Position numbers and translations under genes: made by a program | The notes under the pieces: generated by a model | Seen by the model: the letters and a program-made list of their open reading frames with translations, nothing else | Told to the model about the DNA's origin: nothing | Database searches by the model: none | Shown here: positions 1 to 43,910 of the stretch, in pieces | Layout: the number at the start of each line of letters is the position of its first letter | How positions within the stretch are numbered: position 1 is the stretch's first letter | Source of the DNA: Deltaproteobacteria bacterium | GTDB lineage: Bacteria > UBA10199 > SPLOWO2-01-44-7 | DNA length: 43,910 nt | Assembly (NCBI GenBank): GCA_016213065.1 | Contig: JACRBV010000062.1 | Location: 1 to 43,910 of the forward strand | Reading direction: 5' to 3'

Positions 1-13
1 GAATAGGGATTTT

Positions 14-568
14 TCAACGCTTTCCGGGGAACGTGGTGAGCTCAGAATGTCCCCCGCGTTGTGTCACACAAAGTTCGTGCGTTTTGGCCACTTCATCGCA
101 GAAGCGAACACAGCGCGTACAGACAATACAGCGTTCATCATCCAGCGTTACCAACGGTCCAAGGGGTTTGACTTTCGGTTTGTGAATTTTTTGGTCTTCT
201 AAACGCGACGAAGATTTTGAATATTTAAAATAGTTGTCCTGAAGAACGCATTCGCCTGATTGATCGCAAATGGGGCAATCGAGGGGATGATTCACGAGGA
301 TAAATTCCAAAACTCCCCTCTGCATTTTTTTAACTTCGGGCGACTTCGTATCCACTTCCAGTCCTTCACGCACCTGTTCACGACAGGAAATCACGGGTTT
401 ATTTTGTCCCTTGATTTGCACCAAACACATCCGGCAATTGCCGGCGATGGAGAGTTTCGAGTGATAACAAAAATAGGGAATATCTATTTTATTGGCCTTA
501 GCCGCCTGCAAAACAGTTGTTCCCTGAGGAACATCGATTTCTTTGTCATCAATTTTTATTTTAACCAT
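14..568 (-). CDS. nuoG: NADH-quinone oxidoreductase subunit G, N-terminal Fe-S module only (184 aa, ends at in-frame TGA 11-13)
   Basis: 2Fe-2S ferredoxin-like N-terminus (CYH..CRMC..C) and the cluster motifs HPLDCPICDQSGEC and CIVCTRCVRFC. The start overlaps the nuoF stop by 8 nt. Canonical NuoG continues for several hundred more residues. Confidence 0.8.
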   Translation of the reverse strand: MVKIKIDDKEIDVPQGTTVLQAAKANKIDIPYFCYHSKLSIAGNCRMCLVQIKGQNKPVISCREQVREGLEVDTKSPEVKKMQRGVLEFILVNHPLDCPICDQSGECVLQDNYFKYSKSSSRLEDQKIHKPKVKPLGPLVTLDDERCIVCTRCVRFCDEVAKTHELCVTQRGGHSELTTFPGKR

Positions 569-1826
569 GTGGGCATTTCCCTAATCTAATGTGTTCTTCA
601 AACTCGTGACGGAATTTTTTCAAAAATCCCTGCACAGGCATTGCCATTGCATCGGCAAAAACGCAAATGGTTCTGCCGTTCACCACGTTACTGCAAACAT
701 CCTCCAGCAAATTCAAATCTCTTTCTCTTCCATTTCCCGATTCAATACGCCGGGCAATTTTGGAGATCCAACCGCTTCCCTCTCTGCAGGGAGTGCACTG
801 TCCGCACGATTCATGCGCGTAAAATTTTGTTGTGAATTGCAAAAGACGGACCATGCAGGTTGTGTCATCCATCACATAAAAACCGCCGGAACCCAAGGAT
901 GTTCCCGCCGCGGCACACGATTCAAAATCCAGATTGGTCCGCATCGCTTCCTCGTTCGTGAGCGGCGCGAATGAAGATCCACCCGGCACAACCCCTTTCA
1001 CCTTTCTGCCTTTCCAAACGCCGCCCAAATGTTCTTCCAGAAAAGTGCGAATGGGAAGCCCCATCTCCACTTCATAAACTCCGGGTTTGTTAATGTGACC
1101 CGAGGCCGACATCAGTTTGGTGCCCGCACTTTTTTCCGTCCCGATTTTTTTGAAAGCGGCGGCTCCATTATTAATAATGTAGGGAATGTTGGACAATGTT
1201 TCGACATTGTTCACAATGGTAGGACAAGCCCACGCTCCCGCAATCGCGGGAAACGGCGGTTTGATGCGCGGATAACCTCTTCCACCTTCAAGCGAAGAAA
1301 GAAGGGCGGTCTCTTCACCGCAAATATAAGCACCCGCACCGCGATGCGTAAAAATATCGAGATCAAAACCGGAGCCTAAAATATTTTTTCCGAGATAACC
1401 TTTTGCATACGCTTCTTTCAAAGCTTCTTCGAGAATTTCCCACGGACGATGGTATTCACCGCGAATATAAATAAAAGCGGTGTGAGCGCCGATGGCGAAA
1501 GAAGCGATAATCATCCCCTCAATAATCATGTGGGGATCTTTTTCGGCAATCATCCGGTCTTTAAATGTGCCGGGTTCACTCTCGTCAAAATTGTTGATGA
1601 GATAAACCGGTTTTTTATTGTCTTTGGGAATGAATCCCCACTTTATACCCGTTGCAAAACCAGCACCACCGCGACCACGAAGTCCAGAAGCCTTTACTTC
1701 TTCAATTATTTGCAGGGGTGTCATGCCAAAAACTTTCTTCAATGAAGAGTAAGCGTCATTTTTTTCGGCAACAGAAATTTTGCGTTGATCCGGCACATGC
1801 CAATTTTTAGTTAATACGTATTCCAT
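561..1826 (-). CDS. nuoF: NADH-quinone oxidoreductase subunit F (51 kDa, FMN/NADH-binding)
   Basis: GRGGAGF and GEETAL motifs, ESCGQCTPCREG 4Fe-4S motif, 421 aa, correct position in the nuo operon. Confidence 0.95.
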   Translation of the reverse strand: MEYVLTKNWHVPDQRKISVAEKNDAYSSLKKVFGMTPLQIIEEVKASGLRGRGGAGFATGIKWGFIPKDNKKPVYLINNFDESEPGTFKDRMIAEKDPHMIIEGMIIASFAIGAHTAFIYIRGEYHRPWEILEEALKEAYAKGYLGKNILGSGFDLDIFTHRGAGAYICGEETALLSSLEGGRGYPRIKPPFPAIAGAWACPTIVNNVETLSNIPYIINNGAAAFKKIGTEKSAGTKLMSASGHINKPGVYEVEMGLPIRTFLEEHLGGVWKGRKVKGVVPGGSSFAPLTNEEAMRTNLDFESCAAAGTSLGSGGFYVMDDTTCMVRLLQFTTKFYAHESCGQCTPCREGSGWISKIARRIESGNGRERDLNLLEDVCSNVVNGRTICVFADAMAMPVQGFLKKFRHEFEEHIRLGKCPHG

Positions 1827-1834
1827 ATTTCTCC

Positions 1835-1862
1835 GTCATCCTGAGCGTTAGCGAAGGATGAC
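1835..1862. repeat. Solo hairpin unit of the GTCATYC...GRATGAC repeat family
   Basis: GTCATCC-TGAGCGTTAGCGAA-GGATGAC lies in the 40-nt nuoF-nuoE spacer. It has the same termini as the units at 5246, 25864, 29735, 34259, 35741, 36086 and 40624. Confidence 0.7.
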
Positions 1863-1866
1863 AAAC

Positions 1867-2340
1867 TTATTTCAACTTTTCCAATATCTCATCGATCTTT
1901 GCCTCATTTAAATCTTCGTAGTAGTCATTGTTTATTTGCATCATCGGCGCGGTACCGCAAGAACCCAGACATTCCACGGCGGAAAGATGAAACCGTTTAT
2001 CCGCGGTGGACTCTCCTACATTCACGCCCAGTTTTTTCTTCAAGTATTGGACAACTCCTTCCGATCCGCGCAAACAACAACAGATGCTGTTGCAAACCTG
2101 AATGTGGTGTTTACCGATCGGTTTCATGTTGTACATGGTGTAGAAAGTGGCGGTCTCAAAAATATGGGCGGGAGTCAAATCCAGAAGCCCGGCCAGATAT
2201 TCCATCGACTCCGGCGAAATCCATCCCTGTTGTTCCTGCACAAGCCAAAGAGAAGGCAAAAGCGCCGCCTTCTTTTGCGGATAGCGCTTGAGATAGCCCT
2301 CAAAACGCTGTTTGTTTTCGATTGTAAACTCAAAACTCAT
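1867..2340 (-). CDS. nuoE: NADH-quinone oxidoreductase subunit E (24 kDa, 2Fe-2S)
   Basis: Thioredoxin-like 2Fe-2S pattern (CNSICC ... CLGSCGTAP), 157 aa, operon position. Confidence 0.9.
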   Translation of the reverse strand: MSFEFTIENKQRFEGYLKRYPQKKAALLPSLWLVQEQQGWISPESMEYLAGLLDLTPAHIFETATFYTMYNMKPIGKHHIQVCNSICCCLRGSEGVVQYLKKKLGVNVGESTADKRFHLSAVECLGSCGTAPMMQINNDYYEDLNEAKIDEILEKLK

Positions 2341-2360
2341 TTATACTCCTTCGCGAATCC

Positions 2361-2444
2361 AAAAATCAAAATTCAAAAATCAAAATTCAAAATTTTGAAA
2401 TTTGAATTGTCATTTTGACTTTTGATTTTTGAATTTTGCATTTT
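2361..2444. repeat. Twelve contiguous AT-rich heptamers forming two inverted arrays
   Basis: AAAAATC AAAATTC AAAAATC AAAATTC AAAATTT | TGAAATT TGAATTG TCATTTT GACTTTT GATTTTT GAATTTT GCATTTT. This is exactly 84 nt in the nuoE-nuoD spacer. The centre TTCAAAATTTTGAA is palindromic. Confidence 0.85.
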
Positions 2445-2446
2445 CT

Positions 2447-3640
2447 TCATCTATCCAATTCCCCCGCTACAATATTTAATCCACCCAAAATCGCGACGGC
2501 ATCCGCCACCAATGATCCCTTCATCAAATCGGGATAAGCCTGATAGATCGCGAAACAGGGGGGACGCACTTTGATCCGGTACGGTTTGTCTGAACCGTCA
2601 CTCACAATATAAAATCCAAGTTCTCCATTGGCCGCTTCGGTGTAGGAATAAATTTCTCCCGCGGGCGGTTTGATGCCGTGCATGATAATTTTGAATTGCC
2701 GGATGATTCCTTCAATGGATCCATAGACTTCATGTTTTGCGGGCAGAGCCACATCGCGGCGATCAGTCATGATAGGACCTTCCGGCATTTTTTCGAGCAT
2801 CTGCTCCACCATCCGCGACGATTGAATTATTTCTTCGAAGCGAACAAAGAGACGGTCATACGAATCGCCATATTTTCCAAGAGGCACATCCCAGTTGAGC
2901 TGATCGTAAAAATAATAGGGATGGGCTTTGCGAATATCATAATTTACATCGCACGCCCTGAGACACGGTCCGGTGAATCCGTAACTGATCGCATCTTCTT
3001 TCGAGATGGCGCCCACACGTTGTGTGCGATCCATAAAAATTCTGTTCTTTTTCAAAAGGCCGGTCGTGTCTTTCACCGCTTTGTAAATATCTTTCATGCA
3101 CGCACTTAAAAATGTTTTGGTGTTCGGAGGAACATCGCGCATCACACCGCCCACACGCGTGTAGGTGTTTGTTAAACGGGCGCCGCACAAGGCTTCTACC
3201 CAGTCGATCAATTTTTCGCGCGGATTAAAAAGATACCAAAAGTTGGTGAGAGCACCGATGTCGACCACATTTGTTCCGATGCAAACGCAATGATCCATGA
3301 TGCGCGAGAGTTCCGCGACAAGCATCCGAATCCAGATTGCCCTCTCCGGAATTTCGAGCGGCCACATTTTTTCCACCGCCATGCAGTAACCAACATTGTT
3401 CATCAACGGCGAAACATAGTTGAGACGGTCGGTGTAGGGAATTACTTGCGTGTAGTTTTTAACTTCGGACTCTTTTTCGAAACAGCGGTGAAGGTAACCA
3501 ATCTCCGGTGTCGCATTAACAATGGTTTCGCCGTCGAGTTCCAAAAGCACGCGCAGTGTCCCGTGCATGGTCGGGTGCGAAGGCCCCATGTTCAAGAGCA
3601 TATTATTTTCGCTCAGCGGTTTTGGAATGTCCGTTATCAT
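2447..3640 (-). CDS. nuoD: NADH-quinone oxidoreductase subunit D (49 kDa)
   Basis: N-terminal LNMGPSHPTMHGTLR and C-terminal VAGELDR signatures, 397 aa. Confidence 0.95.
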   Translation of the reverse strand: MITDIPKPLSENNMLLNMGPSHPTMHGTLRVLLELDGETIVNATPEIGYLHRCFEKESEVKNYTQVIPYTDRLNYVSPLMNNVGYCMAVEKMWPLEIPERAIWIRMLVAELSRIMDHCVCIGTNVVDIGALTNFWYLFNPREKLIDWVEALCGARLTNTYTRVGGVMRDVPPNTKTFLSACMKDIYKAVKDTTGLLKKNRIFMDRTQRVGAISKEDAISYGFTGPCLRACDVNYDIRKAHPYYFYDQLNWDVPLGKYGDSYDRLFVRFEEIIQSSRMVEQMLEKMPEGPIMTDRRDVALPAKHEVYGSIEGIIRQFKIIMHGIKPPAGEIYSYTEAANGELGFYIVSDGSDKPYRIKVRPPCFAIYQAYPDLMKGSLVADAVAILGGLNIVAGELDR

Positions 3641-3674
3641 AAGTTTAACAGTGCGCCGGTATTTTGTTTCTTAC

Positions 3675-3706
3675 TATCGTACCATCGTACGATCGTACTA
3701 TCGTAC
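3675..3706. repeat. Four tandem octamers NATCGTAC
   Basis: TATCGTAC CATCGTAC GATCGTAC TATCGTAC. Only the first base varies. The array spans the nuoD-nuoC spacer and covers the nuoC stop codon (3698-3700). Confidence 0.9.
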
Positions 3707-4183
3707 CAAAGTATCGGGTGTTGGAATTTTCGGTCGCTTGTTGACCGGGTAATCTTTTCTTAAGGGATACCCTTCAAATTCTTCAAACGTCAAAAGTCGT
3801 TTTAAATTGGGATGACCTTCAAACCGGATTCCAAACATGTCATAGGCTTCTCTCTCAAACCAGTTGGCCGCCTTATAAAGATTGCAGATGGAAGGAAGAG
3901 ACGGATTAGATTCCGGAACGCGCACTTTCAGGCGGACACGCCCTTTGGTTGACAACGAATAAAGATTATAAACAATTTCGAAGCGCAGAGGACGTTCCGG
4001 ATAATCAGCGCCGCACAAGTCCATCATGAAATTGAATTCGAGTCCTTTGGTGTCGCGCAGAAATTTGATGACATCGACAATTTTTTCTTTCGCAACAACG
4101 GCGGTTTCATTTCCCAAATAACTGGAAGTTTCCAAAATGGCGGGGCCAAAAACTTCTTTCAAACGCTCACGCGCATATTTCAT
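3698..4183 (-). CDS. nuoC: NADH-quinone oxidoreductase subunit C (30 kDa)
   Basis: [17 protein letters not shown] motif, 161 aa, operon position. Confidence 0.9.
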
Positions 4184-4242
4184 GGCGCGCGTAGCTAACT
4201 AAATTAAAGATGAAAATCAAGAGGGGAAATAGGGGAAGGGGA

Positions 4243-4277
4243 TATGGACTATGGACCATGGACTATAGACCATGACC
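4243..4277. repeat. Five tandem heptamers YATGGAC
   Basis: TATGGAC TATGGAC CATGGAC TATAGAC CATGACC. The array overlaps the last codons and the stop (4263-4265) of nuoB. The same unit recurs at 12235-12297 and, inverted, at 12335-12369. Confidence 0.9.
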
Positions 4278-4754
4278 CGTGGATTTGGGAGGAGTGATGG
4301 CGTCTTTTTTGATGCCTTGAAGACTGAACTGAAGTTTGACAACGGCGTCGATGAGTTGTTCGGGGCGCGGAGGACAACCGGGGATATAGACATCGACCGG
4401 AATAATTTCATCGATCCCCTGAACGACGGAATAGTTATCGTAAAAACCGCCGGAAGAAGCGCACGCTCCCATTGAAATAACCCATTTTGGTTCGCACATT
4501 TGTTCGTAGATTCTTTTTAAAATCGGCGCCTGTTTGTAATTGATCGTTCCCATCACCAACAGCAGATCAGCTTGGCGCGGGGAAAAGCGGACCAGCTCTG
4601 CACCAAAACGGGAAATATCAAAATGACTGGAGACCACTCCCATAAATTCAATCGCGCAACAGGCGGTTCCAAAAGGCATCGGCCAGAGACTGAATTTCCG
4701 CCCCCATTTCACCACTTCGTCGAGCTTTGTTACGATGATATCTCCAACGCTCAT
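4263..4754 (-). CDS. nuoB: NADH-quinone oxidoreductase subunit B (20 kDa, N2 cluster)
   Basis: [15 protein letters not shown] and IPGCPPRPE cysteine motifs, 163 aa. Confidence 0.95.
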
Positions 4755-4757
4755 AAA

Positions 4758-5129
4758 TTATTTTTCCCATTCCAGAGCGCCGCGACGCCAGACATAAACA
4801 AGTCCCAGCGCCAAGACGCCCAAAAACACAACCATCTCTACAAAAATAAAACCTCCCAAACCTGCGGATTTAAATTGTCTAAAAAGAGAGGCCCAAGGGT
4901 AGAGAAAAACTGTTTCGATATCAAAAAGAATAAAAAGAACGGCAATCAAATAAAATTTGACGGAAAAACGCTGTCTCGGAGCACCAATCGGATCAAGACC
5001 GCATTCATACGGGGTCATTTTTTCAGGAGTGGGCTTTTTCTTTCCGGCAAAAGCAGACAAAATGACAAATCCACCCGAAAGAGCGATTCCGATACCAAAT
5101 AAAACAAGGAGTGGAAAATAAGAATCCAT
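4758..5129 (-). CDS. nuoA: NADH-quinone oxidoreductase subunit A
   Basis: Three predicted TM helices and a PYECG motif, 123 aa. First gene of the operon, ending 3 nt before the nuoB start. Confidence 0.9.
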   Translation of the reverse strand: MDSYFPLLVLFGIGIALSGGFVILSAFAGKKKPTPEKMTPYECGLDPIGAPRQRFSVKFYLIAVLFILFDIETVFLYPWASLFRQFKSAGLGGFIFVEMVVFLGVLALGLVYVWRRGALEWEK

Positions 5130-5191
5130 TGCGGGGGCTCCCTATCATAAGTGTCGGACACTTATAAAGGGTAAATTAAGGGTAAATTAAG

Positions 5192-5310
5192 GGAGTGGTG
5201 GAAAATGCTGAAATTTTCAAATTGTCATTCTGAGCCCTTCGCTTTGTCATTCTGAGCGAAGCGAATGTGTTCAGGATGACAACCATGAAAAACGCATTTT
5301 CCACCACTCC
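5192..5310. mobile_element. Full-length MITE-like element (119 bp) with terminal inverted repeats and internal GTCATTC hairpins
   Basis: Left TIR GGAGTGGTGGAAAATGC (5192-5208) and right TIR GCATTTTCCACCACTCC (5294-5310). Flanks are AATTAAG (left) and CATTAAG (right), a 6/7 match. The right 65 nt are identical to 35741-35805. Confidence 0.7.
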
Positions 5311-5534
5311 CATTAAGTGTCCGACACCTTCCCCATACACCTGACGGATTTTTGACGGCCGTCAAATTTTTGACTTTCATTTTGAGAAAATGACTTCCTT
5401 TTCACCCACCTATCAAGAATCAAAACAAGACAATGAAAAATAGATAAGTAATTTCATAGAGTTCTAATATGTTTTCTAGGGCTTAAATGGCACGAGGATT
5501 GCACTCTCACTGCACGAGAGTTTTAACTTTTTTT

Positions 5535-8500
5535 ATGATGTTACATAAAATCACAATTAGCGTTTCTCTTTTACTCCTTATCTTGGGTTGTTCCCAAGGT
5601 GATCCGGGTTCTCCCACTAGCTCTTCAACCGAAAAAAACGAGGCCGCACCCGCTGGAGGAAAGGTTGCTCAAATTCCGGAAATTGGGGGCGAATCTGCCG
5701 TTCAAGCCCCGGAAATTGGAATCCAGTCAGCACCGCCACCGGAAGAATCGATACCATCTCCAACCCCAGCGCCGGCAATTGAAGAACAGCCCACATCAAT
5801 ACCCACATCACCACAACCAACAGTTGAAGATCAACCAACTCAAGCATCCGCTCCAACTTCGACCCCAACACCAGAAACAACAACCAAAGAACAGCCCGCA
5901 TCAATACTGGTCCCATCATCCAATGTTAACCAACCTCCAAGTCTTGCCATGATCCTTGATGGAAAAGCCGTTGCTTCCGGCGCTTCTGTTTCTCTCCCTA
6001 TCGGCGGAACAAATGAACAATTTGTTATTCAGGCAAGTGATCCGGAAAAATCTATCGAAAATGTGGCTATTGTTGAAACGAATCCAAAAATAGATCCCAA
6101 TCAAATCCTCTTATCTCCCATCGGAGGAAACCAATATTTAGTTACTGTTTCCGATAAAATTGCTGTTCCAAGCGCAACAGTCACCGTGGCCGTTTCGGAT
6201 AAACCGGTCAATGGAGGCGCAGTCCAGCAATCCAAGGCAACCTTCTCGGCAAATTTTGTAAAAGCCGCACCACCTCCTCCAGTCTCACACCTCACATGCC
6301 AAAATTTTCAATGTAAACCAGCTGAGGGCGCGGGCGCCAACGAGTGCGCCACGGATGCCAGCTGTGGACATTCAACTTGTCAGAACGGTCAGTGCAAACT
6401 TGTTGCCGGTGCGGGTGCCAATGAATGCGCCACAGACGCTAATTGCGGGCATTCAGCCTGCCAGAATAATCAGTGCACACGTGTGGCAGGCGCAGGAGCT
6501 GATCAATGCAAAACCAATGACGAGTGCGCTCCAAAGATTGGGAAGGCGCTCAAGTTTGATGGTTATAATGACTATGTCAATGTGAACCCCACCCCTCAAC
6601 TTTCTCCGCAAGATGCCATCACGGTCATGGCATGGGTAAAAAAAGACAAACAAGACAAACCGACAGATGTAGACAATGCACACTTTGTCCGAAAAGGGAG
6701 TGAATACACACTCGACACGAGCGATAACGGCGCTATTTTGCGGTTTACCGTCAACGGACAATGGGGACTTGGATTAGCCCCTTATCCCAACGACGGGGAA
6801 TGGCATCATGTTGCCGGAACTTATGATAAAAATGCGGGAAAAATAAGAACCTATATCGACGGCATACAGCTTAAAGAATCTCCCTATGCCACATCCATAA
6901 CACCCTCACCACAACCACTCCGAATCGGTGCCAGAAATGATCTCTATACACAAAACATGAAGGGCTTGATTGACGAAGTCTGTATTTACAACCGCGCTCT
7001 CGCCACGGATGAAATCAAAAACATCAAACAAAGTGGGTGTACTGCAAATATGAATGGCATTGTCGGCTACTGGCCTTTTGACGAGGGAGAAGGAAATATC
7101 GTGATGGACTACTCCAATCCGGATGAAGCCTACCCCGGACAAACCGCATTTCTTCTGAATGAAAATTATGGCTCAAAGTTTGTCGTTAATCCCACAGATA
7201 AAAATGTCGGCAAAACATACAAGACATGGGACGAAATTCAGCAGGGTCTGAAAGACAATGACACGCAAACGGCAGGCCCTGTTTGGGCGGAAGGCATACT
7301 TCCGGAGAACACAAAATTCCTCGCCAAACGCCAAGCCGCTAAAGATGCAGGTTCTCAATCACCGGGTCTTTCCCTCAATGGTCTCAATGAATATCTTGTC
7401 GTGGCGCCACCCGACAAGCGTTATGTCAGCGATCTCTACACTCTCACACTGGGAAACTTCTCCGTTTGTGGATGGTTCAAGGCAAAAGATCGGATTGCAG
7501 GTGTAATCGGCAACGGCATCAACGAAGGCGGTTCTTTTGTGATGCATATTGCCGGCTACGGCATGGCTTCCAGATCACTCCGCATGCGTATTATCTATAG
7601 TGGTGGTTCAACAGAGGTCAACGCCTATCTTCCAGATAACAACTTCTGGCATTTTGGTTGTGGTGTGGTAGATGACAAAAACGTTTCCATTTATCTCGAC
7701 AGTGAAATAGGGAGTTCAGCCCTGTTCAAGGGCACCAAAACAAAATTTGATGGCAATATTTTTATCGGAACCACTCGGTACCTTACCAGCGATCCCAAAT
7801 ACTGTTTCAATCCCCAAGACTCTAAAGACCTCTCAAAGATTGACACTGAAGGTTGTTCTGCCTTTATGAGGGGCGGCCTCAAAGACATCCAAATTTTTAA
7901 ACGCGCACTTACCCCCGCCGAAATCCGGGAACAATATAATTTCAGCTTTGGAAAACCGGCCGACCCGGGAAAAGACAAAGACCTCATCGCTTATTGGAAA
8001 TTCAATGAAGAAAAAGGTGTTACAAAAATCGCCGATGCTTCAACCTATCGCAATGATGCACTGTTAACGGAAGGTTCCACAGGTCCCAAATGGGGCAATG
8101 GAATCTTGGGTGGGGGAATAGAATTGGACGGAATTAATGATTTTATTGCGCTGGGAACTTCACCAACACTCAACATGGCCGACAAAAATTTTTCCATTTG
8201 CACTTGGCTCAAAACAGCAGACACAACAAAATCGATACAAGATATTTTTAGCAACAGTATGGTGTCAAACACCCCGGGCACCTATCGCTTTAGTGTCAGG
8301 GGTGGCAAAATGGGGGGCGATATAGTTTATGGCAACAGTCAAAATGCCGTCAGTAGCAATAAAATTGTAAATGATAACCAATGGCACTTTGGGTGTCAGG
8401 TTGTCGACGACGTCAATAACAACATCTATGTCGATGGCGTCTTAGAAAAATCACAAGCCTTGAGCGGAACAAAAACAAAAGTTCTTGGCTCAACAGGCGT

Positions 8501-8777
8501 TCCCAATAATAGACCCGTTTATATTGGATTAATTTATCCCGGATATGTTCGCGGAAACTTTGGCGGCGTTCTCGATGAATTGTCGGTTTGGGGCAAAGCC
8601 CTGAGTGCCGAAGAAATTAAGTCCCTCTATAATAATGGTAGTGGTTTGGCTGTCACATCGCAGACAGAACTACTTGGGCTGTGGCATTTGGATGAAGTAC
8701 AAGGCGACTTCGTCTATGATTCATCAGACAACAGCAATCACGGTGTCCTCAAAAATGAACCGGCCATTATCCCATGA
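5535..8777 (+). CDS. Large secreted lipoprotein: P/T/S-rich linker, three Cys-rich 27-aa repeats, three Laminin_G_3 (LamG/ConA-like) domains
   Basis: Start moved to ATG 5535 to give a lipoprotein signal (MMLHKITISVSLLLLILGC). LamG signatures appear three times: FDG/LNG/LDG..D(Y/F), W(H)H(V)..DG, and DE(V/L)..(Y/W)..AL..(D/E)EI. Confidence 0.75.
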   Translation: MMLHKITISVSLLLLILGCSQGDPGSPTSSSTEKNEAAPAGGKVAQIPEIGGESAVQAPEIGIQSAPPPEESIPSPTPAPAIEEQPTSIPTSPQPTVEDQPTQASAPTSTPTPETTTKEQPASILVPSSNVNQPPSLAMILDGKAVASGASVSLPIGGTNEQFVIQASDPEKSIENVAIVETNPKIDPNQILLSPIGGNQYLVTVSDKIAVPSATVTVAVSDKPVNGGAVQQSKATFSANFVKAAPPPPVSHLTCQNFQCKPAEGAGANECATDASCGHSTCQNGQCKLVAGAGANECATDANCGHSACQNNQCTRVAGAGADQCKTNDECAPKIGKALKFDGYNDYVNVNPTPQLSPQDAITVMAWVKKDKQDKPTDVDNAHFVRKGSEYTLDTSDNGAILRFTVNGQWGLGLAPYPNDGEWHHVAGTYDKNAGKIRTYIDGIQLKESPYATSITPSPQPLRIGARNDLYTQNMKGLIDEVCIYNRALATDEIKNIKQSGCTANMNGIVGYWPFDEGEGNIVMDYSNPDEAYPGQTAFLLNENYGSKFVVNPTDKNVGKTYKTWDEIQQGLKDNDTQTAGPVWAEGILPENTKFLAKRQAAKDAGSQSPGLSLNGLNEYLVVAPPDKRYVSDLYTLTLGNFSVCGWFKAKDRIAGVIGNGINEGGSFVMHIAGYGMASRSLRMRIIYSGGSTEVNAYLPDNNFWHFGCGVVDDKNVSIYLDSEIGSSALFKGTKTKFDGNIFIGTTRYLTSDPKYCFNPQDSKDLSKIDTEGCSAFMRGGLKDIQIFKRALTPAEIREQYNFSFGKPADPGKDKDLIAYWKFNEEKGVTKIADASTYRNDALLTEGSTGPKWGNGILGGGIELDGINDFIALGTSPTLNMADKNFSICTWLKTADTTKSIQDIFSNSMVSNTPGTYRFSVRGGKMGGDIVYGNSQNAVSSNKIVNDNQWHFGCQVVDDVNNNIYVDGVLEKSQALSGTKTKVLGSTGVPNNRPVYIGLIYPGYVRGNFGGVLDELSVWGKALSAEEIKSLYNNGSGLAVTSQTELLGLWHLDEVQGDFVYDSSDNSNHGVLKNEPAIIP
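6297..6536 (+). repeat. Three tandem 81-nt coding repeats (CQNxQCxxxxGAGAxxCxTDxxCGHS)
   Basis: Units start at 6297, 6378 and 6459. Each has four Cys at fixed spacing. The repeat lies inside the LamG lipoprotein. Confidence 0.85.
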
Positions 8778-8780
8778 ACA

Positions 8781-8811
8781 CTACCATATGGTGCATGGCA
8801 CTATATGGTAG
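8781..8811 (+). terminator. Hairpin downstream of the LamG gene (weak terminator candidate)
   Basis: CTACCATATGGTGC-ATG-GCACTATATGGTAG with 1 mismatch. A T-run follows only after a 9-nt gap. Confidence 0.35.
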
Positions 8812-8865
8812 TCGGCGCAGTTTTTATCATTGAGTTGTGCTTGATATCCCTCTATTTTGCACCGC

Positions 8866-9900
8866 ATGGCGGATAGCAAAAATCAGTCTCTCGAAAAAAC
8901 TGCGTTTTGGGTATTGCTGGGTGTTCTTTTGGTTGTCTTCTTTTGGCTCTTGAAACCTTTTTATTCCGTTTTGCTTTTGTCCCTTGTTTTGGCTTTGATC
9001 TCACAACCTCTCTTTGAATTTTTCCTGAAAATTTTCAATCAACGGCGTTATCTTTCCGCATTTTTCTGTCTTGTTCTTTTCCTTTTGTTCGCGGCATTGC
9101 CGGTTGGATTCGTTATTTCCGCCGTCGCGGAGCAAACTATCCGGGCGGCCCAAAGCCTTGGAGAACATTTCACGCTGAATCAGGGATTTCTTGCCCAAAT
9201 TTTTGAGAACTGGCGGCAAACACTGGGGGTTGAAATTGATTTGTATCATTGGTTTAAAGAGTTTGTGCAAAATGCCGCACAGTATCTTTATCAATTTTCC
9301 CCGAAGGTCATTTCCAATACAGCCGGTTTTTTTCTGGGCGGCCTGCTCACCTTGATCCTCACCTACTTTTTATTGGTGGATGGTCCCAAACTTTATCACC
9401 AGATACTGGAAGTCTCCCCCCTCAAAAACACCTATGAAAAAACGTTGGCCAATGAAATCTGCGTCACACTCCGGGCGTGTATCTACGGCTATCTCCTGAC
9501 GGCTCTGGTACAGGGCATTCTGGCTGGCATCGGTTTTTGGGTTATCGGCATCAAATTGGCGCTTCTCTTGGGATTGGCAACTTTTATTATGGCCTTTGTC
9601 CCCATTGTCGGAACGGGATCTGTCTGGGTCCCCGTTTTTATTTATCTGCTCGCAGGCGGACAATATGGAAAAGCAACTTTTCTGTTTATCTACGGGTTTT
9701 TCATCATCTCCGGCATCGATAATATCTTAAAACCTCTTTTGATTCAGGGAAAAACAAACATCCATCCCGTACTACTCTTTCTCGCCATCTTTGGTGGATT
9801 AAAATTGTGGGGACCCGTAGGATTGCTCGCAGGCCCCACGCTGGCCGCCGTCCTGCTCGCCACCCTAAAAATCTACAAAAAAGATTTCCAGACAAATTGA
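8866..9900 (+). CDS. AI-2E family transporter (PerM/UPF0118)
   Basis: Multi-TM protein with typical UPF0118 layout and a C-terminal VPIVG..W.P motif region. ATG 8866 is preferred over the TTG at 8857. Confidence 0.85.
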   Translation: MADSKNQSLEKTAFWVLLGVLLVVFFWLLKPFYSVLLLSLVLALISQPLFEFFLKIFNQRRYLSAFFCLVLFLLFAALPVGFVISAVAEQTIRAAQSLGEHFTLNQGFLAQIFENWRQTLGVEIDLYHWFKEFVQNAAQYLYQFSPKVISNTAGFFLGGLLTLILTYFLLVDGPKLYHQILEVSPLKNTYEKTLANEICVTLRACIYGYLLTALVQGILAGIGFWVIGIKLALLLGLATFIMAFVPIVGTGSVWVPVFIYLLAGGQYGKATFLFIYGFFIISGIDNILKPLLIQGKTNIHPVLLFLAIFGGLKLWGPVGLLAGPTLAAVLLATLKIYKKDFQTN

Positions 9901-10640
9901 TGAATATGTCACCAATTTTCGTCACAACAAAAAGAGACAAAGCACGCGCCCTAAGAGCTCAAGGACTTAGTTATGGTGAAATATTTTCCGTCATAAAAGC
10001 ATCGAAAAGTTCTATCAGCATTTGGTGTAGGGACATCCAAGTCAATCCAACCCAGAAAATATTTCTCAAAAAAAGAGGTGGCGTGGCAAGCAAGCGTGGA
10101 CAACACAATAAATTAAACAGAGCCAAAGAAATCGAACAAATAAAACAAAGCGCTTCTAAGGAAATTGGTCCATTAACCTCGAATGAATTTAAATTGGCAG
10201 GCCTCATGCTCTATTGGGCAGAAGGGGGAAAAACGACAAGACAGATCGATTTTACTAATTCCAATCCAAAAATAATTGTCCTTATGATGCAACGGTTTCG
10301 GAAGATATGCGAAATAGACAATTCACGTTTTCGCATTCAGTTGCATCTGCATTCAGGACAAAAAGAAGAATCTATCAAAGCATTTTGGTCTTCTTTAATG
10401 GGCATACCACTTGAGCAATCTTATAAGAGTTATATTAAAAAAGAAGGAACAGGTCATCGCAAAAATAAATTGTACTGCGGCACTGTAAAAATACGCGTTT
10501 GCAATGGAAATCTCTTGCAAAAAATACTCGGCTGGATAGAAGGAACAACACAACAGTTATGGGCTGTTAGCTCAGTTGGTAGAGCAGGTGACTCAATTAA
10601 GGGTCCTACTCATTGTGAAATGAGCATGCAAACCGGGTGA
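9900..10640 (+). CDS. HTH + LAGLIDADG-like endonuclease-fold protein (putative free-standing homing endonuclease)
   Basis: N-terminal resolvase-type HTH (ARALRAQGLSYGEIFSVIKASKSSISIWC) followed by a LAGLMLYWAEGGK motif. The start ATG overlaps the upstream stop (TGATG). The last ~27 codons run through the tRNA 5' exon into the intron. The ORF-track start at 9807 is rejected. Confidence 0.5.
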   Translation: MNMSPIFVTTKRDKARALRAQGLSYGEIFSVIKASKSSISIWCRDIQVNPTQKIFLKKRGGVASKRGQHNKLNRAKEIEQIKQSASKEIGPLTSNEFKLAGLMLYWAEGGKTTRQIDFTNSNPKIIVLMMQRFRKICEIDNSRFRIQLHLHSGQKEESIKAFWSSLMGIPLEQSYKSYIKKEGTGHRKNKLYCGTVKIRVCNGNLLQKILGWIEGTTQQLWAVSSVGRAGDSIKGPTHCEMSMQTG

Positions 10641-10885
10641 ACTCAGGGAACGCTAAACTCTCTTCAAAAGAGCAGGTCAATCCTGAGCCAAGCTGAATGA
10701 AAGCGGTGGCAATGTAATTCAGAAGGTGCAGAGACTAGAGGGTGAGGAAAGCAACCAATAATCCCTCATAAGTGCCCGGCTCGCAGAGAAACTTCGGCGA
10801 GATGATATAGTCCGACACTCTGGAGAAATCTGGAGATAACAGTTGCTTAATCACCGGGTCGCAGGTTCGATCCCTGCACAGCCCA
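10561..10885 (+). tRNA. tRNA-Lys(CUU) interrupted in the anticodon loop (exons 10561-10593 and 10846-10885)
   Basis: The joined exons give a 73-nt cloverleaf: GGGCTGT/ACAGCCC acceptor, GCTC/GAGC D stem, GGTGA/TCACC anticodon stem, loop CU-CUU-AA, and GCAGG-TTCGATC-CCTGC T arm. It is close to E. coli tRNA-Lys as remembered. CCA is not encoded. Confidence 0.88.
10594..10845 (+). ncRNA. Group I (IC3-like) intron, 252 nt, no internal ORF
   Basis: The base at -1 is U10593, and U.G closes P1 (exon GACU / GGUC 10602-10605). UUAAG 10597-10601 is complementary to the 3' exon CUUAA (P10). The omega base is G10845. P2 (10609-10624) has a GUGA tetraloop. P4 is CUCAGG 10642-47 paired with CCUGAG 10682-87. 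The core strings GAGCCAAGC (10685-93) and GAAGGUGCAGAGACUAGAGGG (10722-42) resemble the Azoarcus tRNA-Ile intron core. Confidence 0.82.
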
Positions 10886-10892
10886 CAAAAAA

Positions 10893-10925
10893 GGTTGGAT
10901 TCGCCAATCCAACCTTTTTTATTTT
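10893..10925 (+). terminator. Rho-independent terminator after tRNA-Lys
   Basis: GGTTGGATT-CGCC-AATCCAACC followed by TTTTTTATTTT and preceded by an A-run. Confidence 0.75.
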
Positions 10926-11019
10926 CCAACATTTTTGGTTCGACCGTTTCCGATTCATGATTGACAATCCGGGGGCGGTTTGTTCTATCCGCCGTGAGTT
11001 AAATCTAAACGGAGGCACC

Positions 11020-12234
11020 ATGTCGACAGGCGAAAAAATCGAAATTAAAAACGGAAAACTGCAGATCCCCGATAATCCCATTATTCCTTTCATCGAAGGA
11101 GATGGAATCGGAGTTGATCTTTGGCCAGCCACCCAACATGTCTTGGAGGGCGCCGTCCAAAAAGCTTATAAAGGAAAGAAAAAAATCGTCTGGAAAGAAA
11201 TCCTCGCGGGAGAAAAGGCAAACAAACTCAAAGGCAACTGGCTTCCCGAAGAAACGCTCGATTCAATTCGTATATATAAGGTGACGATCAAAGGTCCCCT
11301 CACCACACCGGTGGGCGGCGGCATTCGCTCCATTAACGTGGCGCTCAGACAAGTGCTCGATCTTTACGCCTGCATCCGCCCCGTTCGTTATTTCAACGGC
11401 GTTCCTTCTCCCCTCAAAGAACCACAAAAACTTAATGTCGTGATTTTCCGCGAAAACACCGAAGATGTTTATGCGGGCATTGAATGGGCCTCAGGGACTC
11501 CAGAGGCGGAAAAATTGCGCAATTTTCTTGTCACCGAAATGAAGGCCAAGATTCGCGAAAAATCGGGAATTGGTATCAAACCGATGAGTCCCTTCGCCAG
11601 CAAACGACTGACACGCATGGCACTCAAGTATGCCATCGCCAACGACCGTAAAATAGCCACCCTCGTACACAAGGGAAATATCATGAAATACACGGAAGGC
11701 GCTTTCCGCCAGTGGGGTTATGAAGTAGCTGAAGAGGAATTTTCGGGAAGTGTCGTTACTGAAAGCGCTTTGAAAGAATTTGGCGGAAAAGTTCCCGAGG
11801 GAAAAATTTTGCTTAACGACCGCATTGCAGACGCCATCTTCCAGATGGTTTTACTCCGTCCCACTGAATACAGCGTGCTTATCACTCCCAATTTGAACGG
11901 AGACTATTTATCGGATGCTTGCGCGGCGCAGGTTGGAGGTCTTGGTATAGCTCCGGGCGCCAACGTTGGAGATGAAGCGGCCGTTTTTGAAGCCACGCAC
12001 GGCACAGCACCCGTTCACGCAGGTCAAGACAAGGCAAATCCTTCTTCACTCATTTTGTCCGGCGTCATGATGCTGGAACATATGGGTTGGGATGAAGCGG
12101 CCAAACTTGTAGTTCAGGGCATTGAAAGAACACTCGAACAAAAAACAGTCACCTATGATTTGGAGCGGCAAATGACCGGCGCCAAAAAAATCAAATGTTC
12201 TGAATTCGGGGAACGCATTGTTGCAAATATGTAG
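11020..12234 (+). CDS. icd: NADP-dependent isocitrate dehydrogenase
   Basis: E. coli-type Icd N-terminus ([10 protein letters not shown]), [10 protein letters not shown] and GTAP motifs. GGAGG lies 5 nt upstream of ATG 11020. The ORF-track extension across the tRNA is rejected. Confidence 0.93.
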
Positions 12235-12297
12235 AAAGGACTATGGACAGGGAATAAAGGACAAGGGACAAAGGACCATGGACTATGAACTATGGAC
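12235..12297. repeat. Nine tandem heptamers NNNGGAC filling the icd-DUF3047 spacer
   Basis: AAAGGAC TATGGAC AGGGAAT AAAGGAC AAGGGAC AAAGGAC CATGGAC TATGAAC TATGGAC. The array begins directly after the icd stop. The downstream ATG (12278) is inside unit 7. Confidence 0.9.
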
Positions 12298-12991
12298 TAA
12301 ACACTTGAGAAAGTTGGTGTTGTTTTTGTTGTTGGTCCTTTGTCCATGGTCCATGGTCCATGGTCCCGCCTTCGCCCAGTCCCTCCCACCCACACAACTC
12401 AAAGGCATCGAGTGTTTTGAGAGATACAAAGTGGATGAATTTCCCACCGTTTTCAAAACGTGGCCTCTTCAAAGAGGCGATGCCAAAAAAATTTACAAAG
12501 TTCAGGAAGAAAACGGAAAAAAATATCTCGCCGCGTTTGATGACAAAGATCTTTCAAAACAAATTTTTCGTGAATTCGATTGGAATATAAAAGCCTTTCC
12601 CTATTTACGCTGGAAGTGGCGTGCCCGCGCTCTGCCAAAAGGAGCGGCGGAAAATAACGGCGCTACCAACGACAGCGCTTGCGGTGTCTATGTCCTTTTC
12701 GGAAGAACAACGGGCACGGCCCTGAAATTTACGTGGTCCACCACACTGCCGGTGGGAACTGTTTTTGAAAAGAAACCCGGTGAAATGGTGATGAAAATTC
12801 TGGATAGTGGATCAAAAAAATTGAACCAGTGGCGCGCCAACAGTATTGATGTTCCAAAAATGTACGAAGAACTTCTGAAAAAACCGCTCAAGAGAGAACC
12901 CACCGGTTTTGCCATTCTGACAGACGGAAACGCCACGCATTCCCCTGCCGCTTGTGACTACGCTGATTTTGAAATTAGTTCGGTGCCGTAG
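12278..12991 (+). CDS. Secreted DUF3047 family protein
   Basis: Signal peptide, then W.W.A..LP.GA.E....DSA.GVYV.F and LTDGNAT motifs that I associate with DUF3047. The start is set at MDYELW. Confidence 0.65.
   Translation: MDYELWTKHLRKLVLFLLLVLCPWSMVHGPAFAQSLPPTQLKGIECFERYKVDEFPTVFKTWPLQRGDAKKIYKVQEENGKKYLAAFDDKDLSKQIFREFDWNIKAFPYLRWKWRARALPKGAAENNGATNDSACGVYVLFGRTTGTALKFTWSTTLPVGTVFEKKPGEMVMKILDSGSKKLNQWRANSIDVPKMYEELLKKPLKREPTGFAILTDGNATHSPAACDYADFEISSVP
12335..12369. repeat. Five tandem heptamers GTCCNNN, the inverted counterpart of 12235-12297, inside the coding region
   Basis: GTCCTTT GTCCATG GTCCATG GTCCATG GTCCCGC. The array encodes part of the signal peptide (LCPWSMVHGP). Confidence 0.9.
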
Positions 12992-13000
12992 GATGCATCC

Positions 13001-13234
13001 TTAATCACCATCATCGCCGATAGCTTCCACGGGACAGGATTCTTTTGCCTCTTTGCACTGGGATTCTTCGTCGGGAGTTTCTGGCTGTTTGTAGACAAAG
13101 GAATAACCCCCGTCTGGATGTTGTTTAAAGTTGTTGGGAGCCGTATCCCGGCAAAGATTACAGTCGATACATTGGTGATCGACATAAAATTTCCCGGGAA
13201 CATTTTCAGCGACTTTGTCTGTTTTGTTTGCCAT
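13001..13234 (-). CDS. Small single-cluster ferredoxin
   Basis: CIDCNLC ... CP motif, 77 aa, acidic C-terminus. Confidence 0.8.
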   Translation of the reverse strand: MANKTDKVAENVPGKFYVDHQCIDCNLCRDTAPNNFKQHPDGGYSFVYKQPETPDEESQCKEAKESCPVEAIGDDGD

Positions 13235-13297
13235 TGCGGGGCGGGACCTTAGCGTAATCGACTAGTTTGTCAATAGTTGAGAGATTACTGATTTTGA

Positions 13298-14386
13298 TTA
13301 TTCTTTTCTCTTGTCGGCAACAGCCTGTGTGGCCGCAAAAACGCAACGAACACCGACATCGTCACTAAGAACATATGGATTTCTATCCGCTCGATAGGTG
13401 GCGCTCAAATGTTTTGGTAACGCGGAACGAAAACCACCTCCACGGATAACCTTGCCGACACCGACTTTTGGTTCCGCCGGACCTGTCGGATTCGCCATAG
13501 GAGTGGCGCCCTGATATTGCTGACCATCATACCAGTCACTTGTCCACTCCCAAAGACCGGCCAAATCATAAAGCTTCCACGCAGTAGGAGGAAAACGCCC
13601 AACCGGTGTTGTAACATCTGTACCATAGTTGGCTTCTCGGGATGTCAATATCCTCCTTGTTGTGGTGGCAAAAATAAAGGCACCATAGTCGGCAAGGGAA
13701 TAAACTTTTTTTTCAGATTCAATGGGAAGTTCACTATTTTCTCCACGGGCCATTTTTTCTCTTTCAGCTTCTGTTGGCAGGCGCCCACCCAAGATATGAC
13801 AAAAAACCTCCGCCTCAAAATAGCTGATGTTCACAGCGGGTTGGTCATCCGCATCAAAACCCTTTGGAGAACGTGATTGTGTAAAATCTTCGATTCTTCT
13901 TGTGACAATAGAGCAGGGGCCTTTTGTTTTTTCCGCCCAGTCTCTCAAAAATCCGGTTGAGACAACTTCAAGAGGTCCAACCGCCAGAGCTGTATTTACT
14001 TGTGTCATTTTTTTCGCGGGCTCAACACATTTGCCTTTCGCTTTTTTACTTTTGCCGCCTGAAATACATGATTCATATTTTTTTTGTTCTTCACTGGGCT
14101 CTTCACAAACTCTGATCAATTCAAATTGATCGACAGGAAAAGATAATGAAACTTGTTTACGTTCTTTATTTGTTATGGGAAATCGTTGGGCACAAAAGCG
14201 GTCAATCCAAACAACATGAGCCGGACTCTGGTCTTGCAATTCGGGATCGACCGGCGTCCCCTCCACGCCGCTCGTGTAATTTCGCCCCATCTGTGAAAAA
14301 CCATCGGGGATTAAAACGGTCCCTTCTCTTTGACACTGCCACTTAGGACTTCCTTCGACTTTGGGGGCATCCGCCATCGTCACCAT
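13298..14386 (-). CDS. Formylglycine-generating enzyme (SUMF1/FGE-sulfatase) domain protein
   Basis: GGRLPTEAE, LWEWTSDWY and RGGGF..........R motifs, with a long insert in the N-terminal half. Confidence 0.75.
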   Translation of the reverse strand: MVTMADAPKVEGSPKWQCQREGTVLIPDGFSQMGRNYTSGVEGTPVDPELQDQSPAHVVWIDRFCAQRFPITNKERKQVSLSFPVDQFELIRVCEEPSEEQKKYESCISGGKSKKAKGKCVEPAKKMTQVNTALAVGPLEVVSTGFLRDWAEKTKGPCSIVTRRIEDFTQSRSPKGFDADDQPAVNISYFEAEVFCHILGGRLPTEAEREKMARGENSELPIESEKKVYSLADYGAFIFATTTRRILTSREANYGTDVTTPVGRFPPTAWKLYDLAGLWEWTSDWYDGQQYQGATPMANPTGPAEPKVGVGKVIRGGGFRSALPKHLSATYRADRNPYVLSDDVGVRCVFAATQAVADKRKE

Positions 14387-14516
14387 CCTTCTGTTCTAAT
14401 CATCGGCACAAAGAGCATTTAGTTGCTTCATTACCAAAGATTTTTTTTCAACCCGTCCCTTCTTGCAAAAAAACAGCCTTCTAGCAACCATAACAATTAT
14501 CAATGATTATAAATAG

Positions 14517-15143
14517 TTAGACACCTATTTTTGGGCATAGAGCGTTTAGGGGGCAAATTTCACATTTTGGTTTTCTGGCCTCACAAATAGCCCGGCCGTG
14601 AGAAATGAGCAAAAGTCCAAAATCGGTCCAATCTTTTTTTGGAACCATTTTCATCATCTCTTTTTCGATTTTTTCGGGGTCGGATTGTTGGGTAAGTTCC
14701 ATGCGATAGGTCAAGCGTTTCACATGCGTATCCACAACAATCCCGGGAATGCCCCACGCCACTCCAAGAACCACATTCGCTGTTTTACGGCCGATGCCGG
14801 GAAGTTTCACCAACTCTTCAAGACTTTGAGGCACTTTGCCGCCATGTTTTGTTACAATCAGATGACAACAATTTTTAATCGCCTTCGCTTTATTTTTATA
14901 AAAACCGGTTGATTTAATATCCTTCTCCAATTCTGAAAGAGAAGCAGAGGCAAAAGATTTTGCGTTTGGATATTTTTTGAAGAGTGTAGGCGTCACGATG
15001 TTCACGCGCTTGTCGGTACATTGCGCTGAAAGAATGGTTGCGACCAAAAGTTGTAAAGGATTTTCATGATGCAGAGCACACTCCACATCGGGATAGGTCT
15101 TACGCAAAATCTTTAGAATTTTTTTTACACGTTCTGCTGACAT
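14517..15143 (-). CDS. nth: Endonuclease III
   Basis: HhH-GPD (LPGIGRKTANVVL), catalytic D in VDTHV, and the C-terminal 4Fe-4S loop CxxxxxxCxxCxxxxxC. Confidence 0.93.
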   Translation of the reverse strand: MSAERVKKILKILRKTYPDVECALHHENPLQLLVATILSAQCTDKRVNIVTPTLFKKYPNAKSFASASLSELEKDIKSTGFYKNKAKAIKNCCHLIVTKHGGKVPQSLEELVKLPGIGRKTANVVLGVAWGIPGIVVDTHVKRLTYRMELTQQSDPEKIEKEMMKMVPKKDWTDFGLLLISHGRAICEARKPKCEICPLNALCPKIGV

Positions 15144-15850
15144 TTTTTTGCAAAAACTCCGAAAACTTTTCCGGCCAACTCTTTACAACGCGGATCAAAT
15201 TGAGGGATTTTCTTTTCAATCTCCACCGGATCAATTTCCCCCTTGAGTTTTTTCCACACGGGAATTTGTTTGGGTTCATGGAGCCAGTCTCTCGCCATTT
15301 TTCCCGTCACCTCCAAATGAAATTGAAAAGCCCACGCAAAATCCTGATAGCGAAAAGCTTGGGCCGGGCATAGCGGCGTTTTTGCCAGATGCGGACAGCC
15401 TTTCGGAATTTCAAAGGTGTCACGGTGCCACTGAAAAACCATTTCCTTCACGTTCATATGCATCAGCAAATCGTCTTTTTGTCCATCCAGTGTCAATTCC
15501 AGAGGATAATAACCGATTTCTCTTTTTGCATTTTCATAAACCATCCCGCCCAGCACATGGGCCATCAATTGCGAGCCGAGACAAATTCCCAGCGTTGGAA
15601 TTTTCTCCTGCAATATTTTTTCGATGTATTTCATTTCCGGAAGCAAAAAAGGATATTGGTCTACTTCATCAACATCCATATATCCCCCCATAATCACGAG
15701 ACCCGCCAAATCTTTCGGTTCCGGAAGCGGGGTGTGCGGCTCGCTAAGCAAAATACATTCGACGGGAAGCGGTCCCTTTCTCATCACATCAAGAAGATAG
15801 CCGGGTCTTTCTTTTTCAACATGTTCCAGAATAATAATTTTCTTTTTCAT
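15125..15850 (-). CDS. Class I glutamine amidotransferase-like protein
   Basis: Nucleophile elbow GICLGSQL and FQFHLE His/Glu. The start is chosen at the ATGA overlap with the PolX stop. The alternative start is 15865. Confidence 0.8.
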   Translation of the reverse strand: MKKKIIILEHVEKERPGYLLDVMRKGPLPVECILLSEPHTPLPEPKDLAGLVIMGGYMDVDEVDQYPFLLPEMKYIEKILQEKIPTLGICLGSQLMAHVLGGMVYENAKREIGYYPLELTLDGQKDDLLMHMNVKEMVFQWHRDTFEIPKGCPHLAKTPLCPAQAFRYQDFAWAFQFHLEVTGKMARDWLHEPKQIPVWKKLKGEIDPVEIEKKIPQFDPRCKELAGKVFGVFAKKCQQNV

Positions 15851-17574
15851 TTTCTCTTTAACCATTTCATGATTTCTGAAACTGAGCGTGTGTTTAGAAC
15901 ATCCTTGCTTTCAAGCCAACCTTTTCTTGCAATGCCCACTCCATATTCATAATCCTTAAGTCCACTCACACTGTGGGCGTCCGGGTTGATAATGAACATC
16001 ACTTTTTTTTCTTTCGCATATAGAATATGTCGCCAGTCAATATCCAAACGAAGCGGGTTTGCATTGATTTCAATGGCCACTCCATAATCGACGCAGGCAT
16101 CAATCACGGCTTTTACATCGAGAGCAAAACCCTCACGCCGCAGAAGCAGTCGTCCCGTCATGTGTCCAAGAATATGCACATATTTATTTTTGATCGCTTT
16201 GATCACCCGTTTGGTCATTTCAGCGGAGGTGAGATTAAATTTGGTGTGCACCGAAACGACAACATAATCGAAAGAACTCAAAACTTTTTCTCCCATATCC
16301 ACTTCGCCGTCAGACAAAATATCGGCTTCGATTCCCTTGAAAATATACAGGCCTTTTAATTTTTTATTGAGCGCGTCGATTTCCCTGAATTGTTCTTTGA
16401 CCCGTTCCGGCGTCAAACCATTGGCATATTTTGCAACAGCGCTGTGGTCGGCCACGCCAAGATATTCAAAACCCAGCGCTTTCACACCCTCCGCCATTTT
16501 TTCAATGGAGGCTGTGCCGTCACTCCACATCGAGTGACAATGAAGAAGTCCGCGAACGTCTTTTGATTCAATCAACTTTGGAAGTTTGTGTTTTTGCGCC
16601 GCTTCAATCTCTCCCATATTTTCACGGATTTCCGGCGGAATATATTCCATGTCGAGTTTTTCAAAAATTTCGTTTTCATCTTTGCACGGGATCAATTTTT
16701 CCGTTTTTCCTTTCAGATCGAAAAGACCATATTCATTCATCTTCATTTTTTTATCCTGAGCCAACGAGCGCAGAGCCACATTGTGTTCTTTGGAACCCGT
16801 GAAATGATGCAGGGCGTAGGGGAATTCTTTATCGCTCACACAGCGAAGATCGGCTTGAATGCCCAATTTCAAAAGGATCGTCGACTTTGTTTCTCCGTGT
16901 GCAATGACTTTTTCCACTTCAGGAAGTTTGACGAAAAGATCCATGACTTTTTTCGGATCCTCGGTCGCCACTACAATATCGATATCTTTAACTACCTCTT
17001 TACAACGTCTCAAACTCCCGGCAATGGAGGCCCGCTCCACCTTGGGTTGTTTCTCAAGTTTTTTTAAAATGGCTTGTGCCAAGTCATCCGCAACTGCGTA
17101 CAAAAATTGCCCTGAATGTTTTTCGATTTGGGCAATTCCCTCCAAAATTTTCGATTGGGTTTTTTCACCGAAACCTGCGAGGTGGGCAACCCGCCCCTGA
17201 TGACAGGCCTGCTCCAAATGAAGCATGGATGTAATACCCAGCTTCTCCCACAAAATCCGGACTTTTTTAGGCCCAACTCCCAGAATTTTGAGCAGGTCAA
17301 AAATTCCTTCGGGAACCGATTTGATGATTTTTTCGTATTCTTTTAGTTTTCCGGTTTGATGAAGTTCAATAATATGATCCGCCAGATTTTTTCCAATTCC
17401 TGGCAATTCGATAAGTTGTTTTGACTGGATGAGCGCATCCAAATCTTCAGTCAACCCCTCCAACGTGCGCGCGGCATTATAATAAGCCCGCACCTTGAAC
17501 GGATTCTCCCCCTTGATTTCAAGAATCTCCGCAATCTCCACCAACACCTGTGCAATTTCGTTTTTGTTCATCAT
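15847..17574 (-). CDS. Family X DNA polymerase with C-terminal PHP domain (PolX)
   Basis: N-terminal HhH (PGIGKNLA), GS.RR....KD.D polymerase-beta nucleotidyltransferase motif, and a PHP domain starting HCHSMWSDG. 575 aa. Confidence 0.9.
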   Translation of the reverse strand: MMNKNEIAQVLVEIAEILEIKGENPFKVRAYYNAARTLEGLTEDLDALIQSKQLIELPGIGKNLADHIIELHQTGKLKEYEKIIKSVPEGIFDLLKILGVGPKKVRILWEKLGITSMLHLEQACHQGRVAHLAGFGEKTQSKILEGIAQIEKHSGQFLYAVADDLAQAILKKLEKQPKVERASIAGSLRRCKEVVKDIDIVVATEDPKKVMDLFVKLPEVEKVIAHGETKSTILLKLGIQADLRCVSDKEFPYALHHFTGSKEHNVALRSLAQDKKMKMNEYGLFDLKGKTEKLIPCKDENEIFEKLDMEYIPPEIRENMGEIEAAQKHKLPKLIESKDVRGLLHCHSMWSDGTASIEKMAEGVKALGFEYLGVADHSAVAKYANGLTPERVKEQFREIDALNKKLKGLYIFKGIEADILSDGEVDMGEKVLSSFDYVVVSVHTKFNLTSAEMTKRVIKAIKNKYVHILGHMTGRLLLRREGFALDVKAVIDACVDYGVAIEINANPLRLDIDWRHILYAKEKKVMFIINPDAHSVSGLKDYEYGVGIARKGWLESKDVLNTRSVSEIMKWLKRK

Positions 17575-17663
17575 TTGGAAGAAGTCTTTTCAAACAAACT
17601 CTGCTTGCAGGCAACCATGTAATAAAACTTGCCATTTTAATCAATTTGATTAAAATGATTAAT

Positions 17664-18146
17664 ATGACTGAATCTAATCGTAATATAACAGCTTTTGAGG
17701 CAAGGACCCATTTGGGAGAGCATCTGGATTATATCCGTTATTCCAAAAAACCGATCTTCATTGAACGACATGGGAAACCAGTCGCCGCATTGATTGACAT
17801 TGGTCTCTATCATCAGCTGACGGAACCAAAAGAATATCGAAATTGGATTGAGAAAGCTGTGGAACAAATCAAAACCAACTATCAGCCCCAAAAAATTATT
17901 CTCTTTGGATCTGCGGCAAGCGGGGAACTCAAAGAAGGAAGCGATATTGACCTTTTGATTATTAAGAAAACACAAAAAAGAAAACTCGATCGTGTTGATG
18001 AAGTTTTGGATTTTTTGGATGTCGCCAATCCCGTGGAACTTCACATTTACACACCCAAAGAACTTGAGAAACGTCTGGCAATGGAGGATCCTTTTATCCA
18101 ACAAATTCTTAAAGAGGGAAAAATTCTTTATGAAACAAAATCATGA
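17664..18146 (+). CDS. Phd/YefM-type domain fused to a minimal nucleotidyltransferase (MNT/MntA-like antitoxin)
   Basis: N-terminal ITAFEARTHLGEHLD...PIFIERHGKPVAALI (Phd/YefM pattern), then GSAASGELKEGSDIDLLII (GSx10-SDxD nucleotidyltransferase motif). The alternative start is 17655. Confidence 0.75.
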   Translation: MTESNRNITAFEARTHLGEHLDYIRYSKKPIFIERHGKPVAALIDIGLYHQLTEPKEYRNWIEKAVEQIKTNYQPQKIILFGSAASGELKEGSDIDLLIIKKTQKRKLDRVDEVLDFLDVANPVELHIYTPKELEKRLAMEDPFIQQILKEGKILYETKS

Positions 18147-18522
18147 AAAATTGGCAGGGGAATGGATGCAAAGAGCGCGAAGTGATTTTAAATATGCAAA
18201 AGCCGGAGAAAAGGAAACGGGACAACATCACATCACCTGTTTTTTGTGTCACCAAGCGGCAGAAAAAAGTTTGAAAGGTCTTCTTGTGCTGGAAAATATC
18301 CCGCCTCCCAAAACACACCATTTGGGAATCTTGCTCGGAAAAGCATTGCCATTTTATTCCGATTTAGCCTCGATTCAAAAAGAAGTCCGGAAGTTGGATA
18401 AATTTTATATTCCTGCCCGATATCCCGACGATACTTTTTTGGAATTTACAGATGAGGATGCAAGACAGGCGTTGGAGACAGCAGAAAAATGTCTGTCTAT
18501 TTGTGGTAAGGCTCTCCTTTAA
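18130..18522 (+). CDS. HEPN domain protein (partner of the MNT)
   Basis: A....A.KSLKGLL, THHL and Y..ARYP pattern of PF05168-type HEPN. The start overlaps the MNT gene by 17 nt. Confidence 0.8.
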   Translation: MKQNHEKLAGEWMQRARSDFKYAKAGEKETGQHHITCFLCHQAAEKSLKGLLVLENIPPPKTHHLGILLGKALPFYSDLASIQKEVRKLDKFYIPARYPDDTFLEFTDEDARQALETAEKCLSICGKALL

Positions 18523-18919
18523 GGATGGTGCAGGCGCGGTAAAGTTGTTCCATTAAAAGGACCAATGCCAATTCGTGTTGCAGTGTGAAAGAGGAGAGAC
18601 TTAATGCAAAATTGGCTTTGGATTTTACCGCTTCCGGCCAACCTTCCGCGGGACCAACCAGAAATGTCATCGTTTTAACAGACCGGTTTTGTTTTTCTTC
18701 GAGCCATTTTGAAAATTGGATCGATGTAAAAGATTTTCCCCGCTCCTCCAAAATCACGACCTCTTCTTTGCTATCCCATTTTGACAAAAGATCTTCAACC
18801 GATTTGCACACCAAAAGTTCAACGGATAAATAGTGGGAGATTCTTTTTTGATATTCTTCAACCAACGCCTGAACCGGTTTTAAACTCAATTTTCCAACGG
18901 TCACAACTTTCAATTTCAT
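18497..18919 (-). CDS. rlmH: 23S rRNA (pseudouridine1915-N3)-methyltransferase
   Basis: SPOUT fold pattern: MKLKVVTVGK start, FLVGPAEG, and a HELALVLL.EQ.YR...I..G.PYHK end. Confidence 0.85.
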   Translation of the reverse strand: MKLKVVTVGKLSLKPVQALVEEYQKRISHYLSVELLVCKSVEDLLSKWDSKEEVVILEERGKSFTSIQFSKWLEEKQNRSVKTMTFLVGPAEGWPEAVKSKANFALSLSSFTLQHELALVLLMEQLYRACTILKGEPYHK

Positions 18920-18996
18920 GGTCCCGTAGTCCCATATTTATTTTGCCAACAAAAGGGAAAAGTGTTAGCCAATCTCATTAGTCGAAGTACTACTTC

Positions 18997-21168
18997 ATGC
19001 CGACACAAGAATCTTTTTTACAAACAAAAAAAGGACAGATCGCCGTTGCTACAACGGTCCTGCTGACTTTCATTTCTTTTTGGCGCGCGGCCGCCATTGT
19101 CTTGAACGACATGGCCTCATCTGCCTATTACGTCGGCGGTATCGCGGAACAAGCCATTGGCAAAGCGGCCCCGTGGTTTATTTTGGGGGTTATGCTTTTT
19201 TCTTACGCCGTTCGGATGGTCTATCTCGAATCGACCCTGATGTTTATCCGCGGAGGAGTTTATACTTCGGTCAAATCAGCACTTGGAAATAATCTCGCCA
19301 AAATTGCCGTCTCTGCCCTCATGTTTGATTATGTGTTGACGGGTCCCATCAGCGGCGTTTCGGCCGGACATTATGTCATGAGTCTTATCAATAATGTGCT
19401 TGTCCATTTTGGTAAGCCACCTTTCCCCGTCGACATAGGTTCCATTTTTTTTGCGTGCAGCATAACGTGCTACTTTTGGTGGGAGAACGTTCGCGGGATT
19501 GAGGAGAGCAGTCTCAAAGCCCTTCGCATCATGCAGATTACTGCGGTAATGGTAATTATCCTGCTTATTTGGTGTAGCTACAGTCTTTTGCAAACCCAAT
19601 GGACTCTTCCCCCGTTTTATATCAATTTGCAGGAACATTCACTCGGGTGGCTTAAAAATTCCAGAATCCCGTTCGACTGGACCGCCGTTGCCGTGGCAAT
19701 AGGACTCGGTCATTCTTTTTTAGCCATGAGCGGACAGGAAACTTTTGCACAGGTGAGCCGTGAAATTGCCCACCCAAAACTTAAAAATCTAAAAAGAGCG
19801 GGCATTGTCATTTTTGTGTTTTGTCTGATTTTTACCACTTCTGTATCCTTTTTTGCTGTCACCATTATTCCCGATACCGTCAGGCCCCAATATTTTGAAA
19901 ATCTTATTACAGGTCTTGTCCAATATTTAATGGGCCCTCCTCTTTTGAAACTTGTCTTCGAAGGTGTGGTGGTGGTGGTGGGCGCTCTCATTCTTTCTGG
20001 AGCCGCGAATACCGCGCTCATCGGTTCCAACGCGCTTTTGAATAGGGTTTCTGAAGATGGGGTTTTGCCCGATTGGTTCCGAAAACCACATCATCGCTAT
20101 GGAACAAGCTACCGGATTCTCAACAGCATTGCCGTGTTGCAACTTTTCACAATTATCTTCAGTGGCGGCAACACCTATCTTTTGGGCGAAGCTTACGCCT
20201 TTGGTGTAATGTGGAGTTTCTTTTTTCAGACTCTTTCCGTCACCGTTTTACGCTACAAAAATAAAACCCCCCGCGAATGGAAAGTTCCGTTTAATTTACA
20301 CATCGGAAAAATCGAAATTCCCATAGGTCTGCTCGTTATTCTTTTTTCTCTTTTTGCTATCGGTGTTGCCAACTTGTTTACCAAACAGCTCTCCACCGTC
20401 ACAGGAACTATTTTTACAGTCATTCTCTTTTTTATTTTTGTCGGTTCGGAGCAATGGCGCAAAAGAAAACGTTCCGAGGAACCGGTTGGCCTTGACCCCT
20501 TCCGTCTTGTTGCAAATCCGCAAATCACTCGCGCTACCGTAGGATGCAAACCGCACAGCATTCTTGTCCCCGTCATCGAATCAAAGGACCTTTCCCATCT
20601 GAATTATGTTTTGGAACACACGGACACGCGGGGACAAGATATCATTGTCATGACAACACGCCTTTTGAAAGGACCTACCATGGTGGGGTCGGGCGATGAG
20701 GCCATCTTCACCGATCAGGAGCAGGACCTTTTCACCCGCGCGGTCAAGCTTGCAGAAAAACACGGCAAAAGTGTGCGATTGGTGGTCGCCACTTCCAATG
20801 ATACTTTTTATTCGATTGCTGAAACGGCCTACCGGCTTGACTGCGAAAGCATTGTGTTCCGGGTTTCCGCGAAGTTAACTCCGACACAACAAGCCAAATT
20901 GATAAGCGAAGCATGGGACAAACTCCCCAATACGAACAAGAAAGATGTGCTCGTGAAAATCTGGCGGGATGGCCAGTACATTTTGCTCTGGCACGCGCTT
21001 CCTCCACTTCCCGATATTCCACGCGAAACAATGCGAAACATCAATTATCTTTACCGCGAACTCAACCCCGAGGGTTCTGAAACCATGTCTCGTTCGCAGA
21101 TCATCGAAATCGCCGTCGACAAGTTGATGAAAGAATATCAGTCGGGAAATTTTACGTTGAAGAAATAA
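18997..21168 (+). CDS. APC-family amino acid permease with C-terminal universal-stress-like domain
   Basis: About 12 TM helices over the first ~500 aa, then a soluble alpha/beta tail (ILVPV...IIVMT...RLVVATS). Confidence 0.75.
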   Translation: MPTQESFLQTKKGQIAVATTVLLTFISFWRAAAIVLNDMASSAYYVGGIAEQAIGKAAPWFILGVMLFSYAVRMVYLESTLMFIRGGVYTSVKSALGNNLAKIAVSALMFDYVLTGPISGVSAGHYVMSLINNVLVHFGKPPFPVDIGSIFFACSITCYFWWENVRGIEESSLKALRIMQITAVMVIILLIWCSYSLLQTQWTLPPFYINLQEHSLGWLKNSRIPFDWTAVAVAIGLGHSFLAMSGQETFAQVSREIAHPKLKNLKRAGIVIFVFCLIFTTSVSFFAVTIIPDTVRPQYFENLITGLVQYLMGPPLLKLVFEGVVVVVGALILSGAANTALIGSNALLNRVSEDGVLPDWFRKPHHRYGTSYRILNSIAVLQLFTIIFSGGNTYLLGEAYAFGVMWSFFFQTLSVTVLRYKNKTPREWKVPFNLHIGKIEIPIGLLVILFSLFAIGVANLFTKQLSTVTGTIFTVILFFIFVGSEQWRKRKRSEEPVGLDPFRLVANPQITRATVGCKPHSILVPVIESKDLSHLNYVLEHTDTRGQDIIVMTTRLLKGPTMVGSGDEAIFTDQEQDLFTRAVKLAEKHGKSVRLVVATSNDTFYSIAETAYRLDCESIVFRVSAKLTPTQQAKLISEAWDKLPNTNKKDVLVKIWRDGQYILLWHALPPLPDIPRETMRNINYLYRELNPEGSETMSRSQIIEIAVDKLMKEYQSGNFTLKK

Positions 21169-21191
21169 GAATTCGAAAGCACTTCAATCTG

Positions 21192-22616
21192 TCATTTATA
21201 AACCACAAAATTAAAATCCGTATAGCACTCCGCTTTACCGCCACCGTCTGCCCCGTTGACGACTTGGGCATCAAAACCACTATTTGTTAAATTTTTATTA
21301 TGAAGCACAAAGGAAGTATCCGGCTCCTGCAGTGGCCAAGCTGGAGCGAGAATAGCATTTCCGATCACAATATATGGAGGTTCTATAGTTTGACTAAATG
21401 TAATATGATAAACATAGTTGAGTTGTCGGTCCCCCACATCTCCGGTGCGGCTAATTCCGTTGATCTTGTAACCACTAATGCTGGGACTGGAACACGACCC
21501 AGTACTCAAATCACCGTTGGCACGAACAATTCCGGACGCGGAAACTGCCGGTGGAAAGCCGCCCGGCGGAGGCGCTTCACTCGCGGAAACAACCCCGTCA
21601 ACATAGGCCTTTGTTGCCACATCTCCTGAATTAACAGGGATCCCAACATTTTCCACGCGATTTCTACCCATATTCAAAATTCCACTCATCGTTCCGCCGG
21701 CCGTGGCGAGCTTTGTATCGATCTGGGTTCGAAACCAAGCGTCGGCATCTTTTAATTGACCAATTGTCGCATTAATTGTGTCCGTCTGACGTTGCAAACT
21801 ATCGTCTTTATCCTGCAATGCCTTGGTACTTGTATTGATCCTGCTGGTTAAATCAGACGACTGTTTTTCAAGATTCATCTGTCGCTGATAAATGGCGGTA
21901 TCGAAATCTTTCAAGACATTTTGGACAGTGGGTCCCTTCGAATAAACAAAGGTCGTATCAACCCCAATTTTTCCCGCGCCAAAAGCGCTCCGGTAATCTC
22001 CCTTCAACACATCCAACTGCGATTGTTGGACAAGATTGGCGGGCAACAGATTTTGTAACACATCGTCGGCCAAAAGATCCGCGGTAATGGATTTTGGAAC
22101 AATGGATTCTGTACCAACACTTTTAGGCGCCACCTGCAATGCCTGCTCCGCATAAAGGGCATAAGGACTTGAGACAATCTCCATAACGGTTTCCGGACCG
22201 GCACCTTCAGCAGTAACCCCCAAAAACCGCGCCTGCCCGGGCGCCAAAACGGCGAAAGGAATTTCAACAGCGGAACCAATCATCGCCGAAACAACTCCCG
22301 CAATCGATTCAACCGATTGCGTCTCTTCATAAAGAGATTCCTGTACCGCATTCAACAACCGAAACCGAACAGAATGAATCCCATCCACCAAAGGCACTCC
22401 ACCCGTCCCATTCACAACCGACTGAAAATTAATCAAATGAGGAACCGTCACCGTTTGTGCGAATAAAGGGGTTCCAAACAATAAAAGCATAACAAAAATA
22501 TTAAAAAATGGACGGGTGGCGGCGGAATGGCTGTTAGCCCGACATGCTTTTCGGAGGGCGTACAGCCATGTAGCCGACAGGCCCCGTCTGTTTTTTAATA
22601 TTTTTGTGGTCGCCAT
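21192..22616 (-). CDS. Secreted coiled-coil protein with phage tail-fibre-like motif
   Basis: GGTMSGILNMGRNRVENVGIPVNSGDVATKAYVD matches the widespread tail-fibre motif GGTMTG.L.M..N.I.NL..P....DA.K.YVD. The start is set at ATG 22616, which has GGAGG 5 nt upstream. Confidence 0.55.
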   Translation of the reverse strand: MATTKILKNRRGLSATWLYALRKACRANSHSAATRPFFNIFVMLLLFGTPLFAQTVTVPHLINFQSVVNGTGGVPLVDGIHSVRFRLLNAVQESLYEETQSVESIAGVVSAMIGSAVEIPFAVLAPGQARFLGVTAEGAGPETVMEIVSSPYALYAEQALQVAPKSVGTESIVPKSITADLLADDVLQNLLPANLVQQSQLDVLKGDYRSAFGAGKIGVDTTFVYSKGPTVQNVLKDFDTAIYQRQMNLEKQSSDLTSRINTSTKALQDKDDSLQRQTDTINATIGQLKDADAWFRTQIDTKLATAGGTMSGILNMGRNRVENVGIPVNSGDVATKAYVDGVVSASEAPPPGGFPPAVSASGIVRANGDLSTGSCSSPSISGYKINGISRTGDVGDRQLNYVYHITFSQTIEPPYIVIGNAILAPAWPLQEPDTSFVLHNKNLTNSGFDAQVVNGADGGGKAECYTDFNFVVYK

Positions 22617-22628
22617 ATTTACCTCCAT

Positions 22629-22997
22629 TTAGCGCATTACAAATTCAACGCGCCGATTTAATTTCCAAGCTTCATTTTCATGCCGCAAATCCAAAGGCCG
22701 TTTTGATCCGTAACTCACAATCATAATAATTCTTTCCGGATCAACTCCCTCCTCCATCAGATAGGCCTTCACTTCCCGCGCACGCCGGTCTCCCAATTCC
22801 ATATTGTAAAAAGCATCTCCCCATTCATCGCAATGTCCTTCCAAAATAATCACCTCTTTCGGATTTTCTTTGAGCCACACCACATTTTGATTCAGAATTA
22901 TTTTTTCCTCACTGGGGATGGAAAAACTGTTCGAATCGAAATGAACTCTGGGAATTAATGCCGCGTTCAAAAGAAAAAGGAGGCATAAAAGATTCAT
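22629..22997 (-). CDS. OmpA/Pal-like peptidoglycan-binding protein
   Basis: [21 protein letters not shown] and NRRVEF motifs, signal peptide, 122 aa. Confidence 0.8.
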
Positions 22998-25123
22998 CGC
23001 AACGCCCCTTTGTTTTGATAACGCGTATCCACAATATGATAGCTTGTGATATCCAGAAGTTGGCTTAAGGGACTTTTGTCATAATCCAAATTCCCCGCGG
23101 CCGTATTGACTCCCAACACAAGACCGTCCCCTGCTTCGAAATCAAAATCGCCGCGACAACCGATCGCACGCACACCGGCATTTGTGTCGAAAGAAGCAAA
23201 AAGATTTCCCGTGATTTTTTCGGGCGCGACCGGTTCCAGACCGACACAAATCACGCCATACTGGTTCGCCGCTTTTCCCGTGATGAAAATATTGTTCGTT
23301 GCCTCAAGCCCAAGGGCATTTTCAAAACGAAGCGATTGCGCCGTGGCCAAATTCAACGAAGAAAAATGGGAGGTGGCATCAATGGTGTTGTTTAGAATTT
23401 TTGGAGAGGCCCCTGTAATATCCACGCCCATTGCGAAACGCCCGTCACCACCCAAAATCACATTTTTTTCCAGCGTCACATCGTCGGCCGTATCAATCAT
23501 AACCGCTGTGGAAGCGTCATTGCCACTCCCCGCATCGATCCAGTTATTTTGCAAAACGGCATGGGAAGCACCAAGCACTGTCACCGCATTGGTGCGTGTT
23601 CCCAAATTGCTCCCCTGAATAACATTGTTCGTGAAACGCGCGCGGGAATTATCAACAACAACCGTTCTGGAACCAACCACAGGATCGGTTTCATTTTGAT
23701 TGTTGGAAATATGAAAACCATCCAGAAGCAATTCCTCTGAAATATTTTGCAGATAAATTGTAACGTCGTTTTTATCACTCACCAAACGAGTGGCAAAAAG
23801 AGGATCGGCGGAATTCACATCCCGCTTGCCGAAAGAACCTCCCGGCGTAGATGCAGTCTGATAACCGCCATACAGACGCAATCCCTTCGGAAATAAAAGG
23901 TCATCCGTGCGATAAGTGCCTGCGCCGACATAAATATCTTTCCCTTTCTCTTTTGCCTCCGCCAAAGCTTGAACCAACTCGCCGTTGCTTGTAACAAAAA
24001 CAGCTTTCTCGCGGTCCCCGTCGATGCCGTCGCAATTGCTGTCCGTAGCCGAGGAATCAGGATCATCCGTAGCCGTGGGATGAATTGTTTTGTCGTTAGG
24101 AGCACAATCGCAAGCATCCCCAAAACTATCGCCATCGCCATCTTTCTGATCGTAGTTTGCCACCTTGGAACAATTATCCACTCCATCCAAAATTCCATCC
24201 CCATCGGTGTCTGGATTTTTTGGATCCGTAATCACCCCATCTTTTCCTTTTGTGTTCTCCTCTTCATTTGTCAATTCATCTCCGTCGATATCATTGTCGC
24301 AGGCGTCTCCAACCCCGTCCCGATCAAAATCAGCCTGATCCGCGTTGGCAACAACAGGGCAATTGTCAACCAGATCGACAATTCCGTCGGCATCGTTGTC
24401 CAGATTATTTAAAGGATCACAGGCATCACCGATTTTATCCTGATCGATATCGGTTTGATCCGTATTGGCGGTGGCAGGACAATTATCCGCGTTGTCTCCG
24501 ATGAAATCCATATCCTCGTCAGACGTCTCCGTGGGATCCACGGGAAAAATATCCTCCCCATCCCCAACGCCGTCTCCATCGGTGTCTCTTGAATCCACGC
24601 GGAGCCCGACAAGAAACTCGATTAAATTGGAAACACCGTCACCGTCGCAGTCCGCGCTTGTATCAAAAGAATCGGCGGAAAGAACTGCCTCGGCCCGGTT
24701 GTCCTTAAAAAGGACCGACTGGCTTACCATGGAAACAAGCCGGCAGTCAGTATTTAACGGTGAATCGGATTTGCTCAACTCGATAAAAAGAGTTCCTTTA
24801 TCCTGCATCTCAGGTGGAACGTTTGGAAAAACAAACTGAAAACCGCTCCCAACAGCCTCGCCCACAATCGGCCCCAAAGCCCCCAGCGCTTTTCCCTGTG
24901 AATCCTGACCTTTTAAAGTGGCGCTCCAAACCAGTTGTGAAACCAAAGTTTTAAGATTTTCCGGCAATGTTGCAGACACTAACACCGATTTGGTTACAGT
25001 TTGCGGAACAGGTGGAGAAACAGCGGGAGTTGATATCTCCGGTGGTTTTCCGCTTCCCGACCCGCAACCTGCCGTCACAAGAAAAAATATGCCGATAAAG
25101 ATCGGCTTTATCTTTTTTTCCAT
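22994..25123 (-). CDS. Lipoprotein with thrombospondin type-3 Ca-binding repeats and a right-handed beta-helix domain
   Basis: Lipobox LVTAGC after MEKKIKP. Multiple DxDxDGxxDxxDNCP..xNxDQxDxDxDxxGDACD repeats. The C-terminal half has periodic N/G-rich beta-helix rungs. Confidence 0.75.
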
Positions 25124-25860
25124 ATAAAATTTTCTCCAATCCGAATTGTTTTTGTGCTGGCTGTAAAAAGGGGGGCCCCCTTGATTTTGCTTCCGTCCCA
25201 AAGATTGAGTGTCAGTGATGATGATTTTCCCGTCGTCACATCCTGAATGATAAAATGATGCTCTCCGGGCTCAAGAGCTCCCGGGTAAAGTTTTGCGACT
25301 CCTTGTTCATCGGTCGGAAGTTGGTTCAGAGAAGTCAGAATATCCGGAAGGGGATTGTCTTCTGTAACCGTGACCGCGTGTTTCGGATCGCTGAAAATTT
25401 GGAAATAAAGCCGCTGATTGCTGACGTGGTCGTTGTCGGACACATTCAAGACAGTGGGGATTGCGTGAAGAGTAACCGGCACATCGGTTATTTTTCCTCC
25501 TTCAACGGCAATATGATCCGCCATACCCTCCCGCAAAATTTTTCCCTGTTCATTGAGTGCCGACACCTGAATGCGTCTGTTTTGACCCACCGGAATTCCA
25601 GCAATCACCGCGCCGCCCGCATCCTGTGAAAAAGTCTGCTCCAGCGGCGTCAAACCTTCTCCATCCAACACCACTTTATATTTTGAAATCTGAACCGATT
25701 TTGAAAGATTCGGATTTTTGGAATCAAAAACGGTAAGCTGAATATTTCCGCCGCCTTTCGTTTCGGAGAAGGAAACAGAAGCGGGGCCGCTGTTTTCCGA
25801 ACCGCAACCCGTGCAGAAAATCAAAATTATAAAAATAAGATTTTTCATTTTAGTTTTCAT
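25108..25860 (-). CDS. Lipoprotein, Ig-like/beta-rich, unknown function
   Basis: [19 protein letters not shown] lipobox. The ORF-track N-terminal extension (MSFRRRPESS...) is a translation of the adjacent repeat and is rejected. Confidence 0.6.
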
Positions 25861-25863
25861 GTT

Positions 25864-25943
25864 GTCATCCCTGCGAAAGCAGGGATCCAGTAATTCATTG
25901 CTGGATTCCGGCCTTCGCCGGAATGACATTTTTTCACCACTCC
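25864..25943. repeat. Partial MITE-like copy: two inverted hairpin units plus right TIR
   Basis: GTCATCCCTGCGAAAGCAGGGATCCAG ... CTGGATTCCGGCCTTCGCCGGAATGAC followed by ATTTTTTCACCACTCC. Confidence 0.75.
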
Positions 25944-25945
25944 TT

Positions 25946-27205
25946 TCATTTAAAACTCAGCGCCAAAGAACCGGTCGTTGGGGCTGAAGAACCGCCTGAT
26001 AGAAAAAACCCGGCCAAAATCCCCCCCACAGCAATGGCCCCCAAGCCTCCAAACAAAATTCCTTTTGAAATTTTTTTGTGCCGCCGCCCTCCCAATAAAA
26101 TCGGATCGCCAACGCCCGAAGGATCAAGATAAGCCTGCGGATTTTTAAGAAGATTAAGTTCTGTCTGTGCCGTCACCAACTCCACAAGTTTATTGAGTTG
26201 GGTTTCCAAATTTTCCGTATCGTTTTTTAGAGAAATAAAAATCGGGGTATGACTCGCCTTGAATCGTCGATCCACCAGACGCGCGGCAACAAGGTCTTCC
26301 TCCACATCGACCATCAAAACCTTGTCTGTTTTTAAAAGTTCCGCAATTCGAAGTCCTTCCTCAATTTGTCGGCGTACTTTCTCTTCCTTCTTTTCTTTTT
26401 TGACTGAGTTTTTCGCATCACCCCAATACAACCTCTGGTGCAATTTTAATTTTTGTCCCGCTTTCAGTGAAAATGTTTGATCCACACTCTGATAATTATT
26501 GGCCTGAAAGCTTAAATTATAGGTTCCCTCCGGCAGTGCAGATAATTTCAAGGGAGCAACACCCTGATGAATTCCGTTTATGTAAATATCCGCGACTTTG
26601 GGATCGCTTCCAATTTCCACATCACCCGCGCCTTCTTTTCCAACTTCTTCTTTGGCCTGCTGAAATAATTTTTGAATTGATGGAGCGAAGGCTTTTGCAT
26701 CCAACTGATAGATAGGATTTAAATGGAGTGCGTTTTTAAAATGACCGATGGCTTCCGTTTTTTTCTTTTGCGCGGCATCGACCAGCGCCAGTGTAATATA
26801 ACTGTCGAAAAAAGTTTGGCCCTCTTTCAAAATCAGTTTTGGATCCGCATTAAAAATTTCAACGGCTTTTGTGAGTTCGGCGTCGGCATCCGCGTAGGCA
26901 AATTGAAAATAATGTTCCTTTGCTCGTTCCAATAATTCCTGAACCTGACTGATTTGTGGCGAACCGGATTTTTGGGAATTTTTGTAATAGGCCAGAACCG
27001 CGGCAACTTTTTCGGGATTGATCAGTGTAAGAAATTTTTTCTCGCCCAGTTTTTCTCTTAAAACTTGCGCTGTTTTGTCGCTTGCTTCATCAAAAGAACC
27101 GTTATGAACAGGTTGTATGACAATCGAAGTTGCCGCAAAGAGGAGCACCGTCTGTCGGAGAAAAAAGAAACAGGCGATCAAAAGAATATATTTCGTAAAA
27201 GACAT
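25946..27205 (-). CDS. PEGA-domain protein with TPR-like region and C-terminal TM anchor
   Basis: PEGA pattern (ADIYINGIHQGVAPLKLSALPEGTYNLSF), N-terminal signal from ATG 27205, and a Gly-rich TM helix near the C-terminus. Confidence 0.65.
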   Translation of the reverse strand: MSFTKYILLIACFFFLRQTVLLFAATSIVIQPVHNGSFDEASDKTAQVLREKLGEKKFLTLINPEKVAAVLAYYKNSQKSGSPQISQVQELLERAKEHYFQFAYADADAELTKAVEIFNADPKLILKEGQTFFDSYITLALVDAAQKKKTEAIGHFKNALHLNPIYQLDAKAFAPSIQKLFQQAKEEVGKEGAGDVEIGSDPKVADIYINGIHQGVAPLKLSALPEGTYNLSFQANNYQSVDQTFSLKAGQKLKLHQRLYWGDAKNSVKKEKKEEKVRRQIEEGLRIAELLKTDKVLMVDVEEDLVAARLVDRRFKASHTPIFISLKNDTENLETQLNKLVELVTAQTELNLLKNPQAYLDPSGVGDPILLGGRRHKKISKGILFGGLGAIAVGGILAGFFLSGGSSAPTTGSLALSFK

Positions 27206-27344
27206 ATCCCTTGGCAAAAGCAGGAATCGTGCCAAGAAGATAAAAGTTGAAATGCGCGGAAAGATTAAAGAAAATTTTTTGCTTTTTACTGGAGTGGTTG
27301 AAAATGGAACAGGCTGTGCGAAAAAGGAAACATTTAAAATTTCA

Positions 27345-27739
27345 AAAATGCGGGATCTGTAAGCCGGGTTCTGTATCCGTCACGTTACCGCGGTGGATGA
27401 TGATCATTCCTCTAGGCCATCTGTTACCAGATGGCTCAAGCAGTCTACCCGTTCTGCCATCTTTCACAGCTTAAGCGACATGAAAGAATTGGCCGGACCA
27501 GCTCATAAGCAGAACCTATTTGACCTTGCTCCCCGTGGAGTTTGCCGCGTTTCACCCTTCGTCTGCCCGAAAGCAAACGAAGACTCGTCTCTGTGACACT
27601 ATTCCTGAGTTACATATGGTACCTGGTACTATATGTAACGCGATGGGCGTTACCCACCATGGTGTCCTTTGGAGCCCGGACTTTCCTCTCTCCGCCAACT
27701 TTTCTGTGGCGAACAGCGATCATCCGATCCCGCATTTTT
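27345..27739 (-). ncRNA. rnpB: RNase P RNA, bacterial type A
   Basis: On the minus strand: GAGGAAAGUCCGGGCUCCA (complement of 27665-27690), AGCAAGGUCAAAUAGG, and ACAGAACCCGGCUUACA. P1 is formed by AAAUGCGGGAUC at both ends. Confidence 0.92.
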
Positions 27740-27810
27740 GAAATTTCAAAGAACCTTTTATAGGGGCTTGCGTCGCCCCCTCACGCGAGCAAAGCTCGCT
27801 GAGGGGACAC

Positions 27811-28218
27811 CTACCTAAAATGAGCATCAATCGCCTCGTTTGCCAGTCGATCAGCCTCACTGTTTTTTTCGCGTGGAATATGCTCTAAAGTGTACTTCTT
27901 AAATTTGGAAAGGGTCAAGATAACTTTTCTAAAGAGGGGTTTTAGTCCCTCATTTTTGACTTTATATTCTCCCTTGAGTTGGCGAACCATCAATTCCGAA
28001 TCGGCCTGCAAAAGAAGTTCTTTGGCGCCGAGCCCATGAGCATCTTCCAATGCCAAAATGAGAGCACCATATTCCGCCTGATTGTTGGTCAACTCACCCA
28101 GATATTTTTTATTTTCAAGAGCGATTTTCCCGTGAGCATTGATAATAACCCATCCCGCACCGGCCGGACCCGGGTTACCTCTTGCCGCTCCATCGGTGTA
28201 AATGGTCCAGATTGCCAC
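27811..28218 (-). CDS. rnhA: Ribonuclease HI
   Basis: DEDD residues in IYTDGAARGNPGPAG, NNQAEY, ADSEL and EADRLAN. 135 aa. Confidence 0.9.
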   Translation of the reverse strand: MAIWTIYTDGAARGNPGPAGAGWVIINAHGKIALENKKYLGELTNNQAEYGALILALEDAHGLGAKELLLQADSELMVRQLKGEYKVKNEGLKPLFRKVILTLSKFKKYTLEHIPREKNSEADRLANEAIDAHFR

Positions 28219-28227
28219 GGTGTTGAA

Positions 28228-28545
28228 TTATCCGAGAAGTGTTTTGTTTTTGTCAATCAGACCAAACGCGGTCAGCAAAGTTTTTTCTTCGCCTGGCGAA
28301 AGGTAAGAAATAATAGTTTTGGTTTCTTTGGTGAGACTCCGGTCTTTCTGGGCATTATATTGACCTGCGGATTCCTGATCTGCTTCGCGACGGAGCACTT
28401 CACCCAATTCTCTCAATCCCGCGCGAACTTCTTCTACCGCCACGCCTTCCGCGAGCGATTTTTCCACTGCCGGGAATTCTTCATTCTCGGCCAAAAAGAA
28501 AAGTAGCTCGGCCAGTGTTTCTTTCGGCATTGATTTGATTTCCAT
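28228..28545 (-). CDS. Hypothetical acidic protein (105 aa)
   Basis: Compact spacing within the operon. The only recognisable string is YLSPGEEKTLLTAFGL, which is reminiscent of sigma-70 region 4.2. Confidence 0.5.
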   Translation of the reverse strand: MEIKSMPKETLAELLFFLAENEEFPAVEKSLAEGVAVEEVRAGLRELGEVLRREADQESAGQYNAQKDRSLTKETKTIISYLSPGEEKTLLTAFGLIDKNKTLLG

Positions 28546-28562
28546 AAATTTCCTTCTTTCCC

Positions 28563-29294
28563 TTAAGATGTTTTCTCAACTTCCATTTCAACGTAAATCA
28601 GGCGGTGGCAATTGGGACAACTTCTGAGATCTTTCATCTTGAGCATCTCGTTATAAAATTGCGGCGGGATATTCATATTGCAACCGTAACAAACTCCTTT
28701 TTTTACCGCCGCCACCGCATCCCCAAAACGCTTTCTTACCGTATCATACTTCTTTACGATTTCCGCCGGCAACTCTTTTAACAGAACCGGTCGTCTTTTT
28801 TCCTTTTCTTCTTTTTCCGCCATCATCACTTGCTGTCTGTTTTTCAACTCGGTTTCGATTTGTCTAAACCCACCTTCTTTATCGGCAATCTCCGATTTTA
28901 GTTGCGTGATTTCTTGAGAAATCTTTTCAGACTGCTCCATAATCGACAAAACCCGTTCCTCGCGGTCTTTATTTTCTTTTTTCATCTGGGCGATCTCTTT
29001 GAGGGTGGCTTGGTATTCTTTTTGGGTTTTAATGGCGTAAAGGCGTTTTTCACGGTCTTGAATCTGAAGCACCACGTCTTTGGTCTGAGTTTCCAGACCG
29101 AGGCGTTCTTCAGTCAAGTTATTGGAAAGATTGTCTTTTTCTTGAAGTGCTGTGGTCAAAGCAAAATATTCAGCGCCGCTCAAAGCTAACTGCTCCGGAA
29201 TGGTCTGCAATTCCAACTCAACCAGCCGAATTCGTTTATCTATTTCTTGAAGTTCCCGGAGCTGAGGCAGACAGTCTTTGAAATCGATCGCCAT
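28563..29294 (-). CDS. COG1579-type coiled-coil protein with C-terminal C4 zinc ribbon
   Basis: Long heptad-rich coiled coil, then CYGCNMNIP...CPNCHRLIY. Confidence 0.8.
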   Translation of the reverse strand: MAIDFKDCLPQLRELQEIDKRIRLVELELQTIPEQLALSGAEYFALTTALQEKDNLSNNLTEERLGLETQTKDVVLQIQDREKRLYAIKTQKEYQATLKEIAQMKKENKDREERVLSIMEQSEKISQEITQLKSEIADKEGGFRQIETELKNRQQVMMAEKEEKEKRRPVLLKELPAEIVKKYDTVRKRFGDAVAAVKKGVCYGCNMNIPPQFYNEMLKMKDLRSCPNCHRLIYVEMEVEKTS

Positions 29295-29328
29295 GGTGGG
29301 GAGTCTTTAAGACCTTTATATATAGATG

Positions 29329-29739
29329 TCAAATGTTGTTCTTGGAAATCCACTTTTCAATCATCGCGATCAGGTCTTCACTGCGAAAGGGTTTGGCAAG
29401 ATAATCATCGGCCCCTGTTTCAAAGGCTCTTTTTTTGTCTTCTTCACCGGCCCGTGCCGTTAAAAAAATAACGGGAATTTTTTTGAGTTTTTCGTCAGCC
29501 TTGATTCTTTCTGTGGCGGCATAGCCATCCATCACGGGCATCATCACATCCATAAGGATCAGATCAATGTGCGTAATTTCCAAGAGTTGCAGGGCTTCAA
29601 GACCATTTTCAGCATAAGCGACATCATAACCCAAAAACTCAAGACGGGCCCTGATTGTCTCCGCCAGAAAAAATTCATCTTCAACAATCAAAATTGTTTT
29701 ATCAAGTTTGTTTTTCATATTGAATTTTTGAACGGTCAT
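29329..29739 (-). CDS. Single-domain response regulator (CheY-like receiver)
   Basis: ILIVEDE, LILMDVMMP and PVIFLTA..........KP motifs. The alternative start is 29718. ATG 29739 lies inside repeat unit GTCAT. Confidence 0.9.
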   Translation of the reverse strand: MTVQKFNMKNKLDKTILIVEDEFFLAETIRARLEFLGYDVAYAENGLEALQLLEITHIDLILMDVMMPVMDGYAATERIKADEKLKKIPVIFLTARAGEEDKKRAFETGADDYLAKPFRSEDLIAMIEKWISKNNI

Positions 29740-29804
29740 TCCCGCGAAGGCGGGAATCCAGCCCGTTTTAATAGCGACTGGATCCCCGCTTTCGCGGGGA
29801 TGAC
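29735..29804. repeat. Two inverted 27-nt hairpin units of the repeat family
   Basis: GTCATTCCCGCGAAGGCGGGAATCCAG (29735-61) and CTGGATCCCCGCTTTCGCGGGGATGAC (29778-804). Confidence 0.85.
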
Positions 29805-29824
29805 ATTATTAAAAGCAAAGGTAC

Positions 29825-31291
29825 CTATAATGTGTCCGTTTCTTCCTGAAATTGGCGCATCGTAAAATGGAATTGAGTTCCTTTTCCCGTTTGGCTTGAC
29901 GCCCAAATTCGCCCTCCATGGCGGTCAACAATCTCTTTACAAATGGCTAATCCCAAACCGGTTCCCTTGTAACCCTCGCCTCCCATGGGGCGGTTAAATT
30001 GCACGAATTTGCCGAAAAGTTCTTTTGCCCTATCTTCGGGAATGCCGATACCGTCATCGGAAATGATTACTTCAACGTCCTGACCGGTGGCTTTTGCCTC
30101 AACGGAAATTTTTGTTTTCGCGAAACGCAGGGCGTTATCGAGCAGATTATTCATCACCTGAACAATCATGTCGGCATCCGCGTAAATGGGAGGAAGATTT
30201 TTCGCAAAATTTCCCTCCAAAATAAAATGGTGTTTTTTGGTTCTCATCTGAAAATTTTGCAAAACTTCTTGCAACAGAGGGACGGCATCCACGCGTCTTT
30301 TATGGATTTTCGCCACCCCTGATTCCAACCGTGAAATTTCCAGAAGATCATTAATAATTCTCACGAGCCGGTCGGCATTGCGATCGGCAATTTCCACCAC
30401 GCGACTCTGTTTTTCATTAAGGTCTCCGCTTATCCCGTCCTTCAGATTTTCAATGGCGCTTTTGATCGTGGTCAAAGGAGTTCTTAATTCATGGGAAACG
30501 GTACTGACAAACTCGTCTTTGATCCGATCCATCTCTTCGCGCTCACTCATTTCTCTTTTGAGATTTTCCAGTTTTTGAAGCGCGGTAACGTCGCGAATGG
30601 AGGCAAGTTGAGCCGGTTTCTTTTCCCATTCAATCTGTGAAACACGCATTTGCACATTTTTTGTGTCACCATTTTTTAGAATAATTTCCAGCTTGGCAAG
30701 AGGGTTTGTCGTCAAGGTCATGGGAAACGGTTTTCCAACAATATCTTCCGGATGTTGTTCAAAAAGAAATTGGTAGGCCGGATTCACAAAACGGACAATC
30801 CCGTCTTTGTCAATCACCGCCATCGCATCGGCATTTTTGTCGATGATTTTGAAAAAACGATCTTCTGAAGACTGCTCGAGGCGAGACAAAAGATGGCCCC
30901 GTTCAATGGCGTAGCGAATGGAACGGACCAAAAGCCCCGCATCAATAGAACCTTTCACCAGATAATCCTGAGCACCGTGACTTAAGGACTCAAGTGCAAC
31001 ATATTCATCATCCACACAGGTTAATACCACCACGGGAACTGATGGCGAAACATCACGGACACGCAAAACGGCATCAAAGCCCTCGACCTCAGGCAGAAGC
31101 AGATCGAGAATAACAACATCAATGGGTTCACTTTTTAGAATTTTCAAACCTTCTTTTAGTTTTTTGGCACACTGGACCTGAAAATGAATGGAACCGGCAC
31201 GAACTTCATTGAAACTTTCCTGAATTGAAAAGGCATCATCGGGATCATCTTCAATCAACAAAACTTTGGTAAAACCCTCTTTCATCCACAC
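29825..31291 (-). CDS. Hybrid receiver-PAS-histidine kinase
   Basis: N-terminal REC (VLLIEDDPDD ... ILDLLLP), PAS, H-box SHELRTPL, N/G1/G2 boxes (NLLDNALRF, DDGIGI, GTGLGLAI). Confidence 0.88.
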   Translation of the reverse strand: MWMKEGFTKVLLIEDDPDDAFSIQESFNEVRAGSIHFQVQCAKKLKEGLKILKSEPIDVVILDLLLPEVEGFDAVLRVRDVSPSVPVVVLTCVDDEYVALESLSHGAQDYLVKGSIDAGLLVRSIRYAIERGHLLSRLEQSSEDRFFKIIDKNADAMAVIDKDGIVRFVNPAYQFLFEQHPEDIVGKPFPMTLTTNPLAKLEIILKNGDTKNVQMRVSQIEWEKKPAQLASIRDVTALQKLENLKREMSEREEMDRIKDEFVSTVSHELRTPLTTIKSAIENLKDGISGDLNEKQSRVVEIADRNADRLVRIINDLLEISRLESGVAKIHKRRVDAVPLLQEVLQNFQMRTKKHHFILEGNFAKNLPPIYADADMIVQVMNNLLDNALRFAKTKISVEAKATGQDVEVIISDDGIGIPEDRAKELFGKFVQFNRPMGGEGYKGTGLGLAICKEIVDRHGGRIWASSQTGKGTQFHFTMRQFQEETDTL

Positions 31292-31306
31292 CTCTTTATG
31301 AAATCA

Positions 31307-33256
31307 TTATCCGATTGGCAACGTTATAATCACTGAAGAACCGCGATTCGGCGCGCTTTTTAATACAATCTGTCCTCCATGATGCGTGACAATTTTCCGG
31401 CACATCGCAAAATTCCACGCCACATCTTCATATCCACCCTTGTAATGTATAGGTTCAAAAGGGTGAAAAAGTTTTTCGATATATTTCTCATCAACACCCA
31501 TTCCATCATCCTCCACGCGAATTTGGACCGATCCATTCTGAAGCAGTGTGCTTTGAATGTTGATATTAAAATTTTGTCCCTTTTTGGCAAAGTGAAGTGC
31601 GTTTAGAATCAGAGTCTGAAATAACTGACGCATCCGAACGGCGTCTGCTTTTAAAACGGGAAGGGGACCAATGACAACACGGCTTTTGGATCGCGACAAA
31701 TGCATTTCCAAACCCGAAACGGTTTCTTGCACAATTTTTTCAAGATTCACCGGCGTAAAAGACTCCGTCCGTGTGGAAATTTTTGAAAAAACAGTCAACT
31801 TCTCGAGTGTTTTTTCGAGTTGGAAGGCAGAATTGCAAAGACGATCCAGATAATCGCGATTCGTTTCATCCATATCGGAAGCATGGCTTTGTAAATGACG
31901 GCCAAAGGTGGCGATTTTTGTGACCAATTCATAAAAATGATGGGGGACCGCGTATTCCGCCTCCTTGGATGGAGTGAAACTTTTTTCCACCGTTAACGCA
32001 CCAACAACCACGCCGCTAGCATTTTTGATCGGTGAGGAGGTCAGAGCAACGTCAATGATTCTTCCGTCTTTTCGGGCATGACGCGTTTCATAATGGTCCA
32101 CAACTATACCATAACCGATTTTGTTGAGAATGCGCCCCGTCTCCCTCTCTTTATTTTCCGGCACAAGCATGGAAATATTGTGTCCCACTGTTTCATACGC
32201 CGTGTATCCGTAAAGTTTCTCGGCGCCGGCATTCCAGCTGACAATGGTTCCGTCGAGCGTTTCGGTGATAATGGCATCATCGGAAGATTTCAAAATAGAG
32301 TTGAGATGTTTCAGCGCCATCTCCTTTTTTTCAATCAAGGTGTGAGTCGTAAAGAAAAGAAGAAGGGTCAAACAAAGACCCACTCCAAGAATGTAATAGG
32401 GTCTATTCGGATTAACCAACGCATGGAAAGCGGGAAGAGAGTGAAAGGAAAGTGCCCAAAAATGGTCTCCAACTTTTATTGTTGATTCCTCTTTCAACAA
32501 AGAACCATCTTCTCCGGAAAATGTTGAAAACAATAGGGACTCCGGATTGGGTTCGAGTCCGTCATAAACAGCAAGCATCATATTCGATTTTTCAGGAGCC
32601 GCAATATCCTGCAAAAATTTTTCAGCAACAAATAGGCCATAAACCCAACCCCGCAGAGAATTCCTTCTTTCAAAAACCGTTAATTCCTGTACGGCAACAC
32701 CGGATTGGTATATCGGCATGAGCTGATAAAAACCGGCTTTCAGATTTTTTTCATGGCGCACCATAATTTTTGAAGAGAGGGCGTGCCGTCCCGTATCACG
32801 GCTCACTTCCGCGGCCTGTCGCATCATGGAATCCGGAAAATGAGCGCGACCGCTTTCGATATACTCCACAGCTTTAAGCTCCGGAAAATTTTCTTTCAAA
32901 GCCAATATGCGCACATAGCGTTGCCAGCTATTGTGATTAATGGAGTAACCTTGTTCAAAGAAAGCTTTTGTGCTGACCAGAATTTTTTCGTAGGATTCGA
33001 TCCGCGCGGTGATTTTTTCTTTTATTTGATTGGTTTGTTCACGAAACAGATTTTGCGTTCTCTCTTTCGTAAAAATACTCGCATCAATAAAACCCCACGC
33101 CGTCACAGCCAAAATGAGAAAAGCAATAATCCACGGCACCAAGAGAGTCCTCTTTTGAACTTCTCTTTCAACCTGTCTAAAAAATCTGGGCAATGTCATG
33201 CCTCCCTTGCGCACACTAGCCCCCTCGAGAAGATTATGTAGCAATCTATATGCCAA
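31307..33256 (-). CDS. Sensor kinase with periplasmic CHASE-like domain, PAS and a divergent HATPase domain
   Basis: Two TM helices flank a ~230-aa extracytoplasmic domain. A PAS domain follows (DAIITETLDGTIVSWNAGAEKLYGY). The C-terminal ATPase domain (EDDGMGV) has degenerate G2 and H boxes. Confidence 0.75.
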   Translation of the reverse strand: MAYRLLHNLLEGASVRKGGMTLPRFFRQVEREVQKRTLLVPWIIAFLILAVTAWGFIDASIFTKERTQNLFREQTNQIKEKITARIESYEKILVSTKAFFEQGYSINHNSWQRYVRILALKENFPELKAVEYIESGRAHFPDSMMRQAAEVSRDTGRHALSSKIMVRHEKNLKAGFYQLMPIYQSGVAVQELTVFERRNSLRGWVYGLFVAEKFLQDIAAPEKSNMMLAVYDGLEPNPESLLFSTFSGEDGSLLKEESTIKVGDHFWALSFHSLPAFHALVNPNRPYYILGVGLCLTLLLFFTTHTLIEKKEMALKHLNSILKSSDDAIITETLDGTIVSWNAGAEKLYGYTAYETVGHNISMLVPENKERETGRILNKIGYGIVVDHYETRHARKDGRIIDVALTSSPIKNASGVVVGALTVEKSFTPSKEAEYAVPHHFYELVTKIATFGRHLQSHASDMDETNRDYLDRLCNSAFQLEKTLEKLTVFSKISTRTESFTPVNLEKIVQETVSGLEMHLSRSKSRVVIGPLPVLKADAVRMRQLFQTLILNALHFAKKGQNFNINIQSTLLQNGSVQIRVEDDGMGVDEKYIEKLFHPFEPIHYKGGYEDVAWNFAMCRKIVTHHGGQIVLKSAPNRGSSVIITLPIG

Positions 33257-33397
33257 AAAATCCTGTTATTCCGCGTGCTTTTCCGATTCGGCCAATTTGA
33301 AAAACCTGTCTTAACCGATACTTATCAGTTTATGGAATGCGTCTGTTTTTTGACACGTCCCCAAAAGGGTAGAAATCAACTTTTTTTCGTCAAAAAA

Positions 33398-34225
33398 ATG
33401 ACGTATGGGGAAATGATGAAATTTTTGTTTGTGGAAATTTTGTTGTTTTTTCTCAGCGTCACAACTTTTGCGACAGAGGAAGGGCGTTTTTTTTATCATG
33501 GCAATGGAAAACTAAAAATCAGTAACGCGTCAAAACTTCGCGGTCTCTCGCCAAGATTAATTGCCCTTATCGATTATTTGCAGGAACAACTCTCTTACGG
33601 AAAAGGAACTGTTAAAATTTTGTCGGGATATAGAAGCCCGCAATACAATGAAAATCTGCGCAAACAGGGAAGGCTGGCGGGAAAAGCGAGTCTTCATTTG
33701 GAAGGCATGGCGGCTGATTTTGTCATGGAGGGAGTAAGCGCCAAAAAAATGTGGGAATATGCACGGCAATTAAATTGTTGCGGGGTTGGTTTTTATCACG
33801 GCAATGCAATTCATCTCGATACCGGGCCTCCGCGTTTCTGGGATGAAACAACTTCCAAAGTTTATACCGATATTTCAACACACAATAAACAGATTTATGC
33901 CGTAACCCGTTACGATATTTATCATCCGGGAGAAAATTTGACTTTTCAGATTGTCCGCGCCACCGAATATCCCTTTGGAATTAAAAATGAAGTGCGGATT
34001 ATGAATGATGGGAATGAATGGAAAAAAGTCAATTTGGAAAACAAGGAGGATTGTATTGTAGTGCATAACCGTGAAGAGGCACAACAGTTTACCATTCCTA
34101 TATTGCAACTGTTGGATGGCGGAGCCCAACAACTTAGCATCCAAATAAGTTTCTGCAATAAACCCTCGGATGAAATGCCGGATCAGATATTGTCCAACCC
34201 TTTTGTGATTGTTACACAAGAATAA
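33398..34225 (+). CDS. DUF882/YcbK-like peptidase M15 family protein with extra C-terminal domain
   Basis: SGYRSP.YN, HL.G.A.D and IHLD metal-ligand pattern, plus a signal peptide. The exact start is uncertain (33398, 33413 or 33416). Confidence 0.75.
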   Translation: MTYGEMMKFLFVEILLFFLSVTTFATEEGRFFYHGNGKLKISNASKLRGLSPRLIALIDYLQEQLSYGKGTVKILSGYRSPQYNENLRKQGRLAGKASLHLEGMAADFVMEGVSAKKMWEYARQLNCCGVGFYHGNAIHLDTGPPRFWDETTSKVYTDISTHNKQIYAVTRYDIYHPGENLTFQIVRATEYPFGIKNEVRIMNDGNEWKKVNLENKEDCIVVHNREEAQQFTIPILQLLDGGAQQLSIQISFCNKPSDEMPDQILSNPFVIVTQE

Positions 34226-34250
34226 AAATGTTAGCCGTGCTAGAGCCTGT

Positions 34251-34373
34251 TGAAAAATATCATTCCCGCGAAGCTTGTCCCTGCAGGTAGTAGGCAGGGA
34301 GCCGGAATCCAGTAATGAATCGCTGGATCCCTGCCTTCGCAGGGATGACAAAAAATACATTTTTCAGCACTCC
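34251..34373. repeat. MITE-like copy with nested hairpin and truncated left TIR
   Basis: TGAAAAATATCATTCCCGCGAAG[CTTGTCCCTGCAGGTAGTAGGCAGGGAG]CCGGAATCCAG ... CTGGATCCCTGCCTTCGCAGGGATGAC ... CATTTTTCAGCACTCC. This is a near-copy of 40609-40743. Confidence 0.8.
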
Positions 34374-34392
34374 CTTTAGCAACACGGCAAGC

Positions 34393-34465
34393 GGGCCCTT
34401 AGCTCAGCGGTCAGAGCGGTCGGCTCATAACCGATTGGTCCCAGGTTCAAATCCTGGAGGGCCCA
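34393..34465 (+). tRNA. tRNA with anticodon CAT, elongator type; resembles tRNA-Ile2 (lysidine) more than tRNA-Met
   Basis: 73-nt cloverleaf: GGGCCCT/AGGGCCC acceptor, loop CUCAUAA, variable TGGTC. It lacks the initiator features (1:72 mismatch, GGG/CCC stem). Its similarity to E. coli ileX is from memory. Confidence 0.88.
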
Positions 34466-34468
34466 CAG

Positions 34469-34504
34469 GAAAAATGGCCGACCGAGAGGGAGGCCATTTT
34501 TCTT
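34469..34504 (+). terminator. Hairpin terminator after the tRNA
   Basis: GAAAAATGGCC-12 nt loop-GGCCATTTTTC followed by TT. The A/T tracts are symmetric, so it could act bidirectionally. Confidence 0.6.
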
Positions 34505-34556
34505 CCTCCGTTTTCCATTCTCTATTTTCAACTTTTCGTCTTGACCGCCAAATGCT

Positions 34557-35279
34557 TTGCTAGTAGCGAAATTCGAGGCTCTTGCTTTTAATCCGAGCCA
34601 GTACATTTTGGAACCTGGGAGGCAGGATGTTCAACCATTAGCGATTGCCCCCGCGTGGGGAGACAACCAATTAGAAGAAACGGCAAATTTGTTGGCGCAG
34701 ATTCGTAGCTTGCTACAAGAAATTGGAGTGTCTGTTATTCCCGGCGCCAATGATGTGGTGGACTTTTATGAATTTTTATTTGGAAAGGATTATTTGTCTG
34801 GGCGTGAATTAACACCTTTTGAACGTTCCTTTTCCGCAGTGGGTTTGGTGATTGGTAGTGGACATGGGTTTAGAAAAGGAGGCGAGAAAGTAAAAAAGCT
34901 GATACAGGAAGGAATAAAACGAGGAACCCTCAAAGAAGGGGCGGGAAGGGGGGCAACGCAAGCGTTGGAACGAGGACTGGAGGGACTAAAACCGAAATAT
35001 ACGGTTAGATCCGCGGCACATGTGGAGCCAAATCATGTAAATCTAAACCGAGAAAAAAGAAGATCAAAATTCTTACCTGAGGAAGGTGGTCAAGCTTTTG
35101 TGGATGAAGTAGCAGAAAAGGCTTGGAAGCAGGGAAATGTTACCATTCAACCTCAGGATGGACGGATTCGTTTCGATGCAAATTTAGGCAGAACGGTTGG
35201 AACTCGCGGCGAAACAAGAGGGCGGGTTATTCTTGATCCTAGTTCGGGTGAAGTTATTACTCAGTTTCCTCAGAAATGA
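34557..35279 (+). CDS. Polymorphic-toxin C-terminal cassette: pre-toxin TG (PT-TG)-like domain plus ~95-aa unassigned toxin domain; no delivery domain, no convincing start
   Basis: VIPGANDVVDFYEFLFGKDYLSGRELTPFERSFSAVGLVIGSG fits the PT-TG pattern. There is a basic linker, and the C-terminus ends GRVILDPSSGEVITQFPQK. The only in-frame start is a TTG without an SD. Confidence 0.55.
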   Translation: MLVAKFEALAFNPSQYILEPGRQDVQPLAIAPAWGDNQLEETANLLAQIRSLLQEIGVSVIPGANDVVDFYEFLFGKDYLSGRELTPFERSFSAVGLVIGSGHGFRKGGEKVKKLIQEGIKRGTLKEGAGRGATQALERGLEGLKPKYTVRSAAHVEPNHVNLNREKRRSKFLPEEGGQAFVDEVAEKAWKQGNVTIQPQDGRIRFDANLGRTVGTRGETRGRVILDPSSGEVITQFPQK

Positions 35280-35286
35280 AATTTTT

Positions 35287-35619
35287 ATGTCGAAAGACAT
35301 GGCGATTGGGAAAACTAAAGAGGAATCAGATGAAAAAGAAACAGCCCTCAAGTTGGGGGATGACTTTCTTGGCGAAGTGTATGTCTGCTTAAAACCCTTA
35401 CAAAAGCAATATCCTCTTTTGTGGATGTTAGTTGAGGATTTTTATCGTGATGTCTTCTTTTCAATGAATGAAGCGAAACAACTGGAAAAGGAAGTTGGTC
35501 ATTTTTTGGCCATCTCACCACGGATTAGCAATGACAGCATCGTTTGGTTGCATATCATTAAAAATCTTTGTCAGGAGACAACTGATAAAGATATGACCCT
35601 ATTTTGTGATGCCGATTAA
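35287..35619 (+). CDS. Putative cognate immunity protein (110 aa, acidic)
   Basis: The start lies 7 nt after the toxin stop. The protein is small, acidic and has no signal peptide. Assignment is positional inference only. Confidence 0.5.
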   Translation: MSKDMAIGKTKEESDEKETALKLGDDFLGEVYVCLKPLQKQYPLLWMLVEDFYRDVFFSMNEAKQLEKEVGHFLAISPRISNDSIVWLHIIKNLCQETTDKDMTLFCDAD

Positions 35620-35624
35620 TTTGT

Positions 35625-35684
35625 GGCATAGTGGAATTCATCAGAACGTCAGGGGAAGTTGTTACTCAATTTCTTCAAAAGTGA
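35625..35684 (+). pseudogene. 3'-terminal remnant of a second, related toxin gene
   Basis: Translates as GIVEFIRTSGEVVTQFLQK*, compared with GRVILDPSSGEVITQFPQK* in the intact cassette. Seven nt later comes ATGTCAAAG (MSK...), mirroring MSKD of the immunity gene, but this ORF stops after 10 codons. Confidence 0.5.
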
Positions 35685-35740
35685 GATAGTCATGTCAAAG
35701 GGTTTATTATACATAACGTCATAAGTAATTGCGCATAGAT

Positions 35741-35805
35741 GTCATTCTGAGCGAAGCGAATGTGTTCAGGATGACAACCATGAAAAACGCATTTTCCACC
35801 ACTCC
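35741..35805. repeat. Half MITE-like copy (right hairpin plus right TIR)
   Basis: 65 nt identical by eye to 5246-5310. No left TIR is present. Confidence 0.85.
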
Positions 35806-35884
35806 CCTGATGCAAAAGACTTGTTTGTAAAACTCAAAGAAAAAACGCACTGGAAAAATATGAAGTGATCCAAAGTGCAACAAA

Positions 35885-37012
35885 ATGATTGAGCTCCCCT
35901 CCTCAAAAAGCATTACTCATCGCGCGTTGATTTGTGCCGCGTTGGCCTCTGGTAAAAGTGTGATTTTGAATCCGCTTGTTTGTGATGATACGATGACAAC
36001 GTGTGATGTGCTGGAAAAACTGGGGATTCAGATTGAAAAATCTGCACAGACTTGGGTTGTGCGTGGTGGCAATTGGATACGGGAACTGGATTCCCGCTTT
36101 CGCGGGAATGACAAATCAGGGATTTCTAGAACTGTTCTAAACTGCAACGAATCGGGGACGACGTGGCGCTTTATCACGGCGCTAACCTCTTTTTTAAAAA
36201 TTCCGTGTGAAATTACCGGAAAAGAATCACTCCTTCAAAGACCCATCAAACCCTTATTGGAAGCTCTTCAGTGCGCCGATGAAACAATTTTTCTTAATGG
36301 AAATGTCAGTTCCCAATTTCTCTCGGGCGTTTTGCTCGTGGCGCCTCTGTCCGATAAACCTCTTACAATTAAACTCACCACACCGCTTGTTTCAAAACCT
36401 TATGTGGAGTTGACCCTTGATGTGCAGAAAAAATTTGGAATAAAAATTAGAACCAAAAAAAATTTCTCAGATTTTTATATAACACCGCAAAAATATCAAC
36501 CCACGAAAATGGAGATTGAAAAAGACTGGTCGTCCGCCGCATTTTTTATTGCCGCGGGTCTTTTGTCAAAACCTCTCACACTGACAAATCTTAATCCGAA
36601 AAGTTTGCAGGCAGACCGCGCAATTGAAACCATTGCAAAGGAGATGGGGGGGGAACTGGAGTGGAACGGAAATGATCTGAATATTTTTCCCTCAAAACTG
36701 CGGGCGATCGAATGGGATATCAAAGATTCCCCCGATCTTTTTCCGATTGTTTCTGTATTGAATGCGTGCGCGGAGGGAAAAGGCAAACTCACAGGCATTG
36801 AAAATCTGAAATTTAAAGAATCCAACCGATTGAAAACAATGCAAAAACTTTTAAAAAACCCGAACGTCATTGATTCAACAGACCACCGCATCATCATGGC
36901 TGGCGCGGTTCTGGGGTTGGCGCACAAACAAACACCCAAAATCCTGCACCCTTCATGCGTCTCCAAATCCTTTCCCAATTTTTGGACGGCCTTCGACAAG
37001 ATTAGAGCGTAA
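35885..37012 (+). CDS. aroA: 3-phosphoshikimate 1-carboxyvinyltransferase (EPSP synthase), short form, carrying an in-frame repeat insertion
   Basis: LPSSKSITHRAL, NESGTTWRF, KESNR, and DHRIIMAG...SKSFPNFW signatures. 375 aa. Confidence 0.85.
   Translation: MIELPSSKSITHRALICAALASGKSVILNPLVCDDTMTTCDVLEKLGIQIEKSAQTWVVRGGNWIRELDSRFRGNDKSGISRTVLNCNESGTTWRFITALTSFLKIPCEITGKESLLQRPIKPLLEALQCADETIFLNGNVSSQFLSGVLLVAPLSDKPLTIKLTTPLVSKPYVELTLDVQKKFGIKIRTKKNFSDFYITPQKYQPTKMEIEKDWSSAAFFIAAGLLSKPLTLTNLNPKSLQADRAIETIAKEMGGELEWNGNDLNIFPSKLRAIEWDIKDSPDLFPIVSVLNACAEGKGKLTGIENLKFKESNRLKTMQKLLKNPNVIDSTDHRIIMAGAVLGLAHKQTPKILHPSCVSKSFPNFWTAFDKIRA
36086..36112. repeat. Single 27-nt hairpin unit of the repeat family inside aroA
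   Basis: CTGGATTCCCGCTTTCGCGGGAATGAC. It encodes LDSRFRGND and is 9 codons long, so the reading frame is kept. Confidence 0.85.
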
Positions 37013-37187
37013 TATCTCTATCCATCACGGTCTTACGGCCTTCTTGTTTGGCGTGTTCGATCGCCTGATCGATTGTCTTCTTCAACACCGCAGTTAAGGC
37101 TTCGAAAGAATTTCCCGAAGTATTCATGTCGGCTTTTTCTTTGATGTACTTTTTGACCTTGGAGGCCACAACCAGAACTTCACTCAT
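37002..37187 (-). CDS. Bacterial histone-fold protein (singlet, Bd0055/HBb-like)
   Basis: 61 aa: MSEVLVVASKVKKYIKEKADMNTSGNSFEALTAVLKKTIDQAIEHAKQEGRKTVMDRDITL. It has the GRKTV..RDI signature of the histone L2/alpha3. AAGGAG lies 7 nt upstream. The 3' end overlaps aroA by 11 nt. Confidence 0.7.
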   Translation of the reverse strand: MSEVLVVASKVKKYIKEKADMNTSGNSFEALTAVLKKTIDQAIEHAKQEGRKTVMDRDITL

Positions 37188-37198
37188 GATAAGCTCCT

Positions 37199-38119
37199 TT
37201 ATAAAAGGACCGTTTCGAAGTGGCTCAACACTTTGAACCCCTGAAAGCGATCATTAATTTCTTGTTTGGTTAATTGACGCATTCTATCCAATCCAAAATC
37301 TTCCACTTGAAAACTGGCCATCACGGAGCCGCAAATCATGGCTCTCTTCAAGGCGGTTTCACTCAGATCACCATTTTGACTGGCAAGATAGCCCATGAAA
37401 CCACCCGCAAAACTGTCTCCGGCACCAGTCGGATCTTTCAAATCTTCCAGCGGATAAGCCGGCGCGGAAAAAACAGATTCCCCGGTAAACAGCAAGGCAC
37501 CGTATTCACCGCGTTTGATCACAAGAGTTTTTGGGCCCCAACTGCGAATCAATTTGGCGGCCTTCACCAAATTGCGTTCCCCGGCCAATTGGCGGGCTTC
37601 CCCTTCGTTGATCAACAGAATATTCACCTTTGCGAGAGTCTTTTTTAATTCACTTCGTTTGCCGCTGATCCAAAAATTCATGGTGTCCATTGCCACAAAT
37701 TTGGGAGTCTGAACCTGTTCCAAAACCTTGAGCTGTAATTCGGGATCAATGTTGGCCAAAAAGACATGAGGAGATTTTTGAAAATGAGCAGGCAAGGACG
37801 GATTAAACTGGGCGAAAACATTAAGATGCGTTTCCAAAGTCTGGGCTTCGTTCAAATCAAAACCATAGCGCCCTTTCCAATGAAATGTTTTTCCTTCGGG
37901 CTGAATTTGAAGACCTGTGAAATCAACACCGCGGGCTCTTAAAAAGGTGATTTCCCGTTCATCAAAATCGCCCCCCACAACGCCGACTAATTGTACCGGA
38001 GTAAAAAAAGAGGCGGAAGCCGAAAAGTGTGTAGCGGCACCGCCCAGAACCCGATCCTTTTTTCCGAAGGGGGTTTCTAAGTCATCATACGCAACAGATC
38101 CAACGACAAGAATACTCAT
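37199..38119 (-). CDS. PfkB-family carbohydrate/nucleoside kinase
   Basis: N-terminal GG..N-type region and C-terminal DPTGAGDSFAGGF motif. 306 aa. Confidence 0.85.
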   Translation of the reverse strand: MSILVVGSVAYDDLETPFGKKDRVLGGAATHFSASASFFTPVQLVGVVGGDFDEREITFLRARGVDFTGLQIQPEGKTFHWKGRYGFDLNEAQTLETHLNVFAQFNPSLPAHFQKSPHVFLANIDPELQLKVLEQVQTPKFVAMDTMNFWISGKRSELKKTLAKVNILLINEGEARQLAGERNLVKAAKLIRSWGPKTLVIKRGEYGALLFTGESVFSAPAYPLEDLKDPTGAGDSFAGGFMGYLASQNGDLSETALKRAMICGSVMASFQVEDFGLDRMRQLTKQEINDRFQGFKVLSHFETVLL

Positions 38120-38144
38120 AGTGAGGAGGCACCAAAAACGATTT

Positions 38145-39182
38145 TCAAGGCGTTGTCAAGGGGACTTGTTTTAGGACTAAAACACGGACCTCTCTTGGAA
38201 GCGAAGTTTCTTTCCATGTAACGACACTTCCATGATAAAAAAGATAACTATCCAGATTTTTATCTCTAAAGTAAAACTCATCCCCTACATAAACTCCTCG
38301 GACATCCACCGCGGGTTCCTTTTTCGTTATAATATCCAACGCTTTAATAACTTTAACCAAGACACCATAAGAAATTTTTCCTGCGTTGTATTGTTCAAGT
38401 ACGGCTTCCAAGACATTCAGCGCCAAAATATTTTGGGAATCCTGAATTCGCTGAACCGTCTTTTTCCGCCACAGTTTAAACCAAAAACCGACAAATCCTT
38501 TATCAGAAAGGAGATCTAATTCTTCACGAATTTTTGCAACTTCACCCAAATACCGGCTGGAATAATTTCCAAAATCAAATTTTTGCCACACGGCCTTTCC
38601 ATGAATATTTGTAATCAAAATCATTTCTGGTGTGCTCGTTTCTGTTCTCACTCTTCTAGCCAATTCTATCTCAAGAGCTTCCCGGGAAGTGGCCACGGCA
38701 AATCGTTGCCCACCCCTGTAAGCCACAGCGGCGGAAAGTTTCGGGTGTTGCGTACGCAAAGATATTCGATCTTTATCCTCTTTATCCATCGCCTCTGTTA
38801 CTCCTACAACACTTCCTGTCGACGGGCTTACCATGCGACCAACGCCAAAGGCCGTAGCCACAACAGCTCGCGCATCTGGATTAAATCGTTGAGTACCCGG
38901 ACTAACCTGAGCTCGCACCAATAACTCCTGAATGCGTGTAGCATCTCGACGGACAAGTTCGTAAACAGTTATCTTGAATTCTCTCCGATCCAGAACACCT
39001 GCCGGGTCTCGAAGCAGAGCAAGAGCCGAAGACAAATCAGTCAAGCCTTCATGATCAAAAAGACCTTCAAGGATAGAAAGTTGCACTTCTGGCAAACTGC
39101 CATCCACAAGAAGATCTGTGAAACCAGCAGGATTGGTAAATGAGGGGAAGGGCGCTACTAAAGCTGAGGGGTCGATAGCCAT
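38145..39182 (-). CDS. Hypothetical protein, 345 aa, no recognisable domain
   Basis: Long ORF with ordinary amino-acid composition, tightly following the divergent promoter region. No motif was recognised. Confidence 0.55.
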   Translation of the reverse strand: MAIDPSALVAPFPSFTNPAGFTDLLVDGSLPEVQLSILEGLFDHEGLTDLSSALALLRDPAGVLDRREFKITVYELVRRDATRIQELLVRAQVSPGTQRFNPDARAVVATAFGVGRMVSPSTGSVVGVTEAMDKEDKDRISLRTQHPKLSAAVAYRGGQRFAVATSREALEIELARRVRTETSTPEMILITNIHGKAVWQKFDFGNYSSRYLGEVAKIREELDLLSDKGFVGFWFKLWRKKTVQRIQDSQNILALNVLEAVLEQYNAGKISYGVLVKVIKALDIITKKEPAVDVRGVYVGDEFYFRDKNLDSYLFYHGSVVTWKETSLPREVRVLVLKQVPLTTP

Positions 39183-39328
39183 TTTTACTCTCCTTATTTA
39201 TTCATTACAAAAACACGTCACAACCGCCATAGTTATCGTCGCCCCCCAAAAAAGGTTGCTAACTTTTTTTAAAAATTGAAGCAACCTTTTTGATGTGGTT
39301 GCCGAAGACTCTGTAGATGAATACAACT

Positions 39329-39352
39329 CTTTCTTTCTTTCTTTCTTTCTTT
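39329..39352. repeat. Tetranucleotide microsatellite (CTTT)6
   Basis: A perfect six-unit tract in the 237-nt divergent intergenic region. Confidence 0.95.
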
Positions 39353-39419
39353 CACCACTTTTGAGGCCTTTCAAGGCTCTATTGCCGCGGGATGGGGCGA
39401 GAATACCGGCGGCATTCTG

Positions 39420-40607
39420 ATGGAAATTCAAGCGGTACTTGTTGACTCCGGTGTCGGCAACAGCACCATCAACACTTTTTCTGAACGCCTTCAACAATAT
39501 ACCCAAGCGGCTCTTCGCCAGAACGGCGAAGCACAGAGACAAATTTTACGAAGTATAGCAGAGGGATTTTCACAGGCTCATTATGAACAAGCCCGCCCCC
39601 GTCTTTTGGCTGTTTTCCCCGGAACCCACCGGTTTGCCGAGTCAGCACAAGACGCTTTGGACTCGCTGATAACTCTGCCACCCGACAGCAAGCTAATGCA
39701 AATTCTGGAAAGTTTTGATGACGGCAATTATACCCTTCGCTTATACCTGTTCCATCTAAGGGCGAAAAAAGCGCTCACAGAGAACCTTGACCAATTGGAA
39801 TTCTTAAAACAATGCGGCATTGAAAAATTTGAAACGCAGGCCGATGTATTCCGGAAAAAACTGGAAGCTCTGGCAGACCCTGCAAAATTGAAAAGCAGGT
39901 TACCCGAAAAACTTGCGGAGATACAAAAAATCGAAAGAGCTATCGAAGATTTGAATACAAAAGAGTTGAATAGAAGAAGACCCGTCGTAGCAAAAAGAAA
40001 ACCCGCTCCAACTCCCCGCGAGAAAAAACCAAAGGCAAGAGTTGCAACTCCTCCGCCCATTCTGCAACCACCCGTTTCGCAACTTATTCGGGAACTTTTT
40101 GTTTCAGACAATCTCCCCTCCGCCTTACTGCGAGCGTCAACAACGGGCGAAAAGTGGAACACAGTAGAACAAAAAGTCCGCGATATGAGCAAGACTCATT
40201 ATCGAGCAGGTGCTTTTTTTAACAGGGTTCTCAGGGAAGGCAAAGTAAACGGCTGTCTGGCACCAGAGGAAGCATGGGCGCTTTTGGAAAAATATGAAAC
40301 GGCATTGCCCGAAGGAAAAAGCGACGAACTCAACTTATCCTTCGAGCGAATTGTCTATTACCGGGCTCTCACAATAAGAGGCAGGGGACTGATTGAAGAT
40401 GTTATTAAAATGTTGCCAAGGTTCACAACAGGAGAACTATCACTTATTAAGCAACTACGTGATGAATTGTCGGCCACCCTCAAAACGGAAGAGGTTCGCG
40501 ACATCAGAGCGGCTGTCATCAAACTCGAGTTCGCAATAAGAAATCTTGAGGGAAAGAGTGCCGTGTTTGTCAACGGACACTGGAAGTTCTCTCGATTTTC
40601 CAATTAA
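39420..40607 (+). CDS. Hypothetical protein, 395 aa, helical with a central K/R/P-rich linker
   Basis: Long ORF. The linker is RRRPVVAKRKPAPTPREKKPKARVATPPP. No known domain was recognised. Confidence 0.55.
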   Translation: MEIQAVLVDSGVGNSTINTFSERLQQYTQAALRQNGEAQRQILRSIAEGFSQAHYEQARPRLLAVFPGTHRFAESAQDALDSLITLPPDSKLMQILESFDDGNYTLRLYLFHLRAKKALTENLDQLEFLKQCGIEKFETQADVFRKKLEALADPAKLKSRLPEKLAEIQKIERAIEDLNTKELNRRRPVVAKRKPAPTPREKKPKARVATPPPILQPPVSQLIRELFVSDNLPSALLRASTTGEKWNTVEQKVRDMSKTHYRAGAFFNRVLREGKVNGCLAPEEAWALLEKYETALPEGKSDELNLSFERIVYYRALTIRGRGLIEDVIKMLPRFTTGELSLIKQLRDELSATLKTEEVRDIRAAVIKLEFAIRNLEGKSAVFVNGHWKFSRFSN

Positions 40608-40608
40608 T

Positions 40609-40743
40609 GGAGTGGTGAAAAATGTCATTCCGGCGAAGCTTGTCCCTGCAGGCAGTAAGCAGGGAGCCGGAATCCAGTCGTTGTGATAATTTCTGGATCC
40701 CTGCCTTCGCAGGGATGACAAAAAATGCATTTTTCACCATTCC
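40609..40743. mobile_element. Full-length MITE-like element (135 bp) with 16-bp TIRs and a perfect 7-bp target-site duplication
   Basis: GGAGTGGTGAAAAATG (40609-24) and CATTTTTCACCATTCC (40728-43) match 15/16 as an inverted repeat. AATTAAT lies on both flanks (40602-08 and 40744-50). Nested hairpins lie inside. Confidence 0.8.
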
Positions 40744-40745
40744 AA

Positions 40746-42269
40746 TTAATGCACCAAACGGGTTTTGGAACTGGGCTCTTTCTTTTCTTCCCCCGCAGTG
40801 GGCATGGCTGGGGATTCTTTGAAACTCATATAAGTATGGACCTGATTGCGGCCCTTGTCTTTCGCGTCGTAGAGGGCGATGTCGGCGTGGTCGATCAAAT
40901 CATCCACCTCCCGCACATCATCGGGATAGGAGGCGACACCCACGCTGATTGTGATCGGGTTGATTTTTTCCTGAACAAGATGACGCAATTTTTCCGCCAC
41001 GGCAATTGCTCCGCGTTTGTCTGTGTCGGGAAGTAAAATAATAAATTCTTCGCCGCCAAAACGCGCCACCGTATCTACTTCGCGTAAGTTAACGTTGAGA
41101 AGTTCGCCTAATTTTTTCAAAATGATATCTCCCTCGGGATGCCCGTGCGTGTCGTTATAACGTTTGAAATAATCCACGTCGATCATTAAAAGAGACAAGT
41201 CCCGTTTGAAACGCGCCGCTCTTTTCCATTCCAACTGTACAACCTGTCCGAAATGCCTGCGGTTAAAAACACCGGTCAGTTCATCGGTCACGGAAAGTTC
41301 GCGAGTCTGCGTATAGAGACGGGCGTTGGCAATCGACAGCGCAATCTGATTTGTCACAAGGGTCAGCATTTTTACGTCCGCGCCACTGAAAGCATGCGTG
41401 CGCGTGCGACCAAAATTGGCAACCCCCAGCGTTTCTCCTTTGTATTTTAAAGGAATAGACAAAATGGATCCTATCAAAGCGGCATTTCTTTTTGTAAATC
41501 TCATTGAAGTGGTGACATCACCCACATAAATTGTTTTTCCGGAGTGCATCACTTCGCCCGCAACCCCTTCCTTGTTTTTCAACGTGAGTTCCATCACGTG
41601 CTTCATGTCGGCAAAACCAAACGCCGCCCTGATCCTCAGGAGATGATGTTTTTCATCCCACGTCATCAGGGAAAAATTTTCGATGCGAAGTTGTTGTTTT
41701 AAAACATGGGTGACGACTTGATAAAGTTGATCCAGATCGATGGTTTGATTAATTCCTTGTCCAATTTCGTAAAGAGAGGAAAGGTCCTTCACCAGATTTT
41801 CCAAAAGACGGTTTGTCTTTTCAATGAGCCGCCCTTTTTCTTCGAGTCTTTTTTTATATTTCAATTCTTCCTGCGTGATGATGAGCGATTGTTCCACTTC
41901 AATTTTTCTGGCTTGCAGATCGGTGAGTCTGGCCAGCATCCGGTTGAAACTGTGAGCCAAATGTCCCAACTCATCTTCATTATCCACCGGCGCACGAATC
42001 AGAAAATCTCCCTCACCGGCCTCGGCCATAGTCTGTGTGAGTTTTACCAGAGGGCGATCGAGAAAATAATAAGTGGCGATTGTGGCAACACTCACGGAAA
42101 TAAGCAGTTCAATGGCCCAAAAAACAAACCAAAGTTTGACACCCATCACGGGCGTTCTCAAGTTAAGATTAAAATGAAGCGCCACCGCCGTAAGCAAAAG
42201 CAGTGTGATGCAATAACTCACGCCCGCGACAAAAAGGACTTTGATCGGAATGGAAAGTCGGTGCCTCAT
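40746..42269 (-). CDS. Membrane diguanylate cyclase: TM-HAMP-GAF-GGDEF
   Basis: Two TM helices, a HAMP-like linker, a GAF region, and a GGDEF domain with RFGGEEF and the upstream RxxD-like I-site context. Confidence 0.9.
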   Translation of the reverse strand: MRHRLSIPIKVLFVAGVSYCITLLLLTAVALHFNLNLRTPVMGVKLWFVFWAIELLISVSVATIATYYFLDRPLVKLTQTMAEAGEGDFLIRAPVDNEDELGHLAHSFNRMLARLTDLQARKIEVEQSLIITQEELKYKKRLEEKGRLIEKTNRLLENLVKDLSSLYEIGQGINQTIDLDQLYQVVTHVLKQQLRIENFSLMTWDEKHHLLRIRAAFGFADMKHVMELTLKNKEGVAGEVMHSGKTIYVGDVTTSMRFTKRNAALIGSILSIPLKYKGETLGVANFGRTRTHAFSGADVKMLTLVTNQIALSIANARLYTQTRELSVTDELTGVFNRRHFGQVVQLEWKRAARFKRDLSLLMIDVDYFKRYNDTHGHPEGDIILKKLGELLNVNLREVDTVARFGGEEFIILLPDTDKRGAIAVAEKLRHLVQEKINPITISVGVASYPDDVREVDDLIDHADIALYDAKDKGRNQVHTYMSFKESPAMPTAGEEKKEPSSKTRLVH

Positions 42270-42270
42270 G

Positions 42271-42867
42271 TTAATTGGCCCCTATTTTTATCAATAGAAC
42301 GCTCCCGGGACGTGCCATGGTTCTAACTTTTTCACGCTCTTCGCCCGCCATCTTCACAAAACCCAATTCTGTAAGACGGCGAAAAAGCAGGTAATGGGCC
42401 GTGGCGGCAAGATTAACGCTCTCCCCACCGTCTTCATACGTGGCATTTATCTCATCCGCAAACCCTTCAAAAGTCAGTCTTCCGTTAAGAACATTGTTGA
42501 TGCCCATACCCGAAAGATCCGCTCTATGGCGTGCCAACAAAATTGTAGCCACATTCTCCAACCAAGCGCTTCTCTCCTCAGGAGCCGCCTGTTCCATACG
42601 ATCCCCCTCATGGTTAATGAGGGCGTCGGCTAGAAGATCATAATATCTTTTAACACCCGTAAAATGAAAGTCTACCAAACGAAGTATGGCAACTTTTTGA
42701 ATCTCGTCATCCAGTCCGTTTATGCCTTCAAGCAACAGTCTCGCCATTTGGGAATGTGTGCGACCCAAATCCTTAGAAACCGCCATTATTTGTCTCAATG
42801 TACCCCCACGGTAGTACGTGTGAAAAACGGACATGTATAGAAGAATTGCCCGTTGGAGATTTTCCAT
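42271..42867 (-). CDS. Hypothetical protein; probably the C-terminal continuation of the upstream ORF rather than an independent gene
   Basis: The stop is 1 nt before the GGDEF start. ATG 42867 is only 1 nt from GGAGGG. This frame is reachable by a -1 shift at the A8 tract. Confidence 0.5.
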   Translation of the reverse strand: MENLQRAILLYMSVFHTYYRGGTLRQIMAVSKDLGRTHSQMARLLLEGINGLDDEIQKVAILRLVDFHFTGVKRYYDLLADALINHEGDRMEQAAPEERSAWLENVATILLARHRADLSGMGINNVLNGRLTFEGFADEINATYEDGGESVNLAATAHYLLFRRLTELGFVKMAGEEREKVRTMARPGSVLLIKIGAN

Positions 42868-43907
42868 CCCTCCTTTTTTTTCAAAAGTGCGGCACGTTCC
42901 AGTCGCTGGTTTGGCGTTTCACTTTGCGAAAGGGCAATGGTGGAGAATGGAATAATCCGCGGACCTTTATAACCCTCCACAACCGGCGGGCTCCAAAGCA
43001 CCGGCTTACACGGCATTGTTCTCTGTGTCCCCTGTTCAAACATTTTGGAAATGGCATTGTCCACCCGTGCAAGCAATGGTCCCTGCTCTTCAACCAGAAT
43101 ATTTTCCCGAATGAAAATTCTAATATATTCATAACCCTTTCTTATAAAAGTAAGGTCCGCCGCTCCGGCTGTTTTCAGTTTATCCACGCGCTCAAAAAGC
43201 AGATTTACACGTCCTCGTAGGGTCAGTTCGAGGAGAGGAAATAATTCTCTCAGATGGGGAAGGGCTTCCCGCGCGGCTTCCACGATATCCGGAGCTTTGA
43301 GAATACCGGCTACCCATGCAAGCGTTTGACCGGCGATTCCATCACGCTCATCGAAAAGGATGCTTTCAAGCATTGATATTGATAATTTCTGTGGATCAAG
43401 CGCCCATGTCCGCCACAGATGTTCCTCCACAAAACCCATATTCGTGAAGAACCCGGAGAAATTCACTTTGAGTCTTTCCCTGTCCCCGCGATCAATTTGC
43501 GGCACAATCACATCATTGAAAAATTTGGTTAGAATGGCAATCCCTGTGCGGGCCATGCCTTCGTGGGCTTCTCTGGCGCCAGCAATATCTCCCAGCCCAT
43601 AATAAAGGGAGAGTGTAATGGCATAGAGACTATGAGCTCCTGCCACTCTCCCCCTTCTTTCCGCCTCACGGGCATTTTGTATATATTTTGCGGCGTTTCG
43701 TTCGTCATTCAAACTAACGTATCTACTTGTTGCGGCGCCAACTTTTCCTGCCGCTTGCCAAACCTCTCTTTTCCCACCAACAGTCGCAGTTCCTTCTGCA
43801 ACGGGAGCACCCTGCGAATCAACTCTCTCTGCACCACGATCAGGACGCAACTGTTTCAAAGCATCTTGGGGAGAACCAAAACGTTTTCCCGATAATTGGG
43901 GTTTCAA
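42795..43907 (-). CDS. Hypothetical protein, N-terminus probably outside the window
   Basis: The ORF is open to the window edge, and the TTG at 43907 is likely not the true start. The last 25 codons after the A8 tract look like out-of-frame sequence. Confidence 0.55.
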   Translation of the reverse strand: MKPQLSGKRFGSPQDALKQLRPDRGAERVDSQGAPVAEGTATVGGKREVWQAAGKVGAATSRYVSLNDERNAAKYIQNAREAERRGRVAGAHSLYAITLSLYYGLGDIAGAREAHEGMARTGIAILTKFFNDVIVPQIDRGDRERLKVNFSGFFTNMGFVEEHLWRTWALDPQKLSISMLESILFDERDGIAGQTLAWVAGILKAPDIVEAAREALPHLRELFPLLELTLRGRVNLLFERVDKLKTAGAADLTFIRKGYEYIRIFIRENILVEEQGPLLARVDNAISKMFEQGTQRTMPCKPVLWSPPVVEGYKGPRIIPFSTIALSQSETPNQRLERAALLKKKEGWKISNGQFFYTCPFFTRTTVGVH

Positions 43908-43910
43908 TCC

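Follow-up and report, generated by a model that had tools for sequence, protein, structure and literature searches.

The locus at positions 10561-10885 of the analysed window (the whole stretch of 43,910 nt, from an uncultured groundwater bacterium; all features of it given with coordinates below lie on the plus strand) raises three questions: what divides the anticodon loop of its tRNA-Lys(CUU) gene, whether an intron of this kind has been described before, and how it is related to the ORF directly upstream. Comparative sequence evidence makes us confident in the answer to the first: the anticodon loop is very probably split by a genuine and conserved self-splicing group I intron.

The tRNA-Lys(CUU) gene is interrupted between U33 and C34. 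Its 5′ exon (10561-10593; 33 nt; sequence GGGCUGUUAGCUCAGUUGGUAGAGCAGGUGACU) comprises tRNA positions 1-33 and ends with U33. The intron (10594-10845; 252 nt) is followed by a 3′ exon (10846-10885; 40 nt; positions 34-73) that begins with CUUAAUCACC, carries the anticodon CUU at 10846-10848 and does not encode the terminal CCA. The joined exons yield a 73-nt tRNA-Lys(CUU) with a perfect canonical cloverleaf, as drawn by ARAGORN for the spliced product, and with the discriminator base A73. When introns are allowed, ARAGORN reports this gene as tRNA-Lys(ctt) i(34,252); the default search finds nothing at the locus, and a tRNA-Met is the only other tRNA that it detects in the whole window. The splice sites are unambiguous, because a single boundary both places a G at the 3′ end of the intron and restores the tRNA. 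The Rfam model RF00028 (Intron_gpI) matches over its full length (model positions 1-253) at 10584-10835, with a score of 62.0 bits (gathering score 50; E = 1.7e-13). An intrinsic-terminator-like hairpin followed by a T run (10887-10925) is located directly 3′ of the tRNA. The same window also contains an RNase P RNA gene.

Homologous copies were sought in 185,579 species-representative genomes with the pattern G + CUUAA...GUC...GGUUCRA..C, i.e. the 3′ half of a tRNA-Lys(CUU) with G in place of U33 before it, which makes no assumption on the type of intron. The pattern matched 118 loci, four of which carry a full homologue of the precursor: L019 (Deltaproteobacteria bacterium RIFCSPHIGHO2_01_FULL_43_49), L089 (isolate nzgw604), L074 (NC_groundwater_355) and L059 (AlinenLipids_bin-3264). 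A fifth homologue, L123, was found in a sequencing-run assembly via its neighbouring gene. The homologous introns are 241-250 nt long and are all inserted at the same 33/34 phosphodiester bond; the window intron and the four copies from the scan share 72-84% pairwise identity. Two of the copies, rescanned with Rfam, scored 76 and 61.7 bits. A misassembly is very unlikely, because six independent assemblies carry the locus. As for the other pattern matches, nhmmer found no intron-like sequence upstream of them and an Rfam rescan of 17 of these loci identified no group I intron; most are probably chance matches or fragments of tRNA 3′ halves.

The alignment was used to evaluate a hand-drawn structure of 83 pairs, comprising P1-P10, the P3/P7 pseudoknot and the tRNA stems. 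Standard pairs occupy 97.3% of the cells, and 28 of the 83 pairs show two-sided changes. When the structure was slid by 1-3 columns only 0-5 two-sided pairs remained, and none of 500 shuffles reached the observed values. The compensatory changes are concentrated in P2, P6a, P8 and P9. The catalytic core (P1, P3, P4, P6 and P7) is essentially invariant, and is backed by conservation and by the Rfam model, not by covariation. RNAalifold, applied to the six introns independently of the hand-drawn structure, recovered the same helices.

All of the conserved core helices P3-P8, including the P3/P7 pseudoknot, can be drawn in the window intron. P1 (10590-10605), identical in all copies, joins GACU of the 5′ exon (10590-10593) with GGUC (10602-10605) and has a U10593·G10602 wobble at the 5′ splice site; the U at position -1 and its wobble are invariant in 5/5 aligned copies. 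The loop of P1 contains the P10 guide UUAAG (10597-10601), complementary to CUUAA at the start of the 3′ exon (10846-10850). P10 comprises 5 bp in the window and in L019, and 2-4 bp in the other copies, with as few as 2-3 bp in L059 and L074. P2 (10609-10624) is a 6-bp helix capped by a GNRA loop (GUGA), with compensatory changes in 5 of the 6 pairs; all copies keep a GNRA loop here (GUGA, GCGA or GUAA). The 5′ strand of P3 (CCGGGUG, 10633-10639) pairs with 10773-10779 and is invariant save for one change of G-U to G-C. P4 (10642-10687), formed by CUCAGG (10642-10647) and CCUGAG (10682-10687), encloses P5/P5a (10652-10677), where the P5 pair 92-117 (pre-tRNA numbering; 10652-10677 of the window) is G-U, G-C or C-G among the copies. 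It is followed by P6/P6a (10688-10726), in which 5 of the 6 pairs of P6a show compensatory changes.

P7, the guanosine-binding helix that forms a pseudoknot with P3, is built according to the Rfam alignment from a 5′ strand at 10731-10737 (G-A(bulge)-GACUA) and from UAGUCC at 10808-10813, which lies inside the conserved sequence GAUAUAGUCC; it is invariant in all copies, and covariation is silent on it either way. Between the 5′ strand of P7 (GAGACUA) and the 3′ strand of P3 (GCCCGG) the Rfam alignment shows an insertion of approximately 33 nt, which corresponds to a conserved, P7.1-like extra hairpin (10738-10767) that RNAalifold also predicts independently. P8 (10780-10801) has compensatory changes in 4 of 5 pairs and P9 (10818-10835; 7 bp) in 3 of 7. 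The loop of P9 is GAAA in all copies except L059 (GUAA), and the GNRA and GAAA loops of P2 and P9 resemble those of small tRNA introns. The terminal (omega) G (10845) is invariant in all six copies.

A first-pass annotation, made from the sequence alone, had proposed a group I intron of 252 nt dividing tRNA-Lys(CUU) at U33/C34. ARAGORN, the Rfam scan that it had suggested and the covariation in five homologues all bear this out. Its P1 pairing with the U·G wobble, the UUAAG guide, G10845, the GNRA-capped P2 and the CUCAGG/CCUGAG helix of P4 were likewise recovered at the positions given above.

The exons also covary, with two-sided changes in 4 of 7 pairs of the acceptor stem, 2 of 3 pairs examined in the anticodon stem and 3 of 5 pairs of the T stem. 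This pattern of substitutions shows purifying selection to act on both exons: since they covary as a tRNA, the tRNA is under selection in every lineage, which implies removal of the intron. We infer that the window intron splices, and that the cell may well depend on the interrupted gene for reading AAG codons. It could be argued instead that the intron is a relic in decay and that the gene it divides has become a pseudogene, AAG codons being read by another tRNA. The window, with tRNA-Met as its sole other tRNA, indeed leaves room for an uninterrupted tRNA-Lys(CUU), or for decoding by a tRNA-Lys(UUU), elsewhere in the genome. We nevertheless consider decay very improbable, as the ribozyme and tRNA helices are kept by compensatory substitutions across copies that are only 72-84% identical, and neither the catalytic core nor the U at -1 nor the terminal G varies.

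Removal of a functional intron would be expected to follow the established two-step group I pathway. In the precursor, G30-U33 of the exon and the internal guide GGUC would together make up P1, displacing the pairing of the anticodon stem, and an external guanosine bound in P7 would attack after U33. The guide UUAAG would help to position the 3′ exon (P10) and G10845 would take the place of the external guanosine in the P7 site, whereupon the 3′-OH of U33 would attack after G10845, ligating U33 to C34. The tRNA would then be completed by RNase P, 3′ trimming and CCA addition.

The answer to the second question is that such introns have already been described. Williams (bioRxiv 2020, doi 10.1101/2020.01.27.920355) screened 80,413 bacterial genomes and so extended the list of interrupted-tRNA types from 4 to 21. 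Under the nomenclature used there, position n denotes insertion after the n-th nucleotide of the anticodon loop; the classical types are Leu.3Ug, Arg.5Ug, fMet.2Ug and Ile2.5Ug. The first-pass annotation knew of no intron in tRNA-Lys(CUU) and of none at 33/34, and on both points it is corrected by the preprint: Lys.2Ug is among the 17 new types, the classical cyanobacterial fMet intron (fMet.2Ug) is inserted after U33, and Met, Leu, Thr, Ile2 and Phe also have ".2Ug" types (10.1101/2020.01.27.920355). Reviews and the tRNADB-CE paper name the classical hosts only, the tRNA introns given in the reviews being cyanobacterial, alpha- and beta-proteobacterial, and introns of tRNA-Lys are not mentioned in the available parts of the tmRNA database paper (2025) and of the group I intron database (2025). 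A candidate found in the literature, with elements of 22-49 nt at tRNA positions 38-74, was rejected as a precedent, these elements being too short for ribozymes.

Judged by its sequence, the window locus is a further example of the Lys.2Ug type, and not a discovery. It shares with this type the host tRNA-Lys, the insertion after U33, the U at -1, the terminal G and homology to the seed. The 254 nt of the seed Dba165.Lys.2Ug occur unchanged within the L019 precursor, and the seed is 85% identical to the window intron; it has the same tRNA (anticodon CUU), insertion point, U at -1, terminal G and set of helices, with the P7/P3′ hairpin among them. The two come from different species-level genomes, and the seed locus lacks the upstream gene that accompanies the window copy. 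Williams described the type from computation alone and, in the portion of the preprint available, does not mention neighbouring genes.

This upstream gene, ORFX (9900-10640; NCBI hypothetical protein HY877_03695, called from 9906), begins where an AI-2E transporter gene ends, at the stop codon. From there the frame stays open across the 5′ exon of the tRNA and closes 47 nt inside the intron. This 47-nt tail is the only coding sequence that enters the intron, whose 252 nt contain no internal ORF that could encode a homing endonuclease. We treat ORFX as a gene adjacent to the intron and not as a component of the intron element. The AlphaFold model of the protein is confident (pLDDT 85) and shows a head that resembles an HTH, together with one long helix and an alpha/beta domain of uncharacterised type; it had no Foldseek match with E < 0.01 in the PDB or BFVD. 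An N-terminal domain of the HTH_23 type, as in transposases or resolvases, is the sole signal seen consistently, and it passes Pfam's own threshold in distant members of the family. No nuclease domain was detected in searches of Pfam, PHROGs, NCBIfam, PADLOC and PDB sequences, and a profile search of the PDB sequences returned nothing. A LAGLIDADG enzyme, suspected by eye from the string "LAGLMLYWAEGGK...NSNP", was also considered and rejected: the window protein matched no LAGLIDADG Pfam family at E values up to 10, none of 56 family members scanned individually did so at E up to 1, and no enzyme with this fold (alpha-beta-beta-alpha-beta-beta-alpha) appeared among the top 50 Foldseek hits.

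ORFX is also located directly 5′ of the intron-bearing tRNA in L074, L059 and L123. L019 has the intron and the AI-2E transporter neighbour, as in the window, but ORFX is absent, and its 205-nt spacer contains no ORFX remnant; the 272 nt upstream in L089 gave only a weak and doubtful match. These observations bear on the idea that ORFX is a splicing cofactor (maturase) without which the intron could not splice. In its favour, ORFX and the intron lie side by side and are presumably transcribed together; no promoter-like plus-strand site was found between ORFX and the interrupted tRNA, and the ORF extends over the exon into the beginning of the intron. A role of this kind is nonetheless scarcely credible, given that L019 has the intron without ORFX, that by far the most ORFX relatives occur beside tRNAs with no intron, and that the intron possesses every core element of small self-splicing tRNA introns.

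The ORFX family is very large and has no Pfam model. It comprises 5,939 representatives of 50%-identity clusters (E ≤ 0.001), and members occur at more than 544 metagenome loci. In the 120 closest homologues, the C-terminal tail is a translation of the tRNA-Lys(CUU) gene, the frame being any of the three. About 40 of these have as their stop a UAA made of U36-A37-A38 of the anticodon loop, and in about nine, the nearest relatives of the window protein, reading continues into an intron. Among 80 metagenome loci a tRNA gene adjoins ORFX in 61: tRNA-Lys(CUU) in 28, tRNA-Arg(UCU) in 29, and tRNA-Phe(GAA) and tRNA-Leu(GAG) in two each. Five of the others have too little downstream sequence, and 14 have no tRNA directly downstream, although several of these come directly after one. 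The gene is mostly found within tRNA arrays, in different slots, and none of the 80 loci contains an intron.

Upstream of ORFX, the members of one lineage (L121, L122, L125, L126 and L129) carry a displaced 5′ half of tRNA-Lys; in L121 the fragment ends at U33, two bases ahead of the ORFX start codon. At one Arg-UCU locus (L170) the displaced tRNA fragment breaks near position 48. Such fragments were considered as a general signature of ORFX insertion and dismissed, since one Lys lineage and one Arg-UCU locus are too few and inconsistent.

Taken together, the data on ORFX fit a putative mobile, tRNA-targeting gene. A more specific proposal, which we put forward with considerable doubt, is that ORFX represents a very large and hitherto undescribed family of mobile genes associated with tRNA genes and forms, with the intron, a chromosomal counterpart of "collaborative homing". 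Such genes may have colonised the 5′ flanks of tRNA genes for Lys-CUU, Arg-UCU, Phe and Leu and may bring or duplicate a tRNA 5′ half; the point of action of the Lys-CUU branch may coincide with the 33/34 bond used by the intron. ORFX would then be a free-standing homing-type protein that binds or cleaves the tRNA-Lys(CUU) gene at or near 33/34, the intron would shield this site, and the two would spread or persist together. We judge this to be unlikely. In its favour, ORFX is polymorphic in presence beside the intron (absent from L019), its family adjoins tRNA genes in arrays and in various slots, a displaced 5′ half stops at U33 beside an ORFX start, and the N-terminus is an HTH of transposase or resolvase type. 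Yet sequence, profile and structure searches detected no nuclease domain or fold, most members lie beside an uninterrupted tRNA-Lys(CUU) or tRNA-Arg(UCU), so that coexistence does not require the intron, the break in L170 is near 48 and not 33, and the U33 scar reflects a single evolutionary event.

Zeng, Bonocora and Shub are said to have proposed, in 2009, a joint spread of this kind for free-standing endonucleases beside phage intron insertion sites. Free-standing homing endonucleases include SegB of T4, encoded among the clustered tRNA genes of the phage, and F-CphI, whose gene adjoins the intron site of cyanophage psbA. Like ORFX, these are small genes within a tRNA array or beside an intron site and are polymorphic in their presence; unlike ORFX, they have recognisable nuclease domains.

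The value of the intron itself is modest: it is one more documented member of a rare type, found by the pattern scan in 4 of approximately 185,000 species-representative genomes. Three main points emerge. The structure of Lys.2Ug is now backed by covariation, which is not given in the available portion of the Williams preprint. There is also a blind spot in annotation: default ARAGORN misses the interrupted gene, so a genome annotated in this way would seem to lack tRNA-Lys(CUU). The third point, the unexplained association of ORFX with tRNA genes, is the more open question, in view of the abundance of the family and of a reading frame that typically ends inside the tRNA gene.

Among known introns, that of cyanobacterial tRNA-fMet (seed Tpc1.fMet.2Ug) uses the same 33/34 site, before a C34 wobble base, and has an IC3-type core; it differs in its tRNA and in lacking the hairpin between P7 and P3′, and the seed has a long insertion in the P1 loop. 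The window intron shows the features of IC3 introns, being compact, without P2.1 or P5abc, and having the characteristic core sequence blocks; according to Williams (10.1101/2020.01.27.920355), a database of such introns reserves the IC3 label for the four classical types. Over aligned columns its identity to the classical seeds is 63% (Azoarcus Ile2.5Ug), 67% (Arg.5Ug), 69% (fMet.2Ug) and 72% (Leu.3Ug). The intron of Azoarcus tRNA-Ile(CAU) (Aol6.Ile2.5Ug) has in common with it the core blocks GCCAAGC, GAAGGUG.AGAGACUAGA and AUAGUCC, the GNRA/GAAA loops on P2 and P9, the absence of P2.1 and P5abc, and nearly equal lengths of the segments from P1 to P5 and of P8, although it is inserted at 36/37 and not at 33/34. 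This segment-by-segment agreement upholds the IC3-like core proposed in the first-pass annotation, which had also attributed the greater length of the intron to an extended P9. The latter explanation does not hold: the 47 nt by which the window intron (252 nt) exceeds that of Azoarcus (205 nt; sequence from the Williams seed alignment) comprise 33 nt of the P7.1-like hairpin, 10 nt of P6a and only 4 nt of P9 plus tail.

The gap between P7 and P3′ is only 3 nt in classical IC3 members, whereas the window intron has a 30-nt hairpin there. Such a hairpin is annotated in the Williams seed alignment (10.1101/2020.01.27.920355) for Lys.2Ug, Asn.4Ug, Phe.2Ug, Leu.1Ug and tmRNA introns. In the phage and plasmid collections searched, the only matches were tRNA-Lys exons and two introns, located in tail tape-measure genes of prophage plasmids of Clostridium perfringens and C. 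botulinum (NZ_CP148647.1 and NZ_CP063819.1). The hosts of these group I introns are protein-coding genes, and each intron contains an HNH endonuclease ORF; their Rfam scores, 41.8 and 39.9 bits, fall short of the gathering score. In the P6-P9 core they match the window intron at 74-76% identity, and they contain a near-identical extra hairpin after GACUA, which suggests that exchange between phage genes and tRNA genes may have taken place.

The gene designated ORFX (HY877_03695; window positions 9900-10640, + strand) encodes a protein that combines an N-terminus of the HTH_23 type with an orphan alpha/beta domain. Its family comprises approximately 5,900 clusters and is not represented by a Pfam model. 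Members of this family are nearly always located immediately 5′ of a tRNA gene on the same strand, which they overlap; the partner tRNAs are Lys-CUU, Arg-UCU, Phe-GAA or Leu-GAG, and most of the pairs lie within tRNA arrays.

Where the partner is an uninterrupted tRNA-Lys(CUU) gene (homologues P0008-P0110), the ORFX frame is terminated by the UAA of the anticodon loop (U36-A37-A38), and the C-terminus follows the pattern '...SS.GRA..S*'. In the window (10561-10640) this usual stop codon is removed by the group I intron, and ORFX is 14 codons longer. If a transcript containing both ORFX and the intron were spliced, the usual stop would be restored.

In another ORFX lineage, represented by loci L119 (3001-6675) and L121 (3001-6699), the gene order is tRNA-Arg(UCG), ORFX, tRNA-Lys(CUU), Archease and RtcB RNA ligase, which places a tRNA-repair or ligation operon immediately behind the ORFX-tRNA pair. 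The tRNA-Lys(CUU) gene of this lineage is uninterrupted, and its RtcB ligase bears an intein, with faint LAGLIDADG_3 matches. Displaced copies of the 5′ part of the partner tRNA are present upstream of ORFX in both of these loci (L121, 2904-3001; L119, 2721-2797), as well as in L125 (937-970), L126, L129 and L170 (1370-1408). The fragment of L121 ends with U33, 2 bases 5′ of the ATG of ORFX; a second displaced fragment is shorter and forms an inverted repeat (CCATTAG...CTAATGG). The fragment of L170 extends to approximately position 48.

The window also contains (i) a gene (5487-8777, + strand) for a 1096-aa protein with three Laminin_G_3/concanavalin-like lectin repeats, located upstream of an AI-2E transporter gene, (ii) a gene for a bacterial class A RNase P RNA (27344-27735, - strand; 223 bits) that has sizeable insertions when compared with the model, and (iii) a tRNA-Met(CAU) gene (34393-34466, + strand).

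A tRNA-Lys(CUU)-like gene of Chitinophaga rupis DSM 21039 (L015, 602-719) carries an insertion of 45 nt at position 34 and is matched by the Rfam tRNA model across 118 nt (51.9 bits). In a tRNA cluster of L052 (885-1090), two of the tRNA matches are over-long (100-102 nt), and the 159-nt insertion called by ARAGORN in L013 looks weak. A Phycisphaerales MAG (L108, 5867-5999) yielded a YrlA (Y RNA-like) match of 69.4 bits (gathering score 69); this locus was retrieved solely through its tRNA-like part, which fits the search pattern (a tRNA-Lys(CUU) 3′ half preceded by G instead of U33).

In a Gemmatales MAG (L103, 1330-1473), a complete tRNA-Ala(CGC)-like gene (1364-1434) lies inside a tRNA-Lys(CUU)-like gene, which it interrupts immediately 5′ of C34. 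This nesting of one tRNA gene within another, seen in one case only, occupies the same bond as the window intron. Group I introns with an HNH endonuclease ORF were identified in the tail tape-measure genes of prophage plasmids of Clostridium perfringens and C. botulinum (L205, 1373-1618; L206, 1445-1706), without annotation in the database records. These Clostridium prophage introns share with the tRNA-Lys intron an extra hairpin after P7.

Follow-up and report, generated by a model that had tools for sequence, protein, structure and literature searches.

Bacterial histones were characterised only between 2023 and 2025, and just two of them, HBb (Bd0055) of Bdellovibrio bacteriovorus HD100 (PDB 8FVX, 8FW7, 8CMP, 9EZZ and 9F0E) and HLp of Leptospira perolatii (PDB 9QT0-2), have been studied experimentally. 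A short alpha2 helix has been described, as has an S9-K10 motif typical of bacterial histone singlets, and A48 of Bd0055 occupies the place of the tetramer-forming His of archaeal histones, which is missing (Hocher et al. 2023, PMC10627809). The top ten DNA-contact residues of HBb are N22, R57, S9, T53, T8, S24, K10, K12, K52 and K16, and its R51-D58 clamp is supported by D49 (Hu et al. 2024, PMC11317129). Bd0055 has been shown to be highly abundant and to associate with the nucleoid. In Bdellovibrio, HBb coexists with HU (PMC10627809), and its mode of DNA binding is disputed between a coating of straight DNA (PMC10627809) and bending (PMC11317129).

Among the alpha3-truncated histones, a "bacterial dimer" category has been defined by sequence clustering (Schwab et al. 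2024, PMC11390915). The face-to-face histones, of which HLp and HTkC of Thermococcus kodakarensis (PDB 9F2C) have solved structures, tetramerise via R49, S52 and N53 in HLp numbering, with R49, N53 and R55 being conserved (Hu et al. 2025, PMC12701072); the tetramer residues are numbered R48/N52 in PMC11390915.

The stretch of DNA analysed here (the window; 43,910 nt) is contig C24 of a 1.8-Mb assembly that is 96% complete, and for the small gene of interest in it the computational analysis covered its homologues and fold, the conservation of its residues, the purifying selection on it, its distribution across lineages and the order of the genes around it. This gene, found in the list of open reading frames and assigned through its PDB match, AlphaFold2 model, Foldseek results and purifying selection, encodes an HBb/Bd0055-type bacterial histone of 61 aa on the minus strand (37002..37187 including the stop codon); it starts with ATG and its product reads MSEVLVVASKVKKYIKEKADMNTSGNSFEALTAVLKKTIDQAIEHAKQEGRKTVMDRDITL. 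Six nucleotides 5' of the ATG lies the Shine-Dalgarno sequence AAGGAG (37194..37199, minus strand; read directly from the sequence), the first A of which is the final base of the pfkB stop codon, and an alignment shows an SD-like GGAG before the histone gene in three relatives from the same family as well. The pfkB gene (37199..38119, minus strand; Pfam PF00294, E 4e-27) encodes a PfkB-family sugar/nucleoside kinase and lies upstream on the same strand, with 11 nt from its stop to the histone start; none of the NCBIfam equivalog profiles was reached at its cut-off, and the kinase was not assigned to a specific subfamily. From the other side, the EPSP synthase gene aroA (35885..37012, plus strand; TIGR01356 319.8 bits against a cut-off of 287, Pfam PF00275 E 6e-75) converges on the histone gene, and the two 3' ends share 11 nt (37002..37012). 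An earlier note on this DNA had already proposed the AAGGAG, the 11-nt gap and the 11-nt convergent overlap, all of which agree with the coordinates, and had let the product end on GRKTVMDRDI, an element that is indeed present though followed by the two last residues TL. The pfkB-histone pair is flanked by two open reading frames without Pfam or NCBIfam match, one of 345 aa (38145-39182, minus strand) that stops 25 nt before pfkB and one of 395 aa (39420-40607, plus strand), neither of which was seen near the histone gene in relatives.

In a phmmer search against PDB chains, the top matches of the product were HBb/Bd0055 (8FVX/8CMP; E 7e-14, 54 bits, residues 1-60), with HTkC (E 1e-6) and HLp (E 6e-6) being 7-8 orders of magnitude weaker. 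Counted by hand over residues 1-60, 32/60 positions (53%) are identical to HBb/Bd0055, so that the resemblance along the whole length that the earlier note had claimed is real and significant, while its wording as "very close" was somewhat generous. The two Pfam models which that note had named for comparison do match the protein, but both below their gathering thresholds (PF00808, CBFD_NFYB_HMF, 16.3 bits vs 21.4; PF09123, DUF1931, 13.8 bits vs 21.8), with the same sub-threshold outcome in a scan of the whole genome, and the NCBIfam model for the archaeal histone superfamily, at E 1.3e-7, likewise stays under its cut-off. Because of these sub-threshold scores, close homologues are labelled "hypothetical protein" in NCBI; the Pfam scores reflect the limited reach of the models and are no evidence against a histone fold.

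An AlphaFold2 monomer model built on a 69-sequence alignment (mean pLDDT 89.5) places alpha1 at residues 2-19, alpha2 at 27-48 and alpha3 at 56-60 (5 residues), which gives a predicted histone fold whose alpha2 is short and whose alpha3 is truncated to about one turn. When this model was compared to the PDB with Foldseek, the top five matches were all HBb (TM 0.76-0.79), followed by HTkC and HLp (TM ~0.73-0.76), and every one of the 50 listed matches has a histone fold. The minimal histone fold that had been proposed from the letters is thus corroborated by the sequence match to HBb together with the predicted helix-loop-helix-loop-short helix arrangement. The earlier note had made its assignment depend on significant histone similarity and on a predicted histone fold, and since both were found, the assignment stands on both counts.

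Given a length of just 61 codons, the overlap with aroA and Pfam scores under the thresholds, the frame could be suspected to be a chance or decaying ORF without product, but the conservation data contradict this reading, which we regard as having practically no chance of being correct. A search of 5.8 billion proteins returned 489 homologues at E<=1e-3, the best of them 85% identical and most of those listed 60-64 aa long, and ten columns are invariant in the alignment of 69 homologues (V7, S9, K10, A46 and R51-K52-T53-V54-M55-D56), including S9, K10 and the whole of RKTVMD. Comparison of the window histone with ten relatives from the same phylum gave pN values of 0.13-0.18 against pS values of 0.66-0.91 at saturated synonymous sites, and dN/dS is around 0.05-0.13 where dS could be computed, a pattern that speaks for strong purifying selection on the histone gene; the good Shine-Dalgarno sequence and the confident fold prediction likewise argue against a spurious frame. 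A second possibility, that the protein is a face-to-face histone of the HLp/HTkC type forming stable tetramers that wrap ~60 bp of DNA, could draw on the significant matches and fold scores that HLp and HTkC also obtained and on the face-to-face-like paralogues found in its phylum and indeed in its own family (G077, G079 and G080). However, the match to HBb is eight orders of magnitude better, and two of the three conserved tetramer residues, R49 and N53 of HLp, align in phmmer with H45 and E49 of the window histone, leaving no Arg/Asn pair, whereas the sampled paralogues of the phylum do keep an Arg and an Asn at the same four-residue spacing and are parted from the window histone by a branch with 99% support in the histone tree. 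On the tetramer residues and the relative E-values we rejected membership among the face-to-face histones, and we consider tetrameric wrapping of this kind highly improbable.

The residues that HBb uses on DNA are kept in the window histone, with nine of the ten contact positions identical and T8 to A8 as the sole change; R51-K52-T53, D58, S9-K10, K12, K13, K16 and K18 are all present, the RD clamp of R51 and D58 is retained with D49 replaced by E49, and position 48 is a Gln instead of the His found in archaeal nucleosomal histones. At position 45, HBb has a Ser and about half of the closest homologues have a His. The HBb-like contacts and clamp in combination with the lack of a face-to-face Arg/Asn pair identify the protein as a "bacterial dimer" histone of the HBb type: it has every sequence and fold feature of that category, and the defining feature of face-to-face histones is absent. 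The gene in the window is a new member of this published and structurally solved family, an assignment to the HBb type that we hold with very high confidence.

A third reading would tie the protein to the PfkB kinase operon as its own regulator or partner, making it a histone-fold transcription factor and not a general nucleoid protein, as might be suggested by the 11-nt gap without a terminator between the two genes and by the retention of this order in four genomes of three genera within the window's family (G000, G077, G078 and G080). Yet among 80 named histone loci drawn from one-genome-per-species collections the order recurs at a single one, MGRG01 ("Deltaproteobacteria bacterium RIFCSPHIGHO2_01_FULL_43_49"; the same genome as G080 by matching coordinates), which belongs to the window's own family, and it is absent at the other 79 and in other families of the same phylum among 11 phylum loci compared for synteny. 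Even within the window's family, one genome (G076) has an unrelated convergent ORF after pfkB. Single-copy pfkB orthologues with 58-76% identity occur in each of the five further phylum genomes searched (58-60% in three other families), and they lie away from the histone gene in the two genomes for which both positions are known and lack a histone gene behind them in a third. The histone loci of Bdellovibrionales have a different neighbourhood, in which 35 show a convergent ligA downstream and 29 a metallophosphoesterase-like gene upstream, and the conserved residues of the protein are those with which HBb contacts the DNA backbone non-specifically. Confinement of the adjacency to family f1 makes a functional link to pfkB unlikely and led us to reject a conserved pfkB-histone module; the order looks like a lineage-specific, family-level accident, and a dedicated role in the kinase operon is very unlikely. 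We thus return to the HBb-type "bacterial dimer" histone, inclusive of inferred dimerisation and DNA bending, as the best explanation and one that is quite probably correct.

Co-transcription of pfkB and the histone gene is plausible in light of the 11-nt gap, and the histone would then probably be transcribed at least partly from the pfkB promoter. A consensus scan detected no sigma-70-like promoter near the histone gene or between it and pfkB, though a promoter may be embedded within the 3' end of pfkB, and the scan for terminators found none on the minus strand after the histone gene either. A gene lying 11 nt behind a metabolic one, with no promoter predicted nearby, is not arranged as one would expect for a nucleoid protein of very high abundance. 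Elsewhere in the phylum, other families have a histone gene with an upstream intergenic region of its own, which in family f9 is non-coding and carries a conserved promoter-like TTGATT-17 nt-TAAAnn element; in the stand-alone histone genes of that family (L091 and L093-L095), the sequence GCTTGATTTCAAG..CTTCG...TAA is conserved as a promoter-like block ~55-85 nt 5' of the start. Two relatives in the window's family (G077 and G078; loci L089 and L092) show a short hairpin between the pfkB stop and the histone Shine-Dalgarno sequence, CCGCC-AAAA-GGCGG in one and CCGC-TTTT-GCGG in the other, which may possibly serve in mRNA processing or stability or act as an attenuator; the alignment shows no such hairpin before the Shine-Dalgarno sequence in the window and G080.

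On the other side of the histone gene, aroA was not found within the fetched histone flanks (1.5-5 kb) of family relatives and sits on other contigs there. Since aroA was missing from the fetched histone flanks of every relative, the overlap is particular to the genome of the window, and we discarded it as a conserved feature. The aroA product is unusually short in this family, with 375 aa here and ~307-340 aligned residues (open frames of 322-356 aa) in three relatives (L112-L114), compared to a profile length of 415-417; several internal deletions are shared, and the window copy nevertheless passes the equivalog cut-off of TIGR01356. A palindromic repeat of ~30 nt, TGGATTCCCGCTTTCGCGGGAATGAC, occurs in at least 40 copies across the genome, including positions 29735-29805, about 34330-34360 and, inside aroA, 36085-36112. 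The aroA copy is in frame, encodes ...SRFRGNDKSG... and adds ~10 residues relative to aroA of the three family relatives, and such a palindromic repeat within a gene resembles the Rickettsia palindromic elements found inside genes.

The phylum of the window is represented by 93 species genomes in one class, mostly of ~2 Mb. Homologues of the histone (E<=1e-3) are present in 72 of these 93 genomes and in 52 of the 63 of high quality, and around 31 genomes carry the HBb-like type (>=53% identity, E <1e-14), the remainder having more distant homologues. Ten of these weaker matches were sampled. Two of them are ZZ-finger histones, and the other eight are face-to-face-like, each with an Arg and an Asn at a four-residue spacing where alpha2 ends. 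The face-to-face-like ones (L097-L101 and L104-L106) are ~59 aa long, and the ZZ-zinc-finger histones (L102 and L103, from G025 and G055) are 171-codon frames that join a C4/C2H2 N-terminal domain to an HBb-like C-terminus. Some genomes of the phylum carry two histone types together; in the genome of the window, searches with the histone itself, PF00808 and PF09123 found no second histone-fold gene. In a tree built from 64 columns and poorly resolved, the window histone stands among the HBb-like sequences, in a clade made up of members of its own phylum (SH-aLRT 88), which is more consistent with a long presence there than with a recent transfer.

In their main text, the published surveys do not list this phylum with the principal carriers of bacterial dimer histones. 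It is tempting, though in our view rather doubtful, to see in it a second bacterial phylum after Bdellovibrionota with phylum-wide alpha3 histones, where in one family the HBb-type gene was captured behind pfkB and its own promoter region was lost; if true, this capture could tie histone dosage to a metabolic operon. What is new here is only mildly so: alpha3 histones are highly frequent in a small phylum, and one of its families has the gene captured behind pfkB.

As for its function, we infer from homology that two histone chains would pair head-to-tail via their long alpha2 helices to form a histone-fold dimer. This dimer would bind the DNA backbone across the minor groove with the N-terminus of alpha1 and the loops L1 and L2, without sequence preference, and the R51-D58 "RD clamp" would keep L2 in position. 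Separate dimers could then either bend DNA locally, as in the model of Hu 2024, or coat it at high density, as in that of Hocher 2023, and no wrapping is expected because the tetramer-building residues are absent. By analogy with HBb, the window histone is most likely a sequence-independent DNA-bending nucleoid protein, and a nucleoid-protein role, for which some abundance in the cell is presumed, is likely. The earlier note had raised the question of HU/IHF genes, and four of them are present in the genome of the window, beside whose products the histone would work as a general nucleoid-associated protein. Across the phylum, HU/IHF genes occur in 93/93 genomes, usually in four copies, and a role of the histone as a replacement for HU was discarded on these counts.

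The locus adds a clear HBb-type member from poorly known, small-genome groundwater bacteria, the close homologues of which are still annotated as hypothetical proteins, and documents a lineage in which alpha3 histones are common and HU is universal. Its use lies in annotation and in the choice of further histones to test; the current picture of bacterial histones is unchanged.

Among the known systems, the window histone has in common with archaeal HMfA/HMfB (PF00808) the histone fold, the RKT(V/I) loop and the R-D clamp, but it differs from them in its shorter alpha2, its one-turn alpha3 and Q48 at the position of the tetramer His, and the formation of hypernucleosomes is not expected. With HLp and HTkC it shares the truncated histone fold, the SK motif in alpha1, the RD clamp and a comparable size, and paralogues resembling the face-to-face type exist in sister genomes of its family; unlike these proteins, it has an L2 loop of RKTV as in HBb and not RTTV, RQTV or RATV. 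It departs from HBb itself in A8 for T8, H45 for S45, Q48 for A48 and E49 for D49, in the missing upstream intergenic region of its own and in its neighbours, which are pfkB and aroA here and ligA and a metallophosphoesterase-like gene in Bdellovibrionales, as well as in its host, a member of a small phylum of ~2-Mb uncultured bacteria whose MAGs NCBI labels "Deltaproteobacteria" or "Pseudomonadota". Still, HBb is the protein that it resembles in near-equal length (61 aa compared to 64-66 aa for HBb chains), in the S9-K10 motif, the RKTVM loop and the RD clamp, in a short alpha2 and a one-turn alpha3 as predicted here, in doing without tetramerisation residues, and in sharing its genome with HU/IHF.
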